IMG/VR virus record: IMGVR_UViG_3300009494_000003
Location: 1 to 56,638 of that record
Source of the DNA: a virus
Taxonomy: Duplodnaviria; Caudoviricetes
Direction: 5' to 3' (one strand)
DNA: 56,638 bases
Shown here: positions 1 to 56,638 of the stretch, piece by piece
Numbering within the stretch: position 1 is the first letter of the stretch
How the letters are laid out: every line of letters starts with the position of its first letter
The notes under the pieces: generated by a model
Databases searched by the model: none
Seen by the model: only the letters and a program-made list of their open reading frames with translations
What the model was told of the DNA's origin: nothing
Made by a program: the position numbers and the translations under genes

Positions 1-1
1 C

Positions 2-850
2 TTCACAGGCCTTGTTCTCGACCCCGTGAAGTGGGTTGATGGCTCCTTTGGCTCCGGTTTGGTCAGTACCGGTCCTTTTCACTTGGAGTTGGTAACGGGG
101 GCTGCCCCATTTTCGGCAGCAGGAGTTGAATCCGTGGCTCAGTGGGGTTCGACCCAGGGCGAAGTACGTTTTACACTGCCTCCAATTTCTGAGTATCCCA
201 CGGATGTCGTTATGCTCATGGTTCTCAGCCTCTGGGTTAGTGTCAATGACCACGCACTAATATATGTTGAGCTGGGTGCTGCGCCCGGGACGCTCGTGTT
301 GCGCTGTGAGATTTATCGCGGGGGTGTCATTATAGATGAACTGATTAAGCCCCTGCCTTGGACGACGGGCTTGTCCACGTTCAAGATCCTGCGCTGGGGT
401 AGCGATCTGTATTTCTATGCCAATGGGAACGAAGTCTGGCGAAGTCAGAGGTTTACCGACGCGGCGGCAAAGTTTCGTGTCGGTTCAACCAATGGTGCGA
501 CCACGTACAATCTTCAGGGCGTCAGGGTCCAGTGGTTCTATTACAGGCCTTTCGCGGTTTTCCAGGACCAGCCGGTTCATGATTCGGTCGTGGTCTCCGA
601 TTTCCGGATGCGTGGGTCTGTGTCTGCAAGCGCGGATGAAAGGCGTGTGCCCGCAGCCTATGCGGGTGATGTGGATGTTCACGCGGTGGGCAATGGTTCA
701 TTCACCAGTACGGATGCCTACGAGTACTACTATGTGGATGCGCTCAAGGTGATCAACAGTACCCAGGCCGATACCCGGTTCTCGATCATCGATGACCCTC
801 AGCTTCTCACGCCTTCGGGTGAGCAAAAAGGTCTTGGAGGGGGCACCTGA
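2..850 (+). CDS. 5'-truncated virion/baseplate-region protein, beta-rich (ConA/Ig-like)
   Basis: Frame open from window start; beta-strand-rich W/F/G/T composition; stop overlaps next start (TGATG); precedes baseplate-like gene. Confidence 0.5.
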   Translation, partial: FTGLVLDPVKWVDGSFGSGLVSTGPFHLELVTGAAPFSAAGVESVAQWGSTQGEVRFTLPPISEYPTDVVMLMVLSLWVSVNDHALIYVELGAAPGTLVLRCEIYRGGVIIDELIKPLPWTTGLSTFKILRWGSDLYFYANGNEVWRSQRFTDAAAKFRVGSTNGATTYNLQGVRVQWFYYRPFAVFQDQPVHDSVVVSDFRMRGSVSASADERRVPAAYAGDVDVHAVGNGSFTSTDAYEYYYVDALKVINSTQADTRFSIIDDPQLLTPSGEQKGLGGGT

Positions 851-3800
851 TGTCACTTGTTGGCGTGAATCGCTACGCGGAGATGATCAAGGCCATCCCT
901 ACGGGTCCTTTCTGGGATTCGAAGGGAATCGTCGTCCCTTATCGCCATGGCGATACCGAGATCAGGTTGGAGACGGGCAACGCGGCCACGACGTATACGC
1001 TGTACCTCAACGGAGTTTACTCGGGGTCCGTGGTTTCGGATGTCAACGGCAACGTAGTTTTCAGCCGTCATCTGGGGCTTGGGGAGAACGAAGTGAAGCT
1101 GGTCAACAGCATCACGGACAACAGTCTTCACAGCTACGTGACTGTCAGGGAGTACGCACTGTGGCTCATTGCCTACGCCGAGACGCTTGAGAGCATCGAT
1201 GACGACTGGCAGGAAGCCTACGACGATATTTTTATCGAGACCGTGACACTCAACGGTGCCGAAGGCCGGTTCGGGCGCGAGATTGATACGTTCAACAACC
1301 TTGGCCAGGATCTCGACGACTACCGAAAGCTTTTGCATGAGCTGCGGGCGGCGTACCGAAACCAGGGCGGGCGTTTCGGCGGTTTCGAAACAGCCGTGGC
1401 CGAGTTTACACAGGTTCCACCTTTTGGTTATTCCCGAAGAATGTGGGGGCCTAATTGGACTCTCGATCAGTCGATGTTGATCAATGCTCGTTGGAAAGAA
1501 CGTTCTCATGCGCTTTCCTGGACCGCTGCGGCAATCACCGGGGTAACCCTCATGGATGTCGAGCCTGATCTTGCCCAGGGGGCACCCGCGACCCAGATTG
1601 AGTACATGGCGGCCAGTAATGAGCTTCGTTGGAACAATGGCTTCTTTGTGGGTCCATGGGTCCCTGCCACGGACGGTCTCCTTTTTCTCCCGGGTCCGGT
1701 ATCGGCGGTCCCTGCGGTTATTTTGGGTTTGGCCGGGCCGTATGCTCTGGCACCCATGGAGACAACGATTTACCTGGACGATGGGACGGGCACGATCACG
1801 GTGCCGCTGCCCACCGGCTGGCCGGTGCCGACACCGCTTCAGGTTGCGGGCGACATCAACGCCGCGATGGGTTATGCGCTCGCGTCGGTTTACAACAGCA
1901 ACGTGCTTTTGACGAATCCGGCGATTCAACCGGTGTTGAAGATCGAAGATGGGGCCGCGAACGCAGCCATGCGAATCTTTGGTGCTCGGCCTGGGGACGT
2001 CAAGTTCGATCCTGCTATCATAAACGGCGTGACGATCCGTGTTGTTGAGGGCGCACCCGTGATCGCGCTGGATTCGGAGTTCGAGTATCGATATGACGGT
2101 TCTGTTTCGCCTCCGACACGGGAGCTTCGTTGGCATTCGCCTCTTGCGGCCTGGGGGCCATGGGTGCCGATCAGTGGCGACGGTGTTTACCAGATTGTGG
2201 ATTCGTTTCCGATCACCTTGGAGGTTCAGTGCTACGAGGACGAAATGGATGTCCTTGTTGGTCCCTGGCCCGCTGTTGACGCCTTTTTCTTCTCTCTTGG
2301 GTATGGCCGGGAGGCCAGGCAGATCGAGCAGACACAGGGCGTCTGGGTGGAGGTGAATACGAGCCAGTTGCCAGCGGTGGGCATGACCCATGGAATTGAT
2401 GTGATTGATGATGAAACTGCCGGATATGCGGAGCTTCCTGATAACTGGAAGCTCTCGGCTCAGACAGTGGGCACTCTTACGCGGATTTCGGAATCCAGGA
2501 TCGTGACTGACAAGGTCAACCTTTATGATCCGACCCCGGCTTTCCGGTTGTATCTGATAGACGCGACGGTTACCACTCACGAGTTGGTTTCGCGCGTGCT
2601 TCAGTACCCGATGCCTCGACCTGGTCCACGTGGCCAGAATTACCCTCAGCAGAGTCCGGGCCTGTTTTATGATTACGAAGGTTTTAGCGCGAAGTTGTCG
2701 GGCTGGGTCTCCAGTGCCACAGCAGGGGCCACAACAGCCACCCTGGGGTTCTCCTTCGATGACGGTGCTACTTGGGTCACGGGCGCGGCTATGCCGGTTG
2801 TGCAGGATACTGGAGGCTCCTGGTACGAAGACTTCACGTACATCGAATTCTCGACTATCATTCCTGCGGGACTCACGGATAACGGGGTTCTCGTGATGGT
2901 TGCTGTTGATGATCCGGTTTCCATTGAGGTGATGTTTGACAGTTTTCGTGTGGACGTGGAGCGCATCACGTCAAGGGTCCTGGCGAGCAATACTGTTGCG
3001 AGAACGCGGCATCGTCAATACTTTGGGGAGCTTGCATGGGTTTGGTCACCTGATCCGCTGTCGCTGACCGAGCAGGAATATATAGGTTTGCCACACAAGC
3101 GATCTGACAAGAGCGTGCCTGTTTCGGGCGTGACAATCACTCACATTTCGGCGGATACCGACGCAGGGAACGCCAGCTTGGATTACGAGTACAACAGTCT
3201 GGGTGACATTCGGCGTCTTCGTTGGAATTCCTATGGGGGTGCCTGGGGCGTGGGCTTCGGCTGGGTTTCGATTCTGAGCAGCGGGGCGTATATGTTGGCT
3301 GCGAGCGACGGTTCTTCAATTACAGTGCTTGTGGATTACGTCATGTTGCCCATCCTGGCGGGCACACCCCCGGCGACAACGGTAACTCGCGCGGTTGTCA
3401 TCACGGACACGACGGTTAACCAGGGCCATGTTCGCAAAATCTCACCTGCGCACTCATCCATCGATATTTTTGATGTCACCGAGTACGATGTTACCGGGAT
3501 ACCGATCAACCTCAAGGGCGCGGTTACCGAGGCTGATTTTTCTGCGTGTGACCTGGTGAATCTGGACATGCACGCATCGAATCCTTTCCGCTATTCGTAC
3601 TTGCTGCCCACGCTGTTGCCCGTCGAGGATGAGCCCATGGTGTTCGCGGCGATTGCTCCCCACGTGGCCACGCTTCTTTACGACTCGGACCAGGATCAGA
3701 CGCAGGCCATGCTGTTTGAGGATGGGGTCTTGGTGCCAAACACCGAGTGGGCATTCAACTCGGCGTCCGAGATCCAGGTGAACGCTCCTTACTACAATTC

Positions 3801-4434
3801 CAGCGCAGAGTACACGTTCAGCTACAACCCGATCTACCAGGTTACGACGGCGCTTCTCGATTTAGGCGGCCTGACGTTCCAGGATTATGCCTGGTTCGCG
3901 GACTACATGCTCTGGGATCGCATGGAGCACAACGTTGTAGGGCAGATACTCACGGTGCCACTGTTTTTCAACCCGGATACCGGACGCAGCGTGCTGGCGC
4001 ACAGGTCCTCGATGGATATGGCGACGGCCAAGCTCTACATTGAGGATCCGGACGGACGCAGGGAGATTTCGACTTCAAACTGGAGGTTTGTCAACCCGAC
4101 AACGGTTGAGATGGATGCCTCACAGTTCATCAGCGGCGCGGTCTACTACCTGGAGCACGAAGAGATCCGAATGTACCGGCAGAGCGAGCTGACTGTCACT
4201 TTCGAGCATCGGTCCGGGGTGGACGCCCCCGCGTGTCTGGTAGCGGCCTGGACGACCGTGCAGCGAAACGAGAACGTTGACGTGAATCAGACAGTGGGGC
4301 ACCATATTCACCAGCTTCGGCTATCGGTCAGTAGTATTCGAGATTTACGGGATTTTAGAATCAGGTCGTTGGTGCTCAAAGGGCTGCACTTGTTCGGGGT
4401 TAGCCCGAGTGTGCCAGGATTGACCAATGTTTGA
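850..4434 (+). CDS. Large baseplate wedge-like structural protein (1194 aa)
   Basis: N-terminal segment 'LWLIAYAETLESIDDDWQEAYDDIFIETV..GRFG..GQDLDDYRKLL' resembles baseplate wedge (P2 gpI-like) domains; lies just upstream of tail fibre. Confidence 0.55.
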   Translation: MSLVGVNRYAEMIKAIPTGPFWDSKGIVVPYRHGDTEIRLETGNAATTYTLYLNGVYSGSVVSDVNGNVVFSRHLGLGENEVKLVNSITDNSLHSYVTVREYALWLIAYAETLESIDDDWQEAYDDIFIETVTLNGAEGRFGREIDTFNNLGQDLDDYRKLLHELRAAYRNQGGRFGGFETAVAEFTQVPPFGYSRRMWGPNWTLDQSMLINARWKERSHALSWTAAAITGVTLMDVEPDLAQGAPATQIEYMAASNELRWNNGFFVGPWVPATDGLLFLPGPVSAVPAVILGLAGPYALAPMETTIYLDDGTGTITVPLPTGWPVPTPLQVAGDINAAMGYALASVYNSNVLLTNPAIQPVLKIEDGAANAAMRIFGARPGDVKFDPAIINGVTIRVVEGAPVIALDSEFEYRYDGSVSPPTRELRWHSPLAAWGPWVPISGDGVYQIVDSFPITLEVQCYEDEMDVLVGPWPAVDAFFFSLGYGREARQIEQTQGVWVEVNTSQLPAVGMTHGIDVIDDETAGYAELPDNWKLSAQTVGTLTRISESRIVTDKVNLYDPTPAFRLYLIDATVTTHELVSRVLQYPMPRPGPRGQNYPQQSPGLFYDYEGFSAKLSGWVSSATAGATTATLGFSFDDGATWVTGAAMPVVQDTGGSWYEDFTYIEFSTIIPAGLTDNGVLVMVAVDDPVSIEVMFDSFRVDVERITSRVLASNTVARTRHRQYFGELAWVWSPDPLSLTEQEYIGLPHKRSDKSVPVSGVTITHISADTDAGNASLDYEYNSLGDIRRLRWNSYGGAWGVGFGWVSILSSGAYMLAASDGSSITVLVDYVMLPILAGTPPATTVTRAVVITDTTVNQGHVRKISPAHSSIDIFDVTEYDVTGIPINLKGAVTEADFSACDLVNLDMHASNPFRYSYLLPTLLPVEDEPMVFAAIAPHVATLLYDSDQDQTQAMLFEDGVLVPNTEWAFNSASEIQVNAPYYNSSAEYTFSYNPIYQVTTALLDLGGLTFQDYAWFADYMLWDRMEHNVVGQILTVPLFFNPDTGRSVLAHRSSMDMATAKLYIEDPDGRREISTSNWRFVNPTTVEMDASQFISGAVYYLEHEEIRMYRQSELTVTFEHRSGVDAPACLVAAWTTVQRNENVDVNQTVGHHIHQLRLSVSSIRDLRDFRIRSLVLKGLHLFGVSPSVPGLTNV

Positions 4435-4491
4435 TGATTTTGGCGAAATTAGCTTTCATCATTTTTCGACGAGATGTTCAGGAGGTTTGTC

Positions 4492-7400
4492 ATGAGAGGC
4501 AGCTTGTTCCCTAATGGTGTCAACGTAGACCACGCGGCGCTCAGGCGCACGGAAACCACCAAGGCCGAGGAGATTCTTCGGAATCGTTTGAATTGGACCT
4601 CACGCGGAATGTATACGGGCGGAGTAATCACGGTAAACACGACCGGGGCACCCCCTTATCTTCATATTGACGTGGCGCAGTTGTCCGGTTTTACCCCGTC
4701 TGGCGATTTCATCGAGACTTCGAGCGATTATTACGACATTTCACTCGATGACGAGACCAACGGAGTCGTCAATCTCGTGTGCGCCGTGTATACAGAGTCT
4801 GAGATCCACCGGCAGCCTCACGAAACAGATGGCGAAACTTGGCCGACGCATTCCGAAGGCGCTTGGCGAATCAGGGTTTACTCCGCAGCCAATTATGCAG
4901 CGTTGCCCACAACTGACGGAAACTTGGCCAGTGATGCCAAGGATCGCTGTCTCATCGTTGGCGAAGTTACGGCAAATGGCCCAGCTTCGTCATTGACGGC
5001 AAGTAGCATCGAGGGGCCTGCTACGTTCTCGAACATCTTGTACGCCAATCCGCGCATCCCCGTGACGATTCCGGGTGTAACCATTTCAGGTGTTTCTCCA
5101 GGTATGTCGACCGGATTGGGAACGCTCGACTATACGTGGGCCGTAGGCCCGGTATACGGCCTCCAGTGGATCTCTTTTGCGGGCGGTGCAGGTGCGGTGG
5201 TGAACCCTACGGTGGATGGCGCGATTGACGTTTTGGACGGAGCGGGTGAATTTCTCACTCTGGAAATCGTTATCTCCCAATTGTCTACAATCAGTCCGAT
5301 CAGCGAGGCTATCGACATCATAAATATGTACGAGCAGGATATTCCGCGTTTGACTGGTGAGGACGATCTGCACAGGAATATGCAGGGCACGGGGACACCG
5401 ACACCGCAGAACCCACACGGGCAAACTCTGGATGATTTTGGTGGAGCCAGCTTTGGGTTGTTGGAAGAGCACCAAGATGTCATGCATGCAGTGGGCATTT
5501 GGCGAGGATCCTCACCCGCAATCTTCAGCGGGTCGATTACCTTCCCCATGGGAGGTGACCTGTTTTCCATCATGAGCCCAGCGTTGTCTGACCTTTATTA
5601 CATCAACGGCAGGAAGCTGAATACACTGACCCCGCTGTCTTTCCAGTTCACCCCGTCAGTGATTCCTAGTTCTGCGTCGGGATCGCACTTCTACGAAATT
5701 TTTGCGGATGACGACGGCGTGGCGGGCGTGACGCTCAAGATGAGCTTCCCTGATCCGCGAACTGTATCAGGTTGCTGGATCGTTGACGCGAGCGACGAGT
5801 ACCCGGTTGGTGCTGCCGACCTGGCGCTGACTGTGACCAACCCGGCAGGTATTTTCCAGTACGCGTTTTCGTGGGACGGCGGTGAGAATGTGACTGCGAA
5901 TGACACCCAGTTGCCTCATATAATAAGGCTCTTTGCTTCGGATGCGAAAAAATGGATTGACGTGTACGTGAATACGGTAGGTGGCGTTGCGAATCCTGAC
6001 GGCGTCTTACCTGGACTTGGCGTGTATTCCGATGTGATCACTATTTTTGCGAGCGCAGATCTTTCGCAGAATTTGCCGATAGCCAGCGTGTGTGGCTGGT
6101 ACGATGCGCTTACTCCAAGGTTCAAAATTGGGTACGCACCTTATAGTGGAACCCGGGACTTTGTTGATAAGCGGATATGGGGCACGCTTGCGACGGAGAA
6201 TATCGCAGATAGTGCTTTGCAGGAGCTTGTGTACAGCCCACAGGATGAACTTCACTACTCTGGTATACTATACTCACGGAGTGCATTGCACGACAACTTC
6301 GAAATTTGGGGGGCTGCGGCCTTGAACATCAATATACGTGGCGGCGCGTATTACTGTCGGGGCGAGCGAATTGATTATGGGGGGGATACGGGGTACGCGC
6401 TAATAGACAATACGGTGAACCTTCTGTATCTGAACCCTGACGGTCAGCTCGGTCTTCTCGATGTTACGGTGGACTTTGTGGGTATGAGCGAAGCCTTGGA
6501 GTACTTGCTAGGTAGGAGCCAATTGATGGAGGACGGGCACACCTCCCAGTATCCTGAGCGCGGAGTCCCTCTTTTTGAGTTTACCACGGCTGGCGGAGCG
6601 ATTACGAATACTCAAAACTTGATGCGTAACGTGAATGGTCCAGTTGAACCCTGGTCAGTCGCGATGTTCACTGCCCAGACGCATCCGGTGTCAGCGTTTG
6701 ATAATTTACGTGCCGCTTTCCTGTATGCGGGGTTAGCCGCAGGTGAATGTGAAATCACATTGACCGGACCAAGCTTTATCACAGAAAAAATAGTCCAGCC
6801 CTTGGGCGTTAACGTTCGAGGGGTCGTGCACGGGTCTATCGCCATGGGTGTTGCATATGGATCCGTGGTGTCTATCGCAGCCATAGACGCTACAGGAATC
6901 TGGGAACTCAGCGCAGGCTGCAAGGTCAAGGACGTGTACATAGATATGCAGGCCGACGCAGGGGCTGTGATCGAGGTCGCAGACAACACTGAGGTCTCTG
7001 GCTGTACATATGTTTCAGGTACACCGAACGCTGATGTTTTCTGTATCTCTGCCCTGGCGGTTTCGAATGTGAGGGTTGAGGGAAACACGGTCACGACTCT
7101 GAGTGGTGCCGTGGTTCTGACTCACGCCAACTGCTCCAACATCAGTGTGACGGGCAACATCATAAATCAGACAGCGAACAATAGCGGACTGGGATACGGA
7201 TTAATCGATGTTGTAGGCACAAACCTATATATTGATGACAACACCCTGACAACGGATAACTCGGTAGACTTTACCACGGGTATCAATATTGCTTCGGGCT
7301 CTTCCCAGGTGCATATCACCGGGAATGCGTTACGGATCGGCGACGGAACCGCAGCGGCAGCGGCAGCGGAGTATGGTATTCGACTCGTTGACAACGTTTT

Positions 7401-9033
7401 CTCAGCCTGGGTCAATAACAACTTCATCAGTAGGGTTGTGGGGGACACCTCGCAGGTAGGCATTGGTATCTCCTCTGAGGCAGGGTCAGACGTTTTCATT
7501 TCAGAAAACACAATCTACTCGTTGGGTGTTGGTATCCAGTTTTACAGTTCGGTTGGTGCTCCCGTCTTTACAAATATCCAAGTTTGTAAAAACGACATCG
7601 TTGCGTGTTACCATCGAGGGATTGACTTTGACATCACTGCGGCACACACACCAGTTATGTCAGGTATTCAGGTAGATGGTAATCGTATTTTCTCGATGAC
7701 CAAGGGGGCCGCAGGGTTGCTTGTCTTTGGTGCCCAATTGTTTGGCATTCGATTTGAAGTGATGGTTGTTGGGGCGGGACACACCACGTACTTTGAAGGC
7801 ATCTCCTTTTCTAATAATAGTCTGTCCTGGTTGGACAACGCGGCGGATGGCACATGGGGTATCTATGCTCAACATTTAGCCAACATTGGTGACGCCACTA
7901 CGGTACTTGGCCTGCGCATAAATGATAACCAGGTGGTGGACTTCATGGCGGATGGTGGCCCGGATGCGGCTGGAGTGTTTGTTGACTTCGCGAATCTGGA
8001 CACAACTCGTGGGGCCACCGTGTCAAACAACGTGATCTCTACTACGTCTTCTGTGAGCAACGTGGGCTCGGCGGTGTGGGGCATCGCCGTGAGCCTTGAT
8101 GAGTGCTGCATTGATGGCAATGTAGTTAAGATCTTGGGTACGACTACAGCAAAACAGGGTAGTGGTATTCTGTCAGCGGGCACGCGGAGCGTGGTCTCTT
8201 CCAATGTCGTGCGTGCGAACTGGGTTGGTATATCCAACCTGGGGCCAGGAGCGGTGGTCAACTCTAACCAGATCGAGGCCTATGGGGTAGGCATATTGAA
8301 TGATGTGGCTGCGACCTTGACTTCGATTAAGGACAATACCGTGGACGTAACAACTGTGAACTCAGTGATAACCGTTCAACCTGCGGATTCATGTGGATGT
8401 ATTGTGGGGGGTGGCGATGTTTCGATCCTGGACAACACGCTTTCGATTTCAGGATCAGGCGTGCCGATTAATGTTCCTGATTACTGTGCCCACATCTATG
8501 TGGCTTCCACCTCAGCCAAGATCTGTGGGAACAAGACTCGGCTCGGAAATACTTTGAAGGCCGTGGGCGGAGTGTCTGGCCCAGGATCTGGAAATCCCGC
8601 CTACCACATTTTTTTTGGGTCGACCGGGGCGATTAACAATGCATTGATAAGCGACAACTTTGTAAACAATTTTGATAATGTTGGCGGGGCAAAATGTGTT
8701 AATGGAATCTGGTTTGAAGATCTGGGGGGTGTGACAAGTCTTACCCACGTTACGGTTAACTCAAACCATATTCGCGGGAGTAACTTGATGCTTCCTGCCC
8801 CTGGGGCGGCTGCATGGGGTGACTACCCCTTTGAATATTGTAATTTGTTGCAAGTGTTAGTTGGCTCGTCATATGCTGTAACGCACAGTAATACAATTTT
8901 GGCCGAGGGTGCAGGTGCGCTCGACTATCCAGCAATATACTGGGCTAACGCGGCAACACAACAACCTTTCCAAGGTGCTCCCTTAATTAAAAGTAGTTGG
9001 GCGACAAAGCTTTCGCCAGTAGCTTATTGGTAG
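4492..9033 (+). CDS. Tail fibre/tailspike with C-terminal right-handed beta-helix repeats
   Basis: RBS AGGAGG then ATG 4492; C-terminal half rich in I/V-x-x-N-x-I repeats (e.g. ISVTGNII, IQVDGNRI, VVSSNVV). Confidence 0.7.
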   Translation: MRGSLFPNGVNVDHAALRRTETTKAEEILRNRLNWTSRGMYTGGVITVNTTGAPPYLHIDVAQLSGFTPSGDFIETSSDYYDISLDDETNGVVNLVCAVYTESEIHRQPHETDGETWPTHSEGAWRIRVYSAANYAALPTTDGNLASDAKDRCLIVGEVTANGPASSLTASSIEGPATFSNILYANPRIPVTIPGVTISGVSPGMSTGLGTLDYTWAVGPVYGLQWISFAGGAGAVVNPTVDGAIDVLDGAGEFLTLEIVISQLSTISPISEAIDIINMYEQDIPRLTGEDDLHRNMQGTGTPTPQNPHGQTLDDFGGASFGLLEEHQDVMHAVGIWRGSSPAIFSGSITFPMGGDLFSIMSPALSDLYYINGRKLNTLTPLSFQFTPSVIPSSASGSHFYEIFADDDGVAGVTLKMSFPDPRTVSGCWIVDASDEYPVGAADLALTVTNPAGIFQYAFSWDGGENVTANDTQLPHIIRLFASDAKKWIDVYVNTVGGVANPDGVLPGLGVYSDVITIFASADLSQNLPIASVCGWYDALTPRFKIGYAPYSGTRDFVDKRIWGTLATENIADSALQELVYSPQDELHYSGILYSRSALHDNFEIWGAAALNINIRGGAYYCRGERIDYGGDTGYALIDNTVNLLYLNPDGQLGLLDVTVDFVGMSEALEYLLGRSQLMEDGHTSQYPERGVPLFEFTTAGGAITNTQNLMRNVNGPVEPWSVAMFTAQTHPVSAFDNLRAAFLYAGLAAGECEITLTGPSFITEKIVQPLGVNVRGVVHGSIAMGVAYGSVVSIAAIDATGIWELSAGCKVKDVYIDMQADAGAVIEVADNTEVSGCTYVSGTPNADVFCISALAVSNVRVEGNTVTTLSGAVVLTHANCSNISVTGNIINQTANNSGLGYGLIDVVGTNLYIDDNTLTTDNSVDFTTGINIASGSSQVHITGNALRIGDGTAAAAAAEYGIRLVDNVFSAWVNNNFISRVVGDTSQVGIGISSEAGSDVFISENTIYSLGVGIQFYSSVGAPVFTNIQVCKNDIVACYHRGIDFDITAAHTPVMSGIQVDGNRIFSMTKGAAGLLVFGAQLFGIRFEVMVVGAGHTTYFEGISFSNNSLSWLDNAADGTWGIYAQHLANIGDATTVLGLRINDNQVVDFMADGGPDAAGVFVDFANLDTTRGATVSNNVISTTSSVSNVGSAVWGIAVSLDECCIDGNVVKILGTTTAKQGSGILSAGTRSVVSSNVVRANWVGISNLGPGAVVNSNQIEAYGVGILNDVAATLTSIKDNTVDVTTVNSVITVQPADSCGCIVGGGDVSILDNTLSISGSGVPINVPDYCAHIYVASTSAKICGNKTRLGNTLKAVGGVSGPGSGNPAYHIFFGSTGAINNALISDNFVNNFDNVGGAKCVNGIWFEDLGGVTSLTHVTVNSNHIRGSNLMLPAPGAAAWGDYPFEYCNLLQVLVGSSYAVTHSNTILAEGAGALDYPAIYWANAATQQPFQGAPLIKSSWATKLSPVAYW

Positions 9034-9055
9034 ACCTCTTTTTTAGGAATAATTG

Positions 9056-9084
9056 TTGACATCAGGTGGACTTTCCTGTATATA
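9056..9084 (+). promoter_or_regulatory. sigma70-like promoter for lipoprotein gene
   Basis: TTGACA-17 nt-TATATA. Confidence 0.6.
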
Positions 9085-9138
9085 TAAAGGTGACTTGTTC
9101 TTCTCATAAATAGGTGGAGCAAAAAAAGGAGATGTCCC

Positions 9139-9786
9139 ATGAGAAAGTTTATGTTTGGGTTGCTCGTGTCGGCGTGCTGCACTTGCCTGGCCTGCCAACA
9201 TGAGGGGGATATGTATATCACATATCTTTCGGACGGTGGTACAAATGACGCAGGTACGGGTGGTCTGGATGGTGGTGATGCTGACTCAGACTCGGATACA
9301 GACAGTGAAACTGAGACTGACACAGGTGAGCCCGATGCGGGGTCAGATGCAGGGGATATGGGTTGCTTGGAGGGGGACTACACGATTACGAATAGTTTGG
9401 AAGCTCTTTTGTTGCAGCCTTACACCTGTATAACTGGTGGTCTAAGGGTTCAGGCTCCGGGGCTTACAAGTTTGGACCTACCCAATCTTGAGGTGGTTGA
9501 AGGGGATTTGCAAATTATAGGTAACGGCAGTTTGCCGAGTTTTAGCCTGAGCAATCTTGTTTCTGTGGGGGGCCTCAATCACATCATGTATAATGATGTA
9601 TTGACAAGTTTTGATCTGGGCAGTCTTATTTCGTTGGCGGGCGAGTTAGTCGTCTATGATAATGTCGTTTTACCTGATTGTGTGGCATGTGACCTACTTG
9701 GACAGCTTACAAGTGGCCCAGCCTCGGTCTCGGTTTTTAACAATTTTGAAGATTCCTGCTCCCCTGTGCCCACCAACTGCCCCTAG
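9139..9786 (+). CDS. Lipoprotein with D/S/T-rich linker and receptor L-domain-like leucine-rich repeats
   Basis: RBS AAGGAG; signal ending in LAC lipobox (C19); DAG..DADSDSDTDSETETDTG..DAG linker; repeats of type 'LTSLDLPNLEVVEGDLQIIGN'. Confidence 0.7.
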   Translation: MRKFMFGLLVSACCTCLACQHEGDMYITYLSDGGTNDAGTGGLDGGDADSDSDTDSETETDTGEPDAGSDAGDMGCLEGDYTITNSLEALLLQPYTCITGGLRVQAPGLTSLDLPNLEVVEGDLQIIGNGSLPSFSLSNLVSVGGLNHIMYNDVLTSFDLGSLISLAGELVVYDNVVLPDCVACDLLGQLTSGPASVSVFNNFEDSCSPVPTNCP

Positions 9787-9801
9787 CCCTAATCTTTCCT
9801 C

Positions 9802-9830
9802 TTGACATCCTCTTTCCTTCTATATAGTAT
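9802..9830 (+). promoter_or_regulatory. sigma70-like promoter
   Basis: TTGACA-17 nt-TAGTAT upstream of 9893. Confidence 0.55.
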
Positions 9831-9892
9831 ACATGAAGAGTCATGGGTCGCCCTCTCAATATGTCAGCAGGGGCCTCGAACGGAGACGCTGA

Positions 9893-10465
9893 ATGCCACA
9901 AGCAAACACACAACCAACAGACCTCATTGAGATCAGAACCAAACTTATCGATGCCCTGGGGGCGCTAGCGCCCGAACATCCCCGCGCTTCGGCGGAAATT
10001 CTCCGAACGTTCCTGGAGATGCAGAGCGGCGTCGATTATTCCCTCTCTCAGATCGGCAACAATTTGCGGATTCTCAAGCGCAAGGGTGTCGTCGAGTGCA
10101 TCCGTATCAAAGGTCACAAATTCTGGGAACTTACCGGCAAAGATTACGTAGAGGATGAGGTCGTCAAGGTCCTGATCGCTTTCCCAAAGCAGATGCATGA
10201 CGATATCGTTTTCTTCAAGAAACTCGGGGGCAAGGAGAAACCCCTTAGCAAGACCGCGTTTGTCGTCAACATGGTCGCCATGGGTCTGCGAAACCTTGAC
10301 CTTTTCAAGGAACAGGTGGAGTACACGTCGCAGGCTCGGGAGGAGGCCAATGCTTTGGCCCAGCCTGACAACAACGCTCCCGGCCAAGTCTTGGCCGATG
10401 ATGTGGAGGGTCTTCAACCTTCCGGCCAACCTCCCGGCCAACCCCCGGCTGTAGAACCTCAATAA
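9893..10465 (+). CDS. Putative transcription regulator (winged HTH plus ribbon-helix-helix-like)
   Basis: 'SLSQIGNNLRILKRKGVVECIRIKGHKFWELT' wHTH-like; 'VKVLIAFPKQMHDDI..SKTAFVVNMV' RHH-like. Confidence 0.5.
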   Translation: MPQANTQPTDLIEIRTKLIDALGALAPEHPRASAEILRTFLEMQSGVDYSLSQIGNNLRILKRKGVVECIRIKGHKFWELTGKDYVEDEVVKVLIAFPKQMHDDIVFFKKLGGKEKPLSKTAFVVNMVAMGLRNLDLFKEQVEYTSQAREEANALAQPDNNAPGQVLADDVEGLQPSGQPPGQPPAVEPQ

Positions 10466-10645
10466 TTTCAGTTCCCTACATGAAAGGTATTTTTTAATAT
10501 TGACAGAGTCCTGACAATATAGTAAGCCTATTGGTGGAAGGTCACCATGAACTTACATTCAGGTCTCGCAAGAATCGAAAAAGCAATTGTTCCGATTTTG
10601 AATACCGCACTTATGCAGGTGCGTGCCAAGAAAAAGGAGATCACT

Positions 10646-11943
10646 ATGTCCCACGAATGGAGTTGTCCCGTGGAAGGTTGTTCGCATACGGGCCAGACTG
10701 AAAAAGCGATAAAAATCCACATAACGACCAAGCACAAGATACCCAAGAATGCGCCGAATCGTCCGTCGCCTGTGCGTTTGTCAGGAGGCACGCCCACGCC
10801 CGAGCCCGAGCCGGAATTCACGCCCGCGTCTGGACCCGTGCCACCCCCGAGCCGTCTCAGCCTGCGGGGGCACCAATCGTTGCTCCCGAGCCCACACCAG
10901 CTGCTCCGAGCACCCCCGAGCCCATACCAGCGCCTGTGGACGATTCTGATAGGTTTGTACCCAGGCCTGCGGCCCCCGTCGTTCAGGAGCCTGCTCTCCA
11001 GGTTGTGCCTGAAGTCACACCCGAGTCTGTCCCCCAGATCACTCGTGAGCCAGATCAGTTCGCACCCGATGATGCGATCAATCCGGGGCTATCCTTGGCC
11101 AAGCCTGAGCCCCCTGCGGTCCAACCTCCATTTACAGCCCCGGTGCCCGAGCCTCAGCTCGTCAACGTACCCCTCGGCTCTGCGTTGCTTCTCGAAGGTC
11201 CCACGTGGTGGCAGCACCCCGGCACAGGTGCCTGGGAATCAGCCATAGCCGACAAGCTCACGGTACAGGTCGTGGCCAAGGAGGTTTCGGGTACAGGTGA
11301 CGTGATGTTGATCTGTCGCACCGAGGGCGGGAATGCACTGTGGTCGGTGCAAGAGCAGCAGGTGCTTTCCGGTGCGATAAAGCTCGTGCGGGCTGCCCCG
11401 GTTTCGCCAACGCTTGAATCTGAGGCCGCGCGTCCGGCGGATGGCCAGCGTGAGATCGAAAAACCCGATTTTGACTATTTTGAAGAACAGCGTGTGGAGC
11501 AGGAAAAACGCGAGGCGCTGGAGGAGGAGCGAAAAGAGTATGGGGCTCGCCTGGGGCGGTTTACGGACGCCAATCGGCGCAAGCTGAACGCGGAAAAGGA
11601 GTTCAAGCAGGTCAGGGGTGAGGAATATGAAAAGCTCGTTGAGTACGTCAAGCAGTACGGGGAGCCCTCGGAGCCGGGCAAGCAGGACGTGCAGGTTGTC
11701 GACTTCAACTACCAGGCTCGCGTGACTACGAAGCCTGGTGACAGCGGTATCCGGCGCAAGACGGAGATCATCGTCCAGTGGCTCCTTGACCACGAGATGG
11801 ACGAGTGCCTGACGCAGAACCTGAATCTCGTTGAGTGGGAGAAGGCGAAAAAGGACGGGCGTATTCCCGCCGATCTTGTTCGCGAGGTCGAAGAGCCGTA
11901 CAAGAATGCTGATACCTTTCAGTTCCGTACCGATCCGGTCTAG
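10646..11943 (+). pseudogene. C2H2 zinc finger / Pro-rich / coiled-coil protein split by a 1-nt frameshift near 10844-10848
   Basis: RBS AAGGAG + ATG 10646, CPVEGC..HITTKH finger; PEP-rich linker continues in the -1 frame (TPEPSQPAGAPIVAPEP) into ORF 10936-11943; one extra C in the C5 run would fuse the frames. Confidence 0.6.
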
Positions 11944-11986
11944 TTTTTGAAGGAACAGGAGCCCTAACCAAGAAAAGGGGTACAAA

Positions 11987-12469
11987 ATGAAATGGTCCAA
12001 ATTTTTACAAGCCCTCGACCACACTGATAAAGAGGTAATGGAGGCGGTCAAGCGCAACGGGGATGCACTCCAATATGTCAATGACCCGACTGAGGCTATA
12101 TGCATGGAGGCGGTCAAGCAAGATGGGTTTGTGCTTTCGTACATCAATGACCAGACTCTGGAGTTGTGCATGGAAGCGGTTAAGCAAAACGGTTGTGCGC
12201 TCCTACATGTCAATGACCAGACTCTGGAGTTGTGTATGGAAGCGGTTAAGCAAAACGGAAATGCGCTTCGATTTGCCAAGGACCAGACGCCTGAGCTGTG
12301 CATGGAGGCGGTCAGGCAAAACGGTTATGCGCTTTCAGATGTGAAGAAGCAGACGCCGGAATTGTGTTTAGCAGCCGTGAAGCAAAACAGGGACGTGCTT
12401 CGATTCATCGATAGGGGCATTTTCGAGCCAGATGGCGAAGAGATTGACACAAGTACGTCAAAACCTTGA
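11987..12469 (+). CDS. DUF4116-like 22-aa helical repeat protein
   Basis: Repeats 'EAVKQNGxALxYVxDQTxELCM'. Confidence 0.75.
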   Translation: MKWSKFLQALDHTDKEVMEAVKRNGDALQYVNDPTEAICMEAVKQDGFVLSYINDQTLELCMEAVKQNGCALLHVNDQTLELCMEAVKQNGNALRFAKDQTPELCMEAVRQNGYALSDVKKQTPELCLAAVKQNRDVLRFIDRGIFEPDGEEIDTSTSKP

Positions 12470-12499
12470 ACACAATAGAGGAACGCAGGAGAAAAACCA

Positions 12500-13201
12500 A
12501 TGAAATTGTCCGAATTTTTAAAGGCTGTTGGTGGCGACGAATCGGCAATAATCAATTATGCAGGCGAGGAGGCCATGAGGGCGGTCAGGTGTAGCGGAAA
12601 TGCGCTTCGATTTGCTAAGGACCAGACGCCTGAGTTGTGTATGGAGGCGGTCAAGCAAAACGTATTTGCGCTCCATTACGTCCATGGCCAGACGCCGGAG
12701 TTGTGTATGAAGGCGGTCAGGCAAAACGGTTATGCACTTCGCTACGCCCGGAACCAGACGCCTGAGTTGTGCATGGAAGCCATCAAGCAAAACGGAAATG
12801 CGCTTCAATACGCCCAGAACCAGACGCCTGAGTTGTGCATGGAGGCGGTTAAGCAAGATGGGTTTGCGCTTCGATACGTCAAGGATCAAATCGAGGCGGT
12901 GTGTATGGAAGCCATCAAGCAAAACGGAAATGCGCTTCAATACGCCCGGAACCAGACGCCTGAGTTGTGCATGGAGGCGGTTAAGCAAGATGGGTTTGCG
13001 CTCCTAGATGTGAAGAAGCAGACGCTGGAATTGTGTATGGAGGCGGTCAAGCAAGAGGGATACACGCTTTCATATGTCAAGGATCAGACGCCGGAACTGT
13101 GCATGGCAGCTGTGAGGCAAAACAGGGACGCGCTCCGCTACGTCAATAAGGGTATTTTTGATGCGCTGTCACGCTTGCCAGGCCAAGCTGAAAAACCTTG
13201 A
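12500..13201 (+). CDS. DUF4116-like 22-aa helical repeat protein
   Basis: About 9 repeats of the same consensus; RBS AGGAG. Confidence 0.75.
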   Translation: MKLSEFLKAVGGDESAIINYAGEEAMRAVRCSGNALRFAKDQTPELCMEAVKQNVFALHYVHGQTPELCMKAVRQNGYALRYARNQTPELCMEAIKQNGNALQYAQNQTPELCMEAVKQDGFALRYVKDQIEAVCMEAIKQNGNALQYARNQTPELCMEAVKQDGFALLDVKKQTLELCMEAVKQEGYTLSYVKDQTPELCMAAVRQNRDALRYVNKGIFDALSRLPGQAEKP

Positions 13202-14233
13202 GAGAGAAACACAGGAGGGAAGCTAATGAAGTGGTCAGAATTTTTAAAGGCTCTTGATTACACTGATAAAGAGGAGATGGAGGCGGTCAAGCACAATGGG
13301 TTCGCGCTTCAATACGTCCGGGAACCGACGTTGGAGTTGTGCATGGCGGCGGTTAAGCAAGATGGTTATGCGCTCGCATATGTAAAGGATCAAACCGAGG
13401 CGGTGTGCATAGCGGCGGTTAAGCAAGATGGGAAGGCGCTTCAATACGTCCAGGAACCGACGTTGGAGTTGTGCATGGCGGCGGTTAAGCAAGATGGTTA
13501 TGCGCTCCGACACGTCAAGGACCAGACGTTGGAGTTGTGCATGGCGGCGGTTAAGCAAGACGGGAAGGCGCTCCGATTTGTTAAAGACCAGACGTTGGAG
13601 TTGTGTATGGAGGCGGTTAAGCAAGACGGGAAGGCGCTTTTAGATGTGAAGAAGCAGACGCCGGAATTGTGTTTAGCAGTCGTGAGGCAAAATAGAGATG
13701 CGCTCCGATTTATCGATATGGGCGTTTTTGAGCCAGAAAGTAATGTTAACAAAGAAGCTCTTCGCCCCGAGTTTATCCAATTGCGCAAATGGGTTGGCGC
13801 AATGGATATCCGATTTGTTTCGTGGGAAGAGAGTGTTGAGGTAGAGATCAAGGCCGACCACGTAAACATATACCTGTACACAAATAAATATAAATACGCG
13901 ATTCAAGCCCGATGCAAGAGCCCAGACCGGTCCTCCTATCTTGGGTGTACTGTTGGGGGTCATGGCAAGTTTTCTGGTGGAAGGGACCTGGCGGATGGTG
14001 ACTTTTCAGAAGGCACGTGGCGTAAAATATTGTCCGATATCGTAAGCTGGGAGATGATCCCCGCTTCTACGGGGAGAACCCGGATAAACTGGGACAAGGC
14101 TTCTCCTGATCCTGTTTGATGCGCTGTCACGTTTGCCAGGCCAAGCTGAAAAACCTTGAGAGAGAAACACAGGAGGGAAGCTAATGAAGTGGTCAGAATT
14201 TTTAAAGGCTCTTGATTACACTGATAAAGAGGA
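13157..14233 (+). repeat. 119-bp direct repeat (13157-13275 and 14115-14233), 1 mismatch
   Basis: TTTGATGCGCTGTCACG(C/T)TTGCCAGG...CACTGATAAAGAGGA present twice, 958 bp apart. Confidence 0.9.
13226..14119 (+). CDS. DUF4116-like repeat protein fused to an unrelated C-terminal domain
   Basis: Repeats to about 13735, then 'SYLGC..GRDLADGDFSEGTWRKILSDIVSWE' domain. Confidence 0.7.
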   Translation: MKWSEFLKALDYTDKEEMEAVKHNGFALQYVREPTLELCMAAVKQDGYALAYVKDQTEAVCIAAVKQDGKALQYVQEPTLELCMAAVKQDGYALRHVKDQTLELCMAAVKQDGKALRFVKDQTLELCMEAVKQDGKALLDVKKQTPELCLAVVRQNRDALRFIDMGVFEPESNVNKEALRPEFIQLRKWVGAMDIRFVSWEESVEVEIKADHVNIYLYTNKYKYAIQARCKSPDRSSYLGCTVGGHGKFSGGRDLADGDFSEGTWRKILSDIVSWEMIPASTGRTRINWDKASPDPV

Positions 14234-14243
14234 AACAGCATGA
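14184..14243 (+). CDS. 19-aa mini-ORF (duplicated start of gene 13226), coupled by ATGA to gene 14240
   Basis: MKWSEFLKALDYTDKEETA*, with copied RBS; TGA overlaps ATG 14240. Confidence 0.5.
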   Translation: MKWSEFLKALDYTDKEETA

Positions 14244-14791
14244 AACCAAGTAAAAGCACAACGAACCCGACTCGTCGAGGCTTCTTTCGGTCAACAGGGC
14301 TGGTCTTGGGCGCGGCAATCGTGGCCCCGGGGGTCCTGGCCTCGGGGCTTATACAGGGTAAGGGTGGCAATCCAGGTGATATCCTGTGTAAGGGTTGTGG
14401 GGGGAAATTGTATGATGCCGAGCGGCACCTGAAATACCATTTTGAGTACTGGCCGATCAGCGACACACTCAAAGTTTCAGGGCCAAACGGATCGGGGTTG
14501 AAGTGCGTTCATTGTGGTTATTTGTCCTCCTGGGTGACAGGACAGACTTGGCCACAGGCGGCGCACACTGCACCCGAGGATATTCAGGTGTTTGATGACA
14601 TGGCCGACGAGCGGAATATAGTTCCACCCACAGTGCAAGCCCGGTTTGATGTTAGGATAGATAAACTAGAGAAACCTGAATGGACGCGAGATGCCTGTAA
14701 AGCGTATGGACTAAGGATTCAGGCCGCGTTTGATGATGAAATGGACATTTGGAGACGCGAGCGAGCTGCTTTGGGCTTGGCAGGGTGCTGA
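14240..14791 (+). CDS. Hypothetical protein with twin-arginine (Tat)-like signal and Zn-ribbon
   Basis: TRRGFF plus hydrophobic stretch ending VLA; CKGC...CVHC. Confidence 0.55.
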   Translation: MKPSKSTTNPTRRGFFRSTGLVLGAAIVAPGVLASGLIQGKGGNPGDILCKGCGGKLYDAERHLKYHFEYWPISDTLKVSGPNGSGLKCVHCGYLSSWVTGQTWPQAAHTAPEDIQVFDDMADERNIVPPTVQARFDVRIDKLEKPEWTRDACKAYGLRIQAAFDDEMDIWRRERAALGLAGC

Positions 14792-14825
14792 CACCCTGCT
14801 CCCCCTTCCCCGTGGAGGACAGGCA

Positions 14826-15137
14826 ATGAAAAAGCGGTTTTTGTGCAAGATCGGTGTTCACTCGTGGGTAGTCCAGCGGTCACGTGTGTTTGGGGGACCG
14901 CAGCCCATGGTGACTTGGGTAACCAAGTGCAAGCATTGCGACGCTGAGGCGGCTGTGTCGGTGCCCATTATATTGGATATGAAGAATATGGTGAGAGTGA
15001 ACGTGACATTTGCCAAGAGTATGATTGGGGCGGGTGATGAGTCAATAAAAGTCGTGGATAACCGAGCGCGAATTGTAGGGTTCGATCTTCATCTTCCTAC
15101 CCCTCACCCTAGATCTAAACAAATCCACATCCTGTAA
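14826..15137 (+). CDS. Hypothetical small protein (LCxxGxHxW...CxxC)
   Basis: RBS GGAGG; 'FLCKIGVHSW..KCKHC'. Confidence 0.5.
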   Translation: MKKRFLCKIGVHSWVVQRSRVFGGPQPMVTWVTKCKHCDAEAAVSVPIILDMKNMVRVNVTFAKSMIGAGDESIKVVDNRARIVGFDLHLPTPHPRSKQIHIL

Positions 15138-15146
15138 TTTATCTAC

Positions 15147-16724
15147 ATGTCTGTTGTCCTTCTCATTGATGGGAACCCCCTCGTCTGGCGCGCGGCCTAT
15201 GCCGGATACGGCGTGCGTGGCAACAGTAGCGTTTCCAAAGGGGTCCTGGGCTATTTCTATGCAATGATTGACAAATTCAGGCCTCGGGACCTTGTGGTTT
15301 GCTGGGACAAGGGCCGTTCTCGCTGGCGTTCTGAAATCTATCCTGATTACAAAGCCCACCGGATGGAAAAAAAGCGAGAGTCCGACCTCGATCTGGAGAT
15401 GGTCAAGGAACAATCTGGATACGTTCAGCGTTATCTGGAGGCCCTGGGGGTACGCCAGGTCGTCATTCCCGGTGTCGAGGCGGACGACACCTTGTCGTTG
15501 CTCTCAGAGCATTATTTTCACCTCGTGAAGGACCTTCCCGGTGCCCAGGTCATTATCGCAACCGGTGATCATGACCTCTGGCAATTGGTTCGCGAGGACG
15601 GCAAGATCGTGGTCTGGGATCCTCAAAAAGAATCTCTGATCGATCACGCGACTGTCGTGGAAACTCACGGGGTTCCACCAGGGCTGCTCCCTGATCTGAA
15701 GGCCCTGATGGGGGATGCGTCCGACAACTTGAAGGGAGTCAAGGGCATCGGTCAAAAAATTGGCTCAAAGCTGCTCCAAGATTACAAAAACCTGGGAGAA
15801 CTTTTGAGCCATGATTCTGGAATGTTGAAAGAACTTGGTAAACGTGTGGTAACCTTGCGGATCCTTGACGCAGATGACCTTCTGGGTGAAATGTACAGGC
15901 TCGTCAAGCTTCCGCATGTGGTCGAGGCCGTACATCTCCTTTCCACTACCGAATTTGGCCACCTCTCCCAGCAACTGACACAGCCGTTGGTGCGCGATGG
16001 TTTTCGCACACGTGTGATGGCCGAGCGGATTGGCAAGTCTTGCGCCGAGAGCGAGCCCTTGGTACCCGTTTCGACTCAGGATTTATCGAACATGGTGAGG
16101 CACATGGAAGCATATAAAGATCCGGGAACCGAGTGGACTTGCTTGCGCGAGGTTGATCAGGCTGTTATGGGTTGCAACGCGTGCCCCCTACGGCCCGACA
16201 CTGGGCAACACGGGTCAACGTTACCTGCCGGGCATGAACAGGCAGACATCATGCTCATCGGGCGTAATCCGGGGGCGCAGGAGCTGGAGAATGGATCTCC
16301 ATTTTGGCCTCAGGCCCCAGCCGGGGCCAGGTTGGACAAGTTTTTGGACGCCGTGGGTCTCACGCGGGGGGAATGCTGGATCACGAACGCCTGCAAATGT
16401 TACTCAATGTCGAACCGGGTGCCCACCTGGCCCGAGGTCATAGCGTGTTCTCGGTACTTGCGGGCTGAGATCGACTTGGTCAAGCCCGGGCTCATCATTT
16501 GCTTCGGGAACGAGGCCATGTCGCTCGTGACGCCGTATAAGAGCCGCGTGACGAAGCATTGTGGAGAGATCCTGACGCATCCGTCGAGTATTCTGGGTCG
16601 GATTCAGGCCATGGTGGCCATCAGTGTTCATCCGTCAGCCGCGTGCAGGGGTGGAGCGGGTGAGGCGAACATGAAGTACGCAGAGACGCAGGTGAAAGCC
16701 CTGCTGGAAAAGGTGACAGAATGA
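15147..16724 (+). CDS. 5'-3' exonuclease (Pol I N-terminal/FEN) fused to family-4-like uracil-DNA glycosylase
   Basis: LLIDGN, YPDYKAHR, EADD, TGDHDLWQL, GDASDNLKGVKGIG; then CNACPL, GRNPG..E, TNACKC, C, HPS. Confidence 0.85.
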   Translation: MSVVLLIDGNPLVWRAAYAGYGVRGNSSVSKGVLGYFYAMIDKFRPRDLVVCWDKGRSRWRSEIYPDYKAHRMEKKRESDLDLEMVKEQSGYVQRYLEALGVRQVVIPGVEADDTLSLLSEHYFHLVKDLPGAQVIIATGDHDLWQLVREDGKIVVWDPQKESLIDHATVVETHGVPPGLLPDLKALMGDASDNLKGVKGIGQKIGSKLLQDYKNLGELLSHDSGMLKELGKRVVTLRILDADDLLGEMYRLVKLPHVVEAVHLLSTTEFGHLSQQLTQPLVRDGFRTRVMAERIGKSCAESEPLVPVSTQDLSNMVRHMEAYKDPGTEWTCLREVDQAVMGCNACPLRPDTGQHGSTLPAGHEQADIMLIGRNPGAQELENGSPFWPQAPAGARLDKFLDAVGLTRGECWITNACKCYSMSNRVPTWPEVIACSRYLRAEIDLVKPGLIICFGNEAMSLVTPYKSRVTKHCGEILTHPSSILGRIQAMVAISVHPSAACRGGAGEANMKYAETQVKALLEKVTE

Positions 16725-16822
16725 AAATTTCAAGTAAGCGAATCGAGGAGATTGAGGCGGTGGACGAGGCTGCTCCAAGACCCAAAGCAACCCGCGACAT
16801 CCTTGATGGGGAGGGGGAGTGA
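16721..16822 (+). CDS. 33-aa cassette remnant MKISSKRIEEIE...ILDGEGE
   Basis: ATGA/TGATG-coupled at both ends; N- and C-termini resemble neighbouring cassettes. Confidence 0.5.
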   Translation: MKISSKRIEEIEAVDEAAPRPKATRDILDGEGE

Positions 16823-16953
16823 TGAATGAAGAAACGATATTCATCCTCGTTCTTATATTTTTTGGCATACCCATTTTCACGATGGTGATAGTCGCAATAT
16901 CGGCGGTGATGCTGGAATCTGTTGGTAAAACCGACGACGAGAAGGGGGAGTGA
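16822..16953 (+). CDS. Small membrane protein (43 aa)
   Basis: Single hydrophobic segment IFILVLIFFGIPIFTMVIVAISAVML; TGATG coupling. Confidence 0.55.
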   Translation: MNEETIFILVLIFFGIPIFTMVIVAISAVMLESVGKTDDEKGE

Positions 16954-17495
16954 TGGAAAACCAAGCAGCAAGAGAAATGACCTTGGTGGAAGTGGTAAAC
17001 GACTTGCCACCCAACCATCAGGCAAGGCGGGAATTTGCCGCGCTCATCACCCGCGCCGAAATAGCCGAAGCCAATAGCGAGCGGCTGGATGAGAAGCGCA
17101 AGTCCACCGAAGCTGATAACAGGCAGTTGGATATGCAATTACAGGTGGCGCTTGACAACGGCGATGAGAACGAAAAGGAAATAGAAAAAGCTGAGGCCGA
17201 TAATGAGCGGTTGCGGGAACTAACGTGCTGCAAGTGCGGTCGCAGTCTCGCACCTGATGGCGATTGTCACGGATGTCGGGCGGATAGGTTGGAGAAAGCG
17301 TTGGAGGCGGTGAAGAGGGATCGAAACCGGTTGCGCGACGTGGTTGCTGGGGGTGACACTGCCATTCGAAATGCTGCTTACGCCTTGAACGCTCGCGGAA
17401 CACCGCCCACAGACAGCGCCATCGTCCGAGAGTTGAAGGGTTATGATGACGGCATAAACATCGTTAACGTCATCCTCGACGGGAAGGGGAAGTGA
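16953..17495 (+). CDS. Coiled-coil hypothetical with Cys cluster
   Basis: AExxNxxL repeats; CCKC..CHGC; ends ILDGKGK. Confidence 0.6.
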   Translation: MENQAAREMTLVEVVNDLPPNHQARREFAALITRAEIAEANSERLDEKRKSTEADNRQLDMQLQVALDNGDENEKEIEKAEADNERLRELTCCKCGRSLAPDGDCHGCRADRLEKALEAVKRDRNRLRDVVAGGDTAIRNAAYALNARGTPPTDSAIVRELKGYDDGINIVNVILDGKGK

Positions 17496-17974
17496 TGAAA
17501 CTCACAAACGACAGAATCAAGGAGATTGAGAAGGAAATGGCAGGCCCGGCCTATCCGGAATGGGCATGTAACGAGGACGAGGCGATGCACCTGGCTACTG
17601 AACTCCTGGCAGAACACAAGGAGCAGGAGCGGAAGATCGAGCGGTTGGAGGGAGAACGAGATCAGGCGTATTTGGCGGGTCATTTGGCGCGTCCTGGTGC
17701 GATACCCGAGGACGTGATGACAGCGGCCCTTTCGGTGTGCGCTGTGCAAGAAGCCGAAACCCGCGCCGATGCCGCCGAGAAAGCGTTGAAGGCGGAAACA
17801 GCCCGCCTCGATTACATTCTGAGTTACTGCGAGATCGCCGATGTCGGCGACGTGGATGTGGTGATGGGTGTAATCGGACGGTGGGAGGATTTAGAGCATG
17901 CGCTGACCGGGAACGAGGCGGCAACAATCAGAGAATATCTCACCCGCGCCATCCTCGACGGGGAGGGGGAGTGA
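17495..17974 (+). CDS. Coiled-coil hypothetical (cassette family)
   Basis: Starts MKLTNDRIKEIE, ends TRAILDGEGE. Confidence 0.6.
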   Translation: MKLTNDRIKEIEKEMAGPAYPEWACNEDEAMHLATELLAEHKEQERKIERLEGERDQAYLAGHLARPGAIPEDVMTAALSVCAVQEAETRADAAEKALKAETARLDYILSYCEIADVGDVDVVMGVIGRWEDLEHALTGNEAATIREYLTRAILDGEGE

Positions 17975-18591
17975 TGAAAATTCCAGACGAACGAATCAGG
18001 GAGATTAAGGCGGACAGCGAACGTGATGCTGGAAGGTTGGCGGGATATGTTTTTGAACTCCTATCCGAGCGCAAGGAGCAGAAGCAGGAGATCGAGCACC
18101 TAGAATCCCAATGGATATTGGTCCCTGACATGCTTGAACGCGCCAAGTCCGCCGAGAAAGACAACGTTACACTGCGCGAGGAGATTGAGCGGTTGCGCAA
18201 GATGGTAGGCAACCGGGCTGATTACAGCGACGAGGAATTTGAAACTGCGTGGAAGCATTATCTGACCCTGCGGCGGCAGATCAGAGAGTCCGACAGTGAT
18301 GATGAAAAAGGCTCCTTGATGACCCAGGCCATGGAGCATGCCAAGAAGTACAGTATTTCTGTTTCCAAGGAAGAGGCTAAGAGGTTAGGGGGAGCGGCCT
18401 ATTCACTTGTGGTGGGTTTATTCGGCTTAGGCATTTGGGATCATATGACCGGGTTGGAGCTGAGGGAGATGCTTGGACGCTGCGGCTTTGTTGAGGGTGA
18501 TCTTGTTTTTAAGTGCCGTTCTACCGACGCCAAGAAGGCAGTACCCATAGATGACCTGCGTGAATATCAATGGGCAATCAAAGATCGATGA
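17974..18591 (+). CDS. Coiled-coil hypothetical (cassette family)
   Basis: Starts MKIPDERIREIK after the junction motif. Confidence 0.6.
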   Translation: MKIPDERIREIKADSERDAGRLAGYVFELLSERKEQKQEIEHLESQWILVPDMLERAKSAEKDNVTLREEIERLRKMVGNRADYSDEEFETAWKHYLTLRRQIRESDSDDEKGSLMTQAMEHAKKYSISVSKEEAKRLGGAAYSLVVGLFGLGIWDHMTGLELREMLGRCGFVEGDLVFKCRSTDAKKAVPIDDLREYQWAIKDR

Positions 18592-19151
18592 TACAGCGCC
18601 TCATACGCTCCAAGCCTGAGTACTATGCCCTTGCAGCCAGGGGGCTTGCTGGCAACAGTCCACGTATTTGGACCTCGGCATCGGCATTCTGTCTTGAGTC
18701 AGAAGATGCCATGGCGGGTCTGCGCATGACCAAAGCAGCGTCCGGTAAGTTTCGACCATATGTTCCACGGGGAAAGCTTCGGAAGACTATACAAAAGTTA
18801 GGGCTCAAGCCGGGTGAGTTCTACATATCGGAAATTTTGCCTCCCGATAACGCTCTGATTGCTGGTGAAGTAGGTTGTCCTCACGGAGATTGGGTTTTCT
18901 ACTACACGTATCAGAAGGATCAGATGCGGAAGGCCCTGGTCGAGAGCGGTCAGTATGTGTACGGGCGTTTGGCGGTGTGGGGATTGCTGGGTAAATACTG
19001 CTCGCCATCTGACGTGGACGATCTGCATGCGTTGTTCGATCTGTACTCCCCTGGTGGCATGTCACCAATAATTGAGTTGACCGCAGCGAGTAAGAATCTA
19101 GGCATGTTTCCACATCGAAATACACTCATATGGGAGATCCGGCATTATTAA
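18588..19151 (+). CDS. Hypothetical protein
   Basis: ATGA-coupled ORF, 187 aa. Confidence 0.55.
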   Translation: MIQRLIRSKPEYYALAARGLAGNSPRIWTSASAFCLESEDAMAGLRMTKAASGKFRPYVPRGKLRKTIQKLGLKPGEFYISEILPPDNALIAGEVGCPHGDWVFYYTYQKDQMRKALVESGQYVYGRLAVWGLLGKYCSPSDVDDLHALFDLYSPGGMSPIIELTAASKNLGMFPHRNTLIWEIRHY

Positions 19152-19167
19152 TCGAGGAGGAGAGGGA

Positions 19168-20091
19168 ATGAGTAAGCTTCTGAACATCGACAAGAACTCA
19201 CCTGGGAATGAGGACAAGCACTATTCAGGCAAGTACCAGCCCATTGACTTCATCGAGGACTGGCGACTGGGTTTCACCGAGGGCAGCATTGTTAAGTATC
19301 TTTCTCGCCACAAAATGAAGGGTGGAGTGGGGGATGTGAAAAAGATAATTTGGTACCTGAACGTCCTCAAAGCAAGATTCAAGGCGGGCAAAAACTTGAA
19401 GCTGAAGCAAGATGGTTCGATTTCTGTTAAAGAGTACATTGAGGTGCAGGATCTGGGTGTCTTGGGGGGCAATCTTCTCAGCAGTTTGATGGACGCTCTC
19501 TGTTTTGGCTATGCGAATAGGCTGGACGACGCTATCAATTATGCGAATGATTTGGTGAATTGGTACGAGGCCACCGGCGAGGAATACGATAAGTATTTTG
19601 GTGGCGACGACCCCCAGGTTGCGCCCCGTATCGAAGACCAGATTTTTGATGCCCGTCCCTCTCCCCAGGGTGCGCCGTCACCCATGCGTTTTCATCTTGA
19701 CGATGAGCGTGAGAGTACGACGCTGCGGTTTCAGATGGAGGATGTTCACGGTTTTTTCACCGTGGGTTTTTTTGCCGACGGTATTCCCGGTGAGGTTTTT
19801 GTCAGGCTCGGCAAGGAGGGTGCCGAGAGCCACGGGTGGGCCGATGCGTGGGCGATTGCGATCTCGATGCTGCTTCAGTACGGGGTCGATCCGAAGAAGC
19901 TCTACAAGAAGTTTAAGCATATGCAATTCGAGCCCGATGGTTTGACCGGTGTGCGGGGTGTGACGTTCTGCAAGTCCATCCCAGACTTGATCATGAAATG
20001 GATGGAGAAGCACCTGCCTCCTACTTGTGAAGAGCTGACTGAGGGCGACGATTACAGCAGCATGATCGAGCAGGTGGTGGAAAAACCGTGA
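19168..20091 (+). CDS. DUF3310 (T7 gp1.7-like) domain fused to TSCPD (class II RNR C-terminal-like) domain
   Basis: 'HYSGKYQPIDFI..GFTEGSIVKYLSRHKMKGGVGDVKKIIWYL'; 'PGEVFVRLGKEG..AIAISMLLQYGV..FEPDG..CKSIPDLI'. Confidence 0.7.
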   Translation: MSKLLNIDKNSPGNEDKHYSGKYQPIDFIEDWRLGFTEGSIVKYLSRHKMKGGVGDVKKIIWYLNVLKARFKAGKNLKLKQDGSISVKEYIEVQDLGVLGGNLLSSLMDALCFGYANRLDDAINYANDLVNWYEATGEEYDKYFGGDDPQVAPRIEDQIFDARPSPQGAPSPMRFHLDDERESTTLRFQMEDVHGFFTVGFFADGIPGEVFVRLGKEGAESHGWADAWAIAISMLLQYGVDPKKLYKKFKHMQFEPDGLTGVRGVTFCKSIPDLIMKWMEKHLPPTCEELTEGDDYSSMIEQVVEKP

Positions 20092-20516
20092 GAGTCATCA
20101 TCCAGATCGGGTACCTGAAGTCAGGGGGTAGACGCAGGGAGGGCCAGTTGATTCGTGCGTGGGTCGATGAGATCGAATGCTCATGGCAGGACGACGCTGG
20201 CCGGTATCTTACGTCCAGGGCCGAGGCTGCCAAGGGAACTCTCTGGTATCTTTGGCAGGGTGAGGTGGAGCCCGAGGGTGTTATCCGCGTGCAGGTGAAA
20301 ACTGCGCTGCGGGGGATAGGTGCTGATGAAGGTCGTACGTTCGAGAGCCTGTATTACCTTAACTCGGAGGCTCCCGTGAGGGAGATTGAGGTGCGCGGCG
20401 TAGGGTACAAGGGCTATCCGCTTTTAAAGGGCAGGCTTGTGGAGATGGGTACGGTCTCAAAACAGGATGAGCGCGAGGCTGAGATTGAGGAATTTTTGAG
20501 GGGCACTTTTGATTGA
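20088..20516 (+). CDS. Hypothetical protein
   Basis: GTGA-coupled ORF within operon. Confidence 0.55.
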   Translation: MRVIIQIGYLKSGGRRREGQLIRAWVDEIECSWQDDAGRYLTSRAEAAKGTLWYLWQGEVEPEGVIRVQVKTALRGIGADEGRTFESLYYLNSEAPVREIEVRGVGYKGYPLLKGRLVEMGTVSKQDEREAEIEEFLRGTFD

Positions 20517-22317
20517 CGTTTTTCTAAGGCAGCGACGAATTTGTGTTCGTCTCGACCCGAAAAGTCCTTATTACGAGCGGGCGTATATTCTTGTACGCTC
20601 AACCCTAACAGCCTACGAGATCGAAGAGAACCTGTGGACTCTCAGTTTCCATGATCTGAACATGCTCCGGACTCGTCTGGACCAGGTGGGGCTTGTCGAA
20701 GGCCGGACGATGACTGAGGACGCCTATGACTGGATTTCTTACCTAACTTCGCGCAATGTTCTCAACCTTGACCTAAAAAAGGGGGTCAATAATGAGCAGG
20801 TTCGCGCGGCTTTGGCGGGGAAGATGAAGCACAGGCTCTATGAGGATCAGGTGCCTGCTGTTGCTTACGCAGTGGGCAATCGCCGGGCTGGAATCTTTGA
20901 CGAGATGGGCGCAGGCAAGACGTTGACCTCGTTAAGCGCCATGATTGCTCTCGGTTCAGACATTCGCCGAACGCTCGTCATCTGTCCCTATACTGCGCAA
21001 ATTTCGTTTCGGCGCGAGGTGGGAAAGCATACGAATCTTGTGGCAATTCAGGTGCCGTCCGGGCGCAAGCTCGCGTTCCAGTTTGTTGAGGACAATCAGG
21101 ATACCGAGTGGAACATAATGCTCACGCACCCCGAGAATTTGATCGGGGGTTCCGGTCGCGGGAATGTATATGGCAACCTCACGAAGCTTCTGCGTTCGAT
21201 GATATGGGACATGGTTATCGTCGACGAGTTTCACCTATACAAGAACCTGTCGGCCAAGCGCACGAAGTGCGTTGTGTCCATCTTGAATGAATCCCAGGAC
21301 CGAGAGGGGAAGTGGCCGCGCGCCCTCCTGCTGACGGGTACACCGGTTTCGGAAAGCCCTATGAATGCCTATGTTGCGCTCAAGGTATTGAGCCGGGATT
21401 ACCTGCCTCATATTTCCAAGTTCGAGCATCATTTTGTGGTCAAGCAGTCGATCAGTTATGGCTCCAAGGGTACTCACCCGAAGGTAGTCGGTTTCAAAAA
21501 CTTGGATGAGCTGAAATCGATGATCGAGGCTGTCTCCATCCGTCGGATCAAGGCGGATATGACGGGCTTTCCCGACCGGGTATCCATGATTCGCGATGTG
21601 GAGCTTTCGGGGAAGCAGCTGGCGCTGTACAAGACGATCTGTGGTGAAATCGTCGCGGGTTTGCCTCGCTCGACTCGGATCAATCTTTTGCGATTCTTGT
21701 CCGATACCACAACCGTGCTCAGGCTCAGGCAAGTGATGAACCATCCGAGTTTGTTGGACGAGGATGGGGATTCCGCGAAGTACATTGAGATCGATAGTAT
21801 CCTGGAGGAGGTCCTGGCCGACCCGGAGCAAAAGGTTATTATCTGGACCGAGTTTCGCAAGGCTGTGAATAGCCTGTATGAGCGGTACAATCCGATTTAT
21901 GGGGCGTGCAAGCTCTACGGTGGGGTTACAAACGATCAGATGGAGCAGATTGCTTTCGACTTTGAAAACCTGGACACTCCCAGGGTAGCTGTGGCAATTC
22001 CGGCCAAGGCTGGGACAGGCCTCGATTTCCTGGCCAGGGCCAGGACTGCCATTTATGTTGAGCGCCCATATTCGTTTACGCTGTATAAGCAGAGCATCGA
22101 CCGTATCCATCGGCGTATCACGAGTGGCACAATGTCGAAGTTGGACACCATCCGGGCCAAGCCCGCGACTATGATTTTTCTTGACGTGGTGAGGTCTGTC
22201 GATGAATTGATTCGAGATCGTCTGTTTGGGAAACAGGACATGGCGGACGCGCTCACGATTCCGGATGCGCGCCTGGCGGAGATGGGCCGGGACGATCTTT
22301 TGGAGTACCTCAGATGA
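20509..22317 (+). CDS. SNF2-family DEAD/DEAH helicase
   Basis: DEMGAGKT, VDEFH, LTGTP, LRQVMNHP, GTGLD, QSIDRIHR. Confidence 0.9.
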   Translation: MIDVFLRQRRICVRLDPKSPYYERAYILVRSTLTAYEIEENLWTLSFHDLNMLRTRLDQVGLVEGRTMTEDAYDWISYLTSRNVLNLDLKKGVNNEQVRAALAGKMKHRLYEDQVPAVAYAVGNRRAGIFDEMGAGKTLTSLSAMIALGSDIRRTLVICPYTAQISFRREVGKHTNLVAIQVPSGRKLAFQFVEDNQDTEWNIMLTHPENLIGGSGRGNVYGNLTKLLRSMIWDMVIVDEFHLYKNLSAKRTKCVVSILNESQDREGKWPRALLLTGTPVSESPMNAYVALKVLSRDYLPHISKFEHHFVVKQSISYGSKGTHPKVVGFKNLDELKSMIEAVSIRRIKADMTGFPDRVSMIRDVELSGKQLALYKTICGEIVAGLPRSTRINLLRFLSDTTTVLRLRQVMNHPSLLDEDGDSAKYIEIDSILEEVLADPEQKVIIWTEFRKAVNSLYERYNPIYGACKLYGGVTNDQMEQIAFDFENLDTPRVAVAIPAKAGTGLDFLARARTAIYVERPYSFTLYKQSIDRIHRRITSGTMSKLDTIRAKPATMIFLDVVRSVDELIRDRLFGKQDMADALTIPDARLAEMGRDDLLEYLR

Positions 22318-23462
22318 ACGATTTTGTATCCGATCAGGTTCGTGCCGACCTTCTGGGTCATTCGTTGTCGCTCGCACAGACGCACGGTGTGCGTCCGGTT
22401 TACTTCTCGAAGCAAAATCGCCTCGATCCTGATTTCGCTTTTTCCGAGGTCATAAATCTTAGTCGCTACTTTTGGACGTGCATGGGCTTCACGGGCCTCA
22501 TGCTGCCCTGGCACGAGGATCCTGAGTGCATCAGGACGCTGAAGAAGCAGCGGGATTACATTCGCAAGTGGCTGTGGACCTGTGAGGATATGGATGTCGA
22601 CTGGCGCAGCTACTGCGTTCTCTCATTCTGCATGACCGATTACATATTTTTTGAACGCCCGACGCTTCTTCTGGGGCAGCGCCCGCACTGGACGTGGATG
22701 CGTGCGTTTCGCGAGCACGTGGGCAGCAGGAAGCTCGTGGATGAGACCGCGTTTTTCATGCTGGACTTTGTCAGGCTGCAAGTCGAGCACCGGGGGCGCG
22801 CGTACTTTCATCGCCGGGCTTTTCTGGAGGTGGATCTGGATAAGCATACGAGGTCCAAAAAGAAGTCCCTGCGGCTTGGTCTGTATGTCAAGATCGCGAA
22901 TCGAATTCGGCAACTTCGGGGGCAGGGGGTGGACTATCTGGATTGGCTGGCGGCCAAGTGCCTCAACCACAGACGCATGGATCCCGAGTCTTCAATTGGG
23001 ATTCGGGCCATTGTGAACGCCAACTCGCTCGATCCGCCTATAGATGGCCTGCTCGCGGCGGCGGCGGATGAGTGGCGTGCGATTCGCGAGTTTTTGGGCT
23101 TGTCTCCCGCGTGCGAGTTTCCGGACGAGTGTATCCCCAAGGGGTGGCAACCGGCGTCGGACGATGTGGACAACCGGCAGAAGATTCAGAGAATTACGGC
23201 AGACGGCTATTACTACCTAGTGGATGGTACGCAGCGGCGTGGCAAGCGTCACTACGCGACGAACAAGTACCTGACAATCAAGGTCGGTCCCGCGAATTTT
23301 GCAGAATTCCAGGCGTCGTGGAATGACCCGCGTTACCTGTCGGGTAGGCCCACGTGGGCCGACTACGAGCGGTATGCGCTGTATCCGGGGCTGTGGAATG
23401 AGAAGGGTGAGAACGTGTCGGCGTATCCGATGATTAAGGGGATAAAATGGCGAAAGAATTGA
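22314..23462 (+). CDS. Hypothetical protein (replication region)
   Basis: ATGA-coupled 382-aa ORF. Confidence 0.55.
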   Translation: MNDFVSDQVRADLLGHSLSLAQTHGVRPVYFSKQNRLDPDFAFSEVINLSRYFWTCMGFTGLMLPWHEDPECIRTLKKQRDYIRKWLWTCEDMDVDWRSYCVLSFCMTDYIFFERPTLLLGQRPHWTWMRAFREHVGSRKLVDETAFFMLDFVRLQVEHRGRAYFHRRAFLEVDLDKHTRSKKKSLRLGLYVKIANRIRQLRGQGVDYLDWLAAKCLNHRRMDPESSIGIRAIVNANSLDPPIDGLLAAAADEWRAIREFLGLSPACEFPDECIPKGWQPASDDVDNRQKIQRITADGYYYLVDGTQRRGKRHYATNKYLTIKVGPANFAEFQASWNDPRYLSGRPTWADYERYALYPGLWNEKGENVSAYPMIKGIKWRKN

Positions 23463-24109
23463 AACACGAGTGGGTACTGGTAGTGGATGCGAAGGTCCTG
23501 AATGAATTTCGTGGTCTGGACGATGGGCCGATCACAACGCTCCGGGCAGATATTGATCGGATTGTCGGAATTCTTGGGCGCTCGTTTTTCATGGCGCGAA
23601 GCGAAGCCGAGGAGGCACCTGAATACAAGCAGGTCATCCCCTATCTGATTATCTCCTCGGGTAGTACGTTTTTGACGTATCGACGTTCTGGGTCCGAGAA
23701 GCGCCTTACGGATCTTGTTTCTATCGGCATCGGGGGACACATAAATCTGGAAGACAGCGACGAGCGCAAGCTGGATGTCATCAAGAAGAATGTCCGGCGA
23801 GAGGTCTCGGAGGAGCTGAGACTCGTGGGCGTACCCGAGTTCTGGCAGGAGTTTCCGGATTGTTTTGCCACGGTGGGCATTCTCTATGATGGTTCGGATG
23901 ACGTGGGTCGAGTCCATCTTGGGATCGTCTTGCGCTGTGATGTCAGTCTCGGCACGGCTCAGAAAATCCGGCTGACGAACGAGGGCAAGGATCTTGAATG
24001 GAAGACGCTCAAGGAACTTGAAGCGGGATACGAACACCTGGAGGGCTGGTCTCAGATTTGCGTCAAGGCGCTTCCGTCTTTTTGCGCAGCGGACGCGGGA
24101 ATGGGATGA
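23447..24109 (+). CDS. NUDIX-like phosphoesterase (COG4112/YmaB-like)
   Basis: AEEAPEYKQVIPY, EKRL, SIGIGGHIN, REVSEEL, VGRVHLG. Confidence 0.8.
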   Translation: MAKELKHEWVLVVDAKVLNEFRGLDDGPITTLRADIDRIVGILGRSFFMARSEAEEAPEYKQVIPYLIISSGSTFLTYRRSGSEKRLTDLVSIGIGGHINLEDSDERKLDVIKKNVRREVSEELRLVGVPEFWQEFPDCFATVGILYDGSDDVGRVHLGIVLRCDVSLGTAQKIRLTNEGKDLEWKTLKELEAGYEHLEGWSQICVKALPSFCAADAGMG

Positions 24110-24210
24110 TCTCGTTGAAGGAAAAAATCGTTGGCGCGTGCAGGGGTGGCGCGAGTGAGGCGAACATGAAGTACGCAGAAACGCAAAAACAACGGGAAGG
24201 GGAAGTGATG
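24106..24210 (+). repeat. Chimeric junction: dnaC 5' copy + UDG 3' copy + cassette junction motif
   Basis: 24106-24140 vs 27478-27512 (35 bp, 3 mismatches); 24135-24185 vs 16640-16690 (51 bp, 3 mismatches); 24192-24210 = 17479-17497 (19 bp). Confidence 0.9.
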
Positions 24211-25251
24211 GGTGCCGTTTATTACAACGATAATGATAAACATTGCTGCGATTGGCTGAGAAATCTGATTGATGCTGACTTGATTTCCGATGGTTATGTG
24301 GATGAGCGAGGAATTGAGGATGTGCGTTCTCTTGAAGAATTTGATCGGGTGCACCTGTTTGCAGGCATCGGCGGATGGGAATATGCACTTGACCTTGCTT
24401 GCTGGCCTTCAAACCTGAAGGTCATGACGGGAAGTTGTCCGTGTCAACCTTTCTCTATCGCAGGAAGGCAAAAAGGAGTTAAAGATGAACGACACCTCTG
24501 GCCAAAAATGCTCAGGCTCATTAAAGAGTCAGGAGTTAACTACATCTTTGGCGAACAAGTTGCAAGCCCTCTTGGAAGGGCATGGCTCGCCAGAGTACAA
24601 ACTGACTTGGAAGCAGTGGGTTATACCTTCGGGGCTTCGGATTTGTGCGCTGCGGGCATCGGTGCCCCACACATCCGTCAAAGACTGTACTGGGTGGCCT
24701 ACTACGACGGGCGAAGACGGAAAAACGGATGGCCCAAAAACAATGCAAAGAATGAAAATTTGTTTAGCACAGGGGAAGGTATTTCCAACGAGTGTACAAC
24801 GTCTTCGCAATATAGTTCAATTAACGGGATGGCCCACAGCGAGGGCGCAGGAAGATGGGCGAACGCTGGCACAGTACGCAAGTGCTCGGATGCGTGCATA
24901 CGAGAAACGAAAGGGGAAGACGCGGGATGGACCCTCCTCCAAACAAGGCGGCCTCTCGATTGCGGTTCAATTAACCTCTTCTCTCCCTGGAACGCCACCA
25001 CTCACATTCTCTGCGCAGACGGAAAAGCACGGCGTATTGAATCCGGCTCTGAGCCTTTGGTTACAGGGGTTCCCTTCCGATTGGCTGATGGCCGCACCCG
25101 TGAGGACGCCTCGCGGTCGCAAGTCCTCAAAGGCATAGGCAATAGCATCGTTCCGCTTCTGGCAGCGGTGTTTATACGGGCTTTCATGGAGAGCGTTGGT
25201 ATTTATCCGATAGGGGTAAAAGCGGGTGCCCAGGATCAGGAAGGTCAATGA
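24208..25251 (+). CDS. C5-cytosine DNA methyltransferase, alpha-type chain (motifs I, IV, VI, VIII, X); alternative in-frame start 24106
   Basis: LFAGIGG, GSCPCQPFS, GEQV, RQRLYWVA, LKGIGNSIVP. Confidence 0.85.
   Translation: MGAVYYNDNDKHCCDWLRNLIDADLISDGYVDERGIEDVRSLEEFDRVHLFAGIGGWEYALDLACWPSNLKVMTGSCPCQPFSIAGRQKGVKDERHLWPKMLRLIKESGVNYIFGEQVASPLGRAWLARVQTDLEAVGYTFGASDLCAAGIGAPHIRQRLYWVAYYDGRRRKNGWPKNNAKNENLFSTGEGISNECTTSSQYSSINGMAHSEGAGRWANAGTVRKCSDACIRETKGEDAGWTLLQTRRPLDCGSINLFSPWNATTHILCADGKARRIESGSEPLVTGVPFRLADGRTREDASRSQVLKGIGNSIVPLLAAVFIRAFMESVGIYPIGVKAGAQDQEGQ
24485..25138 (+). CDS. Overlapping alternative-frame C5-MTase beta-type chain (motif IX)
   Basis: Own RBS AAGGAG 6 nt before ATG; GWPT repeats and 'LNPALSLWLQGFPSDW' (motif IX-like), which the main frame lacks. 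Confidence 0.7.
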   Translation: MNDTSGQKCSGSLKSQELTTSLANKLQALLEGHGSPEYKLTWKQWVIPSGLRICALRASVPHTSVKDCTGWPTTTGEDGKTDGPKTMQRMKICLAQGKVFPTSVQRLRNIVQLTGWPTARAQEDGRTLAQYASARMRAYEKRKGKTRDGPSSKQGGLSIAVQLTSSLPGTPPLTFSAQTEKHGVLNPALSLWLQGFPSDWLMAAPVRTPRGRKSSKA

Positions 25252-25322
25252 CCTCGTTGAAGGAAAAAATCGTTTTAAGTTGCAACACGATGTATTTGTG
25301 CCACATCCGAGGAGAAGCATGA
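25248..25322 (+). CDS. 24-aa mini-ORF from duplicated dnaC start, coupling MTase 1 to MTase 2
   Basis: MTSLKEKIVLSCNTMYLCHIRGEA*; ATGA overlaps at both ends. Confidence 0.45.
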   Translation: MTSLKEKIVLSCNTMYLCHIRGEA

Positions 25323-27481
25323 GGGGTACATTATTCACAGGTGACTGCGTGCAGATCATGGAGACCATGGATGAGAGTTCCGTGGACGCGGTTGTGACCG
25401 ATCCTCCCTATGGATTGGAGTTCATGGGCCGGGAGTTTGATAAGCTCGGTAAGGGTACGGCACAGAGGGCGTGGCATGCACGGTGGGCGAAGCAGGCCCT
25501 GCGAGTCTTGAAACCCGGGGGTTATCTACTCGCGTTTGGGGGCACCAGAACTTATCATCATCTGGCGACTGCCGTGGAGGAAGCCGGGTTTGAGATCCGT
25601 GATATGATCCAGTGGAATTATGGGTCGGGATTTCCCAAATCGTTGAATATTGGGAAGGCGATTGACAAGGCGGCGGGGGTGGAGCGTGAGGTGATTGGGC
25701 ATGAAAGCAAGATACCGGAGCGACCCATAACGGACAATTGGAAGCGGGCTGCAACAACTCCAACCGAAATGCCGCTGCCGGGTCAAGGAAGCAATTCAGG
25801 GTGTGTCCGTATCATAACCGCCCCCGCAACCGAAGCCGCGAAGCAATGGGACGGATGGGGCACGGCGTTGAAGCCCGCAAACGAGCCAATCTTATGGGCA
25901 ACAAAGCCCCTGATTGTGGTTCCCCCAGGTGATATGATACAGGCAGCCAACCTGATTGGAGGTTTGATATGCCTGTCACTATCATCTGTGAAACATGTGG
26001 AGAGTCTTTTGATGTCAAGCCCTAACGGGTGCGAAGGGGATGTCGCTTTTGCTCTATGGCGTGCCGTCGAGTATCGTTCAAGCGAATTTCCAGAGTCATC
26101 AGGGGTGACGGATATGTTCAAATCACCGGAGGTGGCAGAAACTATCTTGAACATCGTCAAGTTATGGCGGATAGTTTGGGACGCAAACTTCGCACGGCAG
26201 AACACGTTCACCACATCAATGGCGACAGGGCTGACAACCGAATTGAAAACCTTCGTATCATTGATGTTGCCGATCATACAAGAATGCATCACCCCGGCAG
26301 GCATGAAGGCACTTGGTCAACCCTCGTATGTGAACATTGCGAGATCGAATTTGAGCGAGCAAACATCTACATCCAACGCCGTAACTTCTGCTCACGAGCT
26401 TGCTACGTTGCTCATGGGGCGAAATGGTGCGAGCGATGTGGGGCAGAGTTTCACGCATGCGGCACACGTCGCAAGTACTGTTCTGCAAAATGCTACCACG
26501 AGTCTAGGCGAAAATCTTAGTCCCGCCCATGAACCAATTGTTGTAGCCAGGAAGCCCTTGAGCGAGAAGACCGTGGCGGCGAACGTGTTGAAGCATGGGA
26601 CAGGCGGGATCAACATTGATGGGTGTAGGGTGGAAATTTCTTCTAACGATGTCATATATGCTAAGAATCCTCACACACAAAATACAGGCTCAAAAAACAG
26701 TAGTTCAATAACACTGGGTGAGGGAGCAAGTTACAAAGTACCCAAAGGTCGCTGGCCTGCGAACGTTTTATTTTCGCACCATCCAGATTGCGAATGTGTT
26801 GGGACGAAGAAGGTGAAGGGTAGTCAGCTGTCTCAGGTTATCAAGCGGAGTAATAGCGGTAGTGAATCAATAGGTAAACAGACGGACAGTTATTGCGAAG
26901 GTTTTACAGACGATGACGGCAACGAAGAAGTAGAAGCTTGGAATTGTCACCCTGATTGTCCGGTGGGGGTCCTGGACAAGCAGAGTGGAGTATTGAAGAG
27001 TGGAAAGCCAACTAAGGGAAAAGAGGAAACGACCAAAGATATTTATGGGAAATATGCAAAACGCTCCTTAGTTGGTGGAGGGGATTCTGGTGGTGCCTCC
27101 CGCTTTTTCTACCAGGCCAAGGCGAGTAGGTCCGAGCGGAACGTAGGCACTGAGGATCTCTTTTGGAGGAGGACGAAGGAGACTCCAAGTGGATACACGC
27201 AAGTCACGCGAGAGGAATGGGAGGTCCTGGATGAGAAGAAGCGTGCGGTGGGCAACATTCACAGCACGGTGAAGCCGGTCGACCTTATCGGGTATTTGAT
27301 CCGGCTCGTGGTTCCCCCAGGTGGAATCGTACTCGATCCTTTTTGCGGCTCAGGCACGGTGTTCCCTGCGGCAGTCAAAGAACAGGTCAAGGTGTTGGCC
27401 ATAGAGAAGGACGAACAGTACTCGGTAATCTCAGAAGCCAGGGCCTCCCATGCGTTTGCGCAGGATCAGGAAGGTCAATGA
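25319..27481 (+). CDS. beta-class amino (N6A/N4C) DNA methyltransferase with 216-aa in-frame insertion
   Basis: RBS GAGGAG; TDPPY; GWGTALKPA; HSTVKP; VLDPFCGSGT; insertion between duplicated PAxEPIxxAxKPL motifs. Confidence 0.85.
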   Translation: MRGTLFTGDCVQIMETMDESSVDAVVTDPPYGLEFMGREFDKLGKGTAQRAWHARWAKQALRVLKPGGYLLAFGGTRTYHHLATAVEEAGFEIRDMIQWNYGSGFPKSLNIGKAIDKAAGVEREVIGHESKIPERPITDNWKRAATTPTEMPLPGQGSNSGCVRIITAPATEAAKQWDGWGTALKPANEPILWATKPLIVVPPGDMIQAANLIGGLICLSLSSVKHVESLLMSSPNGCEGDVAFALWRAVEYRSSEFPESSGVTDMFKSPEVAETILNIVKLWRIVWDANFARQNTFTTSMATGLTTELKTFVSLMLPIIQECITPAGMKALGQPSYVNIARSNLSEQTSTSNAVTSAHELATLLMGRNGASDVGQSFTHAAHVASTVLQNATTSLGENLSPAHEPIVVARKPLSEKTVAANVLKHGTGGINIDGCRVEISSNDVIYAKNPHTQNTGSKNSSSITLGEGASYKVPKGRWPANVLFSHHPDCECVGTKKVKGSQLSQVIKRSNSGSESIGKQTDSYCEGFTDDDGNEEVEAWNCHPDCPVGVLDKQSGVLKSGKPTKGKEETTKDIYGKYAKRSLVGGGDSGGASRFFYQAKASRSERNVGTEDLFWRRTKETPSGYTQVTREEWEVLDEKKRAVGNIHSTVKPVDLIGYLIRLVVPPGGIVLDPFCGSGTVFPAAVKEQVKVLAIEKDEQYSVISEARASHAFAQDQEGQ
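25969..26520 (+). pseudogene. Zn-finger/HNH homing endonuclease nested out of frame in the MTase; in-frame TAA at codon 19 (possible restart at GTG 26029)
   Basis: Extended -10 TGnTATGAT (25930-25938), RBS GGAGG, ATG 25969; CETC..FCSMAC, EHRQVMA..LGRKL..EHVHHINGDRADNRIENL, two more CxxC..CSxxC fingers; TAA 26023-26025. Confidence 0.8.
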
Positions 27482-28215
27482 CCTCATTGAAGGAAAAAAT
27501 CGTGGGCGCGTGTCGCGTCTGTGGCGGCGACGGTTACGAGGGCAACCGGCTTTGCAACTGTTCGATCAAGTTCAGGGTGTACAACCGTCTTGTCGATAAC
27601 GGGTTTAACGAGAGCCTGCTGGATCTGGTCAGCTCACCCGCGTACACGTTGCCCATGCTGGAAACCGGGTCTGAATCGATAAATTATTTTTTACATCATC
27701 CGTTTGACGTGATGGACAAGGGCTTGAGCCTCTACATCCTCTCGAAAGAGAATGGGCGGGGCAAGACGACCCTGGCCCATTATCTCGTTTATGTGCTGGC
27801 GTGGCCGTTCGCCCAGACCGAGAATTACAACCGGAGGCGTACGTACGCGTTTGTGGATATGCATGCGCTCCTGGAGTCATTCTTGGGCGGTGATGAGATG
27901 CACAACACGTGGAAGGCCACGGTGCTGGTGCTCGACGATTTGGGCAGTGAGAGCCGCTCGGCGGCGTGGAAGATCGATACGGCCACGTCAATGCTCCACC
28001 GTATTCTCCATTACCGACGTGATCGGAGGCTGCCGACAATCATTACCTCGAACTTTGTTGCCGAGAGCCTTACGGGCTTTTACAATGGCGTTCTTGACTC
28101 GGTGCTGGAGATCAGGCCTGACGGTGTGATCGGTGGCCAGGTCTTCCGCCAGGTTGAGGTCGGTGGTGGCGAGGATTTTCGCATTGCGCACGGCTCAAGT
28201 GACTGGCCAACTTGA
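27478..28215 (+). CDS. DnaC/IstB-like helicase loader ATPase
   Basis: CRVC..CNC; NGRGKTT; LVLDDLG; RR..LPTIITSN. Confidence 0.8.
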   Translation: MTSLKEKIVGACRVCGGDGYEGNRLCNCSIKFRVYNRLVDNGFNESLLDLVSSPAYTLPMLETGSESINYFLHHPFDVMDKGLSLYILSKENGRGKTTLAHYLVYVLAWPFAQTENYNRRRTYAFVDMHALLESFLGGDEMHNTWKATVLVLDDLGSESRSAAWKIDTATSMLHRILHYRRDRRLPTIITSNFVAESLTGFYNGVLDSVLEIRPDGVIGGQVFRQVEVGGGEDFRIAHGSSDWPT

Positions 28216-29561
28216 TGCAGATTGATGTCAAAGTCGAGGCCGAATTTCTGGCCTCCATTCTCCAGGGCAAGAACATCGTAGAGCCCGACGTGCTGAGGTT
28301 TGTCGAGCCCGAGTATTTCCAGGTCGAATCGTATCAGTGGCTTGTCCAGCTCCTGAAGGAGCGCGAGTGGAAGCCCCTGGTGTTCGATTACCTTGACCAG
28401 GAGCTGCTTGCGTTGAAGGAAGACGAGACGCGGGAGAAGCACCGCAACCAGTTGTACGCCCTGTATGTTCGGGAATTGTCGTTCGCTGAGGATGCGGCGG
28501 ACAAGTTCAGGGCCTATGTTTCGTTTTGTGTCGTCAATTCCCGGGTGCGTGGGGCTTTTGAGGGCTTTGCGCGCACCGACCGTATCGATTTTCTTCTCGA
28601 TGAGATCGGGGACGCGACCCATGAGGCCAGGGACGTGGTGCGCGTCAATGCTCTGCCTGTGATTGATCTTGCGGATAATTACCTGGAGCGACAACACCTG
28701 CGACAACACCTGCGAGATAACCCGGCCATGAATCCCCGGTTGCTGACGGGCATTGTGGGTCTCGACCAGCAGTTTATTATTCGTGCTCCCATGCTGGTCG
28801 ATTTCCTGGCCCCGTTCAAGCGCTACAAGAGTATCTTTCTCAACGCACTCGGCTACGCGTTGCTTCTCCAGGGCCATGACGTTCTGCACGTCACGTACGA
28901 AAATTCGATAGAGTTGACGATGGATCGCTACGACTCAATGTTCTCGGAGCTGAATTATGATCGGATTTCGAATATGCTCATTACGCAGGAGGAGCGCGCT
29001 GCGCTTGACCAGACGTTTGCGTGGATGAAGCAGTGGAAGAACCGGTTGAAGGTTGTCAAGGGCGTTGCCAATAAGACGACGGTTGCGGAAGTGGAGGAGG
29101 AGGTCGAGCGCCTTCGGGACCGTCAGGGTTTTTCCGCGACTGTCGAGATCTGGGATTATTTGAACATCATAGCCCCATCCAAAGAGTTTCATCAGGAACG
29201 TCATGAGCAGAAACAGATCGTGTGGGACCTGAAGGTTCATGCCGAGAAATATGGGGTTGCAGTCATCGAAGCGAGTCAGGCGAACATGGTGGGTGTGCAG
29301 GCCGATAGACTGGATTTGAGTCACCGGGGGTTGTCAACGGACATCTCCCGTGGAATCGATTTGTGCATCGCAATCGACCAGACCGAGGATGAGAAGGAAG
29401 AAGGGATTATCGTGTTGTCTCCACAGTTTGTCAGGGGCGGGGCCATAACTATACCGGAGATAGTCCTAGATTCCGATTTGCCTCGGATGGTTGTGAGCCG
29501 TGAATTGCATCGCCTTTGGGAGCACGCTGCACGAATAAATCCTTATATTTCAACAGATTAG
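28215..29561 (+). CDS. DnaB-like replicative helicase with atypical Walker A
   Basis: LLTGIVGLD, APFKRYKS, VTYEN, WDYLNII, ASQAN; lies between loader and primase. Confidence 0.75.
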   Translation: MQIDVKVEAEFLASILQGKNIVEPDVLRFVEPEYFQVESYQWLVQLLKEREWKPLVFDYLDQELLALKEDETREKHRNQLYALYVRELSFAEDAADKFRAYVSFCVVNSRVRGAFEGFARTDRIDFLLDEIGDATHEARDVVRVNALPVIDLADNYLERQHLRQHLRDNPAMNPRLLTGIVGLDQQFIIRAPMLVDFLAPFKRYKSIFLNALGYALLLQGHDVLHVTYENSIELTMDRYDSMFSELNYDRISNMLITQEERAALDQTFAWMKQWKNRLKVVKGVANKTTVAEVEEEVERLRDRQGFSATVEIWDYLNIIAPSKEFHQERHEQKQIVWDLKVHAEKYGVAVIEASQANMVGVQADRLDLSHRGLSTDISRGIDLCIAIDQTEDEKEEGIIVLSPQFVRGGAITIPEIVLDSDLPRMVVSRELHRLWEHAARINPYISTD

Positions 29562-29602
29562 AGCTTTTTTGGCACTGAACAAAAATTTAGCATAGAATTT
29601 TC

Positions 29603-29631
29603 TTGACACCGGTTTTTCAGGTTGCTACTTA
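29603..29631 (+). promoter_or_regulatory. Possible sigma70-like promoter before primase
   Basis: TTGACA-17 nt-TACTTA in an AT-rich intergenic gap. Confidence 0.4.
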
Positions 29632-29695
29632 TATAGTCTCAGTATGTGGATTTGATGGGTTTTTGGTGGACTTTTAGCGGATTTTAGGGGCAGGC

Positions 29696-30640
29696 ATGGT
29701 CGATCCTCAATCGTATATTCTGTCGAAATTTCCTGATAAATCGCCTAATTCGGCTGGCGAGATACACGCGTCCTGTCCGTTCCATGATGATCGCAATCCA
29801 AGTTTTTCAATCAACGTAGAGCGCGGTGTCTTTGTTTGCGGCTCGGGTCGGTGCGGGGTTCGCGGCAATTTTGCTCTTTTTTACAAGATGATGGAGAACA
29901 TTACCTCCTGGCGTGAGGTCTATGAACGCCTGAAGGTGAACCGGATCGCGCTCGACATCGAAGAGCTGTTGGCCACCAAACCCGTGGGGCAAAAGCAGTA
30001 CGAAGTCAGTCAATTTCCTGCCGCGCCACACGCATGGGTCGAGGAGATCGGCCACATCGCGTATCTCGATGAACGCGGCCTGGGAAAAGACGTGATCGAC
30101 GCCTACGGGCTCCTCTACGGGCGTCTGGGTGCCTCGGCCAACATCGGCATTACGGACTCGATAATTCTACCCGTGTACGACCTCAACGGCGCGTACCTGA
30201 CGTTCCAGGTGCGCTACCTGAGTCCAACATCCCGGTTACGGTGGCGCACGCCCTCGAATTCGCCTATCCAGCGTCTCCTCTATGGTGGCTGGATCATCCC
30301 GTGGAATCGGGATCGGCAATTGTGGATAGTTGAGGGCGCGAGCGATGTCTGGGGGCTCTTTAGGCACGGTGTGCAGAGCGTGGGTCTTTTTACCAAAGCT
30401 GCGTCGGATGCGCAGCTGAACCGTGTTGCTGAAGTATGTCGCGATTTTGGTCTGATTCCCGTCGTGTGCCTCGATGGAGACGCTATAACCGACAGTAAAG
30501 ACTTTGGGCAGGTCATCCAGCACGAGCTTATCGCCTCGGGCCTGGATGCCCGTCTTGTTCACCTGGAGCGCCATGAGGATCCGGGCGCTCTACCAGCGGA
30601 GAGACTGGCGTCCCTGCGTCAGGAACTCGGAGAAATGTGA
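29696..30640 (+). CDS. DNA primase (CHC2 zinc finger + TOPRIM)
   Basis: CPFHDDRNPSFSIN..C..C; IVEGASD; LDGD; EDPG. Confidence 0.85.
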   Translation: MVDPQSYILSKFPDKSPNSAGEIHASCPFHDDRNPSFSINVERGVFVCGSGRCGVRGNFALFYKMMENITSWREVYERLKVNRIALDIEELLATKPVGQKQYEVSQFPAAPHAWVEEIGHIAYLDERGLGKDVIDAYGLLYGRLGASANIGITDSIILPVYDLNGAYLTFQVRYLSPTSRLRWRTPSNSPIQRLLYGGWIIPWNRDRQLWIVEGASDVWGLFRHGVQSVGLFTKAASDAQLNRVAEVCRDFGLIPVVCLDGDAITDSKDFGQVIQHELIASGLDARLVHLERHEDPGALPAERLASLRQELGEM

Positions 30641-30871
30641 TGCAGAACGAAGATACCTTATCCGGGCGAAGGCAAGAGTCCATATCCATAATTCATAATG
30701 CAATTGCTGGCGCGAAGATTTTGGCATTCGAGTTGGACGTATCTCATCGGGATTCAAAAGTTATAATGAAAGCGTGTCTGAGCATCGAAGGCGGAAGGAA
30801 GCTGATATACGACATGGACACCGGACACATTACCTTTGAGGACAGCGGGCGCTCTACCAGCGGAGAGACTG
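30582..30871 (+). repeat. 26-bp perfect direct repeat of primase 3' region (30582-30607 and 30846-30871)
   Basis: CGGGCGCTCTACCAGCGGAGAGACTG twice; second copy merges into a match to 12439-12466. Confidence 0.85.
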
Positions 30872-31521
30872 ACGCAAGTACGTCAAAACCTCGAAAGAGA
30901 AACACAGGAGAAAAACTGATGAAACTGTCAGAATTTTTACAGGCCGTTGGAGACGAAGCGTCTGCAATAATAAATTATGTTGGAGAGGAGGCTTTAAAGG
31001 CCGTCAAGCAAGACGGAGACGCGCTCAAGTACGTGAAGGACCAGACGCCCGAAATCTGTACCGAGGCCGTTAAGCGTAACGGATACGCGCTCAAGTACGT
31101 GAAGGACCAGACGCCCGAAATCTGTACCGAGGCCGTTAAGCGTAACGGATACGCGCTCAGGTACGTGAAGGACCAGACGCCCGAAATCTGTACCGAGGCC
31201 GTTAAGCGTAACGGATACGCGCTCAAGTACGTGAAGGACCAGACGCCCGAAATCTGTACCGAGGCCGTTAAGCGTAACGGATACGCGCTCAGGTACGTGA
31301 AGGACCAGACGCCCGAAATCTGTACCGAGGCCGTTAAGCGTAACGGATACGCGCTCAGGTACGTGAAGGACCAGACGCCCGAAATCTGTACCGAGGCCGT
31401 CAAGCAAGACGGAGACGCGCTCAAGTACGTGAACAAAAGTATTTTTGAGCCGGATGGCAACACAAAAACCAAGCAACCGTGTCCGCGATGTAATGGAACG
31501 GGTATCGTGGAGGAAGCCTGA
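30637..31521 (+). CDS. Hypothetical domain read through into a DUF4116-like repeat protein (internal start 30919)
   Basis: RBS AGGAG + ATG 30919 homologous to 12500; paralogous stop AAACCTTGA appears here as AAACCTCGA; C-terminal CPRCNGTG. Confidence 0.7.
   Translation: MMQNEDTLSGRRQESISIIHNAIAGAKILAFELDVSHRDSKVIMKACLSIEGGRKLIYDMDTGHITFEDSGRSTSGETDASTSKPRKRNTGEKLMKLSEFLQAVGDEASAIINYVGEEALKAVKQDGDALKYVKDQTPEICTEAVKRNGYALKYVKDQTPEICTEAVKRNGYALRYVKDQTPEICTEAVKRNGYALKYVKDQTPEICTEAVKRNGYALRYVKDQTPEICTEAVKRNGYALRYVKDQTPEICTEAVKQDGDALKYVNKSIFEPDGNTKTKQPCPRCNGTGIVEEA
30998..31433 (+). repeat. 66-bp near-perfect coding tandem repeat, about 6.5 units
   Basis: Units start 31021, 31087, 31153, 31219, 31285, 31351, 31417 (ALKYVKDQTPEICTEAVKRNGY); inner units differ only by AAG/AGG. 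Confidence 0.95.
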
Positions 31522-32420
31522 TGCAACTCGACGTCATGGTCAACAATACGATTGCAGGTCTTCAGGGGGAGTATCCTGATCTTGCGCGGGGGATAAAAAA
31601 ATGGTCACAGTTTCTTCGGCATTCCATCGCGCGCGTATCGCAGATCACGGGCTCGCCGCCAGAGGACGTTCTCGGTGACATTCTTCTCGGACTGGTCAAG
31701 GTCAATGAGATGTATCGTCGGAATCTCTACCGCTACTCAGGGAACCTATTTCGCATCGCTGCTTTCGATGGCAAGGCCGTGCTGATCGAGACCCTGCCTC
31801 ACAACAAAAAACTTCATCTTCGTTTCTGGACTCATTGTTCGAATCTTGAGCCGGTGAAGCGCGCGAAGATGGAGTCGACCATCTACCGCGAGATTCATCA
31901 GCAATATGTCAACTTACTGGCCGTGCATTTCACGTCAAAACACGGGTATGAATCGGCGGGTTTCGACGAGCGTACTGTGGTGGTGCGTGGCGGCACGGAG
32001 GGGGTCTTTACTGAAAAGCGTCGGGTCAAAAACGTGCGGAAGGTTGTTCACCTGGTGGACATTGATGTTCCTGCGGGTGACTTCCAGGACTTAGGGAAAG
32101 CGCTGTATCCGTCATCCGCAGAAGTAGTAGACTACCTGTCTGATTTCAAGTCCAACCCGGAGCAGCAGTTGATTTCAGACGAGGTGGTCGGAAGTCTTGG
32201 GTCCACCCTGTCGGCGGACGCGCTTGTCGTGATGGGCTGTCTCCTCGATGAGCCTGGGATGAACACTCGTTTTATTTCGGAGACAACGGGCCTGTCGCAC
32301 AAGAAGGTGCACGTTGCGCGTCATGAAATCATGCGGGGGTACACCACGATTGCGGGTGCCCGGCAACCATTCGTTCATGGCACGGCACCTGTCTATCTCA
32401 GGGCGGACCAAGTATGCTGA
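31521..32420 (+). CDS. Putative sigma-factor-like transcription protein
   Basis: 'PPEDVLGDILLGL' region-2-like; 'NPEQQL..LSADA..GMNTRFISETTGLSHKKV' region-4 HTH-like. Confidence 0.45.
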   Translation: MQLDVMVNNTIAGLQGEYPDLARGIKKWSQFLRHSIARVSQITGSPPEDVLGDILLGLVKVNEMYRRNLYRYSGNLFRIAAFDGKAVLIETLPHNKKLHLRFWTHCSNLEPVKRAKMESTIYREIHQQYVNLLAVHFTSKHGYESAGFDERTVVVRGGTEGVFTEKRRVKNVRKVVHLVDIDVPAGDFQDLGKALYPSSAEVVDYLSDFKSNPEQQLISDEVVGSLGSTLSADALVVMGCLLDEPGMNTRFISETTGLSHKKVHVARHEIMRGYTTIAGARQPFVHGTAPVYLRADQVC

Positions 32421-33544
32421 TCCAACCGACCAAAGACGGGTTCATTATCGACTACCAGTTTGGACTCGATTTTTGCAAGGCGGTCGAGCGCACGAATCCA
32501 AAGAATGAGCACATTTTTCTGGCCTGCGATGGTCAAATGTTTTCAATTTTTGCGCAGTCGTACACTGCGGCTGTCATGGCGAATGTCCCGGTCACAGGTG
32601 GCCTGCATTTTTGGCTCGGCCTGGATTCTGTCCGGTTCGTGTCGCTCTTCAAACGTCTTTATGCAGGGAGTGACATAGTCATCAAGCCCAGCGAGAGGCG
32701 CGTGGTTGTCAGCGAGGACAACATCTCGGTGAAATTTCCGGCCACACATTTCCATCGACTGTCTGCCCTTCCTCCCTTTGAGTCGATTCCCGGTGCCTCG
32801 GATGGGGCAGGCGCGTGGTTGGTACACGCACTCTCTAGTTGTTACTCAGCGCTCAGCAAGTCGAAGCGTTGGGCCGGGATCTTGGTAGACAACACGGGGG
32901 CGGTCGCGAGGGTAATGAAAATTACGGAGAGTGCGATCAAGATTTTGGCTGGCCCGAAACTTCCGTGTGCTGATCGCCGTTTTATCGTCTCGGACAGCAT
33001 GGCGAGCGCACTTGGTGGGTTCAAGGATTCGGTCGAGGACGTGTTCGTTGCACCTAATCACCTGGGAGTCCGGCTCAAGAACGACATTCTTGTTTACGCA
33101 CCACTCTTGGTGGACGATTACCCACCTCAGTACTTAGATGGTTTTGGGCTGGCCGATGCGCTCCCTCAGATGCTTCCTGCTCCGTCCAGATATGTTTTTG
33201 AACGCGAGGCGCTGGTCAATGTACTCAGTCTCGTATCCGGTGTTGTGGGTCAGCAAGAGTCTCAAGTGAAGTGCGCCTCGGTGGGGTATGCGACGAACAC
33301 CAAAAAGCCGATCTGGCGTGTCAGCGCCAAGGCCTTCAACGGGTGCGAGGCGATGGAGCAGGTGCAGTCTATTGAAGGTTTTCCACCACAGCTGAGCCCC
33401 CTGAGTATACACGCCAGCCGATTTCTGGGGTGTCTCAGGTCGTACGGGGAAACGGTGTATCTGTACAACAGCAGCAATGACTACATTGTGGTCACCGATG
33501 ACGAATCGTGTTCGGATGTCACGCTGCTCTACAAGTCGGCATAG
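32414..33544 (+). CDS. DNA sliding clamp (DnaN/beta-like)
   Basis: 376 aa, three-domain pattern ('DDYPPQY', 'FEREALVNVLSLV'); dnaX in the same operon. Confidence 0.55.
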   Translation: MLIQPTKDGFIIDYQFGLDFCKAVERTNPKNEHIFLACDGQMFSIFAQSYTAAVMANVPVTGGLHFWLGLDSVRFVSLFKRLYAGSDIVIKPSERRVVVSEDNISVKFPATHFHRLSALPPFESIPGASDGAGAWLVHALSSCYSALSKSKRWAGILVDNTGAVARVMKITESAIKILAGPKLPCADRRFIVSDSMASALGGFKDSVEDVFVAPNHLGVRLKNDILVYAPLLVDDYPPQYLDGFGLADALPQMLPAPSRYVFEREALVNVLSLVSGVVGQQESQVKCASVGYATNTKKPIWRVSAKAFNGCEAMEQVQSIEGFPPQLSPLSIHASRFLGCLRSYGETVYLYNSSNDYIVVTDDESCSDVTLLYKSA

Positions 33545-33553
33545 GAGTAGGAT

Positions 33554-34243
33554 ATGGTTTCTAGGATAAAGCCAAAAATTGTGTTGGATCATGCGATGCG
33601 GGATCGGATCAATGAGTTTTACTCGGCGCGACTCGGGGAGGAGGTGATCGGCCTTGAGTGTTTTTCCGATCCGCAACTGGATTCACATATTTGCAGCATA
33701 CTGGCGCTGCCTGAGAATGGCCAGCCCTGTGAATACTGCAAGAACGTGTTCGGACGCCAGTGTCTGGTGACGTGTCATATTCACTATTTTTGTCTCGCAG
33801 TTTTTGCTTTTCGTCTGGGTATTGGCGAGGGCAAGAAGAAAACCACGCTCAATACCGCGCTCAAGCACAACCTCAAGACGCTTTCATACAAGAAGCTCCA
33901 TGCGCTTGTGTTGGAGGTCCTGGCGGCGGAGAAGACTTCGGAGTCCGAATCCCCGGTTACTTCGGGCGAACAGACAGTCCCCGTGTCCGGGGCGGAAGAT
34001 GCACCCATGAAAAAACGTGCGCGCAAGCGTCGTGAGCCTGCGTTCGATGATGCCGGGAACGAACTCATTACCATTACTCAGGCGGCAGAGGTCTATGGAT
34101 GTACGTATGTCAATATGTACAGCCACATTCGACGGGGGAATGTGGAGAAGGTGGTTTACGAGGGGATGAATTATGTCCGGAAAAAGGACGTTGAAGCTTT
34201 TCGAGATCGAAAAAAATCGGATGGCAGCGAGGTGTCCTCATGA
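33554..34243 (+). CDS. Cys-rich protein with C-terminal Xis/MerR-like HTH
   Basis: 'LITITQAAEVYGCTYVNMYSHIRRG..YVRKKDVEAF'. Confidence 0.6.
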   Translation: MVSRIKPKIVLDHAMRDRINEFYSARLGEEVIGLECFSDPQLDSHICSILALPENGQPCEYCKNVFGRQCLVTCHIHYFCLAVFAFRLGIGEGKKKTTLNTALKHNLKTLSYKKLHALVLEVLAAEKTSESESPVTSGEQTVPVSGAEDAPMKKRARKRREPAFDDAGNELITITQAAEVYGCTYVNMYSHIRRGNVEKVVYEGMNYVRKKDVEAFRDRKKSDGSEVSS

Positions 34244-34845
34244 ATGATACATTTGAAAATTCAGACGGACAAAAAATCGCAGAGGCGCGCAATGACAAGG
34301 TAGTAGTGGAGATCTGGCGGAAGGATCACAGCGATGGCAAGACGTATTTCGATGTGCTCTGCAAGTCCGAGTCGAGATACCAGACGTCTATGGACGAGGG
34401 TCGGAGTCTTTCAGACTTACTTCGATGTGAACACATTCCCTCCTTGGTGATTGCTGTCGTGCGTGTAATGGAGTTCGTGGCGGGCTATCTTCGGGAGATT
34501 CGGCGATCTGAAGGTCGTGTACAGATAGTTGATACCCTGGACGTGGTAACCACGTGGGTAGAGCCCGGTTTCGAGTTTGACAGAGATGACGCGATACCTG
34601 CTCCCAGGCAGGTGAAGGAGATCAAGTGCGGGGCGGTTGTCACCGAGCTTCATGAGGGAGACACGGGCTTGTTCATCCGCTGTCGGCGTGAGTATCCGGT
34701 GGGTGGTCAATGGAAGCGCACGGGATTTATTCAGCAACGTGACCTCCGCGATTTGATTGTCTCGGTTACCGAGATGTGGAAGCATGTAGTAAATTCAGCG
34801 GACGGTAATGCACCTGGAACGCAGGGCGGTTTCTATCCGGGGTAA
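34240..34845 (+). CDS. Tandem PC4-like (ssDNA-binding) domain protein
   Basis: Two similar halves; 'RREYPVGGQWKRTGFIQQRDLRDL'. Confidence 0.4.
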   Translation: MNDTFENSDGQKIAEARNDKVVVEIWRKDHSDGKTYFDVLCKSESRYQTSMDEGRSLSDLLRCEHIPSLVIAVVRVMEFVAGYLREIRRSEGRVQIVDTLDVVTTWVEPGFEFDRDDAIPAPRQVKEIKCGAVVTELHEGDTGLFIRCRREYPVGGQWKRTGFIQQRDLRDLIVSVTEMWKHVVNSADGNAPGTQGGFYPG

Positions 34846-37104
34846 TTGATGTTTTTTTCGAAGACAAAAATTCCGCCAACCTACTATCTGATTGATAATC
34901 CGAAGAAGCTCGCGTGGCTTCTCCAGGAGCTTCTTCAGTCCTCGGAATTTTCGTTCGACATCGAGACCAACTATCCAACGTGGAAGAACAAAAAACGGCT
35001 GCCTTCCGATTTCACCGAGTGTATCTGCGGCATTTCTTTTTCGTGGGGCCGTACGCATGTGGAGAGTCCCTGGATGCCGGGTCTCGCGGGTTACGTGCCG
35101 ATCACCAATTCCGATGACAGTCCTTACTGGGGAGATCGACAGAGCTATGTCGTGGGCGCGCTGCGCGAGGTACTGGAGTCTGACATTTCCAAGGTGGCGC
35201 AGAATGGTAAGTTCGATGTCTACAAGCTGATGTTTCTCTCGGATGTTCAGACAAGGGCTTTGGCTTTTGACACGATGTTGGCTCACGCCATCCTGGACGA
35301 GGACCGACGCCAGTGCTCGCACGCGTTGAAGTCGGACTTTGGGTTGGAGGGTCAGGTTCTCAAGCTTGGGATGTCAGACCGATACCTTTCGTCAGAAGGG
35401 AGTTTTTTCAAGGACGACCTCAACGAGGCGCTCAACTTCTATGACCAGCAGCTCCGGCGTTACTCGAAAGTGCCTCTCAACAAACTCTACCCCTACGGGT
35501 GTGCCGACGCGGACCTTACACTGTCACTGAAGTACGTTTTCGAGCCGATGCTTGCCGAGCAGGGGATGCTGCAATTGTTTAACGAGGTTGTGATGCCCTT
35601 GCAGCACGTACTGACCGTGATGGAGCTGCACGGTGTTCCCCTTGATATTCCGGTTGCCCAGCGTGTTCGCGAGGAGCACGGGTCGCTCATGCGAGAGGCT
35701 GAGAAGCTTATCTATGAGCTGGCTGCCAAGAGCGATCCGTCGTCCGAAAAAGAATCGAGGACATTGCGTTTCAACGTAGGCTCCCCTCAGCAGTTGGGCA
35801 AGATTCTTTTCTCTCCGATCAAAGAGGGGGGTATGGGCCTGAGCGGGAAACGTAACCAGCTCGGCAAATGGATAACCGATGGCGATGTGATAAAGGAGCT
35901 GGACCATCCCATCAGTGAACCGATTTTGAAATTTAGGCGCGCTGAGCAAATTCATGGTCACTATGCCGACGCCGCGCTGAATAAGGTTGTCGAGGTGACC
36001 AACGAGGGGCAGATCGGATGGGTTCACCCACAGTACTGGATGGATTCAGTCACGGGCAGGCTCAAGTGCACTGAGCCAAATTTGACAACGTTGCCCAAGC
36101 CCGAAAATGGGGGCATGATTGTCAAAGGCATGTGGCGTGCCGATGATGACCATCTTTTTGTTTTTTCCGATTTCTCACAGATCGAGCTGCGCGTGATTGC
36201 ACACATTTCAGGGGAGCCTGTCTGGGTTGATGGCTTTCGTGCCGGGCACGACATGCATTCGGCGATGGCGAAGCGTATCTGGAACCTTGATTGTCCTGTC
36301 GAGGAGGTCAAAAAGAAATATGGGAAGGAACGTTCGGACGCGAAGACTGTCAATTTCGGAATTGCGTACGGCGAGTCCGAGTATTCTCTGTCGCAGCAGT
36401 TGGGGATGACGGTGGAGGATGCGTACAAGCTCATCAATGAAGATTATTTTGGTGCTGCGCCTGTCCTGCGTCGGTGGATAGATGAGGTTCACGAAACGCT
36501 CAAGCAGTTTGGCTCTGTGCAGAACCTTTTCGGGCGCATTCGTCACCTGCCTGATGCCATGATCCATGTACCTGACGGGGTTCCCTGGCCTGACAAGCAG
36601 GTGCGTCCGAAATGCTATCGGCAGGGTCCGTATCCCGCAGCCCTGGATATCGATCCGTCTGACCTCTACCTGGTGACAGAGCGTCATCTGTGCGATCAGA
36701 TCAGGATGAAGCAAAAGAAGCACCTGTACCATTGTCTGGATTGTCCGCACATTCAATCGTGCTTCATCAACCGTGAGGTCAAGTACACGGGTGGTCTTGT
36801 GGCGCGAGCGTTGCGCCAGGGGGTCAATGCGCCGATCCAGGGGAGTGCCGTGGACATGACGAGCTTGGCGTTGACTTGGATTCACCAGGATTTTTTGAAG
36901 TACGAAATTCCAGCGTGTCCCATTCTTCATATCCACGATGAGTTGATGGTGTATGCGCGGAAGGATGTGATCCCGCAGGTGATTCACATCATGGAACACA
37001 ACATGATCAAGCGTCTGGGGGATCGCCTTCAGTTCAAGGTTCCCATCTTGACGGATACCAAGGTGGTCCAGCGTTGGTCGGACAAACACGATGATGAGGA
37101 GTAA
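34846..37104 (+). CDS. polA: Family A DNA polymerase (3'-5' exo + polymerase, no 5'-3' exo)
   Basis: FDIET, QNGKFD, YGCADAD; TGRL, DFSQIELR, RSDAKTVNFGIAYG, NAPIQG, IHDEL. Confidence 0.93.
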   Translation: MMFFSKTKIPPTYYLIDNPKKLAWLLQELLQSSEFSFDIETNYPTWKNKKRLPSDFTECICGISFSWGRTHVESPWMPGLAGYVPITNSDDSPYWGDRQSYVVGALREVLESDISKVAQNGKFDVYKLMFLSDVQTRALAFDTMLAHAILDEDRRQCSHALKSDFGLEGQVLKLGMSDRYLSSEGSFFKDDLNEALNFYDQQLRRYSKVPLNKLYPYGCADADLTLSLKYVFEPMLAEQGMLQLFNEVVMPLQHVLTVMELHGVPLDIPVAQRVREEHGSLMREAEKLIYELAAKSDPSSEKESRTLRFNVGSPQQLGKILFSPIKEGGMGLSGKRNQLGKWITDGDVIKELDHPISEPILKFRRAEQIHGHYADAALNKVVEVTNEGQIGWVHPQYWMDSVTGRLKCTEPNLTTLPKPENGGMIVKGMWRADDDHLFVFSDFSQIELRVIAHISGEPVWVDGFRAGHDMHSAMAKRIWNLDCPVEEVKKKYGKERSDAKTVNFGIAYGESEYSLSQQLGMTVEDAYKLINEDYFGAAPVLRRWIDEVHETLKQFGSVQNLFGRIRHLPDAMIHVPDGVPWPDKQVRPKCYRQGPYPAALDIDPSDLYLVTERHLCDQIRMKQKKHLYHCLDCPHIQSCFINREVKYTGGLVARALRQGVNAPIQGSAVDMTSLALTWIHQDFLKYEIPACPILHIHDELMVYARKDVIPQVIHIMEHNMIKRLGDRLQFKVPILTDTKVVQRWSDKHDDEE

Positions 37105-37109
37105 TCTCA

Positions 37110-38300
37110 TTGAACGGTGAATGGAATATTTTTGAAGGCGACTGCATTGAGGTGATGCGGCGCATGGAACCTCAGTCGGTCCATTGCTGCGTCACGTCGC
37201 CGCCTTATTTTGGGCTCAGAGATTATAAGGTTGATGGACAAGTTGGCCTTGAGCAAACGCCTGAAGAATACGTTGCCAAGCTGGTCGAGGTGTTTCGTGG
37301 AGTTTGGAATGTGTTGAGGGATGACGGAACTCTTTGGTTGGTCATTGGTGATTCCTATGCAAGCGATACGAAGTGGGGCGGTACAACCGGGGGCAAACAC
37401 GCAGCTGGACTCTACGGAGCTACTGGATTAGGACGCAACCATACTCGATCAGGATTGCCAGATAAGAATCTAGTTGGCATCCCCTGGCGGGTTGCGCTCG
37501 CGCTTCAGGCCGACGGGTGGTATCTTCGTAGTGACATAATTTGGGCCAAGTTGAATCCGATGCCGGAATCAGTAAGGGACAGGCCAACAAAATCCCACGA
37601 GTACATTTTCTTGCTGACAAAGAAACCTAAGTACTTTTATGATCAGGAGGCAGTGAAGGAAGATGCAGTAGGGGGGACAAAAGGTAAGGGTGCATCATTT
37701 AAGCGCGAGGGGAGTAAACGCGAGGCACCGAATCCTGGTCACTCAATGGGAACCCATCGTCCAGATAGAGATGATGTAGCTTACAACGGACCTAAGCGAA
37801 ACAAACGCGATGTGTGGGTGGTTGCGACACAACCGTTTAGGGGTGCGCACTTTGCAGTGTATCCACCGAAGTTGATTGAGCCTTGTATTTTGGCGGGGGT
37901 GCCCAAGCACTGTTGCCCTGTTTGCGGTGCTCCCTGGGTGCGGGTTGTGGAACGCCCAAAGATTGAACGTTCTGCCGAGGTTGGCCCGAGGAAACAAGAT
38001 GGGGGTTTGACCAGTAAGGCCGGGATGGATCGTACTGGTTTGTCACACTTTAAATATAATGAATGGCTGAGAGAAAACTCGTCTCGAACAGTTGGGTGGA
38101 AGCCTTCTTGTGGATGCAACGCGGGTGCTACAGCAGGCACAGTGCTTGACCCATTCTGTGGCACAGGAACAACAGGGGTGGTTGCTGTGCCTATGGGGTA
38201 TAATTTTAAAGGCATTGATTTGAATCCTGAGAGTGTGGAAATGGCTCGCAGGAGGATTACTGACACTTTGAGAAAGGAAGCTAGCTATGTCAAAAGATGA
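37110..38300 (+). CDS. beta-class DNA methyltransferase (SPPY, probably N4-cytosine)
   Basis: TSPPY, NPMPESVRDRPTKSHEYIF, AHFAVYP, VLDPFCGTGTT; TTG start after GAGGAG. Confidence 0.88.
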   Translation: MNGEWNIFEGDCIEVMRRMEPQSVHCCVTSPPYFGLRDYKVDGQVGLEQTPEEYVAKLVEVFRGVWNVLRDDGTLWLVIGDSYASDTKWGGTTGGKHAAGLYGATGLGRNHTRSGLPDKNLVGIPWRVALALQADGWYLRSDIIWAKLNPMPESVRDRPTKSHEYIFLLTKKPKYFYDQEAVKEDAVGGTKGKGASFKREGSKREAPNPGHSMGTHRPDRDDVAYNGPKRNKRDVWVVATQPFRGAHFAVYPPKLIEPCILAGVPKHCCPVCGAPWVRVVERPKIERSAEVGPRKQDGGLTSKAGMDRTGLSHFKYNEWLRENSSRTVGWKPSCGCNAGATAGTVLDPFCGTGTTGVVAVPMGYNFKGIDLNPESVEMARRRITDTLRKEASYVKR

Positions 38301-39102
38301 AGTTCGGGAGCAAGTTGAAGAGTTGTTGTGCTTTGATGGGCCACAAGATCCCACTCACCCCGACGAAATTCGTGCACAGATCATTGAGAAGCATGGGGAG
38401 GAGTATCTCGACCAAAGGGTCTTATCGAAGCAGTTGGAAGAAGTGTTCGATGCGCTGAGTACTGAGAATGATGATCTCACTGAGGCCATCCAGGACCTTC
38501 AGGAACAACTGGATGATGCGCTTGACCGTAAGCGAGATGTTTTGGTTATTCTGGGCACATTGGAATGGCTCGATGAGAACATCATTAACCAAACCGTGTT
38601 ACGTGGCGCAATTCGGGATGTGCTTGACCAGGATCTTCCGGGGTACAAGAGCTTGTTGGCTCGTTACGGAGCCCTTTCTGCGTCCACGCATTTTGATGAG
38701 AACGGTCGTTTTATCTCTTGGAGGAAACGGCGTTTGTTGGACCCCACTAAGTTCTCGGGGGTTGCTGTGGAGAAGGACGTTCTCCGCTGCCCGAAGTGCC
38801 AGCTGGGTTTCCGGGACGAGGAAGACCTGGATCGGCATATCGCGTCAGAGTGTGAGTACCAGGACGAGGAGGCGTTTTTCCAGAAGCGGGAGGATGTGGA
38901 GAAGATGCGCAAGTCGCGCTTCGATCTGAGTAAGGAGCTTTACTGCGATGTTTGCGACTACACGGCCAAGAGTCCCGGTGGCCTGGCTTCGCATAAGCGG
39001 GGCAAGGCGCACAAGCGGCAGGTTGCACTATCAAAGCCGCCTCCGACCAAGCGGCGTCATAAGGCCAAGAAAAAAGCAAGGAAGGGGAAGAAAAATGCCT
39101 AA
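38287..39102 (+). CDS. Coiled-coil protein with two C2H2/C2HC zinc fingers and basic tail
   Basis: CPKC..F..L..HIASEC; CDVC..L..HKRGKAH. Confidence 0.65.
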   Translation: MSKDEVREQVEELLCFDGPQDPTHPDEIRAQIIEKHGEEYLDQRVLSKQLEEVFDALSTENDDLTEAIQDLQEQLDDALDRKRDVLVILGTLEWLDENIINQTVLRGAIRDVLDQDLPGYKSLLARYGALSASTHFDENGRFISWRKRRLLDPTKFSGVAVEKDVLRCPKCQLGFRDEEDLDRHIASECEYQDEEAFFQKREDVEKMRKSRFDLSKELYCDVCDYTAKSPGGLASHKRGKAHKRQVALSKPPPTKRRHKAKKKARKGKKNA

Positions 39103-40015
39103 AGCTCAATGGGTAAGATGGAAGAAGGGGGGAGGCCCGCGTGTCCGGGGTACGTTGAAGTATGATCCTCCTCAACCGTGGGGGCCATGGACAAAGATCA
39201 TGGGTGTTGTGGCCCGATGTGAGGGGGCGCATGACACAGTTGTATCGTATGACGAAACAGGCGTCACCTGGGGATATTTACAGTGGACGTTCAAGTCCGG
39301 GAGGCTTCAGAAGCTGTTGGAGAGCTTCAAGTCAATCCCTTCTTATGATTTCACGAACGAGGGCAAGCACCGCACACTTTTTGATCTAGTTTGTTGTGAG
39401 ATGAGCGTAATAGGGTTGATTCAAAAGTTCGAGCGTTTCGGTTTCAGAATCACGGGTGGCAAGTTCGTCGACTTGCGGACCGGACGTGCTCTCAACATGA
39501 ACAACCGGACACAGCGGAAACGATGCGTCGATATCTGTATGGGTCGTGTACAGTATCCTGGCAATCTCAAGAAGCAGCGGCAACATGCGATGGCTTTGGC
39601 CAACTTGTTCGCCATGATGGGCCAAGATTTCGCAGTGGCCGAAGCTCAGATACAGTTCGCCAAACAGGAGTTCAAGCGCCAGATGGGGTACAAGCGTCCT
39701 CCGCTCGGGGGCATGACCATTGCGGAGCTTTTGTACGCTGACAAGCCTGAAGCGTGGGAGACACCGTTAATCGCTCTCGCGCTTAACTTGTGGCAAAACT
39801 CCCCTGCTGCTGCCTACCGCTTGTTTTTGCGGGCTCGGAGAATGGATGGCAGTAGCGACCCCGAGACGTACTTTCAGCAGGCGTGGAAGCTCGCCAATCG
39901 ATCCAAGTTCGGAAACTGGGGTTGGGGTAAGCCTCAGAACAAGAGTCCTCGGGTGGTTCGTATCAAGAAGGCCATCAAGGAGTTTTACGGGATCAACATG
40001 AAGTATTTTAAGTGA
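39095..40015 (+). CDS. Lysozyme-like peptidoglycan hydrolase (putative endolysin)
   Basis: 'CEGAHDTVVSYDETGVTWGYLQWT' lysozyme-like catalytic motif. Confidence 0.55.
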   Translation: MPKAQWVRWKKGGGPRVRGTLKYDPPQPWGPWTKIMGVVARCEGAHDTVVSYDETGVTWGYLQWTFKSGRLQKLLESFKSIPSYDFTNEGKHRTLFDLVCCEMSVIGLIQKFERFGFRITGGKFVDLRTGRALNMNNRTQRKRCVDICMGRVQYPGNLKKQRQHAMALANLFAMMGQDFAVAEAQIQFAKQEFKRQMGYKRPPLGGMTIAELLYADKPEAWETPLIALALNLWQNSPAAAYRLFLRARRMDGSSDPETYFQQAWKLANRSKFGNWGWGKPQNKSPRVVRIKKAIKEFYGINMKYFK

Positions 40016-41118
40016 GGCTGATGCAGTTTTCGCTCAAATATCGACCTCGCCGGTTCTCCGAGGTCAAAGGTCAGGCGGTGTCTGTCCGAATCCTGGTCAA
40101 CTCTATCCGAATGTCCAGGGTCCCAACGGCACTCCTGTTTTCAGGTTTGAGAGGCACGGGCAAGACTACGCTGGCGCGCCTCTACGCGAAGGCGCTCAAT
40201 TGCCCAACTTTTCTCAAGGAGAACGAACCTTGTTGTCAGTGCGAATCGTGTGTGGATGCTGAGGCCTTGGCCCATCTGTCCATCCTTGAGCTGGACGCGG
40301 CATCTCATTCCGGTGTGGATGATATTCGGGACCTTGAATCAATCCTCGCCCAGGTCATTCCCCATGTGTATCGGGTTGTAATTCTTGATGAGGTTCACAT
40401 GCTTTCGAAGTCGGCCCAGGCCGCGCTCCTGAAGACCATTGAGGAACCCCCGAAGAACACTGTTTTTCTCCTGGTTACGACCGATCCCCAGCGCCTGGAG
40501 GATACGGTCAGGTCACGGTGCCTGAGCATGCCTCTTCAGGCGCTGTCTGAGGTGGATGTTGCCGAGAGTATCAGATTTATCCTCGATTCAGAGGCACGGG
40601 TTTACACGGAGGAGTTCGTAGAAACCCTCTCACGGCTCGGAGGAGGCTCTCTCAGGGACGTTCAGCAGATACTGGACGCACAGATCATTGCTGCGGGGGA
40701 TGGTCCCCTGGATGTCAACCTGCTCAAGGGGGCCGTGGGTGTAATCTCTCGCGAGGAGTATGGGAACCTGGCGGATGTTCTCGATCAGCGCAATCTACGG
40801 TTTTTCCTTGAGGAAATCCGCCGTTGGTACGCGGAAGGTAGGGACCTGAAGCACCTTTTCATCGAGGGTCTGCCGATTCTTATTCGTGATCTGGGCATCT
40901 TTTTGTCGGGCGTTGAGGAGGGTCAGGTTAACCTTTTGAGTGGCATACCCTACCGATCCCTTTCCAGTAATTTAACCTTGACACTCGCGGACCTCAAGAT
41001 GTTGAGTCACGAGTGGGAGGTTTCGATGAACTACATGCGGTACACATCTTTCCCGAGGGTTGTTTGGGGCATGTTTGCGGTCAAGGTGTGTGCAGGTGAA
41101 TCAACTACCCACGACTAA
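40012..41118 (+). CDS. dnaX: Clamp loader subunit gamma/tau
   Basis: KYRP..F, GLRGTGKTT, PCCQCESC, ELDAAS, LDEVHML, LLKTIEEPP, SRC, GSLRD. Confidence 0.9.
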   Translation: MRLMQFSLKYRPRRFSEVKGQAVSVRILVNSIRMSRVPTALLFSGLRGTGKTTLARLYAKALNCPTFLKENEPCCQCESCVDAEALAHLSILELDAASHSGVDDIRDLESILAQVIPHVYRVVILDEVHMLSKSAQAALLKTIEEPPKNTVFLLVTTDPQRLEDTVRSRCLSMPLQALSEVDVAESIRFILDSEARVYTEEFVETLSRLGGGSLRDVQQILDAQIIAAGDGPLDVNLLKGAVGVISREEYGNLADVLDQRNLRFFLEEIRRWYAEGRDLKHLFIEGLPILIRDLGIFLSGVEEGQVNLLSGIPYRSLSSNLTLTLADLKMLSHEWEVSMNYMRYTSFPRVVWGMFAVKVCAGESTTHD

Positions 41119-41250
41119 AGCCGAGGGCTTGTAACTGAATCATGATTAGAAGAACCACAACTCGCTACCTTGGATCGAAACCCGTTAGGCTGGTTGACGA
41201 CAGCCCTGGCACTGATGTTCAGCGCCGCGATGTGATCGGCGGGTCCAGAG
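41081..41250 (-). ncRNA. Putative TnpB omegaRNA/reRNA with guide from flanking dnaX sequence (boundaries approximate)
   Basis: Known IS605 architecture: scaffold overlaps tnpB 3' end and right end; predicted guide about UCACCUGCACACACCUUGA (41099-41081). Confidence 0.55.
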
Positions 41251-42242
41251 TGCCCACACGATCTACAGCAGAAAAGGTCTCTGCTCTTCCTGTTCCCCTT
41301 CTCGATATGCCCACAGACAGGACACTCCCGACTCGTGTTCCTCGGATCGACTTTGACCACGGGGACACCGGAGAGGACTGCCTTGTAGGAAATAAAGCTA
41401 CCGAGTTGAAAGAATCCCCAGTTAGACATCCTGTTTCTCTGGCTGCGACGGGCCTTGGCTCGGCCACGGATACCCCTGAGGTCCTCAAGAGCGATTCCAT
41501 GTCCGGTGCGTTTCGCAGTAGCGACGATGTCCTTGGAGATGATGTGGTTTGTATTGGTTTGGAACCGGGCCTGCTGCCCGGAGATCTGCCTCAGTTTTCG
41601 TTTGGCCGACTTCGTACCCTTGCGTTGCAAGTTCTTACGACGGTGGCCATATTTGCGGCGATTCTCTTCTACAGCAGCTCCGCTGTAGCTCTTCCCTCGG
41701 CTGTCGACCGCGAGATTGACAATCCCGAGATCGACACCCAGGAACTTCTCAATATCGATCTTGTCGGGCTCTTCGACATCGCAGGTGCAACCGAGATAGA
41801 AAACTCCGTTGATGAGCAGGAGGTCTACCTCACCCTTACGGTGTTCGAGGAGCTTCCGTTGGTGCTCGCCGCAAACAAAATCGATCTTCATCCGACCGTC
41901 CAGTGTCCATATGGACAGGCGGTTGTCACTGAGCAATCGGAAGATCCGATCATCATAGGGTTGGGCCGCGTGCTTTTTGAACGCACGGCGTTTCCCACTG
42001 AATACCTTATACGCATCAGAGACTTTTGCGATGCAGCGAACTGTCATCTGTGCCGCCAACCCGAATTGTCCACGGACCTCGTGGTATACAAGTTTATGAA
42101 GGTCATATTGTCTGAGCGTCTTGGCATTCCAAGCCTCGGACGATATCCAATTGCATGCCTCGTTGCAAGTCTCCAGTGTCCGTTTGAGAGCATCGAACTG
42201 CGTGGGCGTTGGATGGAGTTTGATGTTTGCAGTGAGTTTCAT
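41115..42242 (-). CDS. tnpB: RNA-guided endonuclease TnpB (375 aa)
   Basis: MKLTANIKL..; GVDLG, IALEDL, CPVC..CRSC, ADHIAALNI (RuvC D/E/D intact). Confidence 0.92.
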   Translation of the reverse strand: MKLTANIKLHPTPTQFDALKRTLETCNEACNWISSEAWNAKTLRQYDLHKLVYHEVRGQFGLAAQMTVRCIAKVSDAYKVFSGKRRAFKKHAAQPYDDRIFRLLSDNRLSIWTLDGRMKIDFVCGEHQRKLLEHRKGEVDLLLINGVFYLGCTCDVEEPDKIDIEKFLGVDLGIVNLAVDSRGKSYSGAAVEENRRKYGHRRKNLQRKGTKSAKRKLRQISGQQARFQTNTNHIISKDIVATAKRTGHGIALEDLRGIRGRAKARRSQRNRMSNWGFFQLGSFISYKAVLSGVPVVKVDPRNTSRECPVCGHIEKGNRKSRDLFCCRSCGHSGPADHIAALNISARAVVNQPNGFRSKVASCGSSNHDSVTSPRL

Positions 42243-42249
42243 TGTTTCA

Positions 42250-42278
42250 AGTATAGAGGGGGAGTGGTTTAATGTCAA
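42250..42278 (-). promoter_or_regulatory. Near-consensus sigma70 promoter for leaderless tnpB
   Basis: Minus strand TTGACA-17 nt-TATACT, 7 nt before ATG, no RBS. Confidence 0.75.
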
Positions 42279-42328
42279 GAAGTTTGTTAATTTTTCAGGA
42301 GTGGAATTCCGCGTTGGAAAGACCATGA

Positions 42329-42631
42329 ATGAATGGAAGGGCAAAACTCCCGTGGCACTCGAATATAAAATGCCCAGAGTGTGGTCGGTGGATGCGTGTC
42401 CGTGCGTCGTCGATAACAGATCTGTACTATCACGCGGAGGTGATTTGCTTGCCCTGCGGGGTCTACGAGAAGTTGAAGGTGCCCATTGAGGAGTACAATT
42501 CGCGTTCGGCCCGGGAGATCGTACTGGATGAGGTTGGCGAGCAGAAATCTTCCGAGAGTGCAGGGAGGCGTATCTATGAAAGACGGGGTCGTGCTCCGGT
42601 TGCTCGGCGTGTGAAGAGGGAGAAGAAATGA
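42329..42631 (+). CDS. Zn-ribbon protein
   Basis: CPEC...CLPC. Confidence 0.55.
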   Translation: MNGRAKLPWHSNIKCPECGRWMRVRASSITDLYYHAEVICLPCGVYEKLKVPIEEYNSRSAREIVLDEVGEQKSSESAGRRIYERRGRAPVARRVKREKK

Positions 42632-43287
42632 AGTTTGGCATAGGCATAAATCAGGGACGCGCGAACATCGTGCTCGACGAGCATCTTCCCGAGACGGACG
42701 TTTTGGAGATGCTCAGGTTCGACGATGCCGATGTTGAGAACCTGCTCCGCACTCATTCTGCAAACCAGTCCTACTGGGAGGCTCTGGCGGTTCGGTTAAA
42801 GACTCGTTGCGAGCGTTTCAAGGAAGAGTGGCAGCGGAAGTGGTGGGCACACAACCGGATGTACGGCAAGCTGGTTCTTGCTGCCTATGGTGAGTCGAAG
42901 CCCACGGGGGACACAGTCAAGGATATGGTCATTCAGATCTATTCCAGTGAAACCACTGAGAACGAGCGTGCGAAGTATGGTGAGGCTGCGTGGTCGGCGG
43001 CAGACCAGCGTCGGGGGTTTGCCGGGACTCAGGAAGAGTTTCGGAATTCCATGTACAAGTATCTCAGGGCTGAGCCGCCCTGGTATTTTGAGACTGTGGT
43101 TACACTGCTGACTCAGATGCAGGAGGAGTTCGAGACGGTGAAGGTGGTGGCCGAGCGTCTCAATTCACAATCGTTTCACCTGGACATGTATGCCAAGATG
43201 CAGATGGCTCGAAAGTACAACATTGATAGCGTGGGTCTGTCGGATGGGCAGGTCGCAAAACAAATCAGCAAGGGAGTAAGAAAATGA
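42628..43287 (+). CDS. Helical protein, possibly UvsY-like recombination mediator
   Basis: 'LRFDDADVENLLRTHSANQSYW' and position before SSB/RecA. Confidence 0.4.
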   Translation: MKFGIGINQGRANIVLDEHLPETDVLEMLRFDDADVENLLRTHSANQSYWEALAVRLKTRCERFKEEWQRKWWAHNRMYGKLVLAAYGESKPTGDTVKDMVIQIYSSETTENERAKYGEAAWSAADQRRGFAGTQEEFRNSMYKYLRAEPPWYFETVVTLLTQMQEEFETVKVVAERLNSQSFHLDMYAKMQMARKYNIDSVGLSDGQVAKQISKGVRK

Positions 43288-44852
43288 GTGACTTCACGAT
43301 GCCCTATCAGAAGGAGAAGGAACTGGACGAGAAATCAGGTTCCACGCGAGACAAGCGGATCTACAAGCCGTTGCCGGACAAGGCTGGGCAGAGTATCAAC
43401 AACGATGTTGTTATCCCACTTTTCTCTCCGCATAACTGGAAACTTTTTAATCCGACGCCGGAGGACGCGCAGAAGTATGGAATGGTGGGGTCAGGGCTCG
43501 TGTCGATGAACCCGAGCGACCCCGTACACACCTTCTACTTCCGGCTCCCGGTGCACAATGTTCAGAACTTCAGCCATTCTGACGGTTCGGTGAAGCGTTT
43601 TGCGCAGGTGATATGTCCCATCGCGTTGAACCGGTACTTGATCGAGAGCCTTGGGCGCGGTCCGCTTTTCAATTCACCGCGTTGCGCTTTCTGTGAGCAG
43701 GAACAGCGTCATTGGGATGCTTTCAATGCCCGGTGGGAGACATGTGGGACCGACAAAAGCACGCTGTCCAAGGAAGGGTACTGGAAGTTCATTGATGGCG
43801 ATCTTATCCTGTCTGCGGAGAGAGAGGGTACTCGGAAGTTCGGCGTGGACACGCGCTTCGTGATCAGTATTTTCGATCACGCGAAGTTCGTGGGCACCCG
43901 GCCTCTCGATGATGGGGAGACGGGGGTAGAGCACCAGATTTGGTTCGCACCCAAGAGCATTAAGCAGGGATTGCTCCAGCTGTATGAAGCCGGTGCCGGA
44001 GGTTTCAGGTTCTTCAAGCCCACCGAACAGGGCTTTCCAATTCTCTACGTGAACAAGAACACCAAAGAGTGTAAGGCCACTGACATGCGGCCTACGAAGT
44101 ACGACGTAGGTTTCGCGAATAATTATCATCCGTACCCGCCCGAGTGGCTTGAATATCTCCAGAATTCGGGAGCCATGGTCGATCCTTCAGATTTTGTGTA
44201 CCTGGTTACCTACGAGGAGGCACGGTATCACGTGGCTTCGCAGCAATCGGTGTCTTCCAACGTCGTGAGTCCGTCTGCACAGCCAGCTGCTGGTGCTCCA
44301 CCCGCAGGGGTTCCCGGTGCGGTTGGTGCTCCTCCTGTTGCATTCTCTCCTCCAGGGGCTGCTCCTGCGTCCGCTGGTGTTCCTCCTGGATCGGTTTCAC
44401 CCGATGGCTACGCCGCTCCCCAGGGTGTCTTGCCTCAAGGTGCTCCACCCGTGGATACTGTGTCTCCGGGCGCTCCCCAGGGTGCTCCACCTGTTGCACC
44501 CCAAGGCGCTCCAATTCCGGCGCAACCTCCGGCAGCGGCAGGTGCGCCCCCGACCGCAACTCCCGGAGGACCGGTTCCGGTAGTGGGTCCCGTCACGACA
44601 CAGGGTGCACCTGCTTTTGGTGCTCCCCCGGCAGGGACACCACCGACGGTTCAGCCCCCTTCAGGGGTTCCAGGAGCCTCAGCCGCACCCACAGCAGCAC
44701 CACCCGCCGTTCCGGGCGCAGGCGTGCCAGCTGGTGCACCTGTCGCGGTTCCCGGTGCACCCCCGGCTACGACAGCTCCGGCCACGGGGACACCCCCTGA
44801 CAGGACTTCTCCGGCTGGAGGGGATCCTCCGGGCACACGACGGAAATGGTAG
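43284..44852 (+). CDS. ssDNA-binding protein (T4 gp32-like) with long Pro/Ala/Gly tail
   Basis: H..CP..CAFC metal motif, 'TKYDV'; adjacent to recA. Confidence 0.55.
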   Translation: MSDFTMPYQKEKELDEKSGSTRDKRIYKPLPDKAGQSINNDVVIPLFSPHNWKLFNPTPEDAQKYGMVGSGLVSMNPSDPVHTFYFRLPVHNVQNFSHSDGSVKRFAQVICPIALNRYLIESLGRGPLFNSPRCAFCEQEQRHWDAFNARWETCGTDKSTLSKEGYWKFIDGDLILSAEREGTRKFGVDTRFVISIFDHAKFVGTRPLDDGETGVEHQIWFAPKSIKQGLLQLYEAGAGGFRFFKPTEQGFPILYVNKNTKECKATDMRPTKYDVGFANNYHPYPPEWLEYLQNSGAMVDPSDFVYLVTYEEARYHVASQQSVSSNVVSPSAQPAAGAPPAGVPGAVGAPPVAFSPPGAAPASAGVPPGSVSPDGYAAPQGVLPQGAPPVDTVSPGAPQGAPPVAPQGAPIPAQPPAAAGAPPTATPGGPVPVVGPVTTQGAPAFGAPPAGTPPTVQPPSGVPGASAAPTAAPPAVPGAGVPAGAPVAVPGAPPATTAPATGTPPDRTSPAGGDPPGTRRKW

Positions 44853-44864
44853 GGGAGGACAAAC

Positions 44865-45875
44865 ATGGCCAAGAAGAAAAAAACAGAGGCAGAGCCCGCA
44901 GCACCCAGTCGCACGGTTGATATCTTGAAAAAGGTGCAGTCGATTCCGGGACTGATGACCCTCGATTCGACCAAGATTGAGAATGTTCCACGAATTTCTA
45001 CGGGCATTCTCAGTCTCGATCTTGCTCTCGGTGGGGGCTATCCCCACGGGCGTATTATCGAGTTTTTTGGTTCTGAGGGGTCAGGTAAGACGACGGCCAC
45101 GCTTCACGCCATTGTCGCAGCGCAGCGAAATGGGGGTGTCGCGGCCTTCATCGACGCGGAGCACGCACTGGACAAAGCTTACGCAGCCCGGATCGGCGTA
45201 AATTTTTCTGATTTGCTCTTTGGCCAACCGGATAGTGGGGAAGAGGGCCTGGAGATGGTGGACGCCCTGTGTTCCAACATGAAGGGCGGCGACCTTGTTG
45301 TTATCGATTCGGTAGCGAATCTTGTGCCCAAGGTTGAGCTTGACGGGGATTATGGCGATTCTCATGTCGGCCTCCAGGCGCGAATGATGTCGCAAGCCAT
45401 GAGAAAGATGACTTCATTGGTATCGAAGCGCGGTGTGACAGTCATTTTTATCAACCAGATTCGGATGAAGATCGGTGTCATGTTCGGATCGAACGAAACG
45501 ACTACCGGAGGACGCGCGCTCAAGTTCTACGCCACGCAGCGCATCGAAGTGAAGCCCATGGGGCGTTCCAAGGCGGGTGACACCATCATCGGCATGAAGG
45601 CGAGATTCAAGGTGGTCAAAAACAAGGTTGCGCCACCCTTCAGGGAGGCCGAGGTTGAGCTTCGGTTCGGCCAGGGTTTTCCACGTTCGCTGGATCTTCT
45701 TCGAGTTGGTTCTACCGGCAATGTAGGTGTCATCGAGAAGGCCGGTGCGTGGTACTCGTACAAGTCCGAGCGTTTGGGTCAGGGCATTGAGAACTCGGCT
45801 GTAACGTTGGAGGCCAACCCGGCGCTCATGGCGAAGATTGAGCAAGAGGTCCTCGAACGCTACGAAAAGATTTAA
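44865..45875 (+). CDS. recA: RecA recombinase
   Basis: [58 protein letters not shown]. Confidence 0.95.
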
Positions 45876-45876
45876 T

Positions 45877-46986
45877 ATGACGAACTCTTCAACTGATTTC
45901 ATCCGCTTCCTTGTGTACAGCGACATACATCACAGCCGTCTGGCTGCACGTTGTATCACGTTGGAGGACACACTGAGTATCGAACGCGCGGTTCACCAGC
46001 GTGTCATCGACGCCGGGTTTCATTTTTCGGTGTTCTGCGGCGACCGGTTCCTCAAGCGCGAGCCCGAGGATGAGGTCAAGGTCAGGGCTGACAGGGTCCT
46101 TGGGGAGATGCTCCGGGCACGTCCGGGCATCCCGCACTATCACCTGATCGGCAATCACGATTGGACCAAGAACAGCCGGGAGTGGCACACGTCGGAATCG
46201 TTGAAGGATCTTGAGAATCTCATTGTCTTGGACAAGCCAATAAGTGTCGCGGGGAAGGGTTATGCGGTTCACGCGTTGCCCGCCGACGTGCCTTTCGACA
46301 TGGCGAACTATGCGGCACACCATGGGCTCAACCTCTTCTTGTTCCACGGAATTGTGAAGGGCTCGTTTATGGAGGATGATGGTGACCGCACGTTCAAGGA
46401 CGGCATCGATGCTCGTGAGATCGACCGTCCCGAATGGGACCTTGTTTGTGCGGGGGATCTCCACGTGCCCCAGCAATTGAACTTCCAGAACACGCGCGGG
46501 GGTTACGCAGGGTCTGTTCTTCAGCGTACACGGGCCGATGCTGATAGGCAGCGCGGATGGCTGGAGGTGTCCGCAACTCGGAATGGTGATACCTGGGATG
46601 TTCAGACCGAGTTCGTCCCGACACGAAATTTCTTTCATAGAGAGACCATTGAGGTCGGCCCAGAAACCCAGTACAGCACGATTGTCATTGATGAGCAGGC
46701 TGTGCAGGATATGGCTGTTGAGGTCCGGCTTGTCGGCCATCGTGCTGATGTGGATCGCGTGGCGGATGATGAGCGTTGGAAGAACTATACGGACCTCCTG
46801 ATGGCCCGGAGTATCGAGGTTATCCGTGATTACCAGGTCGAGCAGAACGAGGCCGTGGTGGACATGAGCGCGTCGCAGAGTGTATTTGGTGATCTTGAGC
46901 TGTACCTGGAGAGTGGTTTTGCGAATATCGGGAATTTGTCGAAGGACAAAATTTTTGAGATGCTTCGAAAGATGCAGGAGGCATGA
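45877..46986 (+). CDS. Mre11/SbcD-like metallophosphoesterase nuclease
   Basis: SDIH, GDRF, GNHD, FHG, GDLH, YAGS. Confidence 0.85.
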   Translation: MTNSSTDFIRFLVYSDIHHSRLAARCITLEDTLSIERAVHQRVIDAGFHFSVFCGDRFLKREPEDEVKVRADRVLGEMLRARPGIPHYHLIGNHDWTKNSREWHTSESLKDLENLIVLDKPISVAGKGYAVHALPADVPFDMANYAAHHGLNLFLFHGIVKGSFMEDDGDRTFKDGIDAREIDRPEWDLVCAGDLHVPQQLNFQNTRGGYAGSVLQRTRADADRQRGWLEVSATRNGDTWDVQTEFVPTRNFFHRETIEVGPETQYSTIVIDEQAVQDMAVEVRLVGHRADVDRVADDERWKNYTDLLMARSIEVIRDYQVEQNEAVVDMSASQSVFGDLELYLESGFANIGNLSKDKIFEMLRKMQEA

Positions 46987-46987
46987 A

Positions 46988-47365
46988 ATGAGCGATGATA
47001 ATGTAACGACGACGGGAGAATCGATGCAGCAGATAAAGCTGCGTGAAAAGCAGCAGTACGCCGAGGAGTTCGGGGTCGAACTTGGCGAGAATGGGGAGTG
47101 GCCTGCTCGGTGTGACAATTGTCGGTGCTGGGGTTCAGCTCCCATAGATGAGCCGCACAAGCTGGGAGGCACTGACATCGTAATGATGCCGTGTAGAATG
47201 AAACCCCCTCACATCATCTGGACGGAGGAGCATCTCATCGACACCACCGAGGAGAACTTTGGTCTCTCCCAGTGGCCCTACACGGCAGCGCACTGGTGCT
47301 GCGGGGGCTGGAAGTTGAAACCCGTGGAGGAGAACTGGAAGTTGAAACCCATGAAGGAGGTTTGA
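46988..47365 (+). CDS. Hypothetical Cys-containing protein
   Basis: CDNCRCW..CRMKPP..WP..WCCGGW; WKLKP duplicated. Confidence 0.55.
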   Translation: MSDDNVTTTGESMQQIKLREKQQYAEEFGVELGENGEWPARCDNCRCWGSAPIDEPHKLGGTDIVMMPCRMKPPHIIWTEEHLIDTTEENFGLSQWPYTAAHWCCGGWKLKPVEENWKLKPMKEV

Positions 47366-47366
47366 G

Positions 47367-47495
47367 ATGGATGATCTCGAAATGTCAATTCTTTCGTTCA
47401 TCGGGGGTGTTGGGTTTGGTGTGTTGGCCATGTATCTGGTCTTGGGAGTAAAGTTCTTTCGTGATGCGGTGTCCAAGGCCCGGAAGGGTAAATGA
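47367..47495 (+). CDS. Small membrane protein
   Basis: RBS AAGGAGG; ILSFIGGVGFGVLAMYLVLGV. Confidence 0.5.
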   Translation: MDDLEMSILSFIGGVGFGVLAMYLVLGVKFFRDAVSKARKGK

Positions 47496-47496
47496 A

Positions 47497-47679
47497 ATGA
47501 AAATGGTTGGATACAAGTGTATGAAGTGCGGAAAGCTGCACGAAGACCTTTTCAATGACACGGAGGAGCAGCCTGAGATTCATCCAACGATGAAGTGCGA
47601 GTGTGGTGCGAAGCTTCAGAAGTGGAATTTCAAGGGGAACACGCATCGCGCGTTTGTCTCCGATGCGAGGAAAGCGTGA
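47497..47679 (+). CDS. FmdB-type zinc ribbon protein
   Basis: YKCMKCG..CECGAKLQK. Confidence 0.6.
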   Translation: MKMVGYKCMKCGKLHEDLFNDTEEQPEIHPTMKCECGAKLQKWNFKGNTHRAFVSDARKA

Positions 47680-47939
47680 TGAGTAAAAACGGACCGGATG
47701 GAACCCTCTTCTCACCGGATGGTGCCGTGTTGGATCAGGATCACACTCTTCTTTTCAGTCTTGCGCTTTTACCTCCTTGCAGGATTGCGTACACTGATTC
47801 TTGTATCGTGACACAGTCATCGGAGAGTGGGGACATTAGACGCACGCACGCGGCTCACGTAGGTGTTAACGGTGGTCTAGAGGAAGCGAAGAAGTGTGTC
47901 TGTGAAATGATCGACCGGATGTGGGAGCAGCGATGTTGA
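47679..47939 (+). CDS. Hypothetical protein
   Basis: TGATG-coupled ORF. Confidence 0.4.
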   Translation: MSKNGPDGTLFSPDGAVLDQDHTLLFSLALLPPCRIAYTDSCIVTQSSESGDIRRTHAAHVGVNGGLEEAKKCVCEMIDRMWEQRC

Positions 47940-50023
47940 CCATTCGCTACATCAACCCAACAGGTTTTTTCAGCTACGGCAAGTCTGCCAATGTCGACAT
48001 CGAATGCCGAGGTCTCGTGAACCTTATTGGAATAAATCACGACACCGGCGGCGACTCGAACGGTTCTGGCAAGTCCAGCCTATTCAATGCCATGTGCGAG
48101 ATTCTCTACGGAGAGAACCCGACCGGCGTGAGTGGAAATGGCGTGGTCAATGGCGTACTGAGCCAGGGCTATGCCGGACGCGTGGAGTTCATCTCATGGG
48201 AGGGCGTTTACTATCGTGTGACCTCCTGTCGTGACTGGAAACAGGATTTCTATGCCGTGGATGCCAACACGGAGATTGCATACAAGGGGACGGACTTGTA
48301 CTTCGAGAAGTACGAGGGCGAGCAGTGGATCGACAAGCGGGGTGCGCGCATGTCTGAGACACGGAAGGACATTCTGAAGGCCCTGGGCATCACGTATACG
48401 CGCTTCCTGTCGATCTCTTACCTGAACCATCAGGTGGGCTCACGTTTCCTGCGCGGGACGAACAAGGAGCGTGTGGACATCCTGGCGGGCATTACCGGAG
48501 TTGAGGAGTGGGATCGAATTCTTTCGGGTTGTCGCACGGAGAAGAACGCGCGGGCCAAGAAGGTTGAAGAGGCCGAGCGTACGATTGCGTATGAACGCGG
48601 GGCACTGGAACAACTGCGTACACAACTTCAGCAGTTCAAGCAGACGGATTGGAGCGCCCAGGTGGTCAAATACGAGGCTCGGATCGAAGATGCCGAGGCG
48701 GCAGCTTTGAACCTCGGGGCTGACATCGATAAGCTCACGGCGCACGCGGAAACGCTCTCGCAGCAACAGCAGGAGATTTATTCGAAGTCCGGCATCACCG
48801 AGCTTTCTCAGGAAATTTCGGACCTGGCAGCCGAGGAGGCACGGTTGCGAAATCCGGGAAACCTGGAGGATAATCTCCCGGGTTTCGATCCGGTCATTGA
48901 GCAGCGGTTGCAGGACGCCCGGTCCGCTTTGGATACTGCTCGCGGGGAGGTCGCGGCTTTTTCCAGAGGGGGAGGTCTTCAAACCCTGGAGACTTGTCCT
49001 ACGTGTGGAGTGAGCATAGAGAAGTGTTCTGCGTGCGGGGCTGACATTGTCCAGGTCAGGAAGGCTGAGAGAGAGAAACAGCTCACCAACCTTCAGGACA
49101 AGGTCAAGAGCCTTGAGGGTATTCATCGGGAGGCTCTTACCAGCCGGGACGAGTACACCGCGCGCATGCAGGATGCACGGGCACAGGCGTATGCGGAGAT
49201 GAAGTTGAAGGCTGATAAAATTGCGCAACAGATTGAGACATTGCGCACGCGGATGAAGACGAGTAGTTCGGAGTACGAGCGCCTGACTGAGGAGATTCGC
49301 CAGGTTGGTGTCCAGGTCTCCCAGGTTCGCAGTAAACAGTCTTCGGTCCAGAGTGAGGTCGGCACCTACAGGCTTTGGGTTCAGCAGGCGCAGAAGGCCA
49401 TGGCAGATGCCGAGAGTCTTCAGGCCGATGTCGATAAGAAGTTGGCCACGATTGCCGGTATGGAATCCGGTATTTCCCGCTCAGAAGCCGGTCTCCTGGT
49501 GCTGGATTGGCTTATTTCGAACATCCCTTACATCAAGCTACATCGCCTTTCTTTGACAATGTCTGCGCTTTCCGAAAAAGTGAATCGTTATTTGGCGGAT
49601 ATGGGAGATACGATCCGGGTCAACATTTCGTCGTTCGAGGAGAAGAAGTCAACGCGCGGGGCCGGGGACTCGAAGGATCTGTTGAAATCTGATGTCAAGG
49701 TTGAGGTCATAGACGGCGAGAAGAACATTGATCCGCGCCTGTACTCGGGTGGTGAGACGGCCAAGATTTCCAATGCGTTGATTCGTGCACTGCACGAAAT
49801 GGCCCTCCAGGGCGGCCAGGGCTGCAATGTGATCCTACTTGATGAGATTTTCGCGTTTGTGGACATGACGAACTCACAGCGGATTGTGGATGGCCTTACG
49901 AGTATCTGTGCCGCGACAACGTTGGTGACGGACAACAGTGGACATGTCAACGATTTGCTGCCGTTCAATGAAGTTTGGACGGCGCGGAAACAAAATGATA
50001 TTACTACGTTGGAGGTGCAGTGA
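47933..50023 (+). CDS. Rad50/SbcC-like ABC ATPase
   Basis: SNGSGKSS, coiled coil, CPTC hook, YSGGE, LLDEIF. Confidence 0.9.
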   Translation: MLTIRYINPTGFFSYGKSANVDIECRGLVNLIGINHDTGGDSNGSGKSSLFNAMCEILYGENPTGVSGNGVVNGVLSQGYAGRVEFISWEGVYYRVTSCRDWKQDFYAVDANTEIAYKGTDLYFEKYEGEQWIDKRGARMSETRKDILKALGITYTRFLSISYLNHQVGSRFLRGTNKERVDILAGITGVEEWDRILSGCRTEKNARAKKVEEAERTIAYERGALEQLRTQLQQFKQTDWSAQVVKYEARIEDAEAAALNLGADIDKLTAHAETLSQQQQEIYSKSGITELSQEISDLAAEEARLRNPGNLEDNLPGFDPVIEQRLQDARSALDTARGEVAAFSRGGGLQTLETCPTCGVSIEKCSACGADIVQVRKAEREKQLTNLQDKVKSLEGIHREALTSRDEYTARMQDARAQAYAEMKLKADKIAQQIETLRTRMKTSSSEYERLTEEIRQVGVQVSQVRSKQSSVQSEVGTYRLWVQQAQKAMADAESLQADVDKKLATIAGMESGISRSEAGLLVLDWLISNIPYIKLHRLSLTMSALSEKVNRYLADMGDTIRVNISSFEEKKSTRGAGDSKDLLKSDVKVEVIDGEKNIDPRLYSGGETAKISNALIRALHEMALQGGQGCNVILLDEIFAFVDMTNSQRIVDGLTSICAATTLVTDNSGHVNDLLPFNEVWTARKQNDITTLEVQ

Positions 50024-50589
50024 TGGCGAAAAAAACCAAAGGGAATGGAAAAGGGATGATCGATGGCCATAAAGGTCACCAAGATTGCGAGATGGATGAC
50101 CAGATCTACGAGGAAGAGGTTGAGGAGGATGGGGAACTGGTGAGTTTTGCTGAGTGGGTCGAGCATGTGTACGACATTCGCACGATTCGGAATCCGTATG
50201 ATGAGGATACCGTTATGGTGCTTGCCATTGTGGGTAATCGGGCAACCATGGGGAGTATTATAGAGATGCCCGATGGCTTGACACCTGTTTTTCATCCTTT
50301 GATGTTTGCCGAGGCCCCCGTCGACGTAGACCCGGTTACGAAGCAGATCAAGACTATCGGCCCGCAGTTCACCAAGCATTTCATGCTTCTTCAAGCGCTC
50401 GATTGGATGATGCTTCATATTGATTCAATGTATTTCATGCAGGCGAACCGGCCCAGGGACATGGCGCTTGTGGAGGAGTACGAAAAGGCGGTCAAGGCCA
50501 TCCAGGCTCAGGACTCCAATATTGAGATCGTTTCTGAGATGCCCTCGGATCTTCATCCGGACAATGTGCGCCCGTTGGGGCGTAAGTAG
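50023..50589 (+). CDS. Hypothetical protein
   Basis: TGATG-coupled ORF. Confidence 0.55.
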   Translation: MAKKTKGNGKGMIDGHKGHQDCEMDDQIYEEEVEEDGELVSFAEWVEHVYDIRTIRNPYDEDTVMVLAIVGNRATMGSIIEMPDGLTPVFHPLMFAEAPVDVDPVTKQIKTIGPQFTKHFMLLQALDWMMLHIDSMYFMQANRPRDMALVEEYEKAVKAIQAQDSNIEIVSEMPSDLHPDNVRPLGRK

Positions 50590-50596
50590 GGGTCAG

Positions 50597-50827
50597 ATGG
50601 AAGAGGATATCTTAGCGGGGATCGAAGATCAAGAGCGAGTTAAAGATACGTGTGCTCATTGCGGCAAGGCAGTGGTGCCCGACAACGACTCAGGTTGGGA
50701 GGTCTTTGTTGAAGGAGGAACGCAGCCTCTCTGTTCAGACTGTAATGACAGTCCGGAATATTGCCGTTCCGTCGAAGAAGGTCTCAAAGAGATGGTGGAG
50801 AGAAGGAACAGGGAGGAGGGTCCCTGA
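50597..50827 (+). CDS. Small Zn-finger protein
   Basis: CAHC...CSDC. Confidence 0.5.
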   Translation: MEEDILAGIEDQERVKDTCAHCGKAVVPDNDSGWEVFVEGGTQPLCSDCNDSPEYCRSVEEGLKEMVERRNREEGP

Positions 50828-51015
50828 TGAGGATTGAAAACGCCAAGTGTGTCAGGGAGACGGAAAAAGCGATTTTGGTGGAGGCATCGGATTTTGACGA
50901 ACCCGTGTGGGTCCCCCAGAGCCAGATAGATGAGGACAGCGAAGTCTACAAGGTCGGAACCGAGGGTGACCTCATTGTTCTAGATTGGTGGGCTGAAAAG
51001 CAGGGTTGGGAATGA
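50827..51015 (+). CDS. Small phage protein (ETEKAIL..WVPxSQI type)
   Basis: RBS GGAGG; motif typical of small phage proteins. Confidence 0.6.
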   Translation: MRIENAKCVRETEKAILVEASDFDEPVWVPQSQIDEDSEVYKVGTEGDLIVLDWWAEKQGWE

Positions 51016-51266
51016 CCAATCCGAATGTACAGGCCCGGCGCGAGGAGGCTGGGGAGAAGGCTCGGCGTGTTCGGCGTGAGCTTGCCACCATCGAGTTCCG
51101 TGTCGAGGGCGACGACATCTTGATCCAGAGTGGTCCGTACGTTGAGGATTATGTTCGTGAGCTGTGGACGCGCGGCCCCGTCGAACGGGATTACATCGTC
51201 AAGCACATATGGTTTCGGAACGATGAGCGTGTGAACCAGATTCTCAACAGCCTATGTTGCAAATGA
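51012..51266 (+). CDS. Hypothetical protein
   Basis: ATGA-coupled ORF. Confidence 0.5.
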   Translation: MTNPNVQARREEAGEKARRVRRELATIEFRVEGDDILIQSGPYVEDYVRELWTRGPVERDYIVKHIWFRNDERVNQILNSLCCK

Positions 51267-51267
51267 G

Positions 51268-51756
51268 ATGGCCGAGCCCACCCCCATCTACTTCCCCGAA
51301 GATGACGACCCTCTGCATTTCGTAGTCATCAGCAAGCCCTGGGTTCAGAAGAACAATACACAGATCAGATACCGCAATCCCCGCCAAAAGACAGGGGCTT
51401 TTGTCGATCATGCTGAAGACATGAAGGCCGCGAGGCAGCGGATGTCGAGGCTGGTTTACGATCAATATTGTGCCCAGGGGAGATCCTCACCAATAGATTA
51501 CTTAATCTTTGCCAATCTGGTATTTTATGTGAGTAGGAGTCACGAACCTGATCTTGATAATCTCCCTGCATTCGTCTACGACGCCATGCAGGGGATTAGC
51601 GTAAAAGGTGTTAGGGGTTTGAAGGTGGCCCAGGTCCTGGTAGATGATAAACTGTTGCGAGAACAACATAGTCGCAAAATTGTAGAGGGAGACATTGGTT
51701 ATGACGGAGAACCCAGAACAGAAATCACAATCAGACGATACAAAGACGCCAGGTGA
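51268..51756 (+). CDS. RusA-like Holliday junction resolvase
   Basis: PDLDNL..DAMQG..VDDK; PRTEITI. Confidence 0.75.
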   Translation: MAEPTPIYFPEDDDPLHFVVISKPWVQKNNTQIRYRNPRQKTGAFVDHAEDMKAARQRMSRLVYDQYCAQGRSSPIDYLIFANLVFYVSRSHEPDLDNLPAFVYDAMQGISVKGVRGLKVAQVLVDDKLLREQHSRKIVEGDIGYDGEPRTEITIRRYKDAR

Positions 51757-52963
51757 GCCCCCTGCGATGATTGTCGAGCCTCTGGCTCCCCCGTACCGGA
51801 TAGTCCTATACTTCGAGTACGAGGCACTTAAGGCGAAGCTGGACGCGTTCTGGGACAAGCACGGGCTTGGGCTCATTGAGAAGTTCAAGATCAAGACCAA
51901 GAAGGAGAAGGGCGGCGCGCAGCCGAATGCCCGTAAGTTGCTGGAGAAGCGAATCAGACCCAGCAAACTCTACGGATCCGTGCTCTCTGAGATCGTCACC
52001 GACAAGGTTGAGGATGATATCATGTTTCTGGAGGGACTGGAGCTGTTCAACTATCCCCCAGGCAAGGATAATCCCTGGCCTCAGTTGGTCGCCGTGGTCT
52101 ACTTTGTGCCCGATCTGAAGATGAGGGGGACTCTCAATTGGGGCGCAAAGCATCCGCCGATCCCGCCCGAGGAGGAAGAATGGGAGCGTCGGCAGCAGGA
52201 GGTTCAACGTCAGTACCGGGTGATTGAACCCGATGAGGAAGCCACCGACATTACCATGGATCACCAGGTCCTTCTCGATGTCACGGCTAGCATCGAGGGT
52301 GAGCCTTATGCACATGGCACATTCCAGGGCCAGTGGCTCGAAGTAGGCGTCCTGTCCATCCCCGAGCTGAAGGACGCGCTGCTGGAGCACGCGCGCGGCG
52401 ATCTGTTCGAAACCAGGTTCGAACCCCAGCGTGATCCGGAAGTCCTGGGCAAGACTGTGGACGCCGTGGTCAAGGTTCATGACCTCAAGTTTATCAAGGT
52501 ACCTGAAATCGATGACGAGCTGGCAAAGGACGCGGGCTTTGATGACATGAAGGATTTTCGAAAGCGCTTTCACCAGGATTATGAAAAGTACATAAAGAAC
52601 GCGAGGCAGGCGACGGCAACTGATCACATCCTGGGTCAGATCATGATGCAGTCCAGGGTCCCGGCCTTTCCCGAGGAGTGGATCAATCGCAATGTCGAGC
52701 GCATGATTGAAGAACATCTCAAGCAATTCAAAGGTGATCGCCTGCGCGGCATGGCTGTGCTCGGGGTGAAGGACGAGGATAAGTTCCAGCAGGCTTTCAA
52801 GGGCCAACTGTACCGGGATTACATGCAGCAGCTGGCGGTGCGCACGTATTGTAAGATGCACAAGATTGATAAACAGGGTTCAGACGAGATGTTCGAGAGC
52901 ATCTTGTCTCAAGTGAAATGGATTCAAAATGAAAAAGAAACAGTGGAAGCAGTGGGCGGTTGA
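51695..52963 (+). CDS. tig: Trigger factor-like chaperone (start uncertain)
   Basis: FKBP-like middle 'DHQVLLDVTASIEGEPY..LEVG..IPELKDALL', 'LGKTVDAVVKVHDLK..VPEIDDELAK..FDDMKDFR'. Confidence 0.75.
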   Translation: MVMTENPEQKSQSDDTKTPGEPPAMIVEPLAPPYRIVLYFEYEALKAKLDAFWDKHGLGLIEKFKIKTKKEKGGAQPNARKLLEKRIRPSKLYGSVLSEIVTDKVEDDIMFLEGLELFNYPPGKDNPWPQLVAVVYFVPDLKMRGTLNWGAKHPPIPPEEEEWERRQQEVQRQYRVIEPDEEATDITMDHQVLLDVTASIEGEPYAHGTFQGQWLEVGVLSIPELKDALLEHARGDLFETRFEPQRDPEVLGKTVDAVVKVHDLKFIKVPEIDDELAKDAGFDDMKDFRKRFHQDYEKYIKNARQATATDHILGQIMMQSRVPAFPEEWINRNVERMIEEHLKQFKGDRLRGMAVLGVKDEDKFQQAFKGQLYRDYMQQLAVRTYCKMHKIDKQGSDEMFESILSQVKWIQNEKETVEAVGG

Positions 52964-53360
52964 TCATATCCGGGCCACAGAACGGTGCCCCGGTGATCAT
53001 CCTTCATTCGGGGTAGCAACCGACTTGGTAACTCAAGAGGAGTTCCAGAGCAGCGTTCAGGCCGGTGGGACCCATCCGTACAATGATTGTCACTTCTTCG
53101 ATGAAGTGACGGGAACCGCGCCCCCTGCGGGCATGAAACGGATTGAGACGGATGATCCAAAGATCACTGAACGCGACAAGAAGTCCGTGGAGGAGGCTCT
53201 GACAGGTGATCAGGACTTGAAGACCGTGGAGCAGCTGAAGCGAAACCTGGGTGTGTATATCAACATGATCAGGTTCAAGGCTCCTGGTGTTCTGTACGTG
53301 CCGGAACCGCTGCTCAAGGTGGATGCATACATCAAGAAGTTTTTCGACTCAGGAGCGTGA
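52929..53360 (+). CDS. Hypothetical protein
   Basis: Overlapping operon ORF, 143 aa. Confidence 0.5.
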   Translation: MKKKQWKQWAVDHIRATERCPGDHPSFGVATDLVTQEEFQSSVQAGGTHPYNDCHFFDEVTGTAPPAGMKRIETDDPKITERDKKSVEEALTGDQDLKTVEQLKRNLGVYINMIRFKAPGVLYVPEPLLKVDAYIKKFFDSGA

Positions 53361-54280
53361 TGCCTGTTTTCTGCGATTCTCCCGGGTGTGCCCAGTCGTT
53401 GCCTGACAATGGGTTTCGACGTGGAGCCCGTGGCTATGCTTTCTGCGATACGTGCAGGGCTGCACACTCCTACCGGGTACTCCTTACTCAGGTCTACCAT
53501 GAGGAGCCCATTGTTGATGTGATCCTTTCGGCCAGCAAGTTCAAGACCGCGAGTGGTATGGCCGATTACATCGGTGTTTCGTTCGTGACCATCTATCATT
53601 GGATCAAGCGGTACTTCAATTGCACGTTCCAGGAGTTCCGGCGCACCCACATCTGTAAGCAGCGGGGAGAGAAGTGCTACCTGCTGGACATTACAAGATC
53701 ATCGTACTCGCGCCATGACTACGTGCTGAAGAAGATCAGGAGCAAGCGGTACTGTGCGTGCATCAATGCGCTTGAAAACAACCTGATCATGACCAATGCG
53801 CCCATCCCCATTGTCCAGTCCATCTTGCGAGGGAAGCCCGCGATTGATCAGATTTCGGACGGAACATTTGCGCTCGTGCCCACGCCCGTGTATTTCGAGC
53901 ACGCCAAGACTCCCGTGTATTTCGATATACATTCGAAACGATCTGCGGGAGTCGTGGCTCAGCCTGAAGCCAAGTCCCGCGCCGCCCCCATGCCTTCGCG
54001 GGTCCGGAAGACCGTGCCTCAAAAGGTTGTATGCCGTGAGGCTTTAAACTTCAGACAGCGCGTGTTCGTGACCCTCCACAGGCTCGGAGGTCGTGTAGAG
54101 GTAGCGAAGCTTGTTGAACATTTGCGGACCGCCGGGGGCAATATTCCGCGAGCTAACAACACACGGCGCGAAGTTTACAGGAATTCCGGGCTCCTTGAAT
54201 TTGATCCTACCGACCGCCAGGTGATGATCCTGACCCGTGCCGGGCAGAAGGAAGCCGCGTCGATCCTGGCTGATCTGTAG
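53357..54280 (+). CDS. Zn-finger + HTH + winged-helix DNA-binding protein
   Basis: CDSPGC..CDTC; 'TASGMADYIGVSFVTIYHWIKRY'; C-terminal wHTH-like. Confidence 0.6.
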   Translation: MMPVFCDSPGCAQSLPDNGFRRGARGYAFCDTCRAAHSYRVLLTQVYHEEPIVDVILSASKFKTASGMADYIGVSFVTIYHWIKRYFNCTFQEFRRTHICKQRGEKCYLLDITRSSYSRHDYVLKKIRSKRYCACINALENNLIMTNAPIPIVQSILRGKPAIDQISDGTFALVPTPVYFEHAKTPVYFDIHSKRSAGVVAQPEAKSRAAPMPSRVRKTVPQKVVCREALNFRQRVFVTLHRLGGRVEVAKLVEHLRTAGGNIPRANNTRREVYRNSGLLEFDPTDRQVMILTRAGQKEAASILADL

Positions 54281-54352
54281 TCGGATCAGCAACCGGGTAT
54301 TAACTTTTTTCAAGTTTACAATCCCCAAACACATTCATGGTACTATGTACAC

Positions 54353-54643
54353 ATGACGCCACGTGAAGAAAAATTCTTGCGTTCGATGGTCGCCGACTTG
54401 GAATCCACCAGGCGGACGGCGGGGAACCCACTCGACGATTCGTATCAGGCGAACCTGTTGCGCGGGGCTGCAAATGGGTTGACGCTCGTGGCCGGGCTTT
54501 GTCTGGATTGGAAGTTGGTCGCTATTGTCAAATTGTTGCAATCGTGGCTGGCTGACCGGGAGGCCGAGCAGGCGCAGGGGGAGATGACTCGCGGGGAGTC
54601 TCCGCAGTCTGTTGACGCATGGGATGGACATACATACTATTGA
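54353..54643 (+). CDS. Hypothetical protein
   Basis: Follows AT-rich gap with TGnTACTAT. Confidence 0.5.
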   Translation: MTPREEKFLRSMVADLESTRRTAGNPLDDSYQANLLRGAANGLTLVAGLCLDWKLVAIVKLLQSWLADREAEQAQGEMTRGESPQSVDAWDGHTYY

Positions 54644-54651
54644 GGTGAGTT

Positions 54652-55473
54652 ATGGAAAACAGGCAAAATAAGAGAACAACCAGGAGTGCCCACCATCTGT
54701 GGAATGCCGAGTTGGGTGAAGATGGGCGAAGGCGACTTCGCCGGAGCAAAGCCGAGGACAACATGTTCAATGAACAAAAAAAGGATGCGCGTCGAACGGC
54801 GTCCAAGAGGGCTGCGGCAGACACGGTCGCTGCCTATTTTGGCATCTTCGGGGCAGACCTTGTAGACGACCCCACGCTTTCGGATGACATTCCCGTGTCG
54901 GTATCGCGGAGATTCAACGCGGCTGCCAGGGACGAAGCTCCTCCGCGTATCCACACGTGGGACGAACTCCGGCGCGCCTTCGGTGACAAGAACATCCAGG
55001 AAGCACGGCAGGCCATCTCAGACGGCATGAAGGTTCGCATGGCAAGCAAGTACCTGGACGTGCCGTTCGTGGTCGCAGCTGAGATCCTGGCCAAGCTGGA
55101 GGGCACTGACAAGGTTGCGCTCAAGCTCGCGGTGGATGCCGTCAAGGACGGTCATCACAAGGCTGCCAATGCCCATGGCCCGACGCTCGGACACAAGGTT
55201 GCCGCAATTTTCGCTGAGTTTGCGGATGAGGGTTCGCACAGGATTGCGATTGATTCGCGAGCGAAGGCAATCCTCGAAGGCTACTATGGCCCGTATGGGG
55301 CTGAATTGACCAAAGAAATCAAGAAGCGAGTTCGCGCCGATTTGGCGGGCGCATGGTTGCGGAAAAATGGGGTAGACGAGGTAAGTGCCCGATATTGGTC
55401 GCAATATCTGGGGGCCTACGGCGAACAATGGGTAAAGATTGTCCCCAAGAAAATCTCTCCCGCCAAAAAGTAA
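54652..55473 (+). CDS. Hypothetical protein (alternative start 54763)
   Basis: RBS at both starts; internal repeat YYGPYGAEL/YLGAYGEQW. Confidence 0.55.
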   Translation: MENRQNKRTTRSAHHLWNAELGEDGRRRLRRSKAEDNMFNEQKKDARRTASKRAAADTVAAYFGIFGADLVDDPTLSDDIPVSVSRRFNAAARDEAPPRIHTWDELRRAFGDKNIQEARQAISDGMKVRMASKYLDVPFVVAAEILAKLEGTDKVALKLAVDAVKDGHHKAANAHGPTLGHKVAAIFAEFADEGSHRIAIDSRAKAILEGYYGPYGAELTKEIKKRVRADLAGAWLRKNGVDEVSARYWSQYLGAYGEQWVKIVPKKISPAKK

Positions 55474-55865
55474 TGTCAAACCCTCCCCCATCTTCCCAAC
55501 TTCAGGACCAGGTTGAGCAACTCATTGGCTCAGATACGTCCTCGGGGGGAAAAGTTGGGGAACTCATGAAGCTCCTTGAAAAAGCCAGGTCCACGAAAGC
55601 GCAACCCAAGTCCGATCCTGAGTCCAAGTCCGATCCTGAGTCCAAGTCCGATCCTGAGTCCAAGTCCGATCCTGGATCCAACCCCGAGTCCAAGACAGGC
55701 GATTGCCTTGATCCGGATGACGAAGATTGTCGAGACATTCTGAGTCTGTGCTGCGGTGCCCAGGTTCGCACAGTCTTCGGCACGTTGCCCGTCATGGCCG
55801 AGTGCCAGGCGTGCGGGCATATTCAACCTCTTCGCGAGATCGTCCTGGCCCTGCCTGACGCCTAA
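55473..55865 (+). CDS. Hypothetical protein with KSDPES repeats and Zn ribbon
   Basis: TAATG-coupled; SLCCGA..CQAC. Confidence 0.55.
   Translation: MSNPPPSSQLQDQVEQLIGSDTSSGGKVGELMKLLEKARSTKAQPKSDPESKSDPESKSDPESKSDPGSNPESKTGDCLDPDDEDCRDILSLCCGAQVRTVFGTLPVMAECQACGHIQPLREIVLALPDA
55606..55677 (+). repeat. 18-bp coding tandem repeat x4
   Basis: CCAAGTCCGATCCTGAGT x3 plus one variant copy. Confidence 0.9.
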
Positions 55866-55893
55866 GAAATTTTGTTTCATCTTTAGAACCGCA

Positions 55894-55915
55894 CAACCTT
55901 ACTATGCTAAGGTTG
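55894..55915. promoter_or_regulatory. Perfect 8-bp inverted repeat (operator or hairpin)
   Basis: CAACCTTA-CTATGC-TAAGGTTG in intergenic gap. Confidence 0.4.
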
Positions 55916-55951
55916 GTAAATTGAAAAGAGAACTCCAACGAGGACAACATC

Positions 55952-56638
55952 ATGGATACTCGCTTCGGACACAACGTAATGCAGGACCTGGCCAATCTCA
56001 GCGACCAGGAAATTCCTGGCCTGGGGATCAACCGGCTGGCTGCGCGCTACAAGAAATCTATCGAGGGGCGCAAAGCTCGCGAACGTGCGCAAGCCAGCGA
56101 ATTCCAGCTGAACGTGCCGCACGCGCATCAAGTTCAGCAACGTCTTGCGCAACACCTCGCGGACGGCGCGGCGCAAATCAATGGCAAGCTGCCTGTCGCG
56201 TCCGTGTACGACGCGCTCCAGATCGTGAAGGCCTGCAAGAGCCTGGAGAAGGATGCGGGTCTTCGTGCGCTCCGTGGACATCTTGAGTCCATGTGGAAGC
56301 GCAATCGGACTGCGACCATCACGGCCTCGTCGTACCTCAAGCTCCACGATCACTATGCGCGTAATTTTCCGAAGTCGGTGGCGACTGATGTTATTGTCGA
56401 GATCGGCCAGCGCGGGTACACGACGTTGCCGCGTGCGGACCTTCACCACATCGCGTCCTTGATCGAGACTCGTGCGGACTACGACCGTGAGATTGTGAAA
56501 TACGGTCTGGAGGGTCCACAGCCTCACCAGGTCAAGGCCCGGAAGTATATCCTGGCGCTGGTCAACGGCGAGGACGACGACCTTCCTTTTGAAGGTAAGA
56601 CAAAGACTGCTACGGATTATGAGACCTGGGACCTCGGG
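55952..56638 (+). CDS. 3'-truncated hypothetical protein
   Basis: RBS GAGGA + ATG 55952; frame open to window end. Confidence 0.6.
   Translation, partial: MDTRFGHNVMQDLANLSDQEIPGLGINRLAARYKKSIEGRKARERAQASEFQLNVPHAHQVQQRLAQHLADGAAQINGKLPVASVYDALQIVKACKSLEKDAGLRALRGHLESMWKRNRTATITASSYLKLHDHYARNFPKSVATDVIVEIGQRGYTTLPRADLHHIASLIETRADYDREIVKYGLEGPQPHQVKARKYILALVNGEDDDLPFEGKTKTATDYETWDLG

What the first reader, a model, noticed from the sequence alone, without database searches (positions are those of the whole stretch)
25871..26561. HNH endonuclease gene overprinted inside a methyltransferase: an insertion that keeps the host frame open with no sign of splicing
Seen: the MTase motif KPAxEPIxxAxKPL occurs twice, 648 bp apart (KPANEPILWATKPL at 25871, SPAHEPIVVARKPL at 26519). 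The 216 codons between are stop-free in the MTase frame but are T/S-rich with no recognisable motifs. Another frame carries a full expression unit: extended -10, GGAGG, ATG 25969, Zn fingers and an HNH (HHINGDRADNRIENL), ending TAG 26520 right at the second copy. There is no intein N-terminal C/S block or terminal HN-C/S/T motif, and no obvious intron structure. The HNH frame has a TAA at codon 19 while the host frame stays open. Inference: a homing endonuclease that spares its host by dual coding, as a tolerated loop or via ribosome bypass or non-canonical splicing between the duplicated sites, now decaying while the host frame is kept.
Basis: partly seen in the sequence, partly recalled or inferred. 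Interest (0 to 1): 0.85.

Follow-up and report, generated by a model that had tools for sequence, protein, structure and literature searches.

The report
Hidden HNH gene inside phage methylase
A phage DNA methyltransferase gene carries a mobile HNH endonuclease gene written in another reading frame, while the methyltransferase frame stays stop-free through it; this odd arrangement was first described in 2025, and this is a new, slightly broken member of it.

Summary
The PF01555 methyltransferase (MTase) ORF, 25319-27481, holds a 216-codon stop-free insert (25883-26530) between two copies of its motif-VIII peptide. Frame +2 carries an HNH_3 gene (ATG 25969, TAG 26520) broken by TAA at 26023.

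It is not unique. It is a homologue of the published "ShiLan domain" (Arsenault, Gosselin and Gogarten, Genes 2025, PMC11855218): an out-of-frame HNH inserted at the same MTase site. The window's HNH is 39% identical to ShiLan's (E=5e-27).

Searching by the HNH frame gave 55 strong loci, 39 non-identical:
- All lie inside an MTase ORF at this site.
- All have 0 stops in the MTase frame (69.5 expected from synonymous shuffles); free-standing relatives have 72.
- Only the HNH frame shows amino-acid conservation. The MTase frame shows stop avoidance alone (NTA before a purine: 0 of 948).
- 38 of 40 HNH genes are intact.

No Rfam family or intein domain was found. AlphaFold2 puts the second motif copy in the fold and leaves the first copy unstructured at low confidence.

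Best reading: a splicing-free homing element translated through as a tolerated loop, here with a recently inactivated nuclease. This is a new member of a known kind.

The neighbouring C5 MTase gene has a conserved +1-frame ORF, like M.EcoHK31I alpha/beta.

The parts
25319..27481 (+). Host gene: N6/N4 DNA methyltransferase ORF (720 aa). It has DPPY near the N-terminus and FCGSGT near the C-terminus, and is read straight through the insert.
   Evidence: Pfam PF01555 E=6.7e-33 in two stretches. A profile built from 46 insert-less MTases matches on both sides of the insert, E=2.2e-199.
25871..25912 (+). Motif-VIII peptide copy 1 (KPANEPILWATKPL). The part from E onward belongs to the element.
   Evidence: The model gives pLDDT under 50 and no secondary structure for residues 182-199.
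25883..26530 (+). The inserted element, delimited as in the ShiLan paper: 648 nt, 216 codons, stop-free in the MTase frame.
   Evidence: Insert-less homologues join ...KPAN directly to EPI..ARKPL. The MTase profile restarts about 14 positions back after the insert. Length confirmed.
25958..25962 (+). Shine-Dalgarno-like GGAGG, 6 nt before the HNH start codon.
   Evidence: A GGAG-type core 6-8 nt before the start I chose is found in 24 of 38 family loci.
25969..26520 (+). HNH endonuclease gene in frame +2 of the MTase (183 codons): a zinc ribbon, the HNH core, then two more zinc ribbons. It is interrupted by one stop.
   Evidence: Pfam HNH_3 E=2.4e-8. 64% identical to the intact L011 copy. 39% identical to the ShiLan HNH, E=5e-27. 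It is the only HNH match in the record.
26023..26025 (+). Premature TAA at HNH codon 19, inside the first zinc ribbon. The MTase frame reads the same bases as Pro-Asn.
   Evidence: Intact homologues have K, I or S at this position.
26519..26560 (+). Motif-VIII peptide copy 2 (SPAHEPIVVARKPL). The part from E onward is the native host sequence. The HNH stop codon overlaps its first codon.
   Evidence: Modelled as strand 403-411 with pLDDT 83-94.

Best explanation
This is a ShiLan-type, splicing-free homing element. An HNH endonuclease gene with its own ribosome-binding site sits inside a phage orphan DNA methyltransferase gene, in the coding sequence of motif VIII, at the border between the catalytic domain and the target-recognition region.

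How the host gene is spared (inferred from selection patterns):
- The element is never removed. Ribosomes translating the MTase read through it in the MTase frame and produce about 200 residues of unselected, loop-like peptide.
- The element also carries its own copy of the half-motif it displaced, so a complete motif VIII exists on each side of the loop.
- Selection keeps the MTase frame free of stops by restricting synonymous codon choice in the HNH gene.

How it spreads (inferred, not shown): the nuclease is translated from the internal GGAGG-ATG in frame +2. It probably cuts or nicks insert-less MTase alleles of co-infecting phages, so that repair copies the element in.

In this window the nuclease has a nonsense codon at position 19. 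This copy is therefore probably immobile, while the MTase frame remains intact.

Shown here: the anatomy, the homology, the common insertion site, the stop avoidance, which frame is conserved, and the patchy distribution. Inferred: MTase activity with the loop, internal initiation, and homing.
For: 1. Anatomy as described.
2. Same site and homologous nuclease as the published ShiLan element: WGTALKPSY / EPVCVAVKPYG ... / EPIVVARKPL in L003 with the HNH in frame +2; HNH 39% identical, E=5e-27.
3. Loci fetched by an HNH-frame profile are blind to the MTase frame. All 56 loci L016-L071 have 0 stops in the MTase frame and an open frame of 274-1105 aa across the HNH. All 18 weak, free-standing relatives (L072-L089) have 1-10 stops.
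4. In 40 non-identical loci, synonymous shuffles expect 69.5 stops and 0 are seen. In 17 controls, 62.4 are expected and 72 are seen.
5. Codon level: NTA codons before a purine-initial codon number 0 of 948, against 10.5% of 504 before a pyrimidine-initial codon. Mean nucleotide difference at HNH codon positions 1/2/3 is 0.397/0.345/0.579. Amino-acid identity is 0.53 in the HNH frame, 0.308 in the MTase frame and 0.293 in the third frame.
6. All 40 open frames match a profile of insert-less MTases. 37 of 40 match on both sides; the other 3 are cut by a contig end. In most loci the profile ends near position 192 and restarts near 177-182, so the site and the duplication are shared.
7. 38 of 40 HNH genes have no internal stop. 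A GGAG-type core lies 6-8 nt before the start in 24 of 38.
8. No Rfam match at E<=10 in 25000-27600. No intein or other Pfam family in the in-frame insert or the whole protein.
9. AlphaFold2 (63-sequence alignment, mean pLDDT 69.5): copy 2 is a confident strand; copy 1 is unstructured at low confidence; the insert is helical at pLDDT 36-80.
10. On a tree of the flanks only, the insert (17 of 63 rows) needs at least 9 gains or losses, with at least 6 forced by well-supported branches. The window's nearest rows are insert-less.
Against: - No experiment or expression data bear on this. No RNA holder was listed, and the one DNA run covers only 26217-26429.
- For this window alone the open frame is not significant (P about 0.14).
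- The 40 loci are related, and some are close relatives (for example L026, L028, L032, L034), so they are not 40 independent trials.
- The AlphaFold2 choice of copy 2 may simply follow the alignment, in which insert-less sequences align to copy 2.
- The insert label is clustered on the tree: 9 changes against 15 in shuffles, with 0 of 500 shuffles as low. Vertical descent therefore explains part of the distribution, and the count cannot tell gains from precise losses.
- The rows of that tree were my own pick of 62 of 119 listed homologues.
- HNH start codons were chosen by me, and 14 of 38 loci lack a GGAG core.
- Whether a 216-residue loop leaves the MTase active is unknown.
Confidence: 0.8

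Rival explanations
1. The insert is removed after all, by something not yet catalogued: an unrecognised self-splicing RNA, ribosomal bypass from copy 1 to copy 2, or protein-level excision using the duplicated motif copies. The mature MTase would then lack the loop.
For: The two motif copies flank the insert exactly, which recalls take-off and landing sites or exon-like repeats. The ShiLan authors note that group I introns often resemble their 3' exon at the 5' end. Nothing here measures the RNA or the protein.
Against: - RNA splicing or bypass would put no selection on the reading frame. Yet the insert is stop-free and a multiple of three in every locus, with codon-level stop avoidance.
- No Rfam family at E<=10. 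The paper's RNAweasel and fold analyses were also negative.
- Only 86 nt precede the HNH ORF and 10 nt follow it inside the insert, which leaves little room for a ribozyme core.
- For protein splicing: no Hint or intein Pfam hit. The in-frame peptide is no better conserved than the third frame, 0.308 against 0.293, so it cannot encode a conserved splicing domain.
Confidence: 0.06
2. The nuclease is not a homing enzyme but a domesticated partner of the MTase. It could, for example, be an exclusion or restriction-like nuclease that cuts competitor or host DNA lacking the phage's methylation. The nested arrangement would then be kept to co-express the two.
For: - 38 of 40 HNH genes are intact and under purifying selection, more than expected for a purely selfish element late in its cycle.
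- The pairing with one MTase family at one site is constant.
- The ShiLan paper itself raises the idea of the HNH as a module used by the phage.
Against: - Patchy presence among close MTase relatives, with insert-less alleles at the same site, is the classic homing pattern.
- The position inside a conserved motif, with a duplicated target half, fits target-site disruption.
- This window and L071 tolerate a broken HNH while keeping the MTase frame.
Confidence: 0.1
3. The MTase is dead or split here. The long ORF would be a by-product, and the gene either no longer makes a working enzyme or makes two separately translated halves.
For: A 216-residue insertion next to motif VIII could well inactivate an enzyme. 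The ShiLan authors point out that this MTase is dispensable in relatives of their phage. Homing-endonuclease insertions that split a gene into two working pieces are known (recalled from memory, not checked here).
Against: - A dead gene would accumulate stops. None is seen in about 6,900 insert codons, nor in the flanks of 40 loci.
- Catalytic and AdoMet motifs are kept.
- A split gene needs neither an open frame nor an in-phase insert.
Confidence: 0.04

Closest known systems
ShiLan domain: hidden out-of-frame HNH insertion in the DNA methylase of mycobacteriophage ShiLan gp65 and relatives (Arsenault, Gosselin, Gogarten, Genes 2025, PMC11855218; first seen in Gosselin et al., Genes 2023, PMC9957025)
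   Same: - Same MTase family and the same insertion point in motif VIII.
- No stop in the MTase frame.
- HNH with flanking zinc ribbons in the third frame, and a homologous nuclease (39% identity, E=5e-27).
- The start of the insert repeats the roughly 11 residues that follow the site.
- No intron or intein signature, a loop-like model and a disjunct distribution.
I read sections 1, 3 and 4, the legends and tables of the 2025 paper. Of the 2023 paper I saw only the search listing.
   Different: - This copy is in an uncultured, non-actinophage virus record with about 50% G+C.
- The HNH starts 86 nt into the insert at ATG behind a GGAGG. ShiLan's starts 18 nt in at GTG with no ribosome-binding site, which led its authors to propose leaderless initiation.
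- The insert is 216 codons here against 202.
- The nuclease is broken by a TAA here.
- The paper reports 9 BLASTP hits for the in-frame peptide, all phage MTases, and the words 'metagenom' and 'selection' do not occur in it. The 39 metagenomic or viral loci, the shuffle test and the codon-position analysis are new here.
Inteins with a homing endonuclease domain
   Same: An in-frame, stop-free insertion at a conserved site of a phage gene, translated together with the host protein and spread by a nuclease.
   Different: - No Hint or splicing domain.
- The nuclease is in another frame and is made as a separate protein.
- The in-frame peptide is unconserved.
- There is no sign that it is removed.
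Group I introns carrying HNH ORFs in phage genes (for example I-HmuI; I-PfoP3I, seen only as the listing of PMC3428280)
   Same: An HNH homing gene interrupting a conserved phage gene, with similarity between the 5' end of the insert and the downstream exon.
   Different: No ribozyme was detected. The host frame is kept open and in phase, which an intron does not need.
Free-standing homing endonuclease genes that split a host gene into two working ORFs (mobE in the Aeromonas phage Aeh1 nrdA gene; recalled from memory, not read here)
   Same: A homing-endonuclease insertion without a splicing element that the host gene survives.
   Different: There the host gene becomes two polypeptides. Here it stays one ORF, and the nuclease is nested in another frame.

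Membership tests
ShiLan-type out-of-frame HNH insertion element | Inserted in a PF01555 phage DNA methylase within the conserved ...ALKPxx / EPxxxARKP... motif | tested here: met
   Window KPAN/EPI... against ShiLan KPSY/EPV.... Insert-less homologues are contiguous at this point. The profile breaks at the same position in all loci with both flanks.
ShiLan-type out-of-frame HNH insertion element | The insert adds no stop and keeps phase when read in the methylase frame | tested here: met
   216 codons, 0 stops. The same holds in all 56 loci L016-L071.
ShiLan-type out-of-frame HNH insertion element | The third frame encodes an HNH endonuclease with flanking zinc-finger or zinc-ribbon motifs, homologous to ShiLan's | tested here: met
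   HNH_3 E=2.4e-8. CxxC...FCSxxC repeats are present. BLASTP against the ShiLan HNH gives 39% identity, E=5e-27.
ShiLan-type out-of-frame HNH insertion element | The first residues of the insert repeat the residues that follow the insertion site | tested here: met
   EPILWATKPL against EPIVVARKPL. The whole 14-residue copies match at 9 of 14 residues and 26 of 42 nt. The profile overlap of about 14 positions is seen across the family.
ShiLan-type out-of-frame HNH insertion element | No recognisable intron or intein | tested here: met
   Rfam search by E-value: 0 matches at E<=10. Pfam: 0 families for the in-frame insert at E<=0.1.
ShiLan-type out-of-frame HNH insertion element | Disjunct (homing-like) distribution among related methylases | tested here: met
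   17 insert rows of 63 need at least 9 changes, with at least 6 forced by starred branches. The window's closest flanks are insert-less. Gains cannot be told from losses.
ShiLan-type out-of-frame HNH insertion element | Intact, active homing nuclease | tested here: not met
   TAA at codon 19 (26023-26025). Activity cannot be tested with these tools. This makes the window's copy a degenerate member, not a non-member.
Group I / group II intron | Conserved ribozyme core detectable by covariance models | tested here: not met
   0 Rfam matches at E<=10 on both strands of 25000-27600.
Intein | Hint-fold splicing blocks in the host frame, with a nucleophile at +1 | tested here: not met
   No intein or Hint Pfam family in the 720-aa protein or the insert. 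The residue after the insert is E. The in-frame peptide is conserved no better than the third frame.
Gene split by a free-standing homing endonuclease gene | The host gene is broken into two separately translated ORFs | tested here: not met
   One continuous ORF, 25319-27481.

The most novel reading that the evidence does not exclude
The duplicated motif-VIII copies may be the handles of an uncatalogued excision step rather than leftovers. After read-through translation, the loop between copy 1 and copy 2 would be removed or swapped out at the protein level, by host or MTase-borne chemistry rather than by an insert-encoded Hint domain. That would make this a third kind of spliced homing element beside introns and inteins. 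The evidence requires translation through the insert but says nothing about what happens to the peptide afterwards.
Probability: 0.04. Interest if true: 0.9.

Novelty: new member of a known kind. Interest (0 to 1): 0.45.

Why it matters
Homing endonuclease genes are thought to survive inside essential or useful genes only by hitching to a self-splicing intron or intein, or by sitting between genes. The ShiLan-type element shows a third way: stay in the gene, be read in another frame, and keep the host frame open.

This window and the 39 other non-identical loci collected here take the element well beyond the handful of mycobacteriophages in which it was described. They add three things:
- Evidence for selection to keep the MTase frame open: no stop in about 6,900 insert codons, achieved by avoiding particular synonymous codons.
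- Many members have an ordinary Shine-Dalgarno-led start, which removes the need for the leaderless-initiation idea proposed for mycobacteria.
- Natural copies with a dead nuclease and a live host frame.

There is a practical point too. Gene callers report only the long MTase ORF, so these nucleases are invisible in annotation. The in-frame 'domain' pollutes protein databases as if it were a real domain.

Tried and rejected
- A single-sequence search with the window's 163-aa HNH in viral contigs gave 7 loci. The two I opened (L004, L006) were free-standing HNH genes in other contexts, so I switched to alignments.
- The first alignment (A2, MTase-frame inserts) is biased towards open frames. 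I used it only to get DNA for an HNH-frame alignment.
- The genome-contig scan with the HNH profile returned no confirmed locus.
- Blastn of 24000-29000 against phages found no close relative. The best hits were 4-6% of the query at 66-73% identity.
- Reads: one DNA run holds 16% of the sampled words. Laid at 85% likeness, it gives one 213-nt contig on 26217-26429 and three short, unlike pieces. The TAA, the junctions and a possible misassembly could not be checked. No RNA holder was listed.
- The promoter scan found no sigma-70-like site in 25200-27600. It is a consensus scan and does not exclude a promoter.
- The model of the +1-frame protein of the neighbouring C5 MTase gene was poor (mean pLDDT 62, pTM 0.28), so I did not run a fold search on it.
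- I first considered that this +1 ORF might be a by-product of conservation in the main frame, or a frameshift-expressed target-recognition region (TRD). The phase profile and the M.EcoHK31I passage make an overlapping second subunit the better reading. I did not test homology to M.EcoHK31I itself.
- Three literature searches on overlapping genes and cytosine methyltransferases found nothing on N15-like genes.
Supplements of papers were not available and may hold the ShiLan authors' wider hit lists.
- Rows dropped: L059 (a 99-nt match at a contig end, E=4e-6). Exact duplicates (16 of the 56 loci L016-L071) from the same calls. L046 and L053 (cut before the start codon). For alignment A4 and its tree I picked 62 of the 119 listed homologues by hand, mostly those under about 720 aa, with all clear insert types I had seen.
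Full report
WHAT IS THERE

The window is a 56.6-kb linear virus record, estimated 31% complete. It carries phage-type replication genes: helicase, DnaC-like loader, DnaB-like helicase, DNA polymerase and an SbcC-like nuclease.

The ORF at 25319-27481 (720 aa, ATG behind AGGAG) is an N6/N4 DNA methyltransferase (PF01555, E=6.7e-33, matched in two stretches). The peptide KPANEPILWATKPL lies at 25871-25912 and SPAHEPIVVARKPL at 26519-26560. They match at 9 of 14 residues and 26 of 42 bases. Between them the MTase frame has no stop. Frame +1 has 18 stops over 25871-26560.

Frame +2 holds GGAGG (25958-25962), ATG 25969, TAA at 26023-26025 and TAG at 26518-26520. Its product matches HNH_3 (E=2.4e-8) and has CxxC...FCSxxC zinc ribbons before and after the HNH core. 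The in-frame insert matches no Pfam family at E<=0.1. Only 'T/S-rich' (20.3% against 14.1% S+T) and the promoter (no two-hexamer match) are weaker than stated.

IT IS A FAMILY

A search with the whole MTase scored 8,000 candidates and listed the best 120. In 27 of those 120 the motif pattern occurs twice. By eye, 4 of them (P0002, P0024, P0054, P0075) are duplications of the whole target-recognition segment. The other 23, counting the window's own protein, carry an insert like the window's.

Aligned, insert-less homologues join ...ALKPAN directly to EPI..ARKPL. The residues conserved in the MTase-frame insert (CLSLS, MFKSPE, NTFTTS, LTTAL) lie exactly over HNH-frame motifs (ICxxCG, DGYVQIT, HVHHxNG, DNRIENL), as searches show when read together. 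Protein databases hold only called ORFs, so these hits are biased towards open frames.

AN UNBIASED TEST

I fetched DNA with the MTase-frame insert alignment and read the HNH frame from it; the nuclease is intact in L011, L013 and L015. I then built an HNH-frame alignment and searched DNA collections with that. This returned 44 metagenome loci, 30 viral loci and none from genomes.

- All 56 loci L016-L071 (55 strong HNH matches and the weak L059) have 0 stops in the MTase frame across the HNH match, with an open frame of 274-1105 aa spanning it. The third frame has 4-23 stops.
- All 18 weak matches (L072-L089, free-standing HNH genes) have 1-10 stops in the corresponding frame.
- After removing exact duplicates and L059, 39 loci plus the window remain.
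- Shuffling synonymous codons within each HNH gene predicts 69.5 stops in the MTase frame in all; 0 are seen. The per-locus chance of zero ranges from 0.0015 to 0.59, and is 0.14 for the window.
- In the 17 controls 62.4 stops are predicted and 72 seen.

The loci are related to one another, so these are not independent trials. They are, however, 45-65% identical in the nuclease, far enough apart for an unselected frame to have closed.

WHICH FRAME IS SELECTED, AND HOW

An MTase codon consists of HNH codon positions 2 and 3 plus position 1 of the next codon.

- Mean pairwise nucleotide difference is 0.397, 0.345 and 0.579 at HNH positions 1, 2 and 3.
- Amino-acid identity is 0.53 in the HNH frame, 0.308 in the MTase frame and 0.293 in the third frame.

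The nuclease is therefore under ordinary purifying selection. The MTase-frame peptide is no better conserved than a frame nobody reads. The one visible constraint from the MTase frame is stop avoidance: NTA codons are 0 of 948 when the next codon starts with a purine, against 10.5% of 504 otherwise. NTG drops from 21% to 14%.

SAME SITE EVERYWHERE

A profile built from 46 insert-less MTases matches all 40 open frames (E<=5e-26). It matches on both sides of the nuclease in 37; the other 3 are cut by a contig end. In most loci the upstream match ends near profile position 192 and the downstream match restarts near 177-182. The insertion point and the duplication of about 14 residues are therefore shared (peptides).

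STATE OF THE NUCLEASE

38 of 40 HNH genes have no internal stop. The exceptions are the window (26023) and L071. Where the window has TAA, intact copies have K, I or S. The HNH core is unchanged, so the lesion is recent, or possibly a sequencing error that I could not check.

A GTG 3 nt after the TAA (26029) opens a 163-codon ORF, so re-initiation is conceivable but untested.

A GGAG-type core lies 6-8 nt before the start codon I chose in 24 of 38 family loci, and is absent in ShiLan. No other HNH relative lies in the record.

NOT AN INTRON OR AN INTEIN

Rfam gave no match at E<=10 on either strand of 25000-27600. No intein or Hint family matched. Inside the insert only 86 nt precede the HNH ORF and 10 nt follow it.

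STRUCTURE MODEL

AlphaFold2 on a 63-sequence alignment gave mean pLDDT 69.5 and pTM 0.58. Residues 182-199 (copy 1) are below 50 and unstructured. Residues 403-411 (copy 2) form a strand at pLDDT 83-94. The insert is helical at pLDDT 36-80. This fits a loop hanging between the last strand of the catalytic domain and the recognition region. The choice of copy 2 may reflect the alignment.

MOBILITY

The flanks of the window's MTase are closest to insert-less proteins (P0023, P0049, P0034: 56-57% N-terminal and 49-51% C-terminal identity). The proteins with the most similar insert (P0003, P0011, P0004) have less similar flanks.

On a tree of the flanks alone, 17 insert-bearing rows of 63 need at least 9 changes, with at least 6 forced by starred branches. 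Shuffled labels need 15, so the trait is also partly inherited. The rows were my selection.

ALREADY PUBLISHED

A literature search found Arsenault, Gosselin and Gogarten, Genes 2025 (PMC11855218). I read its introduction, results, discussion, legends and tables. Their 'ShiLan domain' has these features:
- a 202-aa, stop-free insert in the DNA methylase of mycobacteriophage ShiLan and relatives;
- its first 11 residues repeat the 11 that follow the site;
- its third frame encodes a 195-aa HNH with zinc fingers;
- no intron or intein could be found;
- a loop-like model and a disjunct distribution.

ShiLan gp65 was among my first tblastn hits. In L003 the site reads ...WGTALKPSY / EPVCVAVKPYG ... 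/ EPIVVARKPLAGTVAANV with the HNH in frame +2. The two nucleases are 39% identical (E=5e-27). The window's element is thus a distant member of that family.

What differs here:
- the setting is a non-actinophage virus;
- the start is a Shine-Dalgarno-led ATG 86 nt into the insert, against a GTG at 18 nt with no ribosome-binding site;
- the insert has 216 codons;
- the nuclease is broken.

The paper reports 9 database hits for the in-frame peptide and contains neither 'metagenom' nor 'selection'. Only two papers in the library use the term 'ShiLan domain'.

MECHANISM AND RIVALS

Best reading (0.8): a splicing-free homing element. The MTase is translated through it as one polypeptide with a tolerated loop, and the nuclease is made separately from an internal start. 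Selection on the host gene shows up only as stop avoidance. In this window the nuclease is probably dead.

Rivals:
- Removal by an unknown splicing or bypass step (0.06). This is hard to square with frame maintenance and with an unconserved in-frame peptide.
- A domesticated nuclease working with the MTase (0.10).
- A dead or split MTase (0.04).

None of the functional steps has been measured.

SEEN IN PASSING

The C5 methyltransferase gene just upstream (24208-25251; PF00145, phrog_363; 36% identical to N15 gp58) contains a second ORF in frame +1. It starts at ATG 24485, ends at 25138, and its open stretch is 236 codons.

- That frame matches phrog_1008 and phrog_31772.
- By tblastn it matches 208 phage records. 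In N15 and Pseudomonas phage 5399 the match is in the +1 frame of the annotated gene.
- 80 viral loci were fetched by peptides of the main frame. Together with the window, N15 and the Pseudomonas phage, 82 sequences were non-identical. All 82 have a +1 frame open for at least 219 codons (median 300). The +2 frame never exceeds 118.
- In 88 close pairs drawn from 20 loci, the most variable codon position is position 3 of the main frame at both ends of the gene. It switches to position 1 (position 3 of the +1 frame) across the recognition region, with mixed signals on either side of that region.
- The +1 product ends in LNPxxSxWLxGxPxxW, which resembles motif IX as I recall it.

[quoted passage not shown] I did not test homology to M.EcoHK31I.

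A 52-nt direct repeat at 24080, 25222 and 27452 brackets both methyltransferase genes.

Noticed in passing
window 24208-25251 (+); nested ORF 24485-25138 in frame +1: The neighbouring C5 cytosine MTase gene (N15 gp58-like, phrog_363) holds a long second ORF in its +1 frame. That frame is open for at least 219 codons in all 82 non-identical homologous loci, against a maximum of 118 in frame +2. It matches phrog_1008 and phrog_31772. Codon-position variability switches to the +1 frame across the recognition region in 88 close pairs. This looks like the M.EcoHK31I alpha/beta arrangement, where the beta chain with motif IX is encoded in another frame of alpha (PMC2836561, passage read). It is annotated as a single gene in N15 and other phages..
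   Followed up: partly
window 24080-24131, 25222-25273, 27452-27503: A 52-nt direct repeat (65-92% identity) lies before the C5 MTase gene, between the two MTase genes and after the N6/N4 MTase gene. Each copy spans a stop codon and the start of the next ORF (ATGACCTC.TTGAAGGAAAAAATCGT). The two MTase genes therefore look like cassettes inserted by recombination at the 5' end of the DnaC-like loader gene.
   Followed up: no
proteins P0002, P0024, P0054, P0075 (homologues of the window's MTase): These MTases also have two copies of the motif-VIII peptide, 149-209 residues apart. What lies between them is a second full target-recognition segment (GTGG.N.DGCR ... GGASRFF), not an HNH insert. They are tandem TRD duplications at the same motif (judged by eye).
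   Followed up: no
L022, L035, L047, L032, L034, L057 (metagenome loci): In several HNH-bearing MTase genes the MTase-frame ORF is 718-1105 aa long, with further gaps of 100-300 residues between profile matches upstream of the HNH site. These may be additional in-frame insertions; the ShiLan papers report an intein and a LAGLIDADG insert in this MTase family.
   Followed up: no
L081 / L082 2309-2659 and 2501-2851: A free-standing HNH relative has 0 stops in its +2 frame over 117 codons, where 4.8 are expected from shuffles. This may be another overlapping frame, or chance.
   Followed up: no
window 25909-25940 and 27301-27332: The 32 nt just after motif copy 1 (encoding LIVVPPGDMI) are 78% identical to the MTase's own stretch encoding RLVVPPGGIVL before the FCGSGT motif. 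Other family members have TVVP here. The meaning is unknown.
   Followed up: no
L071 2501-2947 (stop at 2705): This is the second family member with a broken HNH frame and an intact 634-aa MTase frame, a natural parallel to the window's state.
   Followed up: partly
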